Origin: a virus
DNA length: 41,221 bases
Reading direction: 5' to 3' (one strand)
Virus record (IMG/VR): IMGVR_UViG_3300004242_000001
Span: 1-41,221 of that record
This document shows positions 1 to 41,221 of this stretch, piece by piece. The notes beneath the pieces are model-generated. The model saw nothing but the letters and a program-made list of their open reading frames with translations, made no database searches and was not told the origin of the DNA. Positions within the stretch are counted from its first letter, which is position 1, and every line of letters starts with the position of its first letter. The translations under genes and the position numbers were made by a program.

Positions 1-60
1 CCCACCCTCAAGCGGAGACGATGATGTACCTACATCCTCCCATCCGTCGGGACCGCCTCT
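1..60. repeat. Terminal direct repeat, copy 1; exactly equals 41162..41221; implies a circular or circularly permuted genome of 41,161 unique bp
   Basis: All 60 bases are identical to the last 60 bases of the window. The serine recombinase frame continues across the implied junction. Confidence 0.9.
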
Positions 61-118
61 CCGTAGGCACATAATGCAATACCATTTCGTTGCATCAACA
101 AAGAGACCGCGCCCATAA
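1..118 (+). CDS. 3' end of the large serine recombinase gene (continuation of 39603..41221 through the circular junction; stop TAA at 116..118)
   Basis: The frame that leaves the window at 41221 continues in phase from base 61 (…LRRHIMQYHFVASTKRPRP*). Joined length is 1677 nt, or 558 codons plus stop. Confidence 0.8.
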   Translation, partial: PPSSGDDDVPTSSHPSGPPLRRHIMQYHFVASTKRPRP

Positions 119-135
119 GCGCGGTCTCTTTGTTG
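96..135. terminator. Bidirectional intrinsic terminator between the convergent recombinase gene and the late operon
   Basis: Perfect 17-bp inverted repeat CAACAAAGAGACCGCGC (96..112) / GCGCGGTCTCTTTGTTG (119..135). The 6-nt loop contains the recombinase stop codon, and T-rich runs follow the GC core on both strands. Confidence 0.75.
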
Positions 136-138
136 TCC

Positions 139-540
139 CTATTTACTCATCGTAAACCAATACCTCCCATTCACCCAAATTTCGCGCCCCGCAAACTTCG
201 GAGAAGTCAAAACTAACTTATACGCCTTCTCATACCGTCCAGCAAACGCGGGCGGCGGAAACCCGCAAGTGTTTTTTCGGTAAACCGTAATAACCGCTTT
301 GGTTTTATCGATTTTTGTTTTCGCGTATGCCTGCCAGCAGGCAGTCGGCACAGTCCCTTCCACAATCACCGCGCCCCGCTCGCGCGTCGGGTCGCCGCCC
401 TCATAGACCGCTGTCACGTCCGCCAGTGGATTCGCCGCCAGCGCAGACGACACAACCGCAGCGGCAACAACGACCGCCAGCGCAAAGACCAGAAGTAACT
501 TTTTGTTTTTCATTTTTCCTCTCATTTTATTTTTCGGCAA
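139..540 (-). CDS. Small secreted protein of unknown function; last gene of the late operon (start more likely at 513, MKNKKLLL…)
   Basis: Lys-rich n-region, hydrophobic core LLLVFALAVVVAAAVVSSALA, then an ALA|AN cleavage-like site. The roughly 100-aa mature part has two Cys. Confidence 0.6.
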   Translation of the reverse strand: MPKNKMRGKMKNKKLLLVFALAVVVAAAVVSSALAANPLADVTAVYEGGDPTRERGAVIVEGTVPTACWQAYAKTKIDKTKAVITVYRKNTCGFPPPAFAGRYEKAYKLVLTSPKFAGREIWVNGRYWFTMSK

Positions 541-2069
541 ACGACGGTTGTATAAACCTCGTTGTAACCAGATGATGCCGCCCAGCCTAGCGCGTTGTTT
601 GTTGCGCGTGCAATTTGGGTGTAGTGTTTTATTTCAAACATTGTCGAAGCGGTTAGTGTGTACACATTTATGGCAGTCGATGTTGTGGGGAGACCATAAG
701 ACGAATTTGCGTTTGCAGACATCCCTGGATGGTATGCTCCAGATGTTACGTTATAAATAAATACTTTGTGATTACCTATCAGAAACGCAGGCGCGATTGC
801 TTCAATCACCCACGTGCCAGCCACCAGCGTAAACCTGTTCGACGACAAAGAGCAGTACCCGCTCTCGCTGGCGCTGATGGTGTTAAGCGTCCGTGTTTGG
901 ATTCCCGCAACCGACGCCCCCCCATGCGTGCCGTTGCTCTTCACGTCGGTCAATACGACGGTTACTTGCGGCGTGGGCGACGTGGGCAGCAAATTTACTT
1001 CGCTACCCCCTGGCGGCGTGTAATACAACCCATTATCCGCAAAGCGCAGCAGAGACTGCGCCGACACCGCCTGGCAGGTAAAGTCATCGATGGAGATGGT
1101 GCGCTCCGAGCCGCCAGCATAGGGGGGGCTTGTGTTTATGCTCACGCGATTGATATACGCCACAATCTCCCCCTGGGTAGTCGATGCGGGCGCCGTCAAA
1201 ATTTTATGCTCCTCTAACCATTCCAACGTTGCAACAGGTCCACTCGATCCAGTTGTTACAGTCGCCGTTTTCGACCTGGTTGTCATGGTTTGCGTCGACA
1301 ACAAGGTCCCGCCCGCGCTGTAAAATTTCACATCGATTTTTATCTCAATCTCTACCGATGTCGGCAGCGTCAAGAGACTTACCGCCGCCCTGCCAAACGT
1401 CCGCGCCCCAAATTCGTACATCGTCCCCGCCGTCAAAGCAAATCTTGCGCTCTCAACCTTGGGGTTGTAATAGTAGGCTGTTGATGTCCCATACCCCGCG
1501 CTCGCGTCCCAATCGCCAACCACGGCAGTCCAGTCGGTCATGTCGTTCGTCGCAAAATCCCCGTTGGGTATCTCTACCGCGCCCCCGCTCGACGGCTCGT
1601 AATACTCCAGCCGCGCCTCTGGGTAAGAGCCATTATCGTACAACCCAATGCGCAGCACGCGCGTCTCACTGCCCACCGTCGCAGTCTGGTACACCACATA
1701 ACCCAACTGATTCAGCGTGACCAGCGCGTCCCCCAAAACCGTCCCGTTGAAATTGACATTGGTCAAATTGACCACGCCTGTGTCGATGTCCAGCCAAATC
1801 ATTGGGCGCCCCGAAGCGTCGAAACCTGCCCAATGCGCGTGTATGCCATAATCGTCGAAAATATCGATGGCGCTCATCACCATGCGGGTAACGCTGCGCT
1901 CATCTGTCGCCAAATGCTGCAAGTCCCCAATCTCGCCCGACATCTCGTCCAAACTGCCCGCAGACACGTCCTTGACCTGCGACATAAACAGTTCATGCTC
2001 GATTTCGCGGAACTTGCCTATATCCAACGCCTGTTTTCCGTACATCAAATCATCTAATGCGCCCGTCAT
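522..2069 (-). CDS. Tail fibre / receptor-binding protein
   Basis: 515 aa in the last large structural position after the Tal-like gene. Ser/Thr/Gly-rich beta-type sequence, and the start overlaps the upstream stop. Confidence 0.5.
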   Translation of the reverse strand: MTGALDDLMYGKQALDIGKFREIEHELFMSQVKDVSAGSLDEMSGEIGDLQHLATDERSVTRMVMSAIDIFDDYGIHAHWAGFDASGRPMIWLDIDTGVVNLTNVNFNGTVLGDALVTLNQLGYVVYQTATVGSETRVLRIGLYDNGSYPEARLEYYEPSSGGAVEIPNGDFATNDMTDWTAVVGDWDASAGYGTSTAYYYNPKVESARFALTAGTMYEFGARTFGRAAVSLLTLPTSVEIEIKIDVKFYSAGGTLLSTQTMTTRSKTATVTTGSSGPVATLEWLEEHKILTAPASTTQGEIVAYINRVSINTSPPYAGGSERTISIDDFTCQAVSAQSLLRFADNGLYYTPPGGSEVNLLPTSPTPQVTVVLTDVKSNGTHGGASVAGIQTRTLNTISASESGYCSLSSNRFTLVAGTWVIEAIAPAFLIGNHKVFIYNVTSGAYHPGMSANANSSYGLPTTSTAINVYTLTASTMFEIKHYTQIARATNNALGWAASSGYNEVYTTVVCRKIK

Positions 2070-3097
2070 AACTCCTCCTCCAAAACAATCCGCGCCTTCT
2101 TCGGGTTGGCGTCATCGTACTCAATTCCCAAAATCCGCGCGCGTGCCTGCGCCCCAAACCCATCGCCGCTAAATCCCTCACGGTTCAAATCCAGGTTCCA
2201 AACATTTCCAACCCGCAAATAATTGTATGTTCCTCCAATGTCAATCGCGTGCGCGTCGAATTTTCGCGCGGCAGAAACGTGCTTTGCCAGGTAATCAAGC
2301 GCGTTTTTCTCCAGGGTCGCCGCCTGCGTCACCCCGCTAAACACCACCCCTTTTTGATACAGCCCATATTTTGCAATCGCTTCGTCGTCTCGCGCCACAA
2401 ACGTTTGCCTTGACCCAGCCGTTGACGAATCGCTGATGGCAGTCACCTCATTCCAAATATCGCCGTCCTCCTCCAGCATATACTCGCGCATCTCCAGGTT
2501 ATAGCCTTCCCGCAAATACTGGTTGGTGTCGCTGCCAATTCTTTCCAGCCAATTGCCGACCAAAAACAACCGACCATTCTCGTCCATGTCATACGTCACT
2601 TCAAAATCCTGCCCGCACCGCCCCGCCACAGACTGTATATGCGAGAGCGCGTCATTTCCCAACGTCTCTTCGCGGGCATTATTGTCCTCATAAATATCGT
2701 TGTAGGTAATTGGCTTGTCGTTGTTTGTCGCCGCATTAGTCAGTGATAGCGCTTGCCGAAAGATAGACCCAGCCGTCCCAGTAATTTTTTGAACAGGCGT
2801 CCCGCGCCATTCCAAAACCTTCTCCGCCTGGTATGCCTTTACTTTGATCACCCCGTTGCCCCACTTCCTGGGCGGGTAAATCACCCCAATCCAATCGGGC
2901 AGGTTTGCGCGACGGACAAGCGCATAATTCCCCCACCGCAAATACTTCTCCGTTGCATGGCGATCAAAAACAGACATATCCCACTCACAGGCTCCAACCA
3001 CGCCCGCGCTCGCCAATACCCACGACCGCCGCGTTTCCGCGCGTATATCGCCGATAAAATAGCCGTCCTTTGAGTAGATACTGACCCTGCTGCTCAT
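2066..3097 (-). CDS. Tail-associated (Tal-like / baseplate hub) protein
   Basis: 343 aa, second gene after the tape measure. N-terminus MSSRVSIYSKDGYFIGDI… is typical of siphovirus tail-tip proteins. ATGA coupling to the upstream gene. Confidence 0.45.
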   Translation of the reverse strand: MSSRVSIYSKDGYFIGDIRAETRRSWVLASAGVVGACEWDMSVFDRHATEKYLRWGNYALVRRANLPDWIGVIYPPRKWGNGVIKVKAYQAEKVLEWRGTPVQKITGTAGSIFRQALSLTNAATNNDKPITYNDIYEDNNAREETLGNDALSHIQSVAGRCGQDFEVTYDMDENGRLFLVGNWLERIGSDTNQYLREGYNLEMREYMLEEDGDIWNEVTAISDSSTAGSRQTFVARDDEAIAKYGLYQKGVVFSGVTQAATLEKNALDYLAKHVSAARKFDAHAIDIGGTYNYLRVGNVWNLDLNREGFSGDGFGAQARARILGIEYDDANPKKARIVLEEEL

Positions 3098-5052
3098 AAA
3101 TTCCGCTCCTGCCAGGACACAGTAATATCGACGCTGTTGTCCCCTTCGCTCTCATACAGCAACGTATTTACCCCAGCGCTCAACGGCAGCCACTCTGCGC
3201 GGCTCTCATCGTCCAACTGCAACGCCACCGCCGAAAGGTCAACGTCCCGATAACATTCCAGGTTGTCGGTATCGATGACAATCGTCCTCCCCACAGGCGC
3301 GGGGTAAGCAATCTCGACCCAACTCCCTGTCTCTTGGTGGGTGAGCCTGAACACCTCGTAATTATTTGTCACCTCGCTGCCCCACCAAATCAACGGCACA
3401 ACGTCGCCGTCCAACTCCAACGTCAAACCAGCAAACTCAAGCGCCGCATAATTCCCCGTCTTGCCCGCCGCCACGCCCCCGCCCGTAAACTCGAATCGAA
3501 TATGCCGATATGTCCCACTCAGCGATTTCGCCCCTGTCACCGTAGACAGAGCCTCCCACGTCGCCGCCGCCGATGGGCTTCCTTCATTCGCCACCAAAAC
3601 ATATTTTTTCCCGTCCGCGCTCTTCTTCAAACTTGCCACGCTGGGGAAGCCCGCATCCTGCCGATACTTTTCTCCGCTCACCGTCACCGTCTTTATCCCC
3701 GCTGGGTGATACCCATCCCACGCCAAAGATCCCGCAGGAGCCTTCCACGCCGTCCCAACCTGGTACGCCTTCAACGCCATTCCCATTTCTGTCGCCACCC
3801 CCGCATCGCCATAATGATTCGCGGTATATATATCCGCCTGGGCTTCAACGCCCTTCAACACCTTTGGCGCAAACGCTCCCGCCCGCGCTGGGTTTGCAGG
3901 GTCATAAAATTCCGCCTGCGAGCGGGATGTATTCGTAAATGTCGCCAGCGTGTACAAGGGCTTATATTTGTCCATCGCGCTCGGAGCCGCCACCCCAGCG
4001 TTTCCATACATCACCCAATACCCAATCACATGCCGAATCACCGCCCCATCCGCGTGCGATTGTTCCGCTGTGTTCTTCTGCGCCCGCGTCACCCCAGTGA
4101 TTTGGTACGCGGTCTGGTTCACGCCCGTAAAAGTGAAAATTTCCTGCGCCCCGCCGCCCAGGTCGATTGCCAAAACTTTGTACGCCTCCCCCGCCAGCGC
4201 CTTCAACGTCGCCTTGTTGGCAGCCGTCTTTTTTACCGTTATCGTTGTCACCGTCTCCGCGTCTGTCATCGCCCCGCTCAACGTCAGGCTTATTGCAGGA
4301 GGCAAACTCACATTCGCAATCAGCCTTGTCGTCGTCGTATTCGCCCCGCCCCCGCCCAGCCAATACGGAACCTCCTGCCCGCTTGCGTCATAAATCACCC
4401 GTATATCCGCCCCGCTCGCCTGCATCTTCCCCGCCGTCACCAACGCGCTTGTATCCCAATTGCCGCCTGCCAGGTTGATGGCATCGTTATACAACAGCGC
4501 AGCCCTGTTTGCCAGCGCCACAAATAAGTTGTGAGCATACCCGCTCGAACTTGCGCTGGTTGGCTTCACCCGCAGAATCGGGCGCGCAAATTCATTCCCG
4601 CCCACCGTCACCGCCAGCGTGTCCCCATCCTCCACTCCCTCAAAAATTTCTTCCAGCGTCTCCACCGTCTTCCAAATCGGGTCCGCCACATAAAACAACA
4701 CCGTCAAAACATTGTGCCGCAATCGCGGCGTGCTCTTCACCTTCGCCATCACATACCACTGGCGATTATCGGTCTTGTCTTTCACGACCAGCGCGTACTC
4801 CGCGTTTCTGTGCGCGGGGAACCACTCCACAATCCCCCCAATCGCGCCCCCGTCCACCCGCTCCACCGTCATAGGCAAAGTCCGCCCGTCCAGGGTCAAA
4901 CCGCTATACACGGGGAAATTATCCGCCCGCGCCACAGCCGTCAACGCCGCTTCAGCCTGCGGCGCCACGTCAATCGGAATTGTCGCCCGATACGTCCCAT
5001 CATTCAACGTATGACCGTTGAACGAAACCACTTCCAATGTTTGAATGTTCAT
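3094..5052 (-). CDS. Distal tail protein (Dit-like), extended form
   Basis: Immediately follows the tape measure (ATGA overlap). N-terminus MNIQTLEVVSFNGHTLNDG… resembles the Sipho_tail family, and the 652-aa length suggests inserted domains. Confidence 0.5.
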   Translation of the reverse strand: MNIQTLEVVSFNGHTLNDGTYRATIPIDVAPQAEAALTAVARADNFPVYSGLTLDGRTLPMTVERVDGGAIGGIVEWFPAHRNAEYALVVKDKTDNRQWYVMAKVKSTPRLRHNVLTVLFYVADPIWKTVETLEEIFEGVEDGDTLAVTVGGNEFARPILRVKPTSASSSGYAHNLFVALANRAALLYNDAINLAGGNWDTSALVTAGKMQASGADIRVIYDASGQEVPYWLGGGGANTTTTRLIANVSLPPAISLTLSGAMTDAETVTTITVKKTAANKATLKALAGEAYKVLAIDLGGGAQEIFTFTGVNQTAYQITGVTRAQKNTAEQSHADGAVIRHVIGYWVMYGNAGVAAPSAMDKYKPLYTLATFTNTSRSQAEFYDPANPARAGAFAPKVLKGVEAQADIYTANHYGDAGVATEMGMALKAYQVGTAWKAPAGSLAWDGYHPAGIKTVTVSGEKYRQDAGFPSVASLKKSADGKKYVLVANEGSPSAAATWEALSTVTGAKSLSGTYRHIRFEFTGGGVAAGKTGNYAALEFAGLTLELDGDVVPLIWWGSEVTNNYEVFRLTHQETGSWVEIAYPAPVGRTIVIDTDNLECYRDVDLSAVALQLDDESRAEWLPLSAGVNTLLYESEGDNSVDITVSWQERNL

Positions 5053-6875
5053 GATAACTGCCTCAGCAATCCCTCGCGTTGATTTGTGTTCTCATTCGGC
5101 ATCACAATGCTCCCGTAATTGTTCAGGTAAATGCCCTGCTTGCTCCCGCTCCCAGCAAACGCCTTCCCCACCGCGTTCTGCGCCAACGCGGGCACGCTTG
5201 CCAGCGCAGGCTCGAACAGCCCCGCATTCACGTATGGCGTCAAGTTGAACGCGCCCAGCGCAATATTTTTCGCAATCCGCCGCTCCATCTTTTTCGATGG
5301 CGACTGTATCTCAAAGAACCCCTCGAACGCCCCCATCGCCGCTTCGCCCACCGCCTGAGCTGCGTCAATAATCGACTGCACATTATTTACCAGCCCGCTC
5401 ACAATCCCATCCAAAATAGACTTTCCCAAACCCGACCAGCTAAAGTTCTTTATCGCCGCGCTCGCGCTTTTCACAATGTTAGACATGGCAACCCCAATCT
5501 TTGCCCCCATGCCCGAAACCCCGCTTACAATCGCGTCCCACGCCATGCGCCACGCCGTCCCCAGCAAATAGCCAAACTGATGCCAATCCCCATTGAACGC
5601 CGCCTGCCACGCCTTGATAATCGTCGTAATGTATTTCACCGCCCAAGCCACCACGCCCTGAATATTCATCCAATTGCTCTGCCATGCCAGGTACAGCGCG
5701 TACCCCACCGCGATCAATGCCGCCACCACGCCAATCACCACCAGCACAGGCGTCGAAATTGCCCCAATCACCCCTGCAATCGTCCCAACTGCCGTAATCA
5801 GCCCGCCCACCATCACCAAAATGGGACCAATCGCCGCCGCCGCCCCAGCCACAATCAACACCCACTTCTGTGTCTCTGGCGAAAGCTGCTGAAACCATGT
5901 AATCCCCTGGGTTATCCACCCCATCAACTGCGTTACATGCGGCAACAACTGCCCCCCCAACGCCGCCGCCGCATCCTCGTAACTCGCCTGAAGTGTACGC
6001 ATCTGACCCGCCGCCGCCCCCGCCGTTTTCTCCCTATCTCCCTGCGCCGCCGCGCTCTGCTCCACCATCAACGCATACAACGCCTGGTAACGCGCCGCCT
6101 CGCTCAACGTCCCAACTTCTCCCGCCTGCGCCGCCGCCAGTTTATCCTGCACTTCCGCCATCGTCTGCGCCGCCTGTCGCGCCTGCAAACTATCGTCCCC
6201 ATATTTTTTCACCGTCGCGTTGTACGCGCTCTGCGCCTGCTCCGCGTCCAACATCAACCCCTGCACCTTTGTCATATCCACCGAGGTCTCAATCAGCCCC
6301 ATTTGCAGCGCTTTCTGCTCCACCGCCGCCTGGTTGACCTGAATGCCCATCGAGCGCAGCGGCTCATACTGCCCCGCCGTCGCGCTCTGAATTTTCGCCA
6401 GCGCGTCCGCAGGGTTCAGGTTATAAAACGATGACCAATCCGCGCCCAACTGCACCAGGTCTTCCGACCATTTCACCGTCTCTGCCCCCGTCATCCCCGC
6501 CGCGCTGCCCATCGCCCCAAAAGTAGATACAGCGTCCAGCGCCTTCTGCTGGCTCATGCCAATCGCATCCGCCGAGTTTTTGCTCCACGCCATTACATCC
6601 CCCGCCATCGAGCCAAACACCACATTTGTCTTGCTTTTCGTCTCTTCCAAATCAGAAGCGTATTTCACAGCCGCCACGCCCGCCGCCAGCACAGGCAGAG
6701 TCACCCCAACCGTCATGTTCTTGCCCGCCGTCGTCATATCCCCACCCGTGCTTTTCAGGCTCTTGCTAATACTCGTCGCAGTTTCCTGCGCCGATTGTTG
6801 CGCCTTCCGCAGCGTCTGCGAATACTCCACCGCATCCGCCATCAGTTTTACCGCCAGCGTCGCAATTGTTATCAT
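5049..6875 (-). CDS. Tail tape measure protein
   Basis: TP901-type TMP core (…VTLPVLAAGVAAVKYASDLEETKSKTNVVFG…ALAKIQSATAGQYEPLRSMGIQVN…) plus a hydrophobic mid-region. The ATG at 6875 is preceded by AGAGG. The track ORF extends to a TTG at 6935. Confidence 0.85.
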   Translation of the reverse strand: MITIATLAVKLMADAVEYSQTLRKAQQSAQETATSISKSLKSTGGDMTTAGKNMTVGVTLPVLAAGVAAVKYASDLEETKSKTNVVFGSMAGDVMAWSKNSADAIGMSQQKALDAVSTFGAMGSAAGMTGAETVKWSEDLVQLGADWSSFYNLNPADALAKIQSATAGQYEPLRSMGIQVNQAAVEQKALQMGLIETSVDMTKVQGLMLDAEQAQSAYNATVKKYGDDSLQARQAAQTMAEVQDKLAAAQAGEVGTLSEAARYQALYALMVEQSAAAQGDREKTAGAAAGQMRTLQASYEDAAAALGGQLLPHVTQLMGWITQGITWFQQLSPETQKWVLIVAGAAAAIGPILVMVGGLITAVGTIAGVIGAISTPVLVVIGVVAALIAVGYALYLAWQSNWMNIQGVVAWAVKYITTIIKAWQAAFNGDWHQFGYLLGTAWRMAWDAIVSGVSGMGAKIGVAMSNIVKSASAAIKNFSWSGLGKSILDGIVSGLVNNVQSIIDAAQAVGEAAMGAFEGFFEIQSPSKKMERRIAKNIALGAFNLTPYVNAGLFEPALASVPALAQNAVGKAFAGSGSKQGIYLNNYGSIVMPNENTNQREGLLRQLS

Positions 6876-6939
6876 CGTTGCCTCTTTACACAACCCACCC
6901 AAAAACATAATTGCTTTGTGGGTGGGTCGCCTCAAACCG

Positions 6940-7658
6940 TCACGGCAAATTCAGCGCGCCCAAACTCATAAACATCGCCTCAATCGCCCGCGCCGCCTCT
7001 TCCTCGCTCATCGTTGGCGTCTCGTCCTGCGCCGCCGCAAACTTCGGCATCAAATCCTCTGGCGTAAAAGGCGCGTCCTCCTTCCCCGTGTGCATCTGGT
7101 ACAGCACATTCCCCAAAAACGCGCCCACAATCGCCATCCGCAAATCTGCTCGCTCCTCGCCAAACGGCTCCAACGCCTCGTATGCCTGCCACTCAATCAG
7201 GTCTGCGCCCGTCATCGAGCGCAGCATCCTGTTCACATTCGGGACCCCCAACTCCTTCGCCAGCCTCACGGCAAAACGCCGCAGTGGGTCCCGCTTTAGT
7301 TTTTTAGCGTCTTGTCCGCGCTCTCGTCATCCATGCCCGAAAGCCGCATCGCAATCTTTCCCAAACGGGTCAAGACCGCGCCGCTCTTCTTCGCCAGCGC
7401 CCCAACCTGGTCATCCCTGAAAATCCGCGTCCCGTCTTCCGCGTACAACGCCTTCACCAGCAACTTCGGCATGAAGTTCGTCATATCGGGCGGCAAAGGC
7501 TTTCCTTTCTCATCCCATTGCACCACTTCGCCCTGGTACTTGCTCGCCTGTTCCCCATCCAACCCGCGCACCACCACCCGCATCCCATTCCACTCAGGCA
7601 CTTCCACCGTTTCGCTCGGCAGGTCGTTTACAGCCAAAATATCATCTGCGTAACTCAT
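6940..7658 (-). CDS. Tail assembly chaperone G-T fusion made by a -1 frameshift at 7299..7305
   Basis: The -1 frame after A AAA AAC reads …LKKLKRDPLRRFAVRLAKELGVPNVNRMLRSMTGADLIEWQAYEALEPFGEERADLR…, which resembles the lambda gpT / DUF4035 pattern, and runs to the stop at 6940. Confidence 0.7.
7296..7658 (-). CDS. Tail assembly chaperone (gpG-like)
   Basis: 120 aa between the major tail and tape measure genes. It ends in …CTA AAA AAC TAA, which contains a slippery heptamer. Confidence 0.75.
   Translation of the reverse strand: MSYADDILAVNDLPSETVEVPEWNGMRVVVRGLDGEQASKYQGEVVQWDEKGKPLPPDMTNFMPKLLVKALYAEDGTRIFRDDQVGALAKKSGAVLTRLGKIAMRLSGMDDESADKTLKN
7299..7305 (-). promoter_or_regulatory. -1 programmed ribosomal frameshift slippery site A AAA AAC
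   Basis: X XXY YYZ heptamer directly before the gpG-like stop codon, with an open -1 frame downstream. Confidence 0.7.
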
Positions 7659-7669
7659 CGCTCATCCTC

Positions 7670-8107
7670 CTAAGACGGGGTAAAGGTCGAAACCGCGCCG
7701 CTCACCTTCAGCGTGAACTCAGCGGACATTTTTTTGTCAACAGGCGTGCTCGGCTTGAACTTCGTCACCAGCGCCGTAAACTGAAACCCCTTCGCCCCGC
7801 CTGGCAAAATCGCCTGCCAATTGCCCTTCCTGCGGTTCAGCAGGTCATGCAGCATCCCGTCCTCTTCATCCTGCGTGGCGTCAGACGGCAGCCAGTTCAC
7901 CTTCACCCCAATCTCGCCGCCCGAAAGCAGCGTCCCAATATGCTCCTCCCACCCCCCGCTCCCATGATGGGTCGCCTCGTCCGTCTTCAACGAGATTTCA
8001 GGCGGGTTGAACTCCGTCACCTCGGCAATCGCCGTAAACACCTCGGTTGTCGCCCCGTCCCCGCGTTTCAAAATCGTGCCATAACCAGGAATAACGCTTG
8101 TAGTCAT
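7670..8107 (-). CDS. Major tail (tube) protein
   Basis: 145 aa; position is correct, and the sequence resembles TP901-1/HK97-type tube proteins (…GTILKRGDG…FTAIAEVTEFNPPEISLKTDEATHHGSGGWEE…). AGGAG RBS. Confidence 0.75.
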   Translation of the reverse strand: MTTSVIPGYGTILKRGDGATTEVFTAIAEVTEFNPPEISLKTDEATHHGSGGWEEHIGTLLSGGEIGVKVNWLPSDATQDEEDGMLHDLLNRRKGNWQAILPGGAKGFQFTALVTKFKPSTPVDKKMSAEFTLKVSGAVSTFTPS

Positions 8108-8155
8108 TGCTTTTCTCCTTTACGTTTTTTCAAAATTCAGCGCCTCGCGCCAAAC

Positions 8156-8545
8156 TTATCGACCATGCCAGATAATCAAATCCAAATTCACCCAATGCCG
8201 ATCCAGTTCAGGGTCATGGTTATCCCGCGCATTGTCCCCGTCCACAAACGTCGCGTAAACCGTCGCCCCGCCCATCGTCCCCACGTACCCCGCCGCCGCC
8301 GCAATCGTCTCCTCCGCCAACTGCTTCGCCGCCAAATACGTCGCCCCATAACACTCCAACTGATAGCGCGGGTGTCGCGTCGCGCTCGTGCCGTTCAGCG
8401 TCGTCTCAATCGGGTCGCTCACCATGAAATACAAAATCGCGGGCAGCGTTGGTTGTTGCGGAAGCGCATTCGGGTAAACGCGGCTACCCGCGCTCGTCCC
8501 TACCCCCGCTAAAAAAGAAAATAAGTCCTCTGCAAAAACGCTCAT
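8156..8545 (-). CDS. Tail completion protein (Tc1 type, DUF3168-like)
   Basis: 129 aa directly upstream of the tube gene. The pattern …SRVYPNALPQQPTLPAILYFMVSD… is typical of DUF3168. Confidence 0.6.
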   Translation of the reverse strand: MSVFAEDLFSFLAGVGTSAGSRVYPNALPQQPTLPAILYFMVSDPIETTLNGTSATRHPRYQLECYGATYLAAKQLAEETIAAAAGYVGTMGGATVYATFVDGDNARDNHDPELDRHWVNLDLIIWHGR

Positions 8546-9096
8546 TCCTTCGCCGCCTTCTCCACCAGTTTCGTCAACGCCCGCGCCACATCGTTCTGCG
8601 CCGCTGTCTTGCGCTCGTCAAACGCGGGTCTCATGTACGGTCTCGCCTTTATCGTCACCGACCGCTTCAACACATACTGAACCTGTCCGCTCGGCGAAAC
8701 CATTATCAAATTCCCGCCCGCCGTTTTTCGCAGCTTCAACTTCGGGTGCTTGCGCGGACTGTCCTTATAAGTCCCAACGGGGATAGCCAAATACTTCGCG
8801 CTCTTCGGCGTAACCACCCCGCCAAACTCATGAATCGCCGCATACTCCAAATTCGTCCCCACCTCCGCCACCGCCGTCCGCGCCCCATCCATCGCCACCT
8901 GAATATGCAACGACCGCGCAAGCACCCTTGTTCGCATCAGCCCATTCTTGCTGATGTTCTCAATTGCCCCATGCAAAAACTGCAACGCTCCATCCTTCGC
9001 CGCCTGCGCCAATGCCAGCCCTGCCACAGCCTCATCCAGCGCGTTGAACTTCCGCGCCAGTTCCGCCATGCCTGTAACGACAATTTCGTCGCTCAT
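8542..9096 (-). CDS. Neck protein (Ne1 type, HK97 gp10-like)
   Basis: …LEYAAIHEFGG…KARPYMRPAFDE… matches the HK97 gp10-family signature. Gene order fits. Confidence 0.6.
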   Translation of the reverse strand: MSDEIVVTGMAELARKFNALDEAVAGLALAQAAKDGALQFLHGAIENISKNGLMRTRVLARSLHIQVAMDGARTAVAEVGTNLEYAAIHEFGGVVTPKSAKYLAIPVGTYKDSPRKHPKLKLRKTAGGNLIMVSPSGQVQYVLKRSVTIKARPYMRPAFDERKTAAQNDVARALTKLVEKAAKE

Positions 9097-9446
9097 CTCG
9101 CCGTCCTCAACGTCAGGCGCGTCATCGCGCTCTCGCTGTCATGCTCCACGTTCAAAATCTCGTATGTCCGCGCCCCAACCACAAAGCGCATCTTCTCGTC
9201 CGCCGCGTAATTGCCAGCCAGCAAAGCCACGTCCGTCGCGTCCAGCCATTTCTGCGTGGCGCTCCGCCGTTCCCCGCCGCCCTGCGGCGAAATCCTGCAC
9301 CGCACATTCGCCCACGCATCTGCCCAAGTCACAACCACCGCGCCCGCCCCATCCTGCGCCTCTGCCCCGCGCTGAATCGTCCCGCTCTGGTTGAAGAACG
9401 TATCTCCCAACAGCGTCAACAACAGCGAATGAATAATGGCTCCCAT
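9093..9446 (-). CDS. Head closure / head-tail joining protein (Hc1 type)
   Basis: 117 aa with …VRCRISPQGGGERRSATQ…RTYEILNVEH…, typical of the Phage_H_T_join family. Confidence 0.6.
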   Translation of the reverse strand: MGAIIHSLLLTLLGDTFFNQSGTIQRGAEAQDGAGAVVVTWADAWANVRCRISPQGGGERRSATQKWLDATDVALLAGNYAADEKMRFVVGARTYEILNVEHDSESAMTRLTLRTAR

Positions 9447-9447
9447 C

Positions 9448-9834
9448 CTACAAATCCCCCCGCAAAACCTGGTTCCTCACCCGCTCGCGGCGCGTAAAGG
9501 CGTTCAAACCCAGCTCCGCGTAATCGAACAAATCCCCGCCCTCGGCATCCTCAGCCGTCGCCTCAACCCGCAGCGTCGCTGCATGGTCGCGCAACGCCCG
9601 CGCCGTCTGCGCCCCATCCGTAGACAAATCCAAAACCCGAATCACCTTCAACACCAGCGCCTGGTTGCTCGCAATCGTATCCAACGCCGCCGCCGCCGCT
9701 CGCTTTACGCCGTCGTTCATCGCCAAAAAAGCCGCAATTTCAGCGTCTTCAAAAATCGCGTTTGCCTCAACGCGGTCATTGATTATCAACCGCACCCGCC
9801 CCGCGTCCGTCGTTGGATCATAGGTAAATGTCAT
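9448..9834 (-). CDS. Head-tail adaptor (Ad1 type)
   Basis: First gene after the capsid gene, Ala-rich and helical. The ATG at 9834 (MTFTYDP…) is preferred over the TTG at 9849, which lies in a hairpin. Confidence 0.5.
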   Translation of the reverse strand: MTFTYDPTTDAGRVRLIINDRVEANAIFEDAEIAAFLAMNDGVKRAAAAALDTIASNQALVLKVIRVLDLSTDGAQTARALRDHAATLRVEATAEDAEGGDLFDYAELGLNAFTRRERVRNQVLRGDL

Positions 9835-9850
9835 CGCTCTGCGCTCCAAT

Positions 9851-9882
9851 GGCGGCGGAAAGACTCGCGCCCTCCCGCCGCC
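9851..9882 (-). other. GC hairpin downstream of the capsid gene (possible attenuator or mRNA stabiliser)
   Basis: GGCGGCGG…CCGCCGCC 8-bp stem with a 16-nt loop and no U-tract. Confidence 0.4.
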
Positions 9883-9917
9883 ACACTGTTCACTGACTAC
9901 TGATCACTGCCCGCTGT
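9883..9917. repeat. Heptamer tandem repeat array 3 (about 5 units, NNACTGN on plus; TCAGTRR in mRNA sense)
   Basis: acactgt tcactga ctactga tcactgc ccgctgt, immediately 3' of the capsid gene stop. Confidence 0.7.
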
Positions 9918-9919
9918 CG

Positions 9920-11083
9920 CTACGACCCCGACCCGTTGGATCCCATGGTCATCTTCGGGTCGATGCTGGCTCCGCCGAACACATGGCGCACCTTGTACTC
10001 GATGGTATCGGTATCGAAATCGCCGCTCATCGCATCCTCGCCGCCGCCTACGCGGGACGAATTGGGGCTCTTGATGAAAATCTCAGGCTCCTCATGCCCC
10101 GCCAGGAAGTCGATCTGCATCGCAGCGCGTCCGCTGTTCGGGTTCGCAAACAAAAACCACGAGGTGTTGCCGTTCGCAGTGCTGGCGACAATCGGGATGT
10201 AATAATCCACATTCAAGCGGAACTTGGTCTTCATCCAGTTCGCCGCCACCAGTTTGGTATTGCTGGTGCCGCCCTTCTCGGTCAATTCCAATTGCAGCGC
10301 GTTGAGGTAATTCAACGCAACCACTTCGAGCGCGGGCGGCACAACCAACTCCACCGTATCGATGAAAATCGGCTCGCCATTTTCGTCGGTCTTACCCGCC
10401 AATTGGGTCATGGCGGTTTGCAGGGCTGCCACCGAAAGCGCTGGGTTGCTGGTCACCTTGTTCAGGTTTCCAGTGGTGTACACGCTGGCATGGGGTCCGC
10501 TTGCATCCACATATAGTCCAGTCACGAACTTCTGCTCAGAGCGCCGCGCCGCGCGTCCGTAGCGGGCGGGGATATCCGCCAACGCTTCCATGTCGTCGTT
10601 CATCATGGTTTCCCACGCCAGCGGGATTCTCCGCCCGCGTTTCGATACCGCGTATTCGATGGGAGTGTTCTCGTTCAGCTTCGCAATAGGATACTGCTGC
10701 TGTTGCTTCACTTCAGGCAAAACCTGGTCGCCGCCATAAACGCTGAAACGCTTCACGCTGCGGAAGTCGCGCACACGACCCACCTTCGTGAAATTGCGGT
10801 AACTCTGCGGGGTTTCCTGGTATGCCGCCAGCAACTGGCGATCCAGCACATCCCCGAACAAATAAGGGAAGTCGCTGGTGGTCATGGCTTCCTGCAATTG
10901 GTACATCGGGCGCTTCCCCGTATACACGCCTGCAATCAACTTCGCAGCTTCGGCAAGTTGTTGCTGGTAACGCGCAGACCTGCTTGTTGCGCCGCGCACA
11001 GACTTCCCTTCGCCGCTGAACAGCCTTTGGATGCTCGCCTCTTCGGCGCGGATGGTTTCGATTACTTCAAGAAAATCAGCCAT
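9920..11083 (-). CDS. Major capsid protein (HK97-fold class)
   Basis: 387 aa, AGGAGG RBS, positioned after the scaffold and decoration genes. The sequence resembles phage major head subunits. Confidence 0.75.
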   Translation of the reverse strand: MADFLEVIETIRAEEASIQRLFSGEGKSVRGATSRSARYQQQLAEAAKLIAGVYTGKRPMYQLQEAMTTSDFPYLFGDVLDRQLLAAYQETPQSYRNFTKVGRVRDFRSVKRFSVYGGDQVLPEVKQQQQYPIAKLNENTPIEYAVSKRGRRIPLAWETMMNDDMEALADIPARYGRAARRSEQKFVTGLYVDASGPHASVYTTGNLNKVTSNPALSVAALQTAMTQLAGKTDENGEPIFIDTVELVVPPALEVVALNYLNALQLELTEKGGTSNTKLVAANWMKTKFRLNVDYYIPIVASTANGNTSWFLFANPNSGRAAMQIDFLAGHEEPEIFIKSPNSSRVGGGEDAMSGDFDTDTIEYKVRHVFGGASIDPKMTMGSNGSGS

Positions 11084-11096
11084 TGTTTCCTCCTGG

Positions 11097-11459
11097 CTAC
11101 GCCAGAACCTTCATAACGTTGATGGTGTCGGTGGAACCGCTGGCGATGGCTTCCATCGCAAAGCCAAACAAACGCCCCGTGTCCTTCTTGCTCAACACAG
11201 GCGTGTCCGCGTCCACATAATAGATTTTGTCGCCAACAGCCACAGCAGAATTGCCGCTGCCATTGATGCCTTTCACAGACACGTCCCACACCTTGCCAGG
11301 CGCGAAGTCCACAACGGTTTTGCCGTCGCTTTCCTCGTCAGCCAGAGCAACGCCTGTCAACTCGCCAACGCGCACAGGGTCGCCAGAGTTGGGTTCGGTC
11401 GGGTGCGAACAGGTCACAGGGAGTCCGTTCGCGCCGTCATACATCAAATTAGTTGCCAT
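11097..11459 (-). CDS. Head decoration / cement protein (DUF2190-like)
   Basis: 120 aa, Gly/Val-rich beta protein (…GDPVRVGELTGVALADEE…GDKIYYVDADTPVLSKK…) directly upstream of the capsid gene. Confidence 0.6.
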   Translation of the reverse strand: MATNLMYDGANGLPVTCSHPTEPNSGDPVRVGELTGVALADEESDGKTVVDFAPGKVWDVSVKGINGSGNSAVAVGDKIYYVDADTPVLSKKDTGRLFGFAMEAIASGSTDTINVMKVLA

Positions 11460-11475
11460 ATTTCACCTCGAATTT

Positions 11476-11538
11476 TCACTGATTACTGATTACTGATCAC
11501 TGACCACTGATTACTGATCACTGACCACTGACCACTGA
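11476..11538. repeat. Heptamer tandem repeat array 1 (9 units of YYACTGA)
   Basis: tcactga ttactga ttactga tcactga ccactga ttactga tcactga ccactga ccactga, filling the scaffold-decoration intergenic gap. Confidence 0.9.
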
Positions 11539-12879
11539 CTACTTGCGACCTTGCGCGGCTTTCTTCGCCGCGGCTTCGCTCAAACCAAGGTCTGAAAAAG
11601 CTCCTTCGAGCGTTTCTTCGAACTTGACATCAGCCTCACCGCCATCATCACTGGCAGACTCGCCCAGCCCCTTGATCGTTCCCAAGCCCAGCGTCTTGGT
11701 CAGGTATTCCACCTCAGCCGTCACCACTTCCGCGATTTTGGCTTTGAAGGCTTCCACATCCAACGCGCCGTCTTTCATCGGGGCAGCCATCGGCAGGCTC
11801 TCAATCAAACGCGCCTTGGTCGCCTCAGGCAGGCTCTGGCTGGCAAGCGCCGCCGTCACCGCATCCTTCGCGTCGCGCAACGCCAACGCTTCTTTCAGCC
11901 TGGCGTTCTCGTCAGTTGTTTTGCTCACAGTTGTCTGGAGCGTGGCAACGGACTCTTGCAATGCCTTGAATTCTTTCTCGTCCATACTGTTGCTCTCCTT
12001 TACAAAATTTGTTCCCACGCTCTCAGTCGTGGTGTTTTGAACAGCGCCACGCGCTGCTTCAAATAACGATACGATTTGACCGCCTGCCCCTGGAACGGTC
12101 ACGAAATCAATACTCCTTCCCCTTGACAATTCGGTAACGATGGCGCCTTCGCGCCCCTCAGCCATTCCCTGCTGCGCCTTCCCCGTCGCGCGAATGCTCG
12201 TTCCGATATGAGGCGCAAGGTCATCGATGGCGGATTTGTACGACTCGAAAACCTTTGCATCCGCGTACAATCCAGCGCCCGCCTTACCATTTGCCATGTA
12301 CCGCGCATCCGTCATCAGTTCAGCCGCGAGATTACGTAGATCACCCTCAGGACGTTCAGCCTCTTCCCGTGGCGTCTGGTGATTCCAATACATCTTCGTC
12401 CCCTTCTTGAAGACCTTGGGACCGTCCCGCTCCAGCACCTCGGCAGGGTAATAACCGCTCGATCCCCAACCAGGCTGGATGATCTTCACAGGGATCGTTC
12501 CATCCCCACGCACAGCTTTCTCGATCAACGGCACGCACATCGACTGAGCGCCACTCTCGACAAACTCCGCCGCCTCGCTGACCTGCTGACCCGCCGCGTC
12601 GCTCGGAGCCTCGTCCCACGGACGCCGCTCGAACAACTGCGGAGCGTTCTCCGTCAAATGCTGGTGATACCCATCCAACGCCACCCCAATCGCGCCAGAC
12701 AAAACCTTCCGCTCATCGCGCGTCACATTCCCCTGCCCGAACATATCGTCAGCCATATTCGTCAGCGACAAATGCAAACGGCTCTCCAGCCACTCCGCCA
12801 GGTTCATCTTCTCCTGAAACGGTATCTCAGCCGAAACCCCAATTGACTCCAGAAACTTTTTGAATAGATTTTTTTTCAT
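11539..12879 (-). CDS. Scaffolding protein, possibly a prohead protease-scaffold fusion
   Basis: 446 aa between the MuF-like and decoration genes. The C-terminal half is Ala/Glu/Lys-rich coiled coil. The N-terminal half has the conserved-looking block IIQPGWGSSGYYPAEVLERDGPKVF. Confidence 0.55.
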   Translation of the reverse strand: MKKNLFKKFLESIGVSAEIPFQEKMNLAEWLESRLHLSLTNMADDMFGQGNVTRDERKVLSGAIGVALDGYHQHLTENAPQLFERRPWDEAPSDAAGQQVSEAAEFVESGAQSMCVPLIEKAVRGDGTIPVKIIQPGWGSSGYYPAEVLERDGPKVFKKGTKMYWNHQTPREEAERPEGDLRNLAAELMTDARYMANGKAGAGLYADAKVFESYKSAIDDLAPHIGTSIRATGKAQQGMAEGREGAIVTELSRGRSIDFVTVPGAGGQIVSLFEAARGAVQNTTTESVGTNFVKESNSMDEKEFKALQESVATLQTTVSKTTDENARLKEALALRDAKDAVTAALASQSLPEATKARLIESLPMAAPMKDGALDVEAFKAKIAEVVTAEVEYLTKTLGLGTIKGLGESASDDGGEADVKFEETLEGAFSDLGLSEAAAKKAAQGRK

Positions 12880-12890
12880 GCGATCTCCTT

Positions 12891-12932
12891 TTACTGATCA
12901 CTAATTACTGACCACTGAGCGCTGAGCGCTGT
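12891..12932. repeat. Heptamer tandem repeat array 2 (6 units, plus one degenerate unit)
   Basis: ttactga tcactaa ttactga ccactga gcgctga gcgctgt, just upstream of the scaffold gene RBS. Confidence 0.8.
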
Positions 12933-13037
12933 TTACTTTTTCGGCAAACTTGAAACTGGCTTGCCATTTACTAATATGCCTGAACTCAAAACCTCACTGG
13001 TTGAGGCTGGCTTATGATTTTTCTTTTTTGGGGTCAT
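12933..13037 (-). CDS. Tiny Lys-rich ORF (34 aa) translationally coupled to the MuF-ART gene; speculative
   Basis: Its ATG overlaps the upstream TGA (ATGA). Hand translation: MTPKKKNHKPASTSEVLSSGILVNGKPVSSLPKK*. It is below the ORF-track length cutoff. Confidence 0.3.
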   Translation of the reverse strand: MTPKKKNHKPASTSEVLSSGILVNGKPVSSLPKK

Positions 13038-14500
13038 TTTGCAATCTCCAAAATAACAGTGACGCCACCGTTGTCCATGAGTTTTATTTCTTTGACAATC
13101 ATTGGCGTTCCAGGGGCAAATAAAACCTCAGCCTCCTCTGGAAGACCAGACAAACCATCAAGGTAAGCCGCTCCTGTTGTCCCTTTTGGAATAAATATGT
13201 CATAGTTGATTTGATTACGTTGGTCTCTAATATTGTTCATTACCGAGGTTGACATAAATCCTTGATCAACAAGGACATCGCCAGCTTTCACGGAACCACT
13301 TTGAAGGGCATCATATAATTCTGGATACCTGAACCCACGCGTAACCTGTAAATCCATAGGGATTGCAGGCGAGTTTTCAAGCGCTTCTCTTGCCAGCCTA
13401 ATTGATTGCGCTATTTCATCATCCACAGCCGTATAATTTCCAGTACGCAACGCTTCATTCATGGCTACATAGCCGTCGTTTGTATATTCAAATATTGCGT
13501 CTTTCTGCTTATCGCTTAGATTGCTTTTCCACTTACTGGCTGTTGTATCAAATCGTAAATCTGCATCATCGGATGATTTGAAACGAGCGCCAACTCTTGC
13601 TTTCTCAACGCGAGGAGTTGTATCTTTGACGCTATTTTCTTCTTTCTTCATTCTGTATATTTCTAAGCATCTGCACCCTGGAAACCTCAACGGTCCCATG
13701 TGTCCGCTCGCATGAGCCTTATCGAAAGCAATCCAGCCGTCAGCCTCGTTGGCTTTGCAACCCTCGCTCACCTTCGCATCGCCAACCGTTGACCACATCT
13801 TTTCCATATCCAGCCCAGCATCCTGCAAATCCTTTGCCACAATGCGGTTGCCCTCCTCGTATGCCTGCCCTATTTCCGTCACCGCAATCAAATGGGCGCG
13901 GCTGTCGATATGTTCCTGTGGCTTGCCAACGGCAAAGCCTTCGAACCGCTCGATGATCGCCTCCGCCGTCCGCTTGTACGACCATCCATCATCGGTTGCC
14001 TTGGTAATCAACGTTTGCAAATACTCGCGCGTGGTCTCGTTGATTTTTGCGACTCTATCCGCGCCATAATTCTTCAAGTAATCCACAGCGCGCGGGTTCT
14101 TCAGGTCAAAGCTCGCCCTGATACCCATCTCTGCCAGCGCCCCAGTGCCGCCATATTTCAGCGCCTTGGTCGCCGCCGCATCGATTGGAGCCGCAAACAG
14201 CTTCACCGTCTCCATCTGCACCTGCGCCCAAATCATGTTCACTTCATCGGGAGGGACCGCCTCGCTGAAAGTCATCGTCAGCCATTCGTCATACGTCTCG
14301 AACGGATCGCTTGCGCTTTCAGAAAAACGCCTGCCAACCTGGCGGAACTTTCGCGCCATCAAATCTCCCTGCGCCCTGAACCCCTTCCGCATCGCAGTCT
14401 CCAGCGGATAGATCAAACGCTCCGCCTTCTTCCGCATCCCACCCCGCGAAACCGCCTCCAGCAACTCCTCAGCCAGCCGAAGAACTAACTCATCATTCAT
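13034..14500 (-). CDS. MuF / SPP1 gp7-like minor head protein fused to a C-terminal R-S-E ADP-ribosyltransferase domain
   Basis: MuF part: …HLIAVTEIGQAYEEGN…WSTVGDAKVSEGC…FPGCRCLE. ART part (about 13037..13513): YTNDGYVAMNEALR, VTRGF (Arg), GFMSTSV (STS) and PEEAEVLF (ExE). Confidence 0.8.
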   Translation of the reverse strand: MNDELVLRLAEELLEAVSRGGMRKKAERLIYPLETAMRKGFRAQGDLMARKFRQVGRRFSESASDPFETYDEWLTMTFSEAVPPDEVNMIWAQVQMETVKLFAAPIDAAATKALKYGGTGALAEMGIRASFDLKNPRAVDYLKNYGADRVAKINETTREYLQTLITKATDDGWSYKRTAEAIIERFEGFAVGKPQEHIDSRAHLIAVTEIGQAYEEGNRIVAKDLQDAGLDMEKMWSTVGDAKVSEGCKANEADGWIAFDKAHASGHMGPLRFPGCRCLEIYRMKKEENSVKDTTPRVEKARVGARFKSSDDADLRFDTTASKWKSNLSDKQKDAIFEYTNDGYVAMNEALRTGNYTAVDDEIAQSIRLAREALENSPAIPMDLQVTRGFRYPELYDALQSGSVKAGDVLVDQGFMSTSVMNNIRDQRNQINYDIFIPKGTTGAAYLDGLSGLPEEAEVLFAPGTPMIVKEIKLMDNGGVTVILEIAK

Positions 14501-16161
14501 AAGTTATCTTTCTCCTCCCCCATTTTGGTACTCTCCCCAAATGGGGGAGGTTGGGAGGGGGCTTCCTTGAATTCTTTCACCGCGTCCAAAAACTTCCGCG
14601 CTGCCTCTTTTATCCTCGCCTCACTGCTGGGTATCGAAGCCGCGCCAGTACCTGCTGGCATCGTCGCGCCATCGGGGAATATCTCCGCCATGATCTCGTC
14701 GATGTCATCCTGCCCCAAAGCAGAGAGGATCAACCGCACCCCAATCTCTGGCGGAATCAGGTTGATGATCTCCTGACCGTTCAACGTCAACGCCGTTACC
14801 ACCGCCTGCACCGAAGTCTGTACGTCCTTCTCCAGAATGGGCGGGAAGTCAATATCCAGCATCGTACTCACGCCGCTGTTCCACTTGACCTTTTCGTCTT
14901 TCTCGCCGTCATCCAGGATGTCTTCAACGGTTCCCAGGCTCTTTACCTCGCTGTTGTACTTCGCCGCCTGCAACATCACATAATTTATGATGGAACGCAA
15001 AACATCCGTCCACATCGTCTGGCGTTCCTTCATTGCCAGTTCTGTCGGTCTGTCCATCGTCTTAGCCGTGGCAAACGTCCCCACGCTCACATCGCCAAAA
15101 TACGTTTCTGGCAGTCCAACAGCCGCCGCCACCATCAACAAAAAACGCCTGCCATCCTCCGCGCTGATCGCCGCCCCGCGTAACTGCATCGGCTGCAAAT
15201 CCGTCCCTTCGCCCAAAAACGCCATTGCCCCAGTCGCAGGCGCAGGGTTCGTCTCGGTGGAAGTTCCGCCAGTTGCCAGCGTCGTCGCCATCTTTGCCCG
15301 CTCCGCCGCAATCGCCTTCTTCCCGCCCTTCGTCACACGCTTCCACGCAAAACGGCTATAAGCCCGCATCAGCGATGCTACGTCCTCCAAAAACTCCTTA
15401 TACGCCCGTGCCCAATCTACAGCCTGGTAAATCTCGCTCACGCCAAACTTCCAGTTGCTCATGCCCCCCGTTCGCACGTGATAAACGGGAGTGCCCCACT
15501 TCACTTCCATCCCGCCGATTTTCTTCATGCGGTTCACGGGGTTATATGTCCAGGCTGGGTAACATGCCTTTTGGGTTTTCGTCACCCGTCGCCCATCAGC
15601 CGTTATTCCCTTCTCCGTCCACTGCCTCACGTAATACCAGGGACTCTTACTGTCCTCTGGGTCGCTGATAATCTCGCTGATCTCGTCGAACGGCAGCGTG
15701 CGTACTCGTACCCGCCCATCGGTGGGACGTGTAAAAAATACAAAGAAAATATTGCTTTCCACTCGCAGGTCATATTCCTTGTAAATCTGCGCCTGGTGAC
15801 TCGTCAACTCTGCGCGGTTCTTCTCATCGTCCCAGAAATCCTGCAAGACCTTGTTCAACACAGGGTTCTTGAACTTGACCGTAATCCCCTGCCCCCATAC
15901 ATACAAAGCCTGCACCAGCACCGCGCGGTTCACCAGCGGGTTCTTGATGAACATCATCCGCGCCAGTTCCACGATCTTCCGCAAACCGTCGCGGCTGAAC
16001 TCCTGCTGCCCCTCCATCATCAGGCGCATCCAGTTCGCATCCTCCAGCGCCAGTTCCAACTCTGCCATGCGCTCGGTCAACGTCTCATTCTCGAAACTGG
16101 CTTGCGCCAATTCCTGAAGCGCTGTTTCCTGTAATTGTGCCTGCCGTCTATTTTTTGCCAT
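14497..16161 (-). CDS. Portal protein
   Basis: 554 aa between TerL and the MuF-like gene, which is the canonical order. ATGA coupling to the downstream gene. Confidence 0.7.
   Translation of the reverse strand: MAKNRRQAQLQETALQELAQASFENETLTERMAELELALEDANWMRLMMEGQQEFSRDGLRKIVELARMMFIKNPLVNRAVLVQALYVWGQGITVKFKNPVLNKVLQDFWDDEKNRAELTSHQAQIYKEYDLRVESNIFFVFFTRPTDGRVRVRTLPFDEISEIISDPEDSKSPWYYVRQWTEKGITADGRRVTKTQKACYPAWTYNPVNRMKKIGGMEVKWGTPVYHVRTGGMSNWKFGVSEIYQAVDWARAYKEFLEDVASLMRAYSRFAWKRVTKGGKKAIAAERAKMATTLATGGTSTETNPAPATGAMAFLGEGTDLQPMQLRGAAISAEDGRRFLLMVAAAVGLPETYFGDVSVGTFATAKTMDRPTELAMKERQTMWTDVLRSIINYVMLQAAKYNSEVKSLGTVEDILDDGEKDEKVKWNSGVSTMLDIDFPPILEKDVQTSVQAVVTALTLNGQEIINLIPPEIGVRLILSALGQDDIDEIMAEIFPDGATMPAGTGAASIPSSEARIKEAARKFLDAVKEFKEAPSQPPPFGESTKMGEEKDNL
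14511..14561 (-). repeat. C-rich/G-rich hairpin element, copy A (inside the portal 3' end, upstream of the MuF-ART start)
   Basis: mRNA sense: CCCCCTCCCAACCTCCCCCATTTGGGGAGAGTACCAAAATGGGGGAGGAGA. Confidence 0.8.
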
Positions 16162-16172
16162 ACTGTCCTTTT

Positions 16173-16225
16173 TCCTCCTCCCGCCAATTCGGTGTTCTCC
16201 CGAATTTTGGGGAGGTTGGGAGGGG
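16173..16225 (-). repeat. C-rich/G-rich hairpin element, copy B (TerL-portal intergenic)
   Basis: mRNA sense: CCCCCTCCCAACCTCCCCAAAATTCGGGAGAACACCGAATTGGCGGGAGGAGGAA. Confidence 0.8.
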
Positions 16226-16226
16226 G

Positions 16227-17825
16227 TTATATCGGGCTGATATTCACCCGCTCCTCGTAAACCAACTCGTCTTCATCGTCCTGGCTTTCCTTCATAACCT
16301 CGACGATTTCGCGCATTTTGTTGTACGCCGTGCTCGAAGCGTCCACCTGGTCTTTGAAGCGCCCCTTCGGAAACGCCGCCAGTTCATCCATGTATTCATC
16401 GTTCCATCCGCCGCGCACCAGGCGCACACGCCCTGCCTGCGCCATCGTTGCAAACGGACCTGCATTGGTCTCTTTATCTCCAGTCACCTGTTCATAGAAA
16501 CCGATCAATCCGTTCATGCCCAGGTTGGCATTGGTTGCCTTCGCGCTGTCCAATCCCGCGCTCCCAGGGTCTTGCGGGTGAAGGATCATGTGCGGACCGT
16601 CGAGCGCATAATCCTGTTTGCCGATCTCGATCATCTTGCTCTCGCGCTCTGCCGAAGAGACCTGTCCCTTCCACACATGCTCCACGTAGATATAGTCATC
16701 GCGTCCCCAGGTCATCTTCACGCGGCTCGATCTTGCCCCGCCGCCCTGCGTCGCCGCCTTATCCCATCCGCTAATCCGCACCCATACCTCGCTCGGAGCC
16801 TGATCCACAACCGCGAACCAGTCCCGCTTGAACGTCGATCCTTGCTTGGCAAAGGGAGATTGCTGTACCAATGCCTCGAAGTCATAAAGACCCATGTCAG
16901 CCTTCATGCCCGCCATCCACTTCTCGTCGTACCAAGACGGGCAAAGCGCCGCGCCTGGCTTGCGCCCCAGCGGGTCGCTCAAAGGCAGGTACACGCCGTC
17001 TCGCATTTTTTTGCGCTGCTCTTTTTCATCCGCTGGATATGTATCCAATGCCAGTCCTGGCATACATACGACATCCCATTGACTTGCAAGCGGGTCGCTC
17101 ACCATGCGCCCCAACAACCTGCCTGCCAGGTCGTCTGGGTGCCAGCGGGTGTGGAAAATAACAATCGCCCCATTGGGACGTAAACGGGTACGCGCCGCAG
17201 ACTTGAACCAATCATCGACAACGTCTCTTCGGCTTTCGCTCTCAGCCTCATCACGGTTCTTGAACGGGTCATCGATAATGAACAGATGCGCGGGCAAGCC
17301 TGTAATACCGCCGCCCACGCCCGCGGCTTTCACGCCGCCTCGGTAGGGCTTCGCCAAATCCCACGCCTCGGTCGATCTCGAATCACTGCTCAAATCGACA
17401 GGCAGAGCCTTGCTGCTCTTCTGCCCAAATACCGCCTGGTATTCGTCGGTCGTAATCTGGTCGCGAATAAAACGGCTGTTTACAGTTGCCAGGCTGTCGC
17501 CGTAAGAAGTCAAAATAATCCTGCTGTCAGGCAGCAAGCCCAAAAACCACGCGGGGAAATTTCGGCTTGCAATTTGACTCTTGCCATGTTGCGGCGGAAT
17601 AAAAATCATCAATCGACCAATACCCTGTTTGCCGCCGCTCGCCACATAAAGCGCCACCTGCTGCATCTTCGATGCCAGGTAACGCACGTGCGCGGGCGTC
17701 TCGTAACGTGGGTCTACATACTGGCAGTACGCAAGGAAATTCTTCCGCGCCTGCTCGCGCAGTTTCTTTTCATCCTTCGCCTCTCGCGGAGTCATCTGTA
17801 AGCCGCTGTCCAACGGGGGGAGCAT
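16227..17825 (-). CDS. terL: Terminase large subunit
   Basis: Walker A-like IPPQHGKSQ and Walker B-like HLFIIDDP, with a C-terminal nuclease-type region. The start overlaps the TerS stop (TAATG). Confidence 0.9.
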   Translation of the reverse strand: MLPPLDSGLQMTPREAKDEKKLREQARKNFLAYCQYVDPRYETPAHVRYLASKMQQVALYVASGGKQGIGRLMIFIPPQHGKSQIASRNFPAWFLGLLPDSRIILTSYGDSLATVNSRFIRDQITTDEYQAVFGQKSSKALPVDLSSDSRSTEAWDLAKPYRGGVKAAGVGGGITGLPAHLFIIDDPFKNRDEAESESRRDVVDDWFKSAARTRLRPNGAIVIFHTRWHPDDLAGRLLGRMVSDPLASQWDVVCMPGLALDTYPADEKEQRKKMRDGVYLPLSDPLGRKPGAALCPSWYDEKWMAGMKADMGLYDFEALVQQSPFAKQGSTFKRDWFAVVDQAPSEVWVRISGWDKAATQGGGARSSRVKMTWGRDDYIYVEHVWKGQVSSAERESKMIEIGKQDYALDGPHMILHPQDPGSAGLDSAKATNANLGMNGLIGFYEQVTGDKETNAGPFATMAQAGRVRLVRGGWNDEYMDELAAFPKGRFKDQVDASSTAYNKMREIVEVMKESQDDEDELVYEERVNISPI

Positions 17826-18475
17826 TACTTTTTCTCCTCCGTGTTTACGCCAGCCGATAATTCCTCTGCCGCTTTCGCCAGGTCGTCCAGCATGTCCTCG
17901 TCCACGGTATGCGCCCCGCCGTCCGCCTTCTTCTTCAACACCGCCGCCAGTTGAGTCAACGGGATGTAATCGCCAGTCATCTCCATAAACAGCTTGAGGT
18001 GGTTGAAATATTTATAGTCATCGCCAGCCTTCTTCATGCCTTCGATCAGGCTCTTGAAACTATCCCCTCGGTGCTCCCACATCTCTGCCGATTGCAAAAT
18101 GGCGATCTGCGTCTCAATGGCAGGGTTTTTCTTGCGCCATGCCATAATCGCGCGGTCGCTGGTCAAGTTCAAATACCTCCGCGCAAGTTCGTCCTGCGTC
18201 TCTGGGTATCGTCCCTCTTTCGGGGTGGACGCCCACGCAATATAAACCGCCTGCCGCCACGGCCACCCGCCAGTGATCAACGCCTCGAAGCGTGAAAACC
18301 ACGCAGGCTGGTTTGCCTCACCCTTCAAGGCAAGGAAAGCCGAACGACCAGCCTCCGACCTTATCCGCGCCTCTTCGACAGAAACGCCGTCGCTCTCGAC
18401 CTCTGGCAATTCCAGGTCAAGAGCAATCTGCTGGTATTCATCCTTCAATTCGTATACTGGCTTGATGTTTGGCAT
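17825..18475 (-). CDS. terS: Terminase small subunit (putative)
   Basis: 216 aa directly upstream of terL and coupled to it. HTH-like block GGWPWRQAVYIAWASTPKEGRYPETQDELARRYLNLTSDRAIMAWRKKNP. Confidence 0.65.
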   Translation of the reverse strand: MPNIKPVYELKDEYQQIALDLELPEVESDGVSVEEARIRSEAGRSAFLALKGEANQPAWFSRFEALITGGWPWRQAVYIAWASTPKEGRYPETQDELARRYLNLTSDRAIMAWRKKNPAIETQIAILQSAEMWEHRGDSFKSLIEGMKKAGDDYKYFNHLKLFMEMTGDYIPLTQLAAVLKKKADGGAHTVDEDMLDDLAKAAEELSAGVNTEEKK

Positions 18476-18499
18476 TTTATGTCTCTTGCTTTTATTTCT

Positions 18500-18796
18500 T
18501 CATGGCGTCAACGCGCCGCTATTTACGAGCATGATAAGAACCATAACCAAAAACGAGCATCCGCTCACCACGAACTGCGCCACCAAAGCCCCAATCACCA
18601 ACCAGATAAATTTATTGACATTGTTTATCCAGTCGCTGTGCCGCCTGTTTTCAGAAACGAGGGACGGCTTGCCATTGCCAACGATTACAGCCTGGTACAA
18701 GCTCTGAACTTTATTCGCCAGTTCCTGCTCCCCTGCAATGTGCAGCGTCAACTGCTTGCCAATTGACTCCAACGTCCACAAGCCGTCCTCGCTCAT
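18500..18796 (-). CDS. Membrane-anchored coiled-coil protein (XhlA-like architecture; possible lysis accessory)
   Basis: Helical N-terminal part, then a single C-terminal TM segment (FIWLVIGALVAQFVVSGCSFLVMVLIML). Adjacent to the holin-like gene. Confidence 0.3.
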   Translation of the reverse strand: MSEDGLWTLESIGKQLTLHIAGEQELANKVQSLYQAVIVGNGKPSLVSENRRHSDWINNVNKFIWLVIGALVAQFVVSGCSFLVMVLIMLVNSGALTP

Positions 18797-18800
18797 AATC

Positions 18801-19172
18801 TTATTTCTTCAAAACGCTGAGCGAAACAAGGGCGCCCTGGGCGCCTGCGCCGATAATCAATGCAGAAAACATTTCAATCGCGCCGATAACCTGCTCCTCG
18901 CTCAATGGGAAGTCAACCCAGAACGCTTTTGCGCCCAGCACGATAATGCCAGCAGCCAACGAACGGAACTTCCAACTGCCAAGCATGGCTTTGAAATTGT
19001 CGCCAATGCGCTGCCCTTCCAGACCCTCGCCCACCAGGTACGCCGCCAGCAAGCCAAAGAAACCAATCGTCTGCTCCTCGGTAAAGGGCAGGTCTGGGAA
19101 CAATGCGTTCAGCGCAAGAAACACAATGCCCGCAATCAAAGCAAACAGCATACGAATACGATTTTTATCCAT
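18801..19172 (-). CDS. Four-TM membrane protein with an internal duplication (holin-like candidate)
   Basis: ATG at 19172 (MDKNRIRMLF…) with an AAGGAG RBS. Two repeats of TM-[F(P/V)D(L/F)P(F/L)(T/S)EEQ(T/V)IG]-TM. The longer track ORF (to 19331) crosses a terminator. Confidence 0.4.
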   Translation of the reverse strand: MDKNRIRMLFALIAGIVFLALNALFPDLPFTEEQTIGFFGLLAAYLVGEGLEGQRIGDNFKAMLGSWKFRSLAAGIIVLGAKAFWVDFPLSEEQVIGAIEMFSALIIGAGAQGALVSLSVLKK

Positions 19173-19190
19173 CTGAATCTCCTTTTGAAT

Positions 19191-19243
19191 TCTCCTCCTC
19201 CCCCAAATTCGTATCTCCGAATTTGGGGGAGGTTGGGAGGGGG
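19191..19243 (-). repeat. C-rich/G-rich hairpin element, copy C (just after the late-leader terminator)
   Basis: mRNA sense: CCCCCTCCCAACCTCCCCCAAATTCGGAGATACGAATTTGGGGAGGAGGAGAA. Confidence 0.8.
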
Positions 19244-19245
19244 TG

Positions 19246-19289
19246 AAAACAAAAAAGCGCCACCGCGACATTTCTGTCGCGATGGCGCT
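19246..19289 (-). terminator. Strong intrinsic terminator at the end of the late-promoter leader
   Basis: mRNA sense: AGCGCCATCGCGACA-GAAA-TGTCGCGGTGGCGCT (15-bp stem, one G:U pair) followed by TTTTTTGTTTT. Confidence 0.8.
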
Positions 19290-19394
19290 CTCCATCACAA
19301 ACCTTTGACCCCGCCTATTTTCCTCCCCCATTTCGGCGCTCTCTAAAAATGGGAGAGCGCAGGGTGGGGGGTGGATTGCTGGGTCAGCGAAAAT

Positions 19395-19422
19395 ATTCTA
19401 TTGCACAAATATTTTAAGTCAA
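19395..19422 (-). promoter_or_regulatory. Sigma70-like promoter (candidate late promoter)
   Basis: Minus strand: TTGACT (19417..19422), 16-bp spacer, TAGAAT (19395..19400), in an AT-rich gap. Confidence 0.55.
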
Positions 19423-19457
19423 TTTCTAAAATTTAACAAGAGTCTCAAACACAAATT

Positions 19458-19673
19458 CTAATGTTGTTTGTGTTGCAAAATTGCCTCGCCAACCATTGCC
19501 ACCTCCTCCAATAAAAAATTGAAATGTCTCAAATGTTCCACCTGTTTCCATGCCGCCCGATCAATTTCGCTAATCCCCTCCGCCATCTCCTGCACCTTCG
19601 AAAAACAAAGCTGGAGTTTGTTCAACTCCAGCCTGTAAACTTCCTTCGGGTCAATGATGTATTTTCTTTTCAT
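19458..19673 (-). CDS. Hypothetical protein (71 aa)
   Basis: Coupled ORF with plausible helical composition. Confidence 0.5.
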   Translation of the reverse strand: MKRKYIIDPKEVYRLELNKLQLCFSKVQEMAEGISEIDRAAWKQVEHLRHFNFLLEEVAMVGEAILQHKQH

Positions 19674-19948
19674 TTTTGCCCCTTGGCATATTCGCCCTTG
19701 CAGTGCAATCGGTCGCTGATGTCCCTCAACTCACCCGCGATATGCCTCAAATCCCCAACGTGACCCCAGTGGTGCCCGCCTGCGCCGCTTGCGTTGCGAT
19801 CATGCGCCTGCAATCCCGCCTTTATCTCTTTCAAAAGTTTCTCTATCTCAGCCTGCGTCTCTTCATACTTTTTCAAGCTTCCTTCTCGGCTGGTAATGTT
19901 GCGTTTCTTCGCGTTTTCTTTTTTGATTTCCAAAATTGACTTTTTCAT
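19670..19948 (-). CDS. Hypothetical protein (92 aa from MKKSILEIKK…)
   Basis: The internal ATG at 19948 avoids overlap with the upstream gene. Lys/Glu-rich. Confidence 0.5.
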   Translation of the reverse strand: MKKSILEIKKENAKKRNITSREGSLKKYEETQAEIEKLLKEIKAGLQAHDRNASGAGGHHWGHVGDLRHIAGELRDISDRLHCKGEYAKGQK

Positions 19949-19958
19949 GACTGCCGCC

Positions 19959-20231
19959 TTACAACTTATCTTCTTCGTCTTCACAATCTTCTTCTTCTTC
20001 GATCTCTTCCTGCAACCGCTCGATCCATGTGTCGCAGTTCAAATCTCGGCTCAAAAAACCATGATCGTCTGAAGCCATAATCTTCAAATGATCCACCAGG
20101 TAGGCTTCCGCGTTTCTGTCATTTGTCAACCTGACTGCGTCGTCCAAGAGGTAAATCGCTTCTTGCAATAATGTTTTAGCCTCTTCAATGTTATCGATTG
20201 CCCGTTCGTGATTTTCCTTGCTGTTTTTCAT
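19959..20231 (-). CDS. Hypothetical acidic protein (90 aa from MKNSKENHER…)
   Basis: The ATG at 20231 is preceded by AAGGAG. C-terminus is EEIEEEEDCEDEEDKL. Confidence 0.5.
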   Translation of the reverse strand: MKNSKENHERAIDNIEEAKTLLQEAIYLLDDAVRLTNDRNAEAYLVDHLKIMASDDHGFLSRDLNCDTWIERLQEEIEEEEDCEDEEDKL

Positions 20232-20292
20232 GATTGACTCCTTTGTTTGATTTTCGCCATTAGGAAGCGGAACGCAAAGGAAGTCAAGCAAT

Positions 20293-21528
20293 TTATGTGA
20301 GCAAGATTGGCGTCAATCCTGTAAACAAGCGCCACCGCTCGATTATCACCGCCGCATAGATCGGATCCAATTCCACCGCCCTGCACCGCCTGCCCAACTG
20401 CTCGCAAACAATCACAGTCGTCCCACTCCCTGCAAATGGATCAAGCGCCAAATCGCCAGGCAAACTTGAGTTGACTAACGACCGCTCGACCAATAAAAGA
20501 GGCTTCATCGTTGGATGGTCATCGCTGCGCTTCGGTCGGTCGATTTGCCACACATCGCTTTGTTTGCGATCCACAACCTCACGAATCCGACCTGCATCTC
20601 CACGCCATCCATACCAAAGCGGCTCGAACTGTGTATGGTAATCTTTGCGCGAAAGCACCAGTTGATCCTTCATCCAGATAATCGTGCTCGACCAATGGAA
20701 TCCCTGTTCCCTCAAAGCCTTGTCGATGACGGGCCACTCCTGGGCGCTCATCGCCAGGTAGATGGGTGCGCCCTTTTCGCTGGCGTCGTAAATACTCTTC
20801 ACTGCCGCGCGGATAAATTCGGGGAATTTGTCCCCCAGATTGTCATTTTTCATCGTTCGCTTTTTATATCCCTGCGCGTTATCCTTCTCGATGTCCTCTC
20901 CATACGCAACATTCCACGGTGGGTCAGTCCATGTAACTTTGACCTTTTCGTCGCCGAGCAAAGCCCTCATCACGTTTACGTCTCTGCAATCCCCAATAAA
21001 TAGCCGATGGCTTCCAAGCGCCCACAACTGACCCTCTTCCGTTTTCCACTTCTCGACCAACTCATTCGCATGTTCCACCAACTCAACAGGGTCCGCAGTT
21101 TCTTCTTCAATTTGACCGCCAGCGTCGAGAAGCAATTTTTGCAATTCCTTGTCGAGAAAACCCAGAGCGTCAAAATCCAGACCAGCCGCTGCATCCTCTG
21201 CAATGACCGATGCGTCCCACGCCAGGTCTATTTCCGCAACTCTGTTATCCAGGTATGCCAGTCTCCGCGCTTCGCCAGTCGCATCATCCAGGTTCAAATC
21301 CTGACGCTGCACAACGACCAGTTCATCTCGGCTTGTTGGCACAATCCGAACCTTCAGTCCCGCCTTCCTCGCTGCTTCCAGGGTTTTATTTCCAGCAATT
21401 ACGTTTCCATCTTTATCAGTCAAAATGGAACGCCCTGCCCCCAACTCTCGTATCGACTGTTCAAGAAGTTCTTTCCCCCGCCCTGTGCCTTTGTTGGCGT
21501 TGCGCTTATCGAATTTCAAATCATCCAT
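20293..21528 (-). CDS. ParB-like N-terminal domain fused to a beta-class N6/N4 DNA methyltransferase, DPPW type (predicted m6A)
   Basis: Motif IV TWTDPPWNV, motif I DPFAGSGTT. The N-terminal 100 aa is paralogous to that of the next gene (NANKGT…GAGRS…VIAGNKTLEAARKAG). Confidence 0.8.
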   Translation of the reverse strand: MDDLKFDKRNANKGTGRGKELLEQSIRELGAGRSILTDKDGNVIAGNKTLEAARKAGLKVRIVPTSRDELVVVQRQDLNLDDATGEARRLAYLDNRVAEIDLAWDASVIAEDAAAGLDFDALGFLDKELQKLLLDAGGQIEEETADPVELVEHANELVEKWKTEEGQLWALGSHRLFIGDCRDVNVMRALLGDEKVKVTWTDPPWNVAYGEDIEKDNAQGYKKRTMKNDNLGDKFPEFIRAAVKSIYDASEKGAPIYLAMSAQEWPVIDKALREQGFHWSSTIIWMKDQLVLSRKDYHTQFEPLWYGWRGDAGRIREVVDRKQSDVWQIDRPKRSDDHPTMKPLLLVERSLVNSSLPGDLALDPFAGSGTTVIVCEQLGRRCRAVELDPIYAAVIIERWRLFTGLTPILLT

Positions 21529-22921
21529 GTTGGTTCTCCTCTCCCCCTAAATCGCGCTCTTCGATTTGGGGGGATGTCGCTGTACCCAGCGACAGGGGGG
21601 TCGGATTTTTGCCCGTCAATAAATTCCACCTCTCCAATGTAGCCGCCACATATTTCGGCAGCAACTCTGCCCCACGGCAAACTCTCCCCATAATCTCGCA
21701 CGCGATCAACGTTGTTCCACTCCCGCAAAACGGCTCGAAGACAATCTCACCGCGCTTTGTATAAAGCATCAAATGGCGCACTGGCAATTCCAGCGGGAAT
21801 GCCGCTTCATGTCCGTTTGACCTGGCATTCCCCTTGATGTCATCCCAGTACGCCCTCAACGCCCACGACATGCCCGTCCATTCCTGACCACGCTGCTTTC
21901 CTTGCTTGTGATAAAACGCCAAAAGACTCTGCACGTCATCCTCGCGCAGGGCATCCTCGAAGCGCATCGGAGCGCCATCCACGTTTTCATAGGTTCCCAA
22001 ATACTCGCAGTGCTGGTCAATCACGTCTGTCTTTGGCGACGTAGCCATCACCTGACCTTCCTTCAGCCAGTGTCTTACATGCCGCAGGTTCCACCCACGT
22101 GAGCGCAACTCATTTGTCCACTGATCGATCAACAGCAATACATGACGCTTTTGTTTTTTATCAAACGCCGTTGTGAATCCAGTTCCAGTGTTGATCACCA
22201 CCCTGCTTCCATCTCTGCAAGTTGCCGCGTCAATCACACAGCATACCTTTTCGATGAATTCCGCAATTTCCGTCTCACTCTTTTGTTCTTCATACTTCAT
22301 CCCCACCCAATACGGCGGACTGGTAAACGTGAGCGTCGCTTTTTGTGTACCCATAAGGTTATCGATATTGGTTAGGCTCGTTGTATCTCCGCATACCAAC
22401 CGATGAGCGCCAAGCGTCCACACCTGCCCAGTCTCCACGCCCCATTTATGGATCAGTTCATCTCCGTGATCGCTTTGATCACCTGGGTCTTTTCCAGTCT
22501 CATCTCCCAGTCCAGCCTGATCGAGCAACTGCCGCAGTTCCCCCTCGAGGAAACCTATTCCGTCAAAATTCAAACCTGATACAGCATCCTCGGCAATCTG
22601 CTCCGCATCCCAGTTCAAGTCCAACTCGCCTACGCGGTTATCCAGATACGCCAGCCTTCGCGCCTCGCCCGCCGAGTCTTTCAAATCCAGGTCGTCGCGC
22701 TGCACCATTACCAATTCATCCCGCTCGCTTTTGACCACGCGCACTTTCAACCCTAACTTCTGCGCCATCTCCAAGGTCTTGTTTCCTGCAATTACATTCC
22801 CGTCCTTATCGACCAACCCTGAGCGACCTGCGCCCAATTCCTCCAGGGATTGCTTGAGCAGTTCCTGTCCACGCCTTGTGCCTTTGTTGGCATTATTCTG
22901 ATCCAGTTTCAGGTTCGTCAT
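21521..22921 (-). CDS. ParB-like N-terminal domain fused to a DNA methyltransferase, SPPY type (predicted m4C)
   Basis: Motif IV FTSPPYWVG, motif I EPFCGSGTT, and a large insertion between the motifs compared with its neighbour. Confidence 0.8.
   Translation of the reverse strand: MTNLKLDQNNANKGTRRGQELLKQSLEELGAGRSGLVDKDGNVIAGNKTLEMAQKLGLKVRVVKSERDELVMVQRDDLDLKDSAGEARRLAYLDNRVGELDLNWDAEQIAEDAVSGLNFDGIGFLEGELRQLLDQAGLGDETGKDPGDQSDHGDELIHKWGVETGQVWTLGAHRLVCGDTTSLTNIDNLMGTQKATLTFTSPPYWVGMKYEEQKSETEIAEFIEKVCCVIDAATCRDGSRVVINTGTGFTTAFDKKQKRHVLLLIDQWTNELRSRGWNLRHVRHWLKEGQVMATSPKTDVIDQHCEYLGTYENVDGAPMRFEDALREDDVQSLLAFYHKQGKQRGQEWTGMSWALRAYWDDIKGNARSNGHEAAFPLELPVRHLMLYTKRGEIVFEPFCGSGTTLIACEIMGRVCRGAELLPKYVAATLERWNLLTGKNPTPLSLGTATSPQIEERDLGGEENQHG
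21534..21604 (-). other. Two hairpins upstream of the DPPW methyltransferase start (variant of the C/G-rich element)
   Basis: mRNA sense: CCTGTCGCTGGGTACAGCGACA, then CCCCCCAAATCGAAGAGCGCGATTTAGGGGGAGAGGAGAACCAACATG. Confidence 0.5.
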
Positions 22922-23522
22922 CTTTTACCTCGCTCTCCAATGCTTTGACCAGGTCATCCAATTCCGCGTCTGTTTTGACGCCTGCCTGTCCCCTGGCAGT
23001 TAGCGCCGCCAGCAGTTTATGGGTGGGCATGTAATCCCCCATCAATTCCAGCGCCAATTTGCGGTCATTGTGACTCTTATATTCAGGCTTCACTGCCACA
23101 GCCACCAGCGCCGTATAAATCTCCGCTCGATGTTTGAACAGCGGACCCGCCTGCATCATTCTTACCATTTCATCGATGGCAGGGTTTTTCTTCCGCCACG
23201 TCATGATTGCCCGATCACTCGAAAGCCCCAGGTGATTTCGCGCCAGGTCTTCCTGCGTCTTTGGTTCTCGGCTCCCCTTCGGTGTGGATGCCCATGCAAT
23301 GTATGCCGCCACCCGCCACGGCCACCCACCCTTGCACAATTCCATGTAATCGTCCAACCAGCGCGGCGACCCAAGCTTTCCAACCATCCCCTCCAACGCC
23401 TTACGTGCCACCTGTTCCCGCAGCCTCATTTCATCAAGATTGATAGCCTCTGATGCCGCCCCTTCGACCGCTGGCAACTCCAACGCCAAAGGCAGTTGAT
23501 AACTAAACTTTTGTAACGGCAT
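22893..23522 (-). CDS. TerS-like DNA-binding protein (full-length paralog of 17825..18475)
   Basis: GGWPWRVAAYIAWASTPKGSREPKTQEDLARNHLGLSSDRAIMTWRKKNPAI aligns with the TerS block. The ATG at 23522 has an AAGGAG RBS. Confidence 0.65.
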   Translation of the reverse strand: MPLQKFSYQLPLALELPAVEGAASEAINLDEMRLREQVARKALEGMVGKLGSPRWLDDYMELCKGGWPWRVAAYIAWASTPKGSREPKTQEDLARNHLGLSSDRAIMTWRKKNPAIDEMVRMMQAGPLFKHRAEIYTALVAVAVKPEYKSHNDRKLALELMGDYMPTHKLLAALTARGQAGVKTDAELDDLVKALESEVKDDEPETGSE

Positions 23523-23539
23523 TTTTCTCCTTAAATAGC

Positions 23540-23581
23540 GAACAGCCAGCATGTGGACTGCGGGCCCGCATGTGGCTGTTC
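23540..23581 (-). other. 5'-leader hairpin of the TerS-like/methyltransferase operon
   Basis: GAACAGCCA…TGGCTGTTC arms enclosing the 12-bp palindrome TGCGGGCCCGCA. It begins about where the promoter below would start transcription. Confidence 0.5.
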
Positions 23582-23588
23582 GGTTTTT

Positions 23589-23617
23589 ATTTTAGAACGT
23601 GCGTTCTATTTTGTCAA
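23589..23617 (-). promoter_or_regulatory. Near-consensus sigma70 promoter
   Basis: Minus strand: TTGACA (23612..23617), 17-bp spacer, TAAAAT (23589..23594). Confidence 0.65.
23593..23608. promoter_or_regulatory. Palindromic operator-like site in the promoter spacer
   Basis: TAGAACG-TG-CGTTCTA, perfect 7-bp arms. Confidence 0.5.
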
Positions 23618-23621
23618 GTAT

Positions 23622-23861
23622 TCATTTCTTCCTCATTATCCTGTTGACCAATCCCAGCCCCTTGGACTTCAACCGCAACCCCAGCGGAGCCTTCTTCCCG
23701 CGCGCCTGAAACCCGTCACACCCATGCTCAACCCCAACCCGCATCAAAAACCACTTCGACTGCGAGTTCGAGCACCACTTTCCAGTTCCAGGGATGATCT
23801 CGTCTCCGCTCCCTGGTTCACGATAATACTGACAGTTTTGACAAATAGGCTTCATGACCAC
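23622..23861 (-). CDS. Small Cys-containing protein (possible zinc ribbon)
   Basis: MKPICQNCQYY…KWCSNS…HGCDGF and a basic C-terminus. Confidence 0.5.
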   Translation of the reverse strand: MVMKPICQNCQYYREPGSGDEIIPGTGKWCSNSQSKWFLMRVGVEHGCDGFQARGKKAPLGLRLKSKGLGLVNRIMRKK

Positions 23862-23864
23862 ATT

Positions 23865-24119
23865 TTACTTCTTTTCATCATCATGATTTACCCCTATGTT
23901 TCTATGTCTATACTGAAGTTCAACGATATAAGAAAAACGAAACGGAGAAACGCCACGTTTTTCCCAGTGCGTAGTGCAAGCATTGAACTCCCTAATAAAT
24001 ACAGGATACGACATCGGCTCGCCAAAGCGACTTTCTTCACCTTCGCTAAAGCCAGCAAAAAACATTTTATCTTTCAGAATAATGTATTTTTCAAACTTCT
24101 CTTTTTGATATTCACTCAT
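23865..24119 (-). CDS. Hypothetical protein (84 aa from MSEYQKEKF…)
   Basis: ATGA coupling to the DUF5131 gene stop. Confidence 0.5.
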   Translation of the reverse strand: MSEYQKEKFEKYIILKDKMFFAGFSEGEESRFGEPMSYPVFIREFNACTTHWEKRGVSPFRFSYIVELQYRHRNIGVNHDDEKK

Positions 24120-24940
24120 TTCGGCATCTCCCTCCACTCCTGACCATCCAACACGTGCCCAGCCAGTCCCTTCCCCACGCGGACCATCACCTCACCTGCC
24201 ACATCGATTGGTCGATACTTGAAAGTGGTCTTGTCCGTAATCCACGGCAAATGGCTGAGTGGGGCGTGTGCGCCCCACTGTTTGAAGTAAAACGGGATAT
24301 TGTTTGCAGAGCAAAAATCCCGCGCATTTCGTGCCGCGCTCGGTGGCATCCCCCGCGCCTTCGCTCCGCTCTCCCCACCGCATACCATCCAATCCAAAAA
24401 CTCCCAGCCATACCAGCCAACAGCCTCCAGCGCAGGCTCGTAACTCGCCCACGTCCGCCAGCCGTTTCTATGTAAATAATTCATTGGCTTCAATCGCGCA
24501 TCCGCCGCTTTCTGGTTTTCAACGCTCACCCCCAACAGAACATTTGGCAGCGCATCCCGCAAAGTCAAAATTTCCGCCATTCGATCAGGACGCTTTGTCA
24601 AAACGTAATAAGTATGCCTGGGCGTAGATTCCATCACGTCGAATATCTGATAAACATGCAATGGGCGCGTCGTATGGTGGAACAAATCCCCCATAAAAGA
24701 CACGAGTATATTTTGCGGCTTTCTCCACTTGAGCGGTTCCTTCAACTTATGCGGCAGGAAAACAGTCTGCCCGCTCCAGCGTCCGTCATCATCCACGGCA
24801 ACTTGGTACTCAGGTCGTCCCATGCCCTTCATACGGATCGCCATTCGCAGCGCCCAGCAGTTCATGCACCCATCGCTTTTCTTACTGCACCCCACCACCA
24901 CATTCCAAGCCTTACCGCCGTAATCGATTCCTGTTTCCAT
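24116..24940 (-). CDS. Phage Gp37/Gp68 family protein (DUF5131)
   Basis: N-terminal signature …KAWNVVVGCSKKSDGCMNCWALRMA… and conserved length (274 aa). Confidence 0.7.
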   Translation of the reverse strand: METGIDYGGKAWNVVVGCSKKSDGCMNCWALRMAIRMKGMGRPEYQVAVDDDGRWSGQTVFLPHKLKEPLKWRKPQNILVSFMGDLFHHTTRPLHVYQIFDVMESTPRHTYYVLTKRPDRMAEILTLRDALPNVLLGVSVENQKAADARLKPMNYLHRNGWRTWASYEPALEAVGWYGWEFLDWMVCGGESGAKARGMPPSAARNARDFCSANNIPFYFKQWGAHAPLSHLPWITDKTTFKYRPIDVAGEVMVRVGKGLAGHVLDGQEWREMPK

Positions 24941-24952
24941 TTTATGCCTCCG

Positions 24953-25234
24953 TTATTCCTGCAAGAACAAACGAAAACGCCTGTCCGTATCTATATCCTT
25001 CTTCATCTTGCGTAGTTTCCGCCCCAACAGCAACGCCTTGGTCTTCCACTCGCGGCGCTGGCAAATCTCAACCGCATACTTCACGATATAAATATCGTCC
25101 AACACGTCGCTCTTCAAATGTGGCAGGGATGAACTCAAATCATCCACTGAAGTCGAAACCAAATCCAACGCCCGTTTCCGCAGCTTCATCTCGTGCATCT
25201 TCGCATCCAGGTCTTTATCGAGATTGCCCATCAT
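24953..25234 (-). CDS. Hypothetical protein (93 aa)
   Basis: Coupled ORF with a charged helical sequence. Confidence 0.5.
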   Translation of the reverse strand: MMGNLDKDLDAKMHEMKLRKRALDLVSTSVDDLSSSLPHLKSDVLDDIYIVKYAVEICQRREWKTKALLLGRKLRKMKKDIDTDRRFRLFLQE

Positions 25235-25554
25235 GCGCCTGCCTTTTTATATGACCTAATTTCAGCCAGTTCGCAAACGCGAACGGCTTTCAAGATATAA
25301 CACTCCTGGCAAAGATAAATTTCCTCACCCATCGAACTATCTTGATCACTCAAAACGATCACTGCATCGTCAGCGCCAGGTGCAAATGACTCAGATAACG
25401 CCAGGCTACCACCCAACATTGCAGTCAACCCAAAAACCTGCCTGGCAGAGTTCGGTTTTACTATCGCCATACTCACGCGCAAAACGTAAAAGCTGAACCC
25501 AACTGGACTACCGCAACAATCACACGCCCGCAAATCTGAAATTTTCATCTTCAC
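25231..25554 (-). CDS. Hypothetical Cys-pair protein (107 aa)
   Basis: CDCC near the N-terminus and CQEC near the C-terminus; ATGA-type coupling. Confidence 0.5.
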   Translation of the reverse strand: MKMKISDLRACDCCGSPVGFSFYVLRVSMAIVKPNSARQVFGLTAMLGGSLALSESFAPGADDAVIVLSDQDSSMGEEIYLCQECYILKAVRVCELAEIRSYKKAGA

Positions 25555-25835
25555 ACCTTCTCCTTTTCATAAAGCGAACCCAAAATATTCAGCGCTGGCT
25601 TGTCATTCCACCAGGTACGGTGTGCCTTGCACACATCACACTCGATGTCATGCGCTGTGCCGCTCAACTCAGTCAGCACATTTGCATCAATCAGACGACT
25701 TGCAAAAACTGCGCGGCGAAATAGCAACAATCGCTCGCCACCATGCGCATTGGTACGTAACCCAAGCACATGCCCATCTTTCCGCTTGCAAAACCACAAC
25801 TGCCCCTTTCGTCCGTCCGCTAATACTCCGTCCAT
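25551..25835 (-). CDS. Hypothetical protein (94 aa)
   Basis: Coupled ORF. Confidence 0.5.
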   Translation of the reverse strand: MDGVLADGRKGQLWFCKRKDGHVLGLRTNAHGGERLLLFRRAVFASRLIDANVLTELSGTAHDIECDVCKAHRTWWNDKPALNILGSLYEKEKV

Positions 25836-25843
25836 AGCGTCTC

Positions 25844-26131
25844 CTATAAGTCAATCCATCCAACCGCCACGCACGCTGGCGGCATCCACTCAGACTCGAA
25901 CAGCATCACCCCATCCACCTCCACGCCATTTTCCACACCCCTTGGCAGCTTGCTCACATACGCAAGCCGAGGATAATCCTTGAAAAGCCGCAAATACTCT
26001 TCAGCCGCCTCGATCAGTTTCAAACTCACGCGGTCACTCTGGGTCAAACTCCGAAATACAAACGTCTTTGTCACAACCCAGCCTTCACACCTCACGTCCA
26101 CCGCGCCATTCCACAAAACGTCATCTCCCAT
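25844..26131 (-). CDS. Hypothetical protein (95 aa from MGDDVLWNG…)
   Basis: The ATG at 26131 follows GGAGAGGAAGAAGGAG. The track extension to 26215 is Gly/Arg-rich and runs through a non-coding G-rich tract. Confidence 0.5.
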   Translation of the reverse strand: MGDDVLWNGAVDVRCEGWVVTKTFVFRSLTQSDRVSLKLIEAAEEYLRLFKDYPRLAYVSKLPRGVENGVEVDGVMLFESEWMPPACVAVGWIDL

Positions 26132-26236
26132 AATTTTCTCCTTCTTCCTCTCCCCTCCCCCACGCCTGCCATCTGCCCAAATTGCGCACCCAATCCAGCG
26201 CACGCCTCCAAACACAAAACAGGGTGGGGGAGTTTC

Positions 26237-26273
26237 TGACGGTTAAGAATATTTTTTCATTATTGACGGTTAA
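26237..26273. repeat. Two direct copies of TGACGGTTAA, 27 bp apart
   Basis: 26237..26246 and 26264..26273, in the AT-rich gap just after the ParR-like gene. Confidence 0.7.
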
Positions 26274-26276
26274 TTA

Positions 26277-26534
26277 TTAATCATCGAATCGATTGAAGAA
26301 CGCGTCTGCTGCCTGCTCTGCCTCGCGCACCATCCGCAAAACTTCCTCGTCGGGCGTCTCCGCGGTCACCGCCGAAAGCGCGCTGCCCATTCGCAGCATC
26401 CGAATCACGCTGGGGAATTTCGTGCGCGGCGGAAGCGAAGCCAGCATGTTCAAAATATCGTCATCTGCGCCAGGCAATAAATATCCATCCAGCCGCACCC
26501 GCACCTTTTGGGCCTTATTCTTTGGTCTTGCCAT
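26277..26534 (-). CDS. parR: ParR-like centromere-binding adaptor (ribbon-helix-helix type)
   Basis: 85 aa immediately downstream of parM and overlapping it. KVRVRLDGYLLPGADDDILNMLASLPPRTKFPSVIRMLRMGSAL parallels the plasmid R1 ParR N-terminal pattern. Confidence 0.5.
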   Translation of the reverse strand: MARPKNKAQKVRVRLDGYLLPGADDDILNMLASLPPRTKFPSVIRMLRMGSALSAVTAETPDEEVLRMVREAEQAADAFFNRFDD

Positions 26535-27561
26535 TGGGCTTGTCCTTGAACTTCAACGCCATCTTATACAGCCCGCGCGAAATCGCCATCACAGGCTCAT
26601 CCAGCACAATCGCCTTCCCGCTCAACATCTGCGGCATATACCCCTTCAACAACTCCGCGCCGCCGCCAACCACCAGCACAGCGGCAAAGCGTTTGTAATA
26701 CTTGCCCCAGCGGTCTTCGATTGCACCCGAAACGCGCTGGGAATAATCATCGAGCGCCATCTGCAACATCGTTTTTTCAACGCGCTTGTTCCGCAGTTTC
26801 ATATCCAACTCGCCGAGCGTGTACGGCTTCTCGCAATTCAACTGCACCTCGTACCTGCGATTCAGGTCTTCTAGCAGTCTCGTCACGCCCATCTCAATCC
26901 CGCCCGTAAAGCGGTCGATGTCGCCGTTGTCGCGCGTCAACATAAACTCGATGGTCTTGCGCCCAATCGACAGCCCAGCGGTTTCATCCACCCAGTACCG
27001 CGCCCGCTCAGGCATCATCACGCCATCAATCGTATACGTGTAATCGAACATAATCCCCTGCGCCTGCGGCTTCAAAAAGACCTCCGCAACCTCCACGCGG
27101 TACTGCGCCCCGTCAACGCTCCACTCATGCGCCCCAACCATCCACTTCTTCACCGCCGCCTTATATTCCTTCGCCGTCGCCCCCAGCAGCATCTGAAACG
27201 GAAGCCCGACCATCAGCGAAAGCGGCTTGCTGAACTTGCCATAATCCTGCTGGTACTTGGTCAAAGTCGCATAAAAAATCGAATGAATTTCAGACGTTCC
27301 CGCCAGGCGGTCAAACGCCAGATTCTGAAGCGGATCGCCGTAATCATGCGCATTTTCGCCCACAAAGAACGACCCAAACTTACTGCGAACCTCCATCGGG
27401 CGGCGCTTTGCGCTCTTCTCGCTCGCGCCCAGCAGGTCCTCATACCGCGCCATCCCGTTTGATGACACCAGGCTCAACACCTGCGCCCCGCCAGCGGGAC
27501 CCCAAAACTTGGTCGCGCCCATCCCCAAATCACATCCGCCATAAATCAATTCAGTATTCAT
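26515..27561 (-). CDS. parM: ParM/StbA-family actin-like segregation ATPase
   Basis: Phosphate-1-like GGCDLGMGATKF, adenosine-motif-like AVLVVGGGAELL, and C-terminal MAISRGLYKMAL. Confidence 0.75.
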   Translation of the reverse strand: MNTELIYGGCDLGMGATKFWGPAGGAQVLSLVSSNGMARYEDLLGASEKSAKRRPMEVRSKFGSFFVGENAHDYGDPLQNLAFDRLAGTSEIHSIFYATLTKYQQDYGKFSKPLSLMVGLPFQMLLGATAKEYKAAVKKWMVGAHEWSVDGAQYRVEVAEVFLKPQAQGIMFDYTYTIDGVMMPERARYWVDETAGLSIGRKTIEFMLTRDNGDIDRFTGGIEMGVTRLLEDLNRRYEVQLNCEKPYTLGELDMKLRNKRVEKTMLQMALDDYSQRVSGAIEDRWGKYYKRFAAVLVVGGGAELLKGYMPQMLSGKAIVLDEPVMAISRGLYKMALKFKDKPNGKTKE

Positions 27562-27585
27562 AGGTACTCTCCTTTTTTTTGAAAT

Positions 27586-28266
27586 TTACAAAGTCTCTGC
27601 GTCAACGTCCGCAGTCGCGGGTTCTTCCCAAACCAAGCCAAAATCTTCCATCACCAAACGCGGCTCCCAGGGCGCCACGAACTCATAGCCCATGTGTTCC
27701 GCCCATTTGCGAATCATCCCCTTACGCGCCAGCAAATCAACCAGCGCGTCATACATCTCATACTCAGCCACCAGCCCTAGTGGGTCAAATCGGCTCTTGC
27801 GCCCCTCCACCAACAACCGCTTTGGCAACACCGCCTTGCGGCTCGAATTTTCGAGGAAATAACGCAGAAAAATGTCCGTCACCTGCGGCGCCTCAAACAG
27901 CACCGCATGGGGTTGGATGCCCTGGGTAGGTTGACCGCTCTTCAAAAGCAAGGCGCGATGGCGCTCGTTGAGAATCAACTTCGCCACGTCGGGGTGAACG
28001 TTCCGTCCCGCTTCCATCTCCGCCGCAAACGGCGTGACCGCCAACGCCCGCTGGCGACGCTCCAGCCAACTCACCGCAATCGTCCTGCGGTAATCGTAAT
28101 AATTACCAACCGCCGCCACCGCCGCCACCCCGCTCAACATCCCGCTGGCAACCGCCGCCCAGCCAGTCCACGCCGCGCCTGCCGTCATCAGCCCGCGCGT
28201 CAGCAGTAACAGCAAAACGAACCACACGCTCGGCGCAACCCACCGCCAATTCCGCGCTTCACCCAT
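27586..28266 (-). CDS. Membrane protein (two N-terminal TM segments), function unknown
   Basis: WVAPSVWFVLLLLLTRGLM and LSGVAAVAAVGNYY, then a 150-aa soluble domain. Confidence 0.55.
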   Translation of the reverse strand: MGEARNWRWVAPSVWFVLLLLLTRGLMTAGAAWTGWAAVASGMLSGVAAVAAVGNYYDYRRTIAVSWLERRQRALAVTPFAAEMEAGRNVHPDVAKLILNERHRALLLKSGQPTQGIQPHAVLFEAPQVTDIFLRYFLENSSRKAVLPKRLLVEGRKSRFDPLGLVAEYEMYDALVDLLARKGMIRKWAEHMGYEFVAPWEPRLVMEDFGLVWEEPATADVDAETL

Positions 28267-28444
28267 GCCACACCTCCATCAACCTATTCACTTTCTGCGC
28301 CATCACACCGCGCAGCCACACGCCCAAGCGCTGCCGCCTGCCCCCAAGGGAAAAACGAACCTCCCACAACGCCCAAACGCCATAAGCCGCCTGAAACGCC
28401 GCATACAAACTAACTGTCAAAAACGCCCAGACAAAATCGCTCAT
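28259..28444 (-). CDS. Small membrane protein (61 aa)
   Basis: GAAAGGAG RBS and hydrophobic N-terminus FVWAFLTVSLYAAFQAAYGVWALW. Confidence 0.5.
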   Translation of the reverse strand: MSDFVWAFLTVSLYAAFQAAYGVWALWEVRFSLGGRRQRLGVWLRGVMAQKVNRLMEVWHG

Positions 28445-28816
28445 AATGCTCCTTTCAAATTTCCTGACAAATCGACCTTGACCATCTTCATGAAACGTCC
28501 CAACCGATGAACCAAATGAACCTCGTTGTACTTGATGCCCGTCAAGGGTTCATCCAATCAATTGCTAAAAAATCCCAAAAGAGAAAAAAACGCTAAAAAC
28601 TCTCTATAGGTTCATCCATGTACATTAGGTACATCAAAACTATCAATATTTATAAATATATTGATAGTTATTAGCCAAAAACTGCCACAAACAGCCCCGA
28701 TGTACCTCGATGAACCCACAAACACCCTCAAAACCACCCCATACATCAAAAAATTTTTTTTGATGTACCACCACCCTCCAAAAGGGTTCATCGGGTTCAT
28801 TTGGTTCATCCAAAGT
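28445..28816. repeat. Iteron-rich AT-rich region: candidate replication origin and/or partition centromere
   Basis: GGTTCATC or its complement at 28506, 28516, 28547, 28609, 28709, 28785, 28794 and 28803. Variant GTACATC/GATGTAC at 28618, 28628, 28699, 28741 and 28762. A/T tract at 28748..28761. Confidence 0.6.
28638..28669. repeat. 12-bp perfect inverted repeat with an 8-bp AT spacer at the centre of the iteron region
   Basis: AACTATCAATAT-ttataaat-ATATTGATAGTT. Confidence 0.85.
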
Positions 28817-31800
28817 CTATTCATTGGCATATTCATCCCAATTTTCTGGGAATTCTGGCACTGGCGGGTCGTCAAAGCCTGGTTGCACGGAGACTGGCTG
28901 GTTGACCAGCGCCTTTTCTTTTTCCTTTTGCGCCACGCTCTTGATCTCATCCTCTTTTTTGGTCGTATCGATCTTGATCTCATTCACGCCAAACCGCACT
29001 TTCAATAACTCCAAACGGTTCTGTACCTCGTCTGGGCGTGCGCCCGAATAAATGATCACCACAAACCCGCGCCCCAATCGGTGAACAGGCAGGCGTAAAT
29101 TGCGGCATTTCGTCCCAATCGTCGACGCCGTCACGCCATTGGAGGCAAATTTTTTCTTGCCTTTCTTTTTTGCTCCCCCTGAAGCTGGCTCATCGTCCGC
29201 ATCGTCGTCCTTCTTGATAACATCCGATGGAGACTTCCCAGTCCCAAGGTTCATTTCATCGATCAGATAATTGACCACCTTCGTCAAATCCGAATAACGG
29301 ATATATTTCACGCTGCCCCATTCATCCAATTCCGTGCCCTGCACAAAATCCAACAGCATAAAGGCAGGGTCGCGTTGCACCGCATCAATCGCCTCGATAA
29401 TTCTCGCCTCGGTCTTTTGACTGACTTCAAACTTTTGTTCTTCGTACAAATTCTTGATGACCAGGTTGATTTCTTCCAACGCTTTTTCGGCGCTCTCTTC
29501 TTCGCTTGGGTTCATCGTCAAAATGTATTTGATGGGCACAGTTACCTGATTCACGCGAGTCGAAACCCGCTCATCCTCCAGCGAATCTGGCGGTTGCAAA
29601 CGTGGCTGCCAGTTTTTCAACCTCCACGTCATGTCCATGTTGCGCTTATGCAAAGCCATCGCCCGCATCTCGTCGCTCCAGCGGCGCGGGACATTATGTT
29701 TTTTCAACTCAGCCAATTCGTGCTTGATGGTCTTGACCGTCAAAAACCGTCCCTCAGTGGCGACCTGCGGAAACTTGCCGTACATCGTACACATCTTGGG
29801 ACCGTAAACGTTGAAGTTCACCACCTCGAACTCAACCGTTCCATCAGAATTTTTGAACGACGTCATCATCGGAACGTATGCCTGCTCTTTCATTGCCCCA
29901 ATATTGAGCATTACAACACGGTCGTCGAACTCATCCATGTCGTCTTTGATTTCATCGAAGAACATCGTCCCTCGATACATGTGGCTCATGTGCTTGAACG
30001 ATGCCGCGCTCCCCACGCCCGAAGACTTGGTCAAACGATAGCAGACATAACCAACCCGCATCGTGATTGCGCTCTTCCCCGAATCACTCTCTCCCTGGGC
30101 GCGGAAATAAGAAAGCTCATCGAAACAATCGTATAGCCAAGTAAACTGTGCATAATATGCAGCCAACTTATATTCCAGCGGATTGTCCAGCAAAAAAGAC
30201 CGCCGCATATAATCGTCGTTGTACTTCAACAAGTCCCGCGTCGATTTCTCGACGCCCAAATCCGACGCAAACAACACGCCGCCCATTTCTATATTTGGGT
30301 CTACCTTCGGGTAATATCGTGTCCCCTTGATGTCCAGTTTCCAGTCCTTCCCAATCCGCCCCTCTGGATCGCGGTAGGCAAACATCGCCTTCTTCATGTC
30401 TGGGTTCCACAAATAATCCACCAGCCAGCCCTTGTTACTGCCCTCCTCCACAGGAAACCACCCGCCATAAATGAAAGCCGTCTTTTCAGGCTTGCTTTCA
30501 TCTGTAGTCTTTTCGTCTCTTTCCCCCAGTGCGTCTTTCAACCCTTTATTGAATGCACTCGTCGAGATACCCATCGCCTTGATAAAATCTCCAAGCATCT
30601 GGTTTGCTTTTTTCTTCCCCATCTTGGCGATAATTTCATAGGCCCTCATCATCGCGCCGATCTTATCCTCTGCCGATATATCCCTGCGTTTCTGTTTCGC
30701 CGCAGCCTCTTTTCCTGCCACTAACGCCACCACAGGCGCAATGTTCAGCCGTATCCGCATTCGTTTCGCTTGGCTGTCCTCAGACACGCCCGTTGACGCA
30801 TAATACTGACGCAGTTCATTCGCGTCTTTGATTTTTCCGCCCCGCGTGGCGGGGTATTTGACAATCTGCGTCAGCGGTCCCCACAAATCGACAATCGGAT
30901 ATTCGTCGTTCGTGCCGCGCCAGGCTTCCTCGCCTGCCTCATCATTATCCAATGCGCAGTACCGCGTCTCGTGCCGCTCACGTAGTTCCTTTCCCCAATA
31001 ATCATCCAGCGCCGTCCCTGCCCGCGCCAAAACGTTGAATCCCCATTGGGCAAACGTAATCGCATCCGCCTGCCCCTCAACGTCAACAATATGGTTTGCT
31101 TTCGCGCTATAGTTCCATGCGAAATATGGCTGGCGTTCGCCAACCAATCCCTTGCGCGGGTTATATGACTTCTTCGCCTTATCTGGTTCGCTGGTTAGTT
31201 TCCCATCTTCGGTCTTTGCCAAATTCCGCGCAGATAAATAGGTCACTTTGTGAAAATACACATGCGGGTAAATCAGTCTTGGCTTGCTCATAAAGCCAGA
31301 GATATACCCCTTCAAAACATCGTCATTGCTGATGACATCTTTCAGCCCCAATTCACTTTCCCATTTATCGCGCAGCTTTGCCACGTCGCCCCTATACCCC
31401 ATAATAGCAACAGCAGCAGGAGCATCCGCCGCAATATTATTCATTGCCAACGTCTCGCGCATTTCTTTGTATTCAGCCAGCGACCCAAACCCCGTAAATC
31501 CGAGTCGTGCATTTTTGATTGTCTCGTCTGTCCATGCCCGCCCGCGCCCGTAGTCCATCGCCGCAGCAGTAGCAGACATCCATTTTTCGAACACCTTTGC
31601 CGCTACCGAAAAAGCATCTTCAACCACACGCGCTGCCATCCACGCCTTTGTATCCTTGTGCGTCCATTCAGGCAACGTCACGCCCGCCCGCTTTGCCGCA
31701 TACTCCACCGCAGACTTCATATCCATGCCGCGTTCATTGATTAGGTAGTCGAATACCGACCCGCCGCGCGAGTGCTTGTTCCAGTAGTAGTAGAACTGAC

Positions 31801-31948
31801 CACCCTTCCCACGAGTTACCACCAACCCATGCGTCCCGTCTCGATCACCACGGTATTCGTTCCCGCTCCCTCTCAGCGGGTAATCTTCCTTAATAATCTC
31901 GACAAGGTTGATGCGTTTTTTGATGTCGTCAAATACGTTGCTGTCCAT
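28817..31948 (-). CDS. Replication protein: DnaG-like Toprim primase fused to a P-loop NTPase (helicase-like) and a C-terminal DNA-binding-like domain
   Basis: Toprim: IVDVEGQADAITF … YCALDNDEAGEEA. Walker A: AQGESDSGKSAI. Walker B-like: GTMFFDEIKDD. 1043 aa. Confidence 0.7.
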   Translation of the reverse strand: MDSNVFDDIKKRINLVEIIKEDYPLRGSGNEYRGDRDGTHGLVVTRGKGGQFYYYWNKHSRGGSVFDYLINERGMDMKSAVEYAAKRAGVTLPEWTHKDTKAWMAARVVEDAFSVAAKVFEKWMSATAAAMDYGRGRAWTDETIKNARLGFTGFGSLAEYKEMRETLAMNNIAADAPAAVAIMGYRGDVAKLRDKWESELGLKDVISNDDVLKGYISGFMSKPRLIYPHVYFHKVTYLSARNLAKTEDGKLTSEPDKAKKSYNPRKGLVGERQPYFAWNYSAKANHIVDVEGQADAITFAQWGFNVLARAGTALDDYWGKELRERHETRYCALDNDEAGEEAWRGTNDEYPIVDLWGPLTQIVKYPATRGGKIKDANELRQYYASTGVSEDSQAKRMRIRLNIAPVVALVAGKEAAAKQKRRDISAEDKIGAMMRAYEIIAKMGKKKANQMLGDFIKAMGISTSAFNKGLKDALGERDEKTTDESKPEKTAFIYGGWFPVEEGSNKGWLVDYLWNPDMKKAMFAYRDPEGRIGKDWKLDIKGTRYYPKVDPNIEMGGVLFASDLGVEKSTRDLLKYNDDYMRRSFLLDNPLEYKLAAYYAQFTWLYDCFDELSYFRAQGESDSGKSAITMRVGYVCYRLTKSSGVGSAASFKHMSHMYRGTMFFDEIKDDMDEFDDRVVMLNIGAMKEQAYVPMMTSFKNSDGTVEFEVVNFNVYGPKMCTMYGKFPQVATEGRFLTVKTIKHELAELKKHNVPRRWSDEMRAMALHKRNMDMTWRLKNWQPRLQPPDSLEDERVSTRVNQVTVPIKYILTMNPSEEESAEKALEEINLVIKNLYEEQKFEVSQKTEARIIEAIDAVQRDPAFMLLDFVQGTELDEWGSVKYIRYSDLTKVVNYLIDEMNLGTGKSPSDVIKKDDDADDEPASGGAKKKGKKKFASNGVTASTIGTKCRNLRLPVHRLGRGFVVIIYSGARPDEVQNRLELLKVRFGVNEIKIDTTKKEDEIKSVAQKEKEKALVNQPVSVQPGFDDPPVPEFPENWDEYANE

Positions 31949-32055
31949 GCTACCGTCCGTGATACTTAGATTTTTTCAAGCCGTCCAAGATACCTACAAG
32001 CCTTTTCTGCCATTTTTGTAAAAATTCTCGACACGCGGAGCCTTACACCCAAGAG

Positions 32056-32104
32056 CCCCACCCCGCCCGGAGAATTCAGCCCTCCCCCCCTACCTCCCCC
32101 ACCC
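32056..32104 (-). other. G-quadruplex-prone tract (seven G-runs of at least 3 on the minus strand)
   Basis: Minus strand: GGGTGGGGGAGGTAGGGGGGGAGGG…CCGGGCGGGGTGGGGC. Confidence 0.5.
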
Positions 32105-32141
32105 ATGCGACATAACCCCACGTTATGTCGCATCCTTTTTT
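32105..32141 (+). terminator. Plus-strand-oriented intrinsic terminator-like hairpin inside a minus-strand operon
   Basis: ATGCGACATAAC-cccac-GTTATGTCGCAT (perfect 12-bp stem) followed by CCTTTTTT on the plus strand. Confidence 0.5.
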
Positions 32142-32243
32142 GACCGTCAGAACCGTTTTCTACACCCCGCCCCGCCATGCGGCAAAAGGCGAACAAACCG
32201 ATTCTTTCTACTACTGCATACAAAGTGAAGACGTGCAACAGCA

Positions 32244-32528
32244 TCACTTCTCCAACAGCCTGACCGTCGCTGTGTTGACCTGGCTCTTCGCATCGCGCAC
32301 CGCTCTGCCAATGCGTGCCAGGTCATGCAGCGCTGGGTCCAGCAGTGACGTGAGGCCTGACCTGCGGATCGCCTGCTCAATCCTCAACACAATATCAGGC
32401 AGCACTTCTTCCACATCTACAAGCGCCAGTGTCGCGCCTTCAAGTTCTGCTCGCACCTTGCCAGTGCCCTCAGCTTTGCGCGCCACGTTGATCTCTCTGC
32501 TGTGTCTCACGCTCGTTGGCTTCAACAT
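32244..32528 (-). CDS. Hypothetical protein (94 aa)
   Basis: ORF with plausible composition. The start is uncertain (59-nt overlap with the upstream gene; an alternative GTG lies at 32486). Confidence 0.45.
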   Translation of the reverse strand: MLKPTSVRHSREINVARKAEGTGKVRAELEGATLALVDVEEVLPDIVLRIEQAIRRSGLTSLLDPALHDLARIGRAVRDAKSQVNTATVRLLEK

Positions 32529-32799
32529 CTTTCATAATCAACTCCAAATAATGGTCAAGACCATATAAAGCAAAGACTGTCATACCAGCGGATATAACTA
32601 CAATCCACAAAGTTTGAATCACTTCCATCTCACCCTGCGCCCAAAGCCATGCGGTGAGCGGTCCCATCATGCCCAACAAACCAAGCGTATACGCCACAAG
32701 CCTTGGGAGCTCCCTTCCCCTTAGCAACACCCGCCAGGGGAAATAATGCAGCCCAAACTCTGCCATCATGACCATTACGAGCACCGTCCACAACTTCAT
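32470..32799 (-). CDS. Membrane protein (3 TM, 109 aa)
   Basis: GAGGTG RBS; hydrophobic segments LWTVLVMVMMAEFGL, LVAYTLGLLGMMGPLTAWLW and LWIVVISAGMTVFALYGL. Confidence 0.55.
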   Translation of the reverse strand: MKLWTVLVMVMMAEFGLHYFPWRVLLRGRELPRLVAYTLGLLGMMGPLTAWLWAQGEMEVIQTLWIVVISAGMTVFALYGLDHYLELIMKDVEANERETQQRDQRGAQS

Positions 32800-32944
32800 T
32801 TCTCACCTCTGATTTGAGCTTCAAATCGTCCTTTATCCATTGCAACAGCAGCAGCAGACTCGCACGCCGAACCCCCGCCGTCTTTAGCGGAAGCGGAACA
32901 TAGACCACCTTGAACTCTGTAACCAGATCGATACGCTTGCCCAT
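32630..32944 (-). CDS. Questionable ORF; only the first ~48 codons look protein-like
   Basis: It overlaps 32470..32799 out of frame for 170 nt, and the overlapped part is Gly/Ala/Arg-rich. Confidence 0.3.
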   Translation of the reverse strand: MGKRIDLVTEFKVVYVPLPLKTAGVRRASLLLLLQWIKDDLKLKSEVRNEVVDGARNGHDGRVWAALFPLAGVAKGKGAPKACGVYAWFVGHDGTAHRMALGAG

Positions 32945-32947
32945 TCA

Positions 32948-33412
32948 TTATTCAACCTTGTAAAGTTTTGTCATAAAATCGAGATTGCTCTCAGCCTCAT
33001 CACTTTCATTGCGTTTTTCAAGTGCGTCCGCAATCCGTTGAGTTTGAGCTGCAAGCAACAAAGTGGCACGGACATGAGCCTGCATCAGTTCAACCACGAC
33101 TTGATGCGCCACGTCAGAAAACTCGCCCATATATTTATCTTGTGACGCGACTCCGTTTTCGATTTCCCGATATGTTTGTATTTCCTGGGCAACAGCCTGA
33201 TTGACTATGCCAGTCTCGACCATCACGACCCGCGCGCGCTTGGCAACCCGTTCTTCTTGTTTCTTTACCCATTCAGCGTGAATCTCCTGGTGAAAGGCGA
33301 GCAGTTCTTCATAATGCTCTTCAAAGCCTTCTGTGTCTTCAATATCCCAGCATGGATCTTTCACCCAGCCATCTTTCAACTTCTGAATCTCTTCTTGTGT
33401 TTTAATCATCAC
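32948..33412 (-). CDS. Hypothetical helical protein (154 aa), coupled to the Mini-A-like gene
   Basis: ATGA overlap with the upstream stop; Glu/Lys-rich. Confidence 0.55.
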   Translation of the reverse strand: MMIKTQEEIQKLKDGWVKDPCWDIEDTEGFEEHYEELLAFHQEIHAEWVKKQEERVAKRARVVMVETGIVNQAVAQEIQTYREIENGVASQDKYMGEFSDVAHQVVVELMQAHVRATLLLAAQTQRIADALEKRNESDEAESNLDFMTKLYKVE

Positions 33413-34305
33413 TCACCATCCTCTCGTTCTTCATACTCACTGGCAAAGCGCTCCAGCTCATAGCGCATTTCCTTTTCACGTCCAACGACCTGTTCCCACT
33501 GCTCGGCGTCAATCAACTCTACAATCCCGTTGCGGACCAGGTCTGCCAGCGTGCGCGGTTCGACAGCATCCAGTTCCCAGGATGATTCGCCAAACTTCTC
33601 TGCATAAGCCTGGTATCGGCTGTCTGTTTCCTTCGCAGGGTTTTCGGGAGGCTGCCATTCTTCGACCTGGTTGTAATTGAGCGCCAACCGATGAACTCGA
33701 ACATCATCACTTTCAGCAAACATGCCCAAGCGTTCCCGAATATCTCTTGTCATATCAATCCCACTCGGATCGTGATCGCCCAAATAAAACAAATGAATTT
33801 GATGCCCATGACCAATCGCCCTGGCGATGCGCTTCCCCGCTTCATACATTGCCGATGACGAGCTATAGCCTTTATTGGCTGTAAATCTCACATGCAAGTC
33901 TCTGCAGACGGGTTCGAGAATGCCGCTCAGCGCATCCTTCTCGACCATGACCTCAACGTGACAAGGCTGCCCCTGCCAGCGATCCACGCGAAATTGACTT
34001 GCCGCAGCTCGCACGATTTGCGCAGGCGACGTCCACGCTGTTGGGATCACCGTCTCACGCCCACGGTCTTCAATCATTTCCCAATCCACCAATCCCGCCA
34101 GTCGCGCATCGCTGACCAGGTTGCCGATTCGCTTGTATGACTTCACCGAATTTTCGATATAGTCCCTTGCCACAAGCTGGTAATACAACTGGCGCAAACT
34201 CAAGCGGTAACCCATCGCGCGATATTCGTTCAAAATCCCATTCGCAGTCTCGATCACCTTGAGACTTGCCGCGTTGAATTTGTGCTCTACGAATTTTTCT
34301 TTCAT
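33409..34305 (-). CDS. Spo11 / Topo VI subunit A-like protein (5Y-CAP + Toprim only; Mini-A-like)
   Basis: LSLRQLYYQLVARDY…DARLAGLVDWEMIEDRGRE (CAP with a YY tyrosine motif). HVEVMVEKDALSGIL (Toprim Glu). VRFTANKGYSSSS…HLFYLGDHDPSGIDM (DxD). ATG at 34305 via ATGA coupling. Confidence 0.65.
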   Translation of the reverse strand: MKEKFVEHKFNAASLKVIETANGILNEYRAMGYRLSLRQLYYQLVARDYIENSVKSYKRIGNLVSDARLAGLVDWEMIEDRGRETVIPTAWTSPAQIVRAAASQFRVDRWQGQPCHVEVMVEKDALSGILEPVCRDLHVRFTANKGYSSSSAMYEAGKRIARAIGHGHQIHLFYLGDHDPSGIDMTRDIRERLGMFAESDDVRVHRLALNYNQVEEWQPPENPAKETDSRYQAYAEKFGESSWELDAVEPRTLADLVRNGIVELIDAEQWEQVVGREKEMRYELERFASEYEEREDGE

Positions 34306-34607
34306 GCTTCGCCTTCCATCACTTCCAGCATTTTCAAAACGCGCTTCAATGCCCTGCGCTGATTCTCCAGTCCGCATTGAACCAATGCAAGCGGAGCGTT
34401 TTCAAAAACCGTCGCTGTCGGGTAACCCAGCCGCTCATCTCCCTCGACATCAGCCAACACGCCCTCAATAGCTTTGCGAAACGTCTCTTCACGACGCATG
34501 ATTTCCCGCATTGCCATCTCACGCGCCTTCTCGGTGTTTGCCGCGTCATCCAGCACAATGTACAACAATCTATTCAAGTGCATTTTTTCAATTCGTCCGC
34601 TCATCAC
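34302..34607 (-). CDS. Hypothetical protein (101 aa)
   Basis: Coupled ORF, helical and charged. Confidence 0.5.
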   Translation of the reverse strand: MMSGRIEKMHLNRLLYIVLDDAANTEKAREMAMREIMRREETFRKAIEGVLADVEGDERLGYPTATVFENAPLALVQCGLENQRRALKRVLKMLEVMEGEA

Positions 34608-34894
34608 TCCGTCTCCTTTATCATCCTTGCAACAATCGGTTCATCGAACTTGTTTGCAGTCGCAAACACGTGTTTCACCATTGCCAGGGCGTATGGCTTC
34701 CAATACCAATGCTTGCGCTTCCCGTCCCAGGCATAGCGCATGGCAGCCATGACCTTATAAATAACGCTTGGCTTGAGCGCCTTCTTGCGAACCGCCTGGA
34801 TAAATGCTTCGTGCGAACAGTCCGCCATTCTCTCGCTCGATAAAATCGCAATTGCTTCTTCGAGTTTTCTGGTAACGACAACCCTTGGCATCAC
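34604..34894 (-). CDS. Hypothetical protein (96 aa)
   Basis: Coupled ORF, basic. Confidence 0.5.
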   Translation of the reverse strand: MMPRVVVTRKLEEAIAILSSERMADCSHEAFIQAVRKKALKPSVIYKVMAAMRYAWDGKRKHWYWKPYALAMVKHVFATANKFDEPIVARMIKETE

Positions 34895-35838
34895 ATCACC
34901 TCCAACGCCGCGCGGACTTGGCTATCCCGCACGCCAAAATACAAATCCGTCGTCTTCGTGTCCGAATGGCGCATCTGCCTGCGGATTGCGTTCCTCCGCG
35001 CCCCCTCTGGAACTCCAATTCGCGCCAACGCATCGTTGTATGAATACGCAAACGTATGTCTCAAATCATGCGGCTTCAAATCCACAACCCCAGCCGCGCC
35101 CCCAATCATCTTCACCCTGCGCCAAACAGTTCCGCGTGTAATGCGGCTACCGTCCCAATCAGTCACGACTGCCTGTGACTGCACGCCCCGCGTCCGAAGC
35201 CACTCCGCGACCTCGCCCATTGCCGCCGCGCTCACGTCCACAGACTCCTTCTTCGCGCCTTTGCCGAAGACATAAATCTTATTGCCAGCAAAATCCAGGT
35301 CGTTCACGTCCAGCCCTGCCACCTCGCTTTCGCGCAATCCAGCGCTGTTGAACAAAATCCAAATCACACGGTCGCGCAAACCAAGCCAAAAATGCTTGTC
35401 GGTCTGATACCGCAAATGTGACCCAGCGCTTACCACCGCGTTCAATTTCCCCATCTCCGCCTGAGACCTGTCACGCGGACTCGGCTCCACAGGTTGGCGC
35501 TTGATTGCCACCGTCGGGTCATATTCCAACAACCCCTCCTCCACCGCCCACCTAACCAAAACCCGCAGACTTGCCAATCTGCGATTGCGGCTTGCTGGCG
35601 CGACCTGTTTGTCTGCATCCTGCTCGGCAAAATATTTCTTTACATCTGTCGCATTCAATTGGCTCGGCTGAAATACGCAGCCGTTCTCGTTTATCCAAAA
35701 TTTACCAAAGTGATTCACGTCGTTGTAATACGCGCTGATGGTTTTATCTGCGCGTCCATTGACTTGCAGCCACATCCCAAACGCCCCGCGCCAATCCTGG
35801 AAAACTTCGCGCCGAACATCAATCTGCTGTAGCATCAT
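34891..35838 (-). CDS. Tyrosine recombinase (XerC/D / phage integrase family)
   Basis: AGLRESEVAGL (Arg I), KPHDLRHTFA (H-x-x-R), MRHSDTKTTDLYFGV (His, then the nucleophile Tyr). Confidence 0.85.
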   Translation of the reverse strand: MMLQQIDVRREVFQDWRGAFGMWLQVNGRADKTISAYYNDVNHFGKFWINENGCVFQPSQLNATDVKKYFAEQDADKQVAPASRNRRLASLRVLVRWAVEEGLLEYDPTVAIKRQPVEPSPRDRSQAEMGKLNAVVSAGSHLRYQTDKHFWLGLRDRVIWILFNSAGLRESEVAGLDVNDLDFAGNKIYVFGKGAKKESVDVSAAAMGEVAEWLRTRGVQSQAVVTDWDGSRITRGTVWRRVKMIGGAAGVVDLKPHDLRHTFAYSYNDALARIGVPEGARRNAIRRQMRHSDTKTTDLYFGVRDSQVRAALEVM

Positions 35839-36046
35839 TCCCTCCTATCGACTCCAATATCCCATTGTTGATGCTGCAAAAGTCCTGGGCTGATTCCAAC
35901 AGTTTGTGGTTGCCGACAAAATTTTCCTCACCGTCTACAACCTCAAAAACATTCCAACTTCCATCAGTCCAATCCTTGTGGTACACAAACCGTCGTGGAA
36001 CCGCCGCAATTGCCAAAAATAAACATGCCAATCCTTGTCCGTTCAT
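35819..36046 (-). CDS. Hypothetical protein (75 aa)
   Basis: Coupled ORF. Confidence 0.45.
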   Translation of the reverse strand: MNGQGLACLFLAIAAVPRRFVYHKDWTDGSWNVFEVVDGEENFVGNHKLLESAQDFCSINNGILESIGGNDATAD

Positions 36047-36606
36047 TTCTCGCCCCCAATGCCCATTTTTTTATTCTCGCTCAACGTATGCAAAACAACC
36101 CCCACCCCCGCTATCGCCACAAAAGCGATAACCAGCACGACGATATACAACCCAATGCTCGCCATGCTCAAAAAGTTTGACTTGGTATTTTCTCGATTGA
36201 TTTTTGTGTACTTGGCATCGACATCTGGGTCGATGCCGCTGGGTTGCACCACCTGAATAATTTGGTTGTCCTCGGCGCCGTCCCCATCCTTGTCTCCATA
36301 CACGTACAAATACGATGCCGTCATGATGATCCCCACCAAAACCACGAACGTGAAAACAGGTATGGCAATTTCCGAACTCATAATCTTCCCCACAATCCAC
36401 AGCCCAAAAAACGCCAGCAGCCCATACCCGACCCACGGCAGGTAGCCATCGATGTCCTCTTTGGTAATCAAGTCACTTGGCGTTTCGCCGTCTGCCTGCA
36501 CTGACTGAATCTCAGCTAAAAACGCTGGGTCGGTATAAGCGGCGACTGCAAACATGGCAACGAAAAGAAAAACGAAAAACAAAATTTTATATGCAGTATC
36601 TTTCAT
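36043..36606 (-). CDS. Membrane protein (signal/anchor plus about 4 TM, 187 aa from MKDTAYKILFF…)
   Basis: The ATG at 36606 follows AAAGGAG. The longer track ORF crosses structured non-coding sequence. Confidence 0.55.
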   Translation of the reverse strand: MKDTAYKILFFVFLFVAMFAVAAYTDPAFLAEIQSVQADGETPSDLITKEDIDGYLPWVGYGLLAFFGLWIVGKIMSSEIAIPVFTFVVLVGIIMTASYLYVYGDKDGDGAEDNQIIQVVQPSGIDPDVDAKYTKINRENTKSNFLSMASIGLYIVVLVIAFVAIAGVGVVLHTLSENKKMGIGGEK

Positions 36607-36716
36607 GACAACTCCTTTTGGTATCTGACTAATCCATCTCCCCTGGCTGGTGTGCGCCTTGCAGACGCACACCATTACCAAAGGAGTTTGCTTCGGCGGA
36701 GCGCTACTCCGCCTAT

Positions 36717-36741
36717 TGGACTGTGATGGTCTCGAACCACC
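36717..36741 (-). other. tRNA-like T-arm plus acceptor 3' strand fragment (not a complete tRNA)
   Basis: Minus strand: GGTGG-TTCGAGA-CCATC-ACAGTCC-A. G53/C61-type closing pair and a TTCGA T-loop. No matching D arm, anticodon arm or 5' acceptor strand upstream. Confidence 0.45.
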
Positions 36742-36808
36742 TCGCTTGCGCCGTCCAGCCCAGGGAAAAATCACACAAATCGTCGAACACGTCCTACAAT
36801 CATCGAAC

Positions 36809-36833
36809 AAAAAAGGCTTGCCCGTCCCAAGCC
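36809..36833 (-). terminator. Intrinsic terminator after the first early gene
   Basis: mRNA sense: GGCTTG-GGACGGG-CAAGCC followed by TTTTTTG. Confidence 0.55.
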
Positions 36834-36879
36834 CCACCCGTCTTCTCGAGCGCGCAGCCCGTCCCTGTGCGCTCGATGC

Positions 36880-37101
36880 TTATGCCGCTACAGACTGCTT
36901 GGTCGTCGCCTTCTTTGTCTTCCGCGCCTCGATCTTCGGCAGCACCTGCGCCACCATCTCTTTCACTTTTTGCAGCTTATCAAACTCCACCCTCACCATT
37001 TGCTTGACCTGTGCGCCCTGCTTGCGCTCATAAGCCGCGCACAGGATCGCCAGCATTTCTGCCGTTTCTTCGTCCACTGGGATGTTCTTATATTTCGCCA
37101 T
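36880..37101 (-). CDS. First gene of the leftward early operon: small RHH-like DNA-binding protein with a Lys-rich tail
   Basis: MAKYKNIPVDEETAEMLAILCAAYERK… (strand-helix-helix pattern); AAGGA RBS; ATG at 37101. Confidence 0.45.
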   Translation of the reverse strand: MAKYKNIPVDEETAEMLAILCAAYERKQGAQVKQMVRVEFDKLQKVKEMVAQVLPKIEARKTKKATTKQSVAA

Positions 37102-37132
37102 TTTTTTTCCTTCTCTTGCGTTGATTTGGTAA

Positions 37133-37142
37133 AATTGCAATT
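37133..37142. promoter_or_regulatory. Operator-like palindrome AATTGCAATT, copy 1
   Basis: Perfect 10-bp palindrome in the divergent region between 37101 and 37174, followed by a further TTGCAA. Confidence 0.55.
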
Positions 37143-37173
37143 GGTTGCAATAAAGTAATTACGGAGGCTTTTT

Positions 37174-37410
37174 ATGAATAAGTTCTTGATTCAATTCGTC
37201 GAAGCAAATATCGGCGAAACGGTTTGGTTTTTGTCCCCAGGCGGGTTGGTCTCTGGAGAGTTGCACGACATCGATAAAGGCTCTCACTCCATCGGCGTCA
37301 TCAAAGCCTTTCATCACTTCGGAAAACAAAGGCTCTCTCTCGGCGACATCAACATCGACGCCAATCAGGTCTCCGCCTGGGGACTGGACGAACCTACGCT
37401 GGAAGCGTGA
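37174..37410 (+). CDS. Hypothetical protein (78 aa)
   Basis: GGAGG RBS 7 nt upstream. Its 3' end overlaps 37394..37906 convergently by 17 nt. Confidence 0.5.
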   Translation: MNKFLIQFVEANIGETVWFLSPGGLVSGELHDIDKGSHSIGVIKAFHHFGKQRLSLGDINIDANQVSAWGLDEPTLEA

Positions 37411-37906
37411 CTTGCTCGAAGCGGCTCTCAGCGGCTCGAAGCTCCTGCTCGCTCAAAACCACCACATACCCGCTTCCAGTCCGTTCGATAGGCAGACCCA
37501 TTTCCCTGCACGCATTACCAATCGTGCGCGGTCCAAGTTGAAAAAGTTCACGTTGTCCTTGATACCGTCCAAACCCATCCGCCAGGTCTCGATAGCTGAT
37601 GTAATCAACATCCAGCCATTCCCCAATTGAGCCACGCTGAACATCCTCACGCGATCCGCTTACCAATTTTTTGATGAACTCGAAAAGGTCGGAGTTCAGG
37701 CTGCCAGGCTTGAATTTCCGCGCGCTCTCGTCTGTCGTAAAGCGCACGCTCGCCGCAGAGCCAAGCGTAAGCAGTTCACGCGCCGCCACCGAATTCCCGT
37801 CCCCATCTGTGACCAGGAAGTACCCATCCCCAGTCACCGCGTCCTGCAGACTTTCCACCGTCAATCTCTGCCCGCGCTTTATGTAAATCTTCTTCTCGTT
37901 ACTCAT
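37394..37906 (-). CDS. Protein divergent from the repressor gene; its C-terminal domain is paralogous to the C-terminus of the primase-NTPase
   Basis: GEWLDVDYISYRDLADGF…GPRTIGNACREMGLPIERTGSGYVVVL aligns with DEWGSVKYIRYSDLTKVV…ASTIGTKCRNLRLPVHRLGRGFVVII in 28817..31948. Confidence 0.55.
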   Translation of the reverse strand: MSNEKKIYIKRGQRLTVESLQDAVTGDGYFLVTDGDGNSVAARELLTLGSAASVRFTTDESARKFKPGSLNSDLFEFIKKLVSGSREDVQRGSIGEWLDVDYISYRDLADGFGRYQGQRELFQLGPRTIGNACREMGLPIERTGSGYVVVLSEQELRAAESRFEQVTLPA

Positions 37907-37949
37907 TGTTTTCTCCTTTTGATTATTGCTTTCAGTGTTGATGTAATTT

Positions 37950-37963
37950 CTTTCTACTGAAAG
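37950..37963. promoter_or_regulatory. Operator-like palindrome CTTTC-N4-GAAAG, copy 1
   Basis: CTTTCTACTGAAAG, preceded by ATTT; covers the predicted start site of the PR-like promoter. Confidence 0.55.
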
Positions 37964-37991
37964 ATTATAACTAATTGCAATTATTTGTCAA
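37964..37991 (-). promoter_or_regulatory. Consensus sigma70 promoter driving 37394..37906 (PR-like)
   Basis: Minus strand: TTGACA (37986..37991), 16-bp spacer, TATAAT (37964..37969). Confidence 0.7.
37972..37983. promoter_or_regulatory. Operator-like palindrome TAATTGCAATTA, copy 2 (within the promoter spacer)
   Basis: Perfect 12-bp palindrome with the same AATTGCAATT core as 37133..37142. Confidence 0.6.
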
Positions 37992-38007
37992 TAGTGAAAA
38001 AATATTT

Positions 38008-38021
38008 CTTTCTATCGAAAG
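38008..38021. promoter_or_regulatory. Operator-like palindrome CTTTC-N4-GAAAG, copy 2
   Basis: CTTTCTATCGAAAG with the same ATTT flank. Confidence 0.55.
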
Positions 38022-38040
38022 GTCGTTGTGTGTGAAAATA

Positions 38041-38054
38041 TTTTCTATGGAAAG
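38041..38054. promoter_or_regulatory. Operator-like palindrome TTTC-N4-GAAA, copy 3, overlapping the repressor start codon
   Basis: TTTTCTATGGAAAG; the ATG at 38047 lies at its centre. Confidence 0.5.
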
Positions 38055-38427
38055 TTTTTCCGATTGGTTGCTGAACGTTCTAAAGCAGAGAAATATGTCT
38101 CAGTCTGATTTAGCCCGCCTTGCAAAAATAGGTACAGGGACAATTAGTAACATCATGAGCGGTAATAGAAAGGTTGGCAAAAACACATTACAAGCCATAG
38201 CTCACGCACTCAAACTCCCCCCCGAAACCGTCTTTCGTGCCGCTGGCATTCTCCCCCAGCAACCCCCAGAAACTGAAATCGCAGAACAAATCATACATCT
38301 CACAAAGGAGCTCCCCGCACAAGAACAAAGTGACATCCTCGAATTTGTAAAACTCCGTCACCGCATCGCTGAAGAGCGGCAAAAGAATGAAGCAAAACAA
38401 CCTCGAAGCAAACCTGCAATCCCTTGA
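38047..38427 (+). CDS. XRE-family helix-turn-helix repressor (CI-like, no S24 peptidase domain)
   Basis: MSQSDLARLAKIGTGTISNIMSGNRKVGKNTLQAIAHAL is a classic HTH_3 motif. Start chosen at MESFSDW… (38047). Confidence 0.75.
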   Translation: MESFSDWLLNVLKQRNMSQSDLARLAKIGTGTISNIMSGNRKVGKNTLQAIAHALKLPPETVFRAAGILPQQPPETEIAEQIIHLTKELPAQEQSDILEFVKLRHRIAEERQKNEAKQPRSKPAIP

Positions 38428-38725
38428 TAAAACCGACCTTTACATCATCTTATGGTATGTTCGCCTGCGCTGGCTTCGTCACAAGATAAGCCTTCTTCGC
38501 CCCGTGCAAATGCTCATCCCTGTCAGCCTCCTGCAAATCATTTCCTTCATCGTTGCCATGCACTTTCCAAAAAACTTCATTCCCATTGCTGTTGCTGGCA
38601 ACCTAATTGCTGTTGGCGTCGCTCTTTTCCCCATGACCTTTTCCCGCCCGCTCAAAGCGCACTGGGTTTCTCTTCCTCCAAATGATGCTTTTTCGTTTTC
38701 AAGAAGTCGGGAGAGGGCAGATTGA
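38387..38725 (+). CDS. Membrane protein (about 3 TM) in the lysogeny module
   Basis: Hydrophobic segments LYIILWYVRL, IPVSLLQIISFIVAM and IPIAVAGNLIAVGVALFPM; overlaps the repressor 3' end. Confidence 0.45.
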   Translation: MKQNNLEANLQSLDKTDLYIILWYVRLRWLRHKISLLRPVQMLIPVSLLQIISFIVAMHFPKNFIPIAVAGNLIAVGVALFPMTFSRPLKAHWVSLPPNDAFSFSRSRERAD

Positions 38726-38907
38726 CCAAGCGTGAAATAATCTTTCTTGCCGTCCTGGGGGCGCTGATGATCGTTATTGCCCTCCTCTATAGGTTTACAT
38801 CATTCAAAATAACTGAAGGATGGGAAGTCGCCCTGCTTGTCTTCATCACCTTCCCCATTGGCTTCTATATCGCCACCGACCCAGAACGCATAAAAAAGGG
38901 AAAATAA
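38722..38907 (+). CDS. Small two-TM protein (61 aa, TTG start)
   Basis: IIFLAVLGALMIVIALLY and VALLVFITFPIGFYIA. Confidence 0.45.
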   Translation: MTKREIIFLAVLGALMIVIALLYRFTSFKITEGWEVALLVFITFPIGFYIATDPERIKKGK

Positions 38908-38910
38908 ATC

Positions 38911-39585
38911 ATGGGCTTCCGTTTTCGCAAATCATTCAAAATTGCGCCAGGCATAAAAATCAACCTCAGCAAATCAGGGCTGTCCACGTCCGTCGGCAAA
39001 AACGGAGCCTCGCTAAATTTCGGAAACCGCGGTATCCGCGCGACCGTCGGGCTTCCAGGCACAGGCGTGTCTGCGTCAAAACTATTCGCGTCTAAAACGG
39101 ATGCCCTGCCAAACCATTCACCCGCCGAACTTGAAACGTATCAACAAACTATTATTGACGCGCAACCCGCAAAGCCAAAAGTAAAAATCCCATTCGGTTG
39201 CCTTATCCCAGTAGTATTTGTCGCCACATGCTACCAACTTTTCTTCTGCTCTGCTATCGTCAGCGCCATTATCAACCCCCCACCTACTCCAACCCCAACG
39301 CTCACAGCGACCGCCACGCAGCCGCCAACCTCAACGCCGCGCCCGACTCAAACATCTTTGCCAACCATCACGCCCCAACCCTCGCAAACCACAACGCCAA
39401 TCCATACCAAAACGCCTTACCTCACCCCAACGCTTCCCGCCCAATGCCTGCAAGAATATCCGTCTTTCTGCATCCTGCCAGGTCAACGCATTGTTTGCGA
39501 TCAACTTCCCGCCGATTTTGTCGTTTTACCGCCAGACTCACTTGGTTACGACAAAGATGGCGACGGCATCGGTTGCGAAAACTAA
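38911..39585 (+). CDS. DUF4236 domain - TM - Pro/Thr linker - Excalibur-like calcium-binding domain protein
   Basis: MGFRFRKSFKIAPGIKINLSKSGLSTSVGKNGASLNFGNRGIRATVGLPGTGVS (DUF4236 signature). TM segment LIPVVFVATCYQLFFCSAIVSAII. C-terminal …DKDGDGIGCEN. Confidence 0.7.
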   Translation: MGFRFRKSFKIAPGIKINLSKSGLSTSVGKNGASLNFGNRGIRATVGLPGTGVSASKLFASKTDALPNHSPAELETYQQTIIDAQPAKPKVKIPFGCLIPVVFVATCYQLFFCSAIVSAIINPPPTPTPTLTATATQPPTSTPRPTQTSLPTITPQPSQTTTPIHTKTPYLTPTLPAQCLQEYPSFCILPGQRIVCDQLPADFVVLPPDSLGYDKDGDGIGCEN

Positions 39586-39602
39586 CCTCGCCCAGACAGG
39601 CA

Positions 39603-41221
39603 TTGGACTCCCTCACCCCACTCCCCTCCGCCATCCCCACTGGCTCCACAGTTGACGCCTACCTCCGTGACAGCGGCGGAGATGGTCAAGACCGCTCCGT
39701 CTCTCGCCAACTTGAAGCCATCACCGAATACTGCGCCAGGCACAACCTCACCCTGCGCCACATCTACAAAGATGCTGCCAAATCTGGAGGCTCCACCGCA
39801 GGGCGTGACGACTTCGACCGCCTCATCTCCAACACCCGCAACGAAGCCGAACGCCCTGCCGCCCTCCTCCTTTGGAACTACGCCCGCTTTGCCCGCGACC
39901 TCGACGACTCAACCTATTACAAATCCCTCCTTCGCAAACGCGGCATCGTCGTCCACTCCCTCACCGACCACATCCCCGAAGGACCATACGGACGCTTCGT
40001 CGAATTCCTCATCGACATCTCCAACGAAGAAAAGCGCCGCCAAACCTCCATCGACAGCAAAGACGGAATCCGCTCCATTGTCGCCCAGGGAGCCGTACCA
40101 GGTGTCCCGCCTCGTGGCATCAAACGCGAACCGCTCATCACCATCAACCCGCGCACGGGTCTCGAACGTAAAAACCACCGCTGGGTTCCCGACCCCGAAT
40201 ATATCCCCCGCGTGCGCACCGCCTTTGAAATGCGCGCCGCTGAAAAATCCCTCGACGAAATCCAAAAAGCCACCCAGTTATTTTCCACCATCAACTCATA
40301 CGCCACCTTCTGGAAAAACCCGATTTATTACGGAACCCTCGTCTACGGCGACGTCACCATCGAAAACTACTGCCAGCCAATAATAGAAAAATCCCTGTGG
40401 GATAAGGTTCAACTTATCCAACAGGGATTTGCCCAATCGAAAAATTTACGTGAAGGTTCCCCAAACCACCCCCGCCGCGCCAACTCCGATTTCATTCTCT
40501 CGGGACTCGCCCGCTGCGCCAAATGTGGATCACCCCTCTTCGGGCGCACCTCCCACCAAAAAACAGGCTACAAATACCAATCCTACCTCTGCACCCTCGC
40601 CTACCGCAAACGCGGAGCCTGCTCAAAAGGACGCATCCCCAAACCCGCCCTCGAAACCGCAGTCATCAACGCCTTCACCAACTACATCCTCCGCCCAGAA
40701 AACGTCACAGAAATGCTGCGCCTAATGGCTGAAGAACAGGCAGGTCTTGCCGAACAGATAGCCGAACAACGCCGAGCGCTCCTCACAAAAATAGCCTCCA
40801 ACAAAAAACAACTTAACAACGTGGTCGATGCCATCGCCGAAAGTGGATCATCACCCGCCCTCAAAACCCGCCTCTCCAATCTTGAACTCGAAAAACTCGA
40901 TCTTGACCTCGCCCTCACCGAACTGGAATCCGCGGCAGCGCTGGAGTCCAGTTCCCAGGCGCCAACCCTATCCACCGCTCAACTTGACAATGCCCTCAAA
41001 GACATCGTCTCCATACTCAAAAGTAAGGAACCCCACGCCCTCAAACTTTTCCTGCGTGGTTTCATAGACCACATCGATGTCGAACGCAACGAAAACACCC
41101 TGCGAGGCACAATTTACTACACTCTGCCTGGCGATGGTACAATCTCAGGAAACAATACTATCCCACCCTCAAGCGGAGACGATGATGTACCTACATCCTC
41201 CCATCCGTCGGGACCGCCTCT
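39603..41221 (+). CDS. Large serine recombinase (integrase); runs off the window end and finishes at 116..118
   Basis: VDAYLRDSGGDGQDRSVSRQLEAI (resolvase catalytic Ser motif), a recombinase domain, zinc ribbon CAKCGSPL…YLCTLAYRKRGAC, and a coiled coil. No ATG; the TTG at 39603 is the first start candidate after the upstream stop. Confidence 0.85.
   Translation, partial: MDSLTPLPSAIPTGSTVDAYLRDSGGDGQDRSVSRQLEAITEYCARHNLTLRHIYKDAAKSGGSTAGRDDFDRLISNTRNEAERPAALLLWNYARFARDLDDSTYYKSLLRKRGIVVHSLTDHIPEGPYGRFVEFLIDISNEEKRRQTSIDSKDGIRSIVAQGAVPGVPPRGIKREPLITINPRTGLERKNHRWVPDPEYIPRVRTAFEMRAAEKSLDEIQKATQLFSTINSYATFWKNPIYYGTLVYGDVTIENYCQPIIEKSLWDKVQLIQQGFAQSKNLREGSPNHPRRANSDFILSGLARCAKCGSPLFGRTSHQKTGYKYQSYLCTLAYRKRGACSKGRIPKPALETAVINAFTNYILRPENVTEMLRLMAEEQAGLAEQIAEQRRALLTKIASNKKQLNNVVDAIAESGSSPALKTRLSNLELEKLDLDLALTELESAAALESSSQAPTLSTAQLDNALKDIVSILKSKEPHALKLFLRGFIDHIDVERNENTLRGTIYYTLPGDGTISGNNTIPPSSGDDDVPTSSHPSGPP
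41162..41221. repeat. Terminal direct repeat, copy 2 (identical to 1..60)
   Basis: Letter-for-letter identity with 1..60. Confidence 0.9.

Follow-up and report, generated by a model that had tools for sequence, protein, structure and literature searches.

Mini-A, a subfamily of viral homologues of the type IIB topoisomerase A subunit, was described in 2019 (Takahashi, Da Cunha, Krupovic, Mayer, Forterre, Gadelle 2019/2020, NAR Genom Bioinform; PMC7671362). A T2BI signature of the form 'xWELDAL' sets Mini-A apart from Topo VI and Topo VIII (PMC7671362), and no biochemical assay of any Mini-A is found in the literature (PMC7671362; reviews to December 2024). An earlier note on the DNA analysed here knew of no assigned function for such minimal Topo VI-A homologues; this still holds in the literature, although the family itself is an already described one. 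Among the related enzymes, MksG is a stand-alone Top6A-like protein that dimerises through its Toprim domain and cuts DNA without ATP, while both JetD and MksG lack the catalytic tyrosine of the 5Y-CAP domain and possess a large N-terminal arm (PMC10123090). Topo VI-A and Spo11 are represented by the Pfam families TP6A_N (PF04406) and TOP6A-Spo11_Toprim (PF21180) and by the PDB entries 1D3Y, 2ZBK, 2Q2E and 8URQ.

The window, the whole stretch of 41,221 nucleotides that was analysed, holds a circular genome of ~41.2 kb with a 60-bp terminal repeat, across which the serine recombinase reading frame closes. It carries genes for terminase, portal, tape measure and tail proteins, an HTH repressor, a serine integrase and an actin-like partition protein, and is the genome of a circular temperate siphovirus. 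Comparison of 21 kb with cultured phages by megablast gave no match, indicating that the phage is not a known one. Its closest relatives sit in Chloroflexota/Anaerolineae genomes, one of them integrated in a 4.26-Mb chromosome, and the host is likely an Anaerolineae bacterium. The GC skew of the genome is fixed at -0.25 without a switch point, is independent of gene orientation and is seen at third codon positions as well. The gap upstream of the primase gene is C-rich and contains a perfect hairpin (32105-32133), and a scan for dif-like or iteron repeats near the recombinase, Mini-A and primase genes returned short two-copy repeats and one hairpin only.

Mini-A lies in an early leftward operon, which leads from the immunity switch via an Xer-like recombinase and Mini-A to the primase. 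The features of this operon are listed below, along with the serine recombinase gene:

28817..31948, minus strand: large primase of 1043 aa that carries a DnaG zinc ribbon and a Toprim domain (NCBIfam dnaG, 2.5e-22)
32948..33412, minus strand: 154-aa helical protein (p154) downstream of Mini-A, conserved in the nearest relatives only
33409..34305, minus strand: Mini-A, 298 aa, type IIB topoisomerase A-subunit homologue without a B subunit (translation, PHROG 6247, hhalign against Top6A)
34302..34607, minus strand: small ORF p101 with a weak phrog_22742 match, its stop overlapping the Mini-A start as ATGA
34604..34894, minus strand: small ORF p96 with no Pfam, PHROG, NCBIfam or PADLOC match
34891..35838, minus strand: Xer-like tyrosine recombinase of 315 aa (Pfam Phage_integrase, 3e-20, and a SAM-like N-terminal domain)
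37964..37991, minus strand: σ70-like promoter matching the consensus at 12/12 positions (promoter scan)
39618..41221, plus strand: large serine recombinase of 553 aa, crossing the circular junction (tblastn to a protein of locus L086)

The primase is also matched by PHROG DNA primase and by Pfam Toprim_2 and Zn_ribbon_DnaG, and the tyrosine recombinase matches XerC/XerD-like NCBIfam models at 1e-33 to 1e-36, below their cut-off. The promoter points away from the gene of the HTH repressor (37975..38427) and is likely the early leftward promoter of the Mini-A operon. The serine recombinase is 43.5% identical over 547 aa to a Resolvase and Zn_ribbon_recom protein of L086 (tblastn), and is the probable integrase.

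The 298-aa reading frame that the earlier note had placed at 33409-34305 lies exactly there, on the minus strand (34305→33409), for which the note had given no strand. The motif strings quoted with it are all present in the translation (LRQLYYQL at residues 37-44, VMVEKDA at 119-125 and LGDHDPSGIDM at 175-185), and the string of the Arg-containing helix, SDARLAGLVDWEMIEDRGRE, is found at residues 65-84. An ATG start at 34305 is indicated by the lengths of the homologues, which mostly agree (~297-303 aa for the closest ones), and also by the upstream ORF, whose stop overlaps this start as ATGA. The product matches PHROG 6247, 'DNA topoisomerase', over its full length (E=2.9e-112) and has at least 8000 homologue clusters at 90% identity in the protein database, which puts the reading frame far above chance.

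Homologues occur in 84 cultured-phage records, where the full-length matches are mostly 40-49% identical and many are annotated as 'DNA topoisomerase'. Identity to proteins of Listeria, Salmonella and Pseudomonas phages is 43-49%; Xylella phages are also among the carriers, which as a whole infect archaea and a wide range of bacterial phyla. By all hallmarks of its sequence, the window protein is an ordinary, typical member of Mini-A: like the published members it is ~300 aa long, combines the second half only of the 5Y-CAP domain with a Toprim domain, bears the RxxYY, E and DxDxxG motifs and the WELDA(L) T2BI box, lacks a B subunit and is carried by a tailed temperate phage (PMC7671362). The earlier note, which had proposed a stand-alone Topo VI-A/Spo11-like protein of Mini-A type, hence named the right family, as both PHROG 6247 and these hallmarks attest. 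Nothing essential differs from published Mini-A. Unlike the hosts quoted for the subfamily (PMC7671362), those of the window phage lineage are Chloroflexota/Anaerolineae, and unlike the other Mini-A loci that we examined, this lineage keeps the gene in a fixed place between the Xer-like recombinase and the primase.

The AF2 model of the protein (pLDDT 90.8) displays three helices and a wing, followed by a canonical Toprim β-α-β-α-β-α-β fold. The regions of the protein are as follows:

33994..34272, minus strand: 5Y-CAP-like winged-helix region, residues 12-104 (AF2 secondary structure, conservation, Top6A alignment)
33676..33969, minus strand: Toprim domain, residues 113-210 (AF2 topology, invariant residues, Top6A alignment, weak Pfam matches)
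33562..33582, minus strand: T2BI box SWELDAV, residues 242-248 (invariant WELDA; signature as in PMC7671362)
33415..33507, minus strand: long C-terminal helix with an acidic end, residues 267-297 (AF2, pLDDT ~96)

In the winged-helix region, the R-x-x-Y/F-Y motif reads R38-Q-L-Y41-Y42, with Arg38 and Tyr41-Tyr42 on helix 37-46 of the model. An alignment of 133 Mini-A homologues shows no variation at R38 or Y42 and at least 90% conservation at Y41; Tyr42 (codon 34180-34182) is the predicted nucleophile. In the Toprim domain, Glu122 (codon 33940-33942) is located at the end of strand 1 and D177-H-D179-P-S-G182 (33760-33777) follows strand 3. Residues E122, K123 and G176-G182, including the latter motif, are invariant in the 133 homologues, and the E and DxDxxG residues also in a set of 64. 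The T2BI residues W243, E244, L245, D246 and A247 are invariant in both sets, with the final residue of the box being Val in the window clade versus Leu in the consensus. The sequence of the C-terminal helix is poorly conserved among the 133 homologues, and that it might serve dimerisation is a guess.

Profile comparison offers a greater level of detail about the relation to Topo VI-A and Spo11. Against a profile of 43 diverse Top6A representatives clustered at 50% identity, hhalign aligns Mini-A over 198 columns with 81.8% probability and P=1.1e-5; for 11 controls, made by reversing and shuffling, P was at least 0.078. In this alignment Arg38 and Tyr42, Glu122, and Asp177 and Asp179 are registered on the catalytic residues of Top6A; the earlier note had made its reading depend on the YY and DxD residues lining up with catalytic positions, and both do. 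An extended alignment places the WELDA box over the K-x-E-x-x-A box of Top6A. The local registration was also right against single sequences (yeast Spo11, an M. mazei Top6A fragment) and against a narrow euryarchaeal Top6A profile, but P was only 0.016-0.096 (0.04 with the narrow profile); it became significant only with the 43 representatives. The two families thus share a homologous, colinear catalytic core of ~200 residues with matching Arg, Tyr-Tyr, Toprim Glu, G(QP) and DxDPxG.

Other searches give fainter signals. The window protein has no match to Pfam TP6A_N or TOP6A-Spo11_Toprim at E<=1. Among 64 Mini-A relatives, TP6A_N is matched in 11 (best 0.017) and TOP6A-Spo11_Toprim in two, all below the gathering threshold; together with DUF2399 these are the sole Pfam families recurring across the set. 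Foldseek searches of the PDB with AF2 models of pLDDT 79 and 90.8 returned no match at E<=0.001, and Top6A, Spo11 and JetD are not among the 50 best matches of either model. What these searches, and one of BFVD with the pLDDT 79 model, do return is generic Rossmann-like folds, OTCase, PurE and the T7-primase Toprim, all at E>=0.014. Searches of the PDB with phmmer and hmmsearch, using the protein and profiles of 32 and 64 homologues, gave chance matches only (RecX, TtrD, Rab-GAP).

Several differences separate Mini-A from its relatives. It is ~70-85 residues shorter than Top6A at the N-terminus and lacks the B-binding segment, the hhalign alignment starting at about Top6A residue 72-85. Unlike Top6A and Spo11, it has no Top6B or Top6BL partner, is viral rather than cellular and scores below the Pfam gathering thresholds. 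The earlier assertion that the genome encodes no B subunit stands for the ORFs that were scanned: none of them in the ~41.2-kb genome matches a GHKL/HATPase domain, and every ORF of at least 400 aa is assigned another function.

With Topo VIII, a plasmid-borne type IIB enzyme, Mini-A shares carriage by mobile elements and the missing N-terminal half of the 5Y-CAP domain. In contrast, the fused or adjacent GHKL/transducer B moiety of Topo VIII, its RVELNAM box and the additional conserved Arg that follows its Tyr (PMC7671362) are absent here. We therefore reject membership in Topo VIII, there being no B moiety or GHKL domain and the T2BI box reading WELDAV. JetD and MksG, the nucleases of the Wadjet (MksBEFG) plasmid defence systems, resemble Mini-A as stand-alone Topo VI-A-like proteins that have a metal site of Toprim type but carry no ATPase domain themselves. 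MksG, a Top6A-like dimer that cuts DNA alone and without ATP, is a precedent for Mini-A acting alone (PMC10123090). JetD and MksG, however, work with an SMC complex from the same operon, whereas Mini-A keeps the Tyr, is half their size and lies apart from any SMC genes. We likewise reject membership in JetD/Wadjet, given the lack of SMC context and the invariant Tyr42.

The neighbourhoods of Mini-A in other phages vary widely. In NP1 the gene adjoins those for a ligase, Sak4, a Cas4 exonuclease, a helicase and a primase, in RcSimone-Hastad those for a DNA polymerase, endonuclease V, a Cas4 exonuclease and a HIRAN protein, and in BP12C the gene for ThyX; in prophages the neighbours are an SNF2 helicase, RecT, ParA and a primase. 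The neighbours elsewhere are thus genes of replication, recombination or nucleotide metabolism. When the five genes to either side of Mini-A were clustered in 77 loci, no cluster occurred in more than 10 of them, the commonest being the HTH repressor, SNF2 helicase, tyrosine recombinase and primase. This neighbourhood is too variable to point to one pathway.

Taking the predicted active site and these comparisons together, we consider it reasonably probable that Mini-A is an ATP-independent enzyme that breaks and rejoins DNA through a tyrosine link and acts in early phage DNA replication or recombination. Two copies would assemble on DNA, as Top6A, Spo11 and MksG do, with Mg2+ held by the acidic residues of the Toprim domain. 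Tyr42 would then attack a phosphodiester and be joined to the 5' end of the cut strand, with a 3'-OH left on the other side. Such a break might be resealed, or passed to replication and recombination proteins such as those adjoining Mini-A in other phages. By resealing, phage circles in replication would be relaxed or unlinked without ATP. Its role would accordingly lie in replication or recombination of phage DNA and not in integration. The activity of Top6A and Spo11 requires a B-type partner, and hence a partner-free Mini-A enzyme is not guaranteed.

In an unlikely alternative, Mini-A would hydrolyse DNA as a Toprim nuclease of the type of JetD and MksG, attacking host, competitor or defence-related DNA early in infection, with the Tyr positioning the DNA instead of acting as a covalent catalyst. 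Mini-A is often found no further than one or two genes from the repressor, where the early operon begins and where anti-host functions are common. The strongest single Pfam match of the family is to the DUF2399/JetD-type Toprim (best E=1.6e-4, in eight of the 64 members), PADLOC reports a JetD match for the window protein (E=0.018), and the stand-alone Top6A homologues MksG and JetD do cut without a B subunit (PMC10123090). However, the JetD-like matches span only ~26 residues around the DxD motif, 26 being also the full extent of the PADLOC match, and neither jetABC nor other SMC genes are present in the window. MksG and JetD moreover lack the 5Y-CAP Tyr, whereas in Mini-A R38 and Y42 are invariant (133 homologues) and aligned with the Top6A nucleophile.

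The earlier note had also suggested that five genes, those for the tyrosine recombinase, p96, p101, Mini-A and p154, may work together, linked by ATGA overlaps. All junctions do overlap, but a literal ATGA is present at p101/Mini-A only. Those of recombinase/p96, p96/p101 and Mini-A/p154 are of a GTGATG type, with a 4-nt overlap if the GTG is the start and a 1-nt overlap (TGATG) if the next ATG is used. A single machine in which breaks made by Mini-A cooperate with Xer-like strand exchange, for instance to resolve or unlink dimers of the phage genome or to start replication at a specific site, appears doubtful to us. In its favour, the five ORFs are co-directional with overlapping stop and start codons, and the order of tyrosine recombinase, Mini-A and primase is kept in the lineage: the recombinase lies upstream of Mini-A in 11 of 11 distinct close relatives examined (at least 64% identity), and the primase follows downstream in synteny wherever the contig of a close relative reaches that far. 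A large serine recombinase is also present in L003, L086, L088, L094, L097 and the window, leaving the tyrosine recombinase spare, with no obvious role in integration. The phage furthermore carries an actin-like partition protein, as do plasmid-like replicons.

The string is translationally coupled, yet it is not a conserved unit. Between recombinase and Mini-A, the close relatives carry zero, one or three unrelated small ORFs. No tblastn match to p96 was found in 85 loci, and of p101 some relatives share a 52-aa piece, L008 and L086 being the only loci that match it in part. The p154 protein is restricted to the nearest sub-clade, being 59-62% identical to genes of 146 and 152 aa in L086 and L088, absent from L003-L085 and replaced by other genes at its position in L094-L097. 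Where two phages have Mini-A proteins of 83-94% identity, their recombinases share only 34%, indicating that the two do not co-evolve. Outside the Chloroflexota phage lineage, no tyrosine recombinase adjoins Mini-A: none is adjacent in L011-L085, and Mini-A lacks such a neighbour in ~65 more distant genomic loci and in six cultured viruses, which include Xylella phage Sano and the Chi-like Salmonella phage BP12C, both of which we take to be virulent. The adjacency is a gene order inherited within one phage lineage and not a feature of the Mini-A family, and overlapping starts and stops are in any case common in phage early operons.

It is improbable that Mini-A is a site-specific nicking initiator that cuts a single strand at an origin and stays on the 5' end while the 3'-OH primes unidirectional replication of the sigma or rolling-circle type. 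A 5'-Tyr linkage would indeed leave a usable 3'-OH, the Mini-A gene of the early operon shortly precedes that of the primase, and the fixed GC skew would be expected if the same strand were always leading or displaced. The C-rich gap with its hairpin upstream of the primase also fits such a scheme. However, GC skew can have other causes, and the repeat scan yielded no convincing candidate for an origin or recognition site. Mini-A is moreover found in phages with very different replication modules, some with their own DNA polymerase, and enzymes of the Top6A type, working as dimers, cut both strands and show little preference for particular sequences.

We give similarly little credence to one further reading. 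Here, Mini-A would be a self-sufficient Spo11-like homodimer whose protein-linked breaks in the phage circle start break-induced or recombination-dependent (sigma-type) replication, with the Xer-like recombinase processing or unlinking the circles in the Anaerolineae lineage. If this were true, Mini-A would be a living model of the ancestral B-less module behind Topo VI and meiotic Spo11.

Very improbable is the idea that Mini-A is the A subunit of an ATP-dependent type IIB topoisomerase with an unrecognised B-like partner from the phage or the host; to our knowledge Topo VI-B is not encoded by most of the host phyla involved. A 'Mini-B' was left open by Takahashi et al. (PMC7671362) and an SNF2-family ATPase occurs in eight of the 77 loci, at +1/+2 in most of those, but the window has no GHKL domain, the 77 loci have no recurrent ATPase partner, and the Top6B-binding N-terminal segment of Top6A is missing in Mini-A (hhalign; PMC7671362).

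The Mini-A family is very widespread and its predicted active site is strictly conserved. It bears on the questions of whether the cutting module of Topo VI-A and Spo11 is able to act without a B subunit and whether this module is of viral origin; the window Mini-A by itself answers neither. What it contributes is the independent, controlled statistical support for the alignment of Mini-A and Top6A catalytic residues and the survey of 77 neighbourhoods, which yields no universal partner gene. NP1, PaMx25 and the Chi-like and Sano-like cultured phages are far better experimental entry points than the window phage. A further contribution is a single phage lineage in which Mini-A is always found between an Xer-like recombinase and the primase, a gene order that could guide a genetic test.

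The Topo VI-A-like gene described in the earlier note occupies the stated span, 33409..34305, and translates into the stated 298 aa; it is encoded on the minus strand. The strings quoted in the note, LRQLYYQL, SDARLAGLVDWEMIEDRGRE, VMVEKDA and LGDHDPSGIDM, are found at residues 37-44, 65-84, 119-125 and 175-185 of the translation. The presence of at least 8000 homologue clusters among those scored in the database search indicates that the gene is real. An alternative upstream ATG at 34377 would yield a longer ORF. Since most homologues, including all the closest ones, are ~297-303 aa long with an MKEKF/MAKEKF N-terminus, and since the ATG at 34305 shares an ATGA with the stop codon of the preceding ORF, the originally proposed start at 34305 is likely and is preferred.

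The protein matches phrog_6247 "DNA topoisomerase" over its full length (E=2.9e-112, PHROGs). The name Mini-A was given by Takahashi et al. to ~300-aa proteins of viruses and proviruses recognised by the motifs RxxY/FY, E and DxDxxG, by a C-terminal "T2BI" box (xWELDAL) that discriminates them, and by the lack of a neighbouring B subunit (PMC7671362). The window protein displays R38-Q-L-Y41-Y42, E122 and D177-H-D179-P-S-G182, with SWELDAV (residues 242-248) as T2BI box. In two alignments spanning many phyla, one of 64 homologues taken from genomes and one of 133 from the database, R38, Q39, Y42, E122, K123, G176-G182 and W243-A247 are invariant. Judged by its sequence, membership in Mini-A is established by every feature tested, and the family had been named correctly. 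Mini-A is an already known but functionally uncharacterised family, to which the window protein adds one new member; its role is called unexplored in reviews up to late 2024 (PMC11302465, PMC11894792).

The single protein has no Pfam match at E≤1, searches of PDB sequences returned nothing, and the best 50 Foldseek matches, even those of a good AF2 model (pLDDT 90.8, pTM 0.82), contained no Top6A (the Topo VI A subunit), Spo11 or JetD. Pfam scanning of 64 diverse Mini-A proteins detected TP6A_N in 11 members, DUF2399 (JetD-type Toprim) in eight (best E=1.6e-4) and TOP6A-Spo11_Toprim in two, the sole families to recur. For profile comparison, Top6A sequences were collected via PDB alignments and database search, followed by 150 representatives of clusters at 50% identity. 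Upon hhalign of the 133-sequence Mini-A alignment with 43 full-length Top6A representatives, 198 columns aligned with a probability of 81.8% and P=1.1e-5, against P≥0.078 for one reversed and ten column-shuffled controls. Catalytic and other conserved positions pair as follows.

Mini-A residues and their Top6A counterparts (hhalign unless stated)
R38 and Y41-Y42: invariant R and Y-Y
E122: Toprim Glu
G146: G of G(QP)
D177, D179, P180 and G182: DxDPxG
E244 and A247: K-x-E-x-x-A box (relaxed alignment)

The earlier note would have given up its proposal had the YY and DxD residues missed the catalytic positions; they align with them, which supports homology to Top6A at the level of sequence profiles. 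The start of Mini-A aligns at Top6A residue ~72-85, indicating that the B-binding N terminus is missing. In the AF2 model the secondary structure is consistent with a winged helix of three helices, the second bearing the Tyr, and then a canonical Toprim in which E ends strand 1 and DxD comes after strand 3.

The genome carrying this gene is that of a temperate, siphovirus-like phage. An exact 60-bp direct repeat at both ends (1-60 and 41162-41221) implies a circular assembly and a true genome of ~41,161 bp. Terminase, portal, protease/capsid, tape measure and tail genes are present, together with a 1043-aa DnaG-type primase, an HTH repressor and the following features.

Further features of the window
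20293-22921, minus: two tandem fusions of a ParB-like N-terminal domain with a DNA methyltransferase, 411 and 466 aa
26515-27561, minus: actin-like ParM/ALP segregation protein, found also in relative L003
37991→37964, minus: σ70-like promoter, 12/12 consensus, diverging from the HTH repressor gene
39618-41221, continuing 61-~118, plus: large serine recombinase, 553 aa, 43.5% identical to the Resolvase+Zn_ribbon_recom protein of relative L086

The serine recombinase is absent from the ORF list because its frame spans the assembly junction. It is probably the integrase, and with the Xer-like enzyme adjoining Mini-A it gives the phage two recombinases; its co-occurrence with ParM/ALP hints at a plasmid-like or dual lifestyle. 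The σ70-like promoter heads a minus-strand early operon in the order Xer-like Tyr recombinase, p96 and p101 (small ORFs), Mini-A, p154 (a 154-aa helical protein), further small ORFs and primase, with overlapping stop and start codons from the recombinase to p154. The closest relatives (64-84% identity) all reside in Chloroflexota/Anaerolineae MAGs, one close relative being integrated in a 4.26-Mb chromosome. On either side of the promoter lies a copy of an 18-nt direct repeat (37946-37963 and 38004-38021); the two copies may serve as immunity-switch operators. Strong DUF5131 (24116-24940, minus, E=1.3e-68) and DUF4236 (38911-39585, plus, E=3.6e-20) matches were also detected, the latter gene adjoining the serine recombinase in relative L097 as well.

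Mini-A is contained in 84 cultured-phage records (tblastn), many of them annotated "DNA topoisomerase"; full-length matches are mostly 40-49% identical, with a few divergent ones at 24-37%. Carriers include Pseudomonas NP1/PaMx25, Achromobacter JWF, Xylella Sano/Salvo, Chi-like Salmonella phages, Listeria LWP01, Roseobacter RDJL and the archaeal virus HCIV-1. Sano and the Chi-like phages are presumably virulent, so the family is not tied to lysogeny. Neighbours in cultured phages are genes of replication, recombination or nucleotide metabolism: ligase, Sak4, Cas4 exonuclease, helicase and primase in NP1; DNA polymerase, endonuclease V, Cas4 exonuclease and a HIRAN protein in RcSimone-Hastad; ThyX in BP12C.

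Mini-A combines Top6A homology, including an intact, invariant Tyr/Arg and Toprim acidic triad, with the lack of an ATPase partner and a position in the early operon among replication genes. Dimerised on DNA, Mini-A would form a 5'-phosphotyrosyl bond through Tyr42, E122, D177 and D179 would bind the Mg2+, and the break would then be resealed or passed to replication/recombination enzymes. A stand-alone Top6A-like dimer, MksG, is able to cut DNA without ATP; it lacks the CAP tyrosine (PMC10123090), whereas R38 and Y42 are invariant in Mini-A. This retained pair argues for tyrosine chemistry over a JetD-like hydrolytic nuclease, a reading that the DUF2399 matches suit. An origin nickase, a less likely reading, would suit the position in the early operon upstream of the primase. 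Cooperation with a hidden B partner would agree with the homology, but the B-binding region is missing, and domain scans of the window's ORFs found no GHKL ATPase, bearing out the earlier statement that the genome has no B subunit. What the family does merits experiments, for which cultured phages would be the better choice.

The overlapping genes had also suggested a part in a recombinase-coupled, five-gene machine, which the wider comparison does not favour. Among 11 distinct close relatives (L003/L006, the same locus fetched twice; L007-L010; L086; L088; L094-L097), the order Tyr recombinase to Mini-A is kept in all, and primase follows wherever the contig reaches far enough. The interval between recombinase and Mini-A holds zero, one, two or three unrelated ORFs, and the downstream gene differs, with p154 homologues in L086 and L088 only. 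The recombinase is 34% identical to its counterparts in those two, where Mini-A is 94% (L086) and 83% (L088) identical. None of ~65 more distant loci has an adjoining Tyr recombinase, and in de novo neighbour clustering no family exceeds 10 of the 77 loci, the commonest being HTH repressor (10), SNF2 helicase (8), Tyr recombinase (6) and primase (6), then ParA, resolvase, RecT and a pentapeptide-repeat protein. Beyond lineage synteny the functional unit is without support; the "module" amounts to a piece of early operon specific to this lineage rather than a conserved system.

The SNF2-family helicase/ATPase, found at L056 7254-8930 and in seven other loci and mostly at +1 or +2, is the commonest enzymatic neighbour and the sole recurrent ATPase across the 77 loci. 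In four loci (L066 4806-6059 and related Lachnospiraceae prophages) a pentapeptide-repeat protein with DUF7666 directly adjoins Mini-A. Pentapeptide-repeat proteins like Qnr and MfpA mimic DNA and bind to type II topoisomerases; the DUF7666 protein is a possible Mini-A regulator, in an association probably confined to one lineage.

On the plus strand the GC skew of the window is fixed at ~-0.25 and nowhere switches. Gene orientation does not affect it, and third codon positions show it too (-0.73 in the plus-strand serine recombinase, -0.16 to -0.39 in minus-strand genes), pointing to a mutational strand asymmetry such as unidirectional or rolling-circle-like replication would be expected to leave. 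A C-rich gap of ~300 nt, in the region of 32040-32190, lies upstream of the primase gene; with its CCCCxCCCCGCC repeats and a perfect hairpin at 32105-32133 (12-bp stem, then a T-run on the plus strand), it is a possible terminator or origin element.
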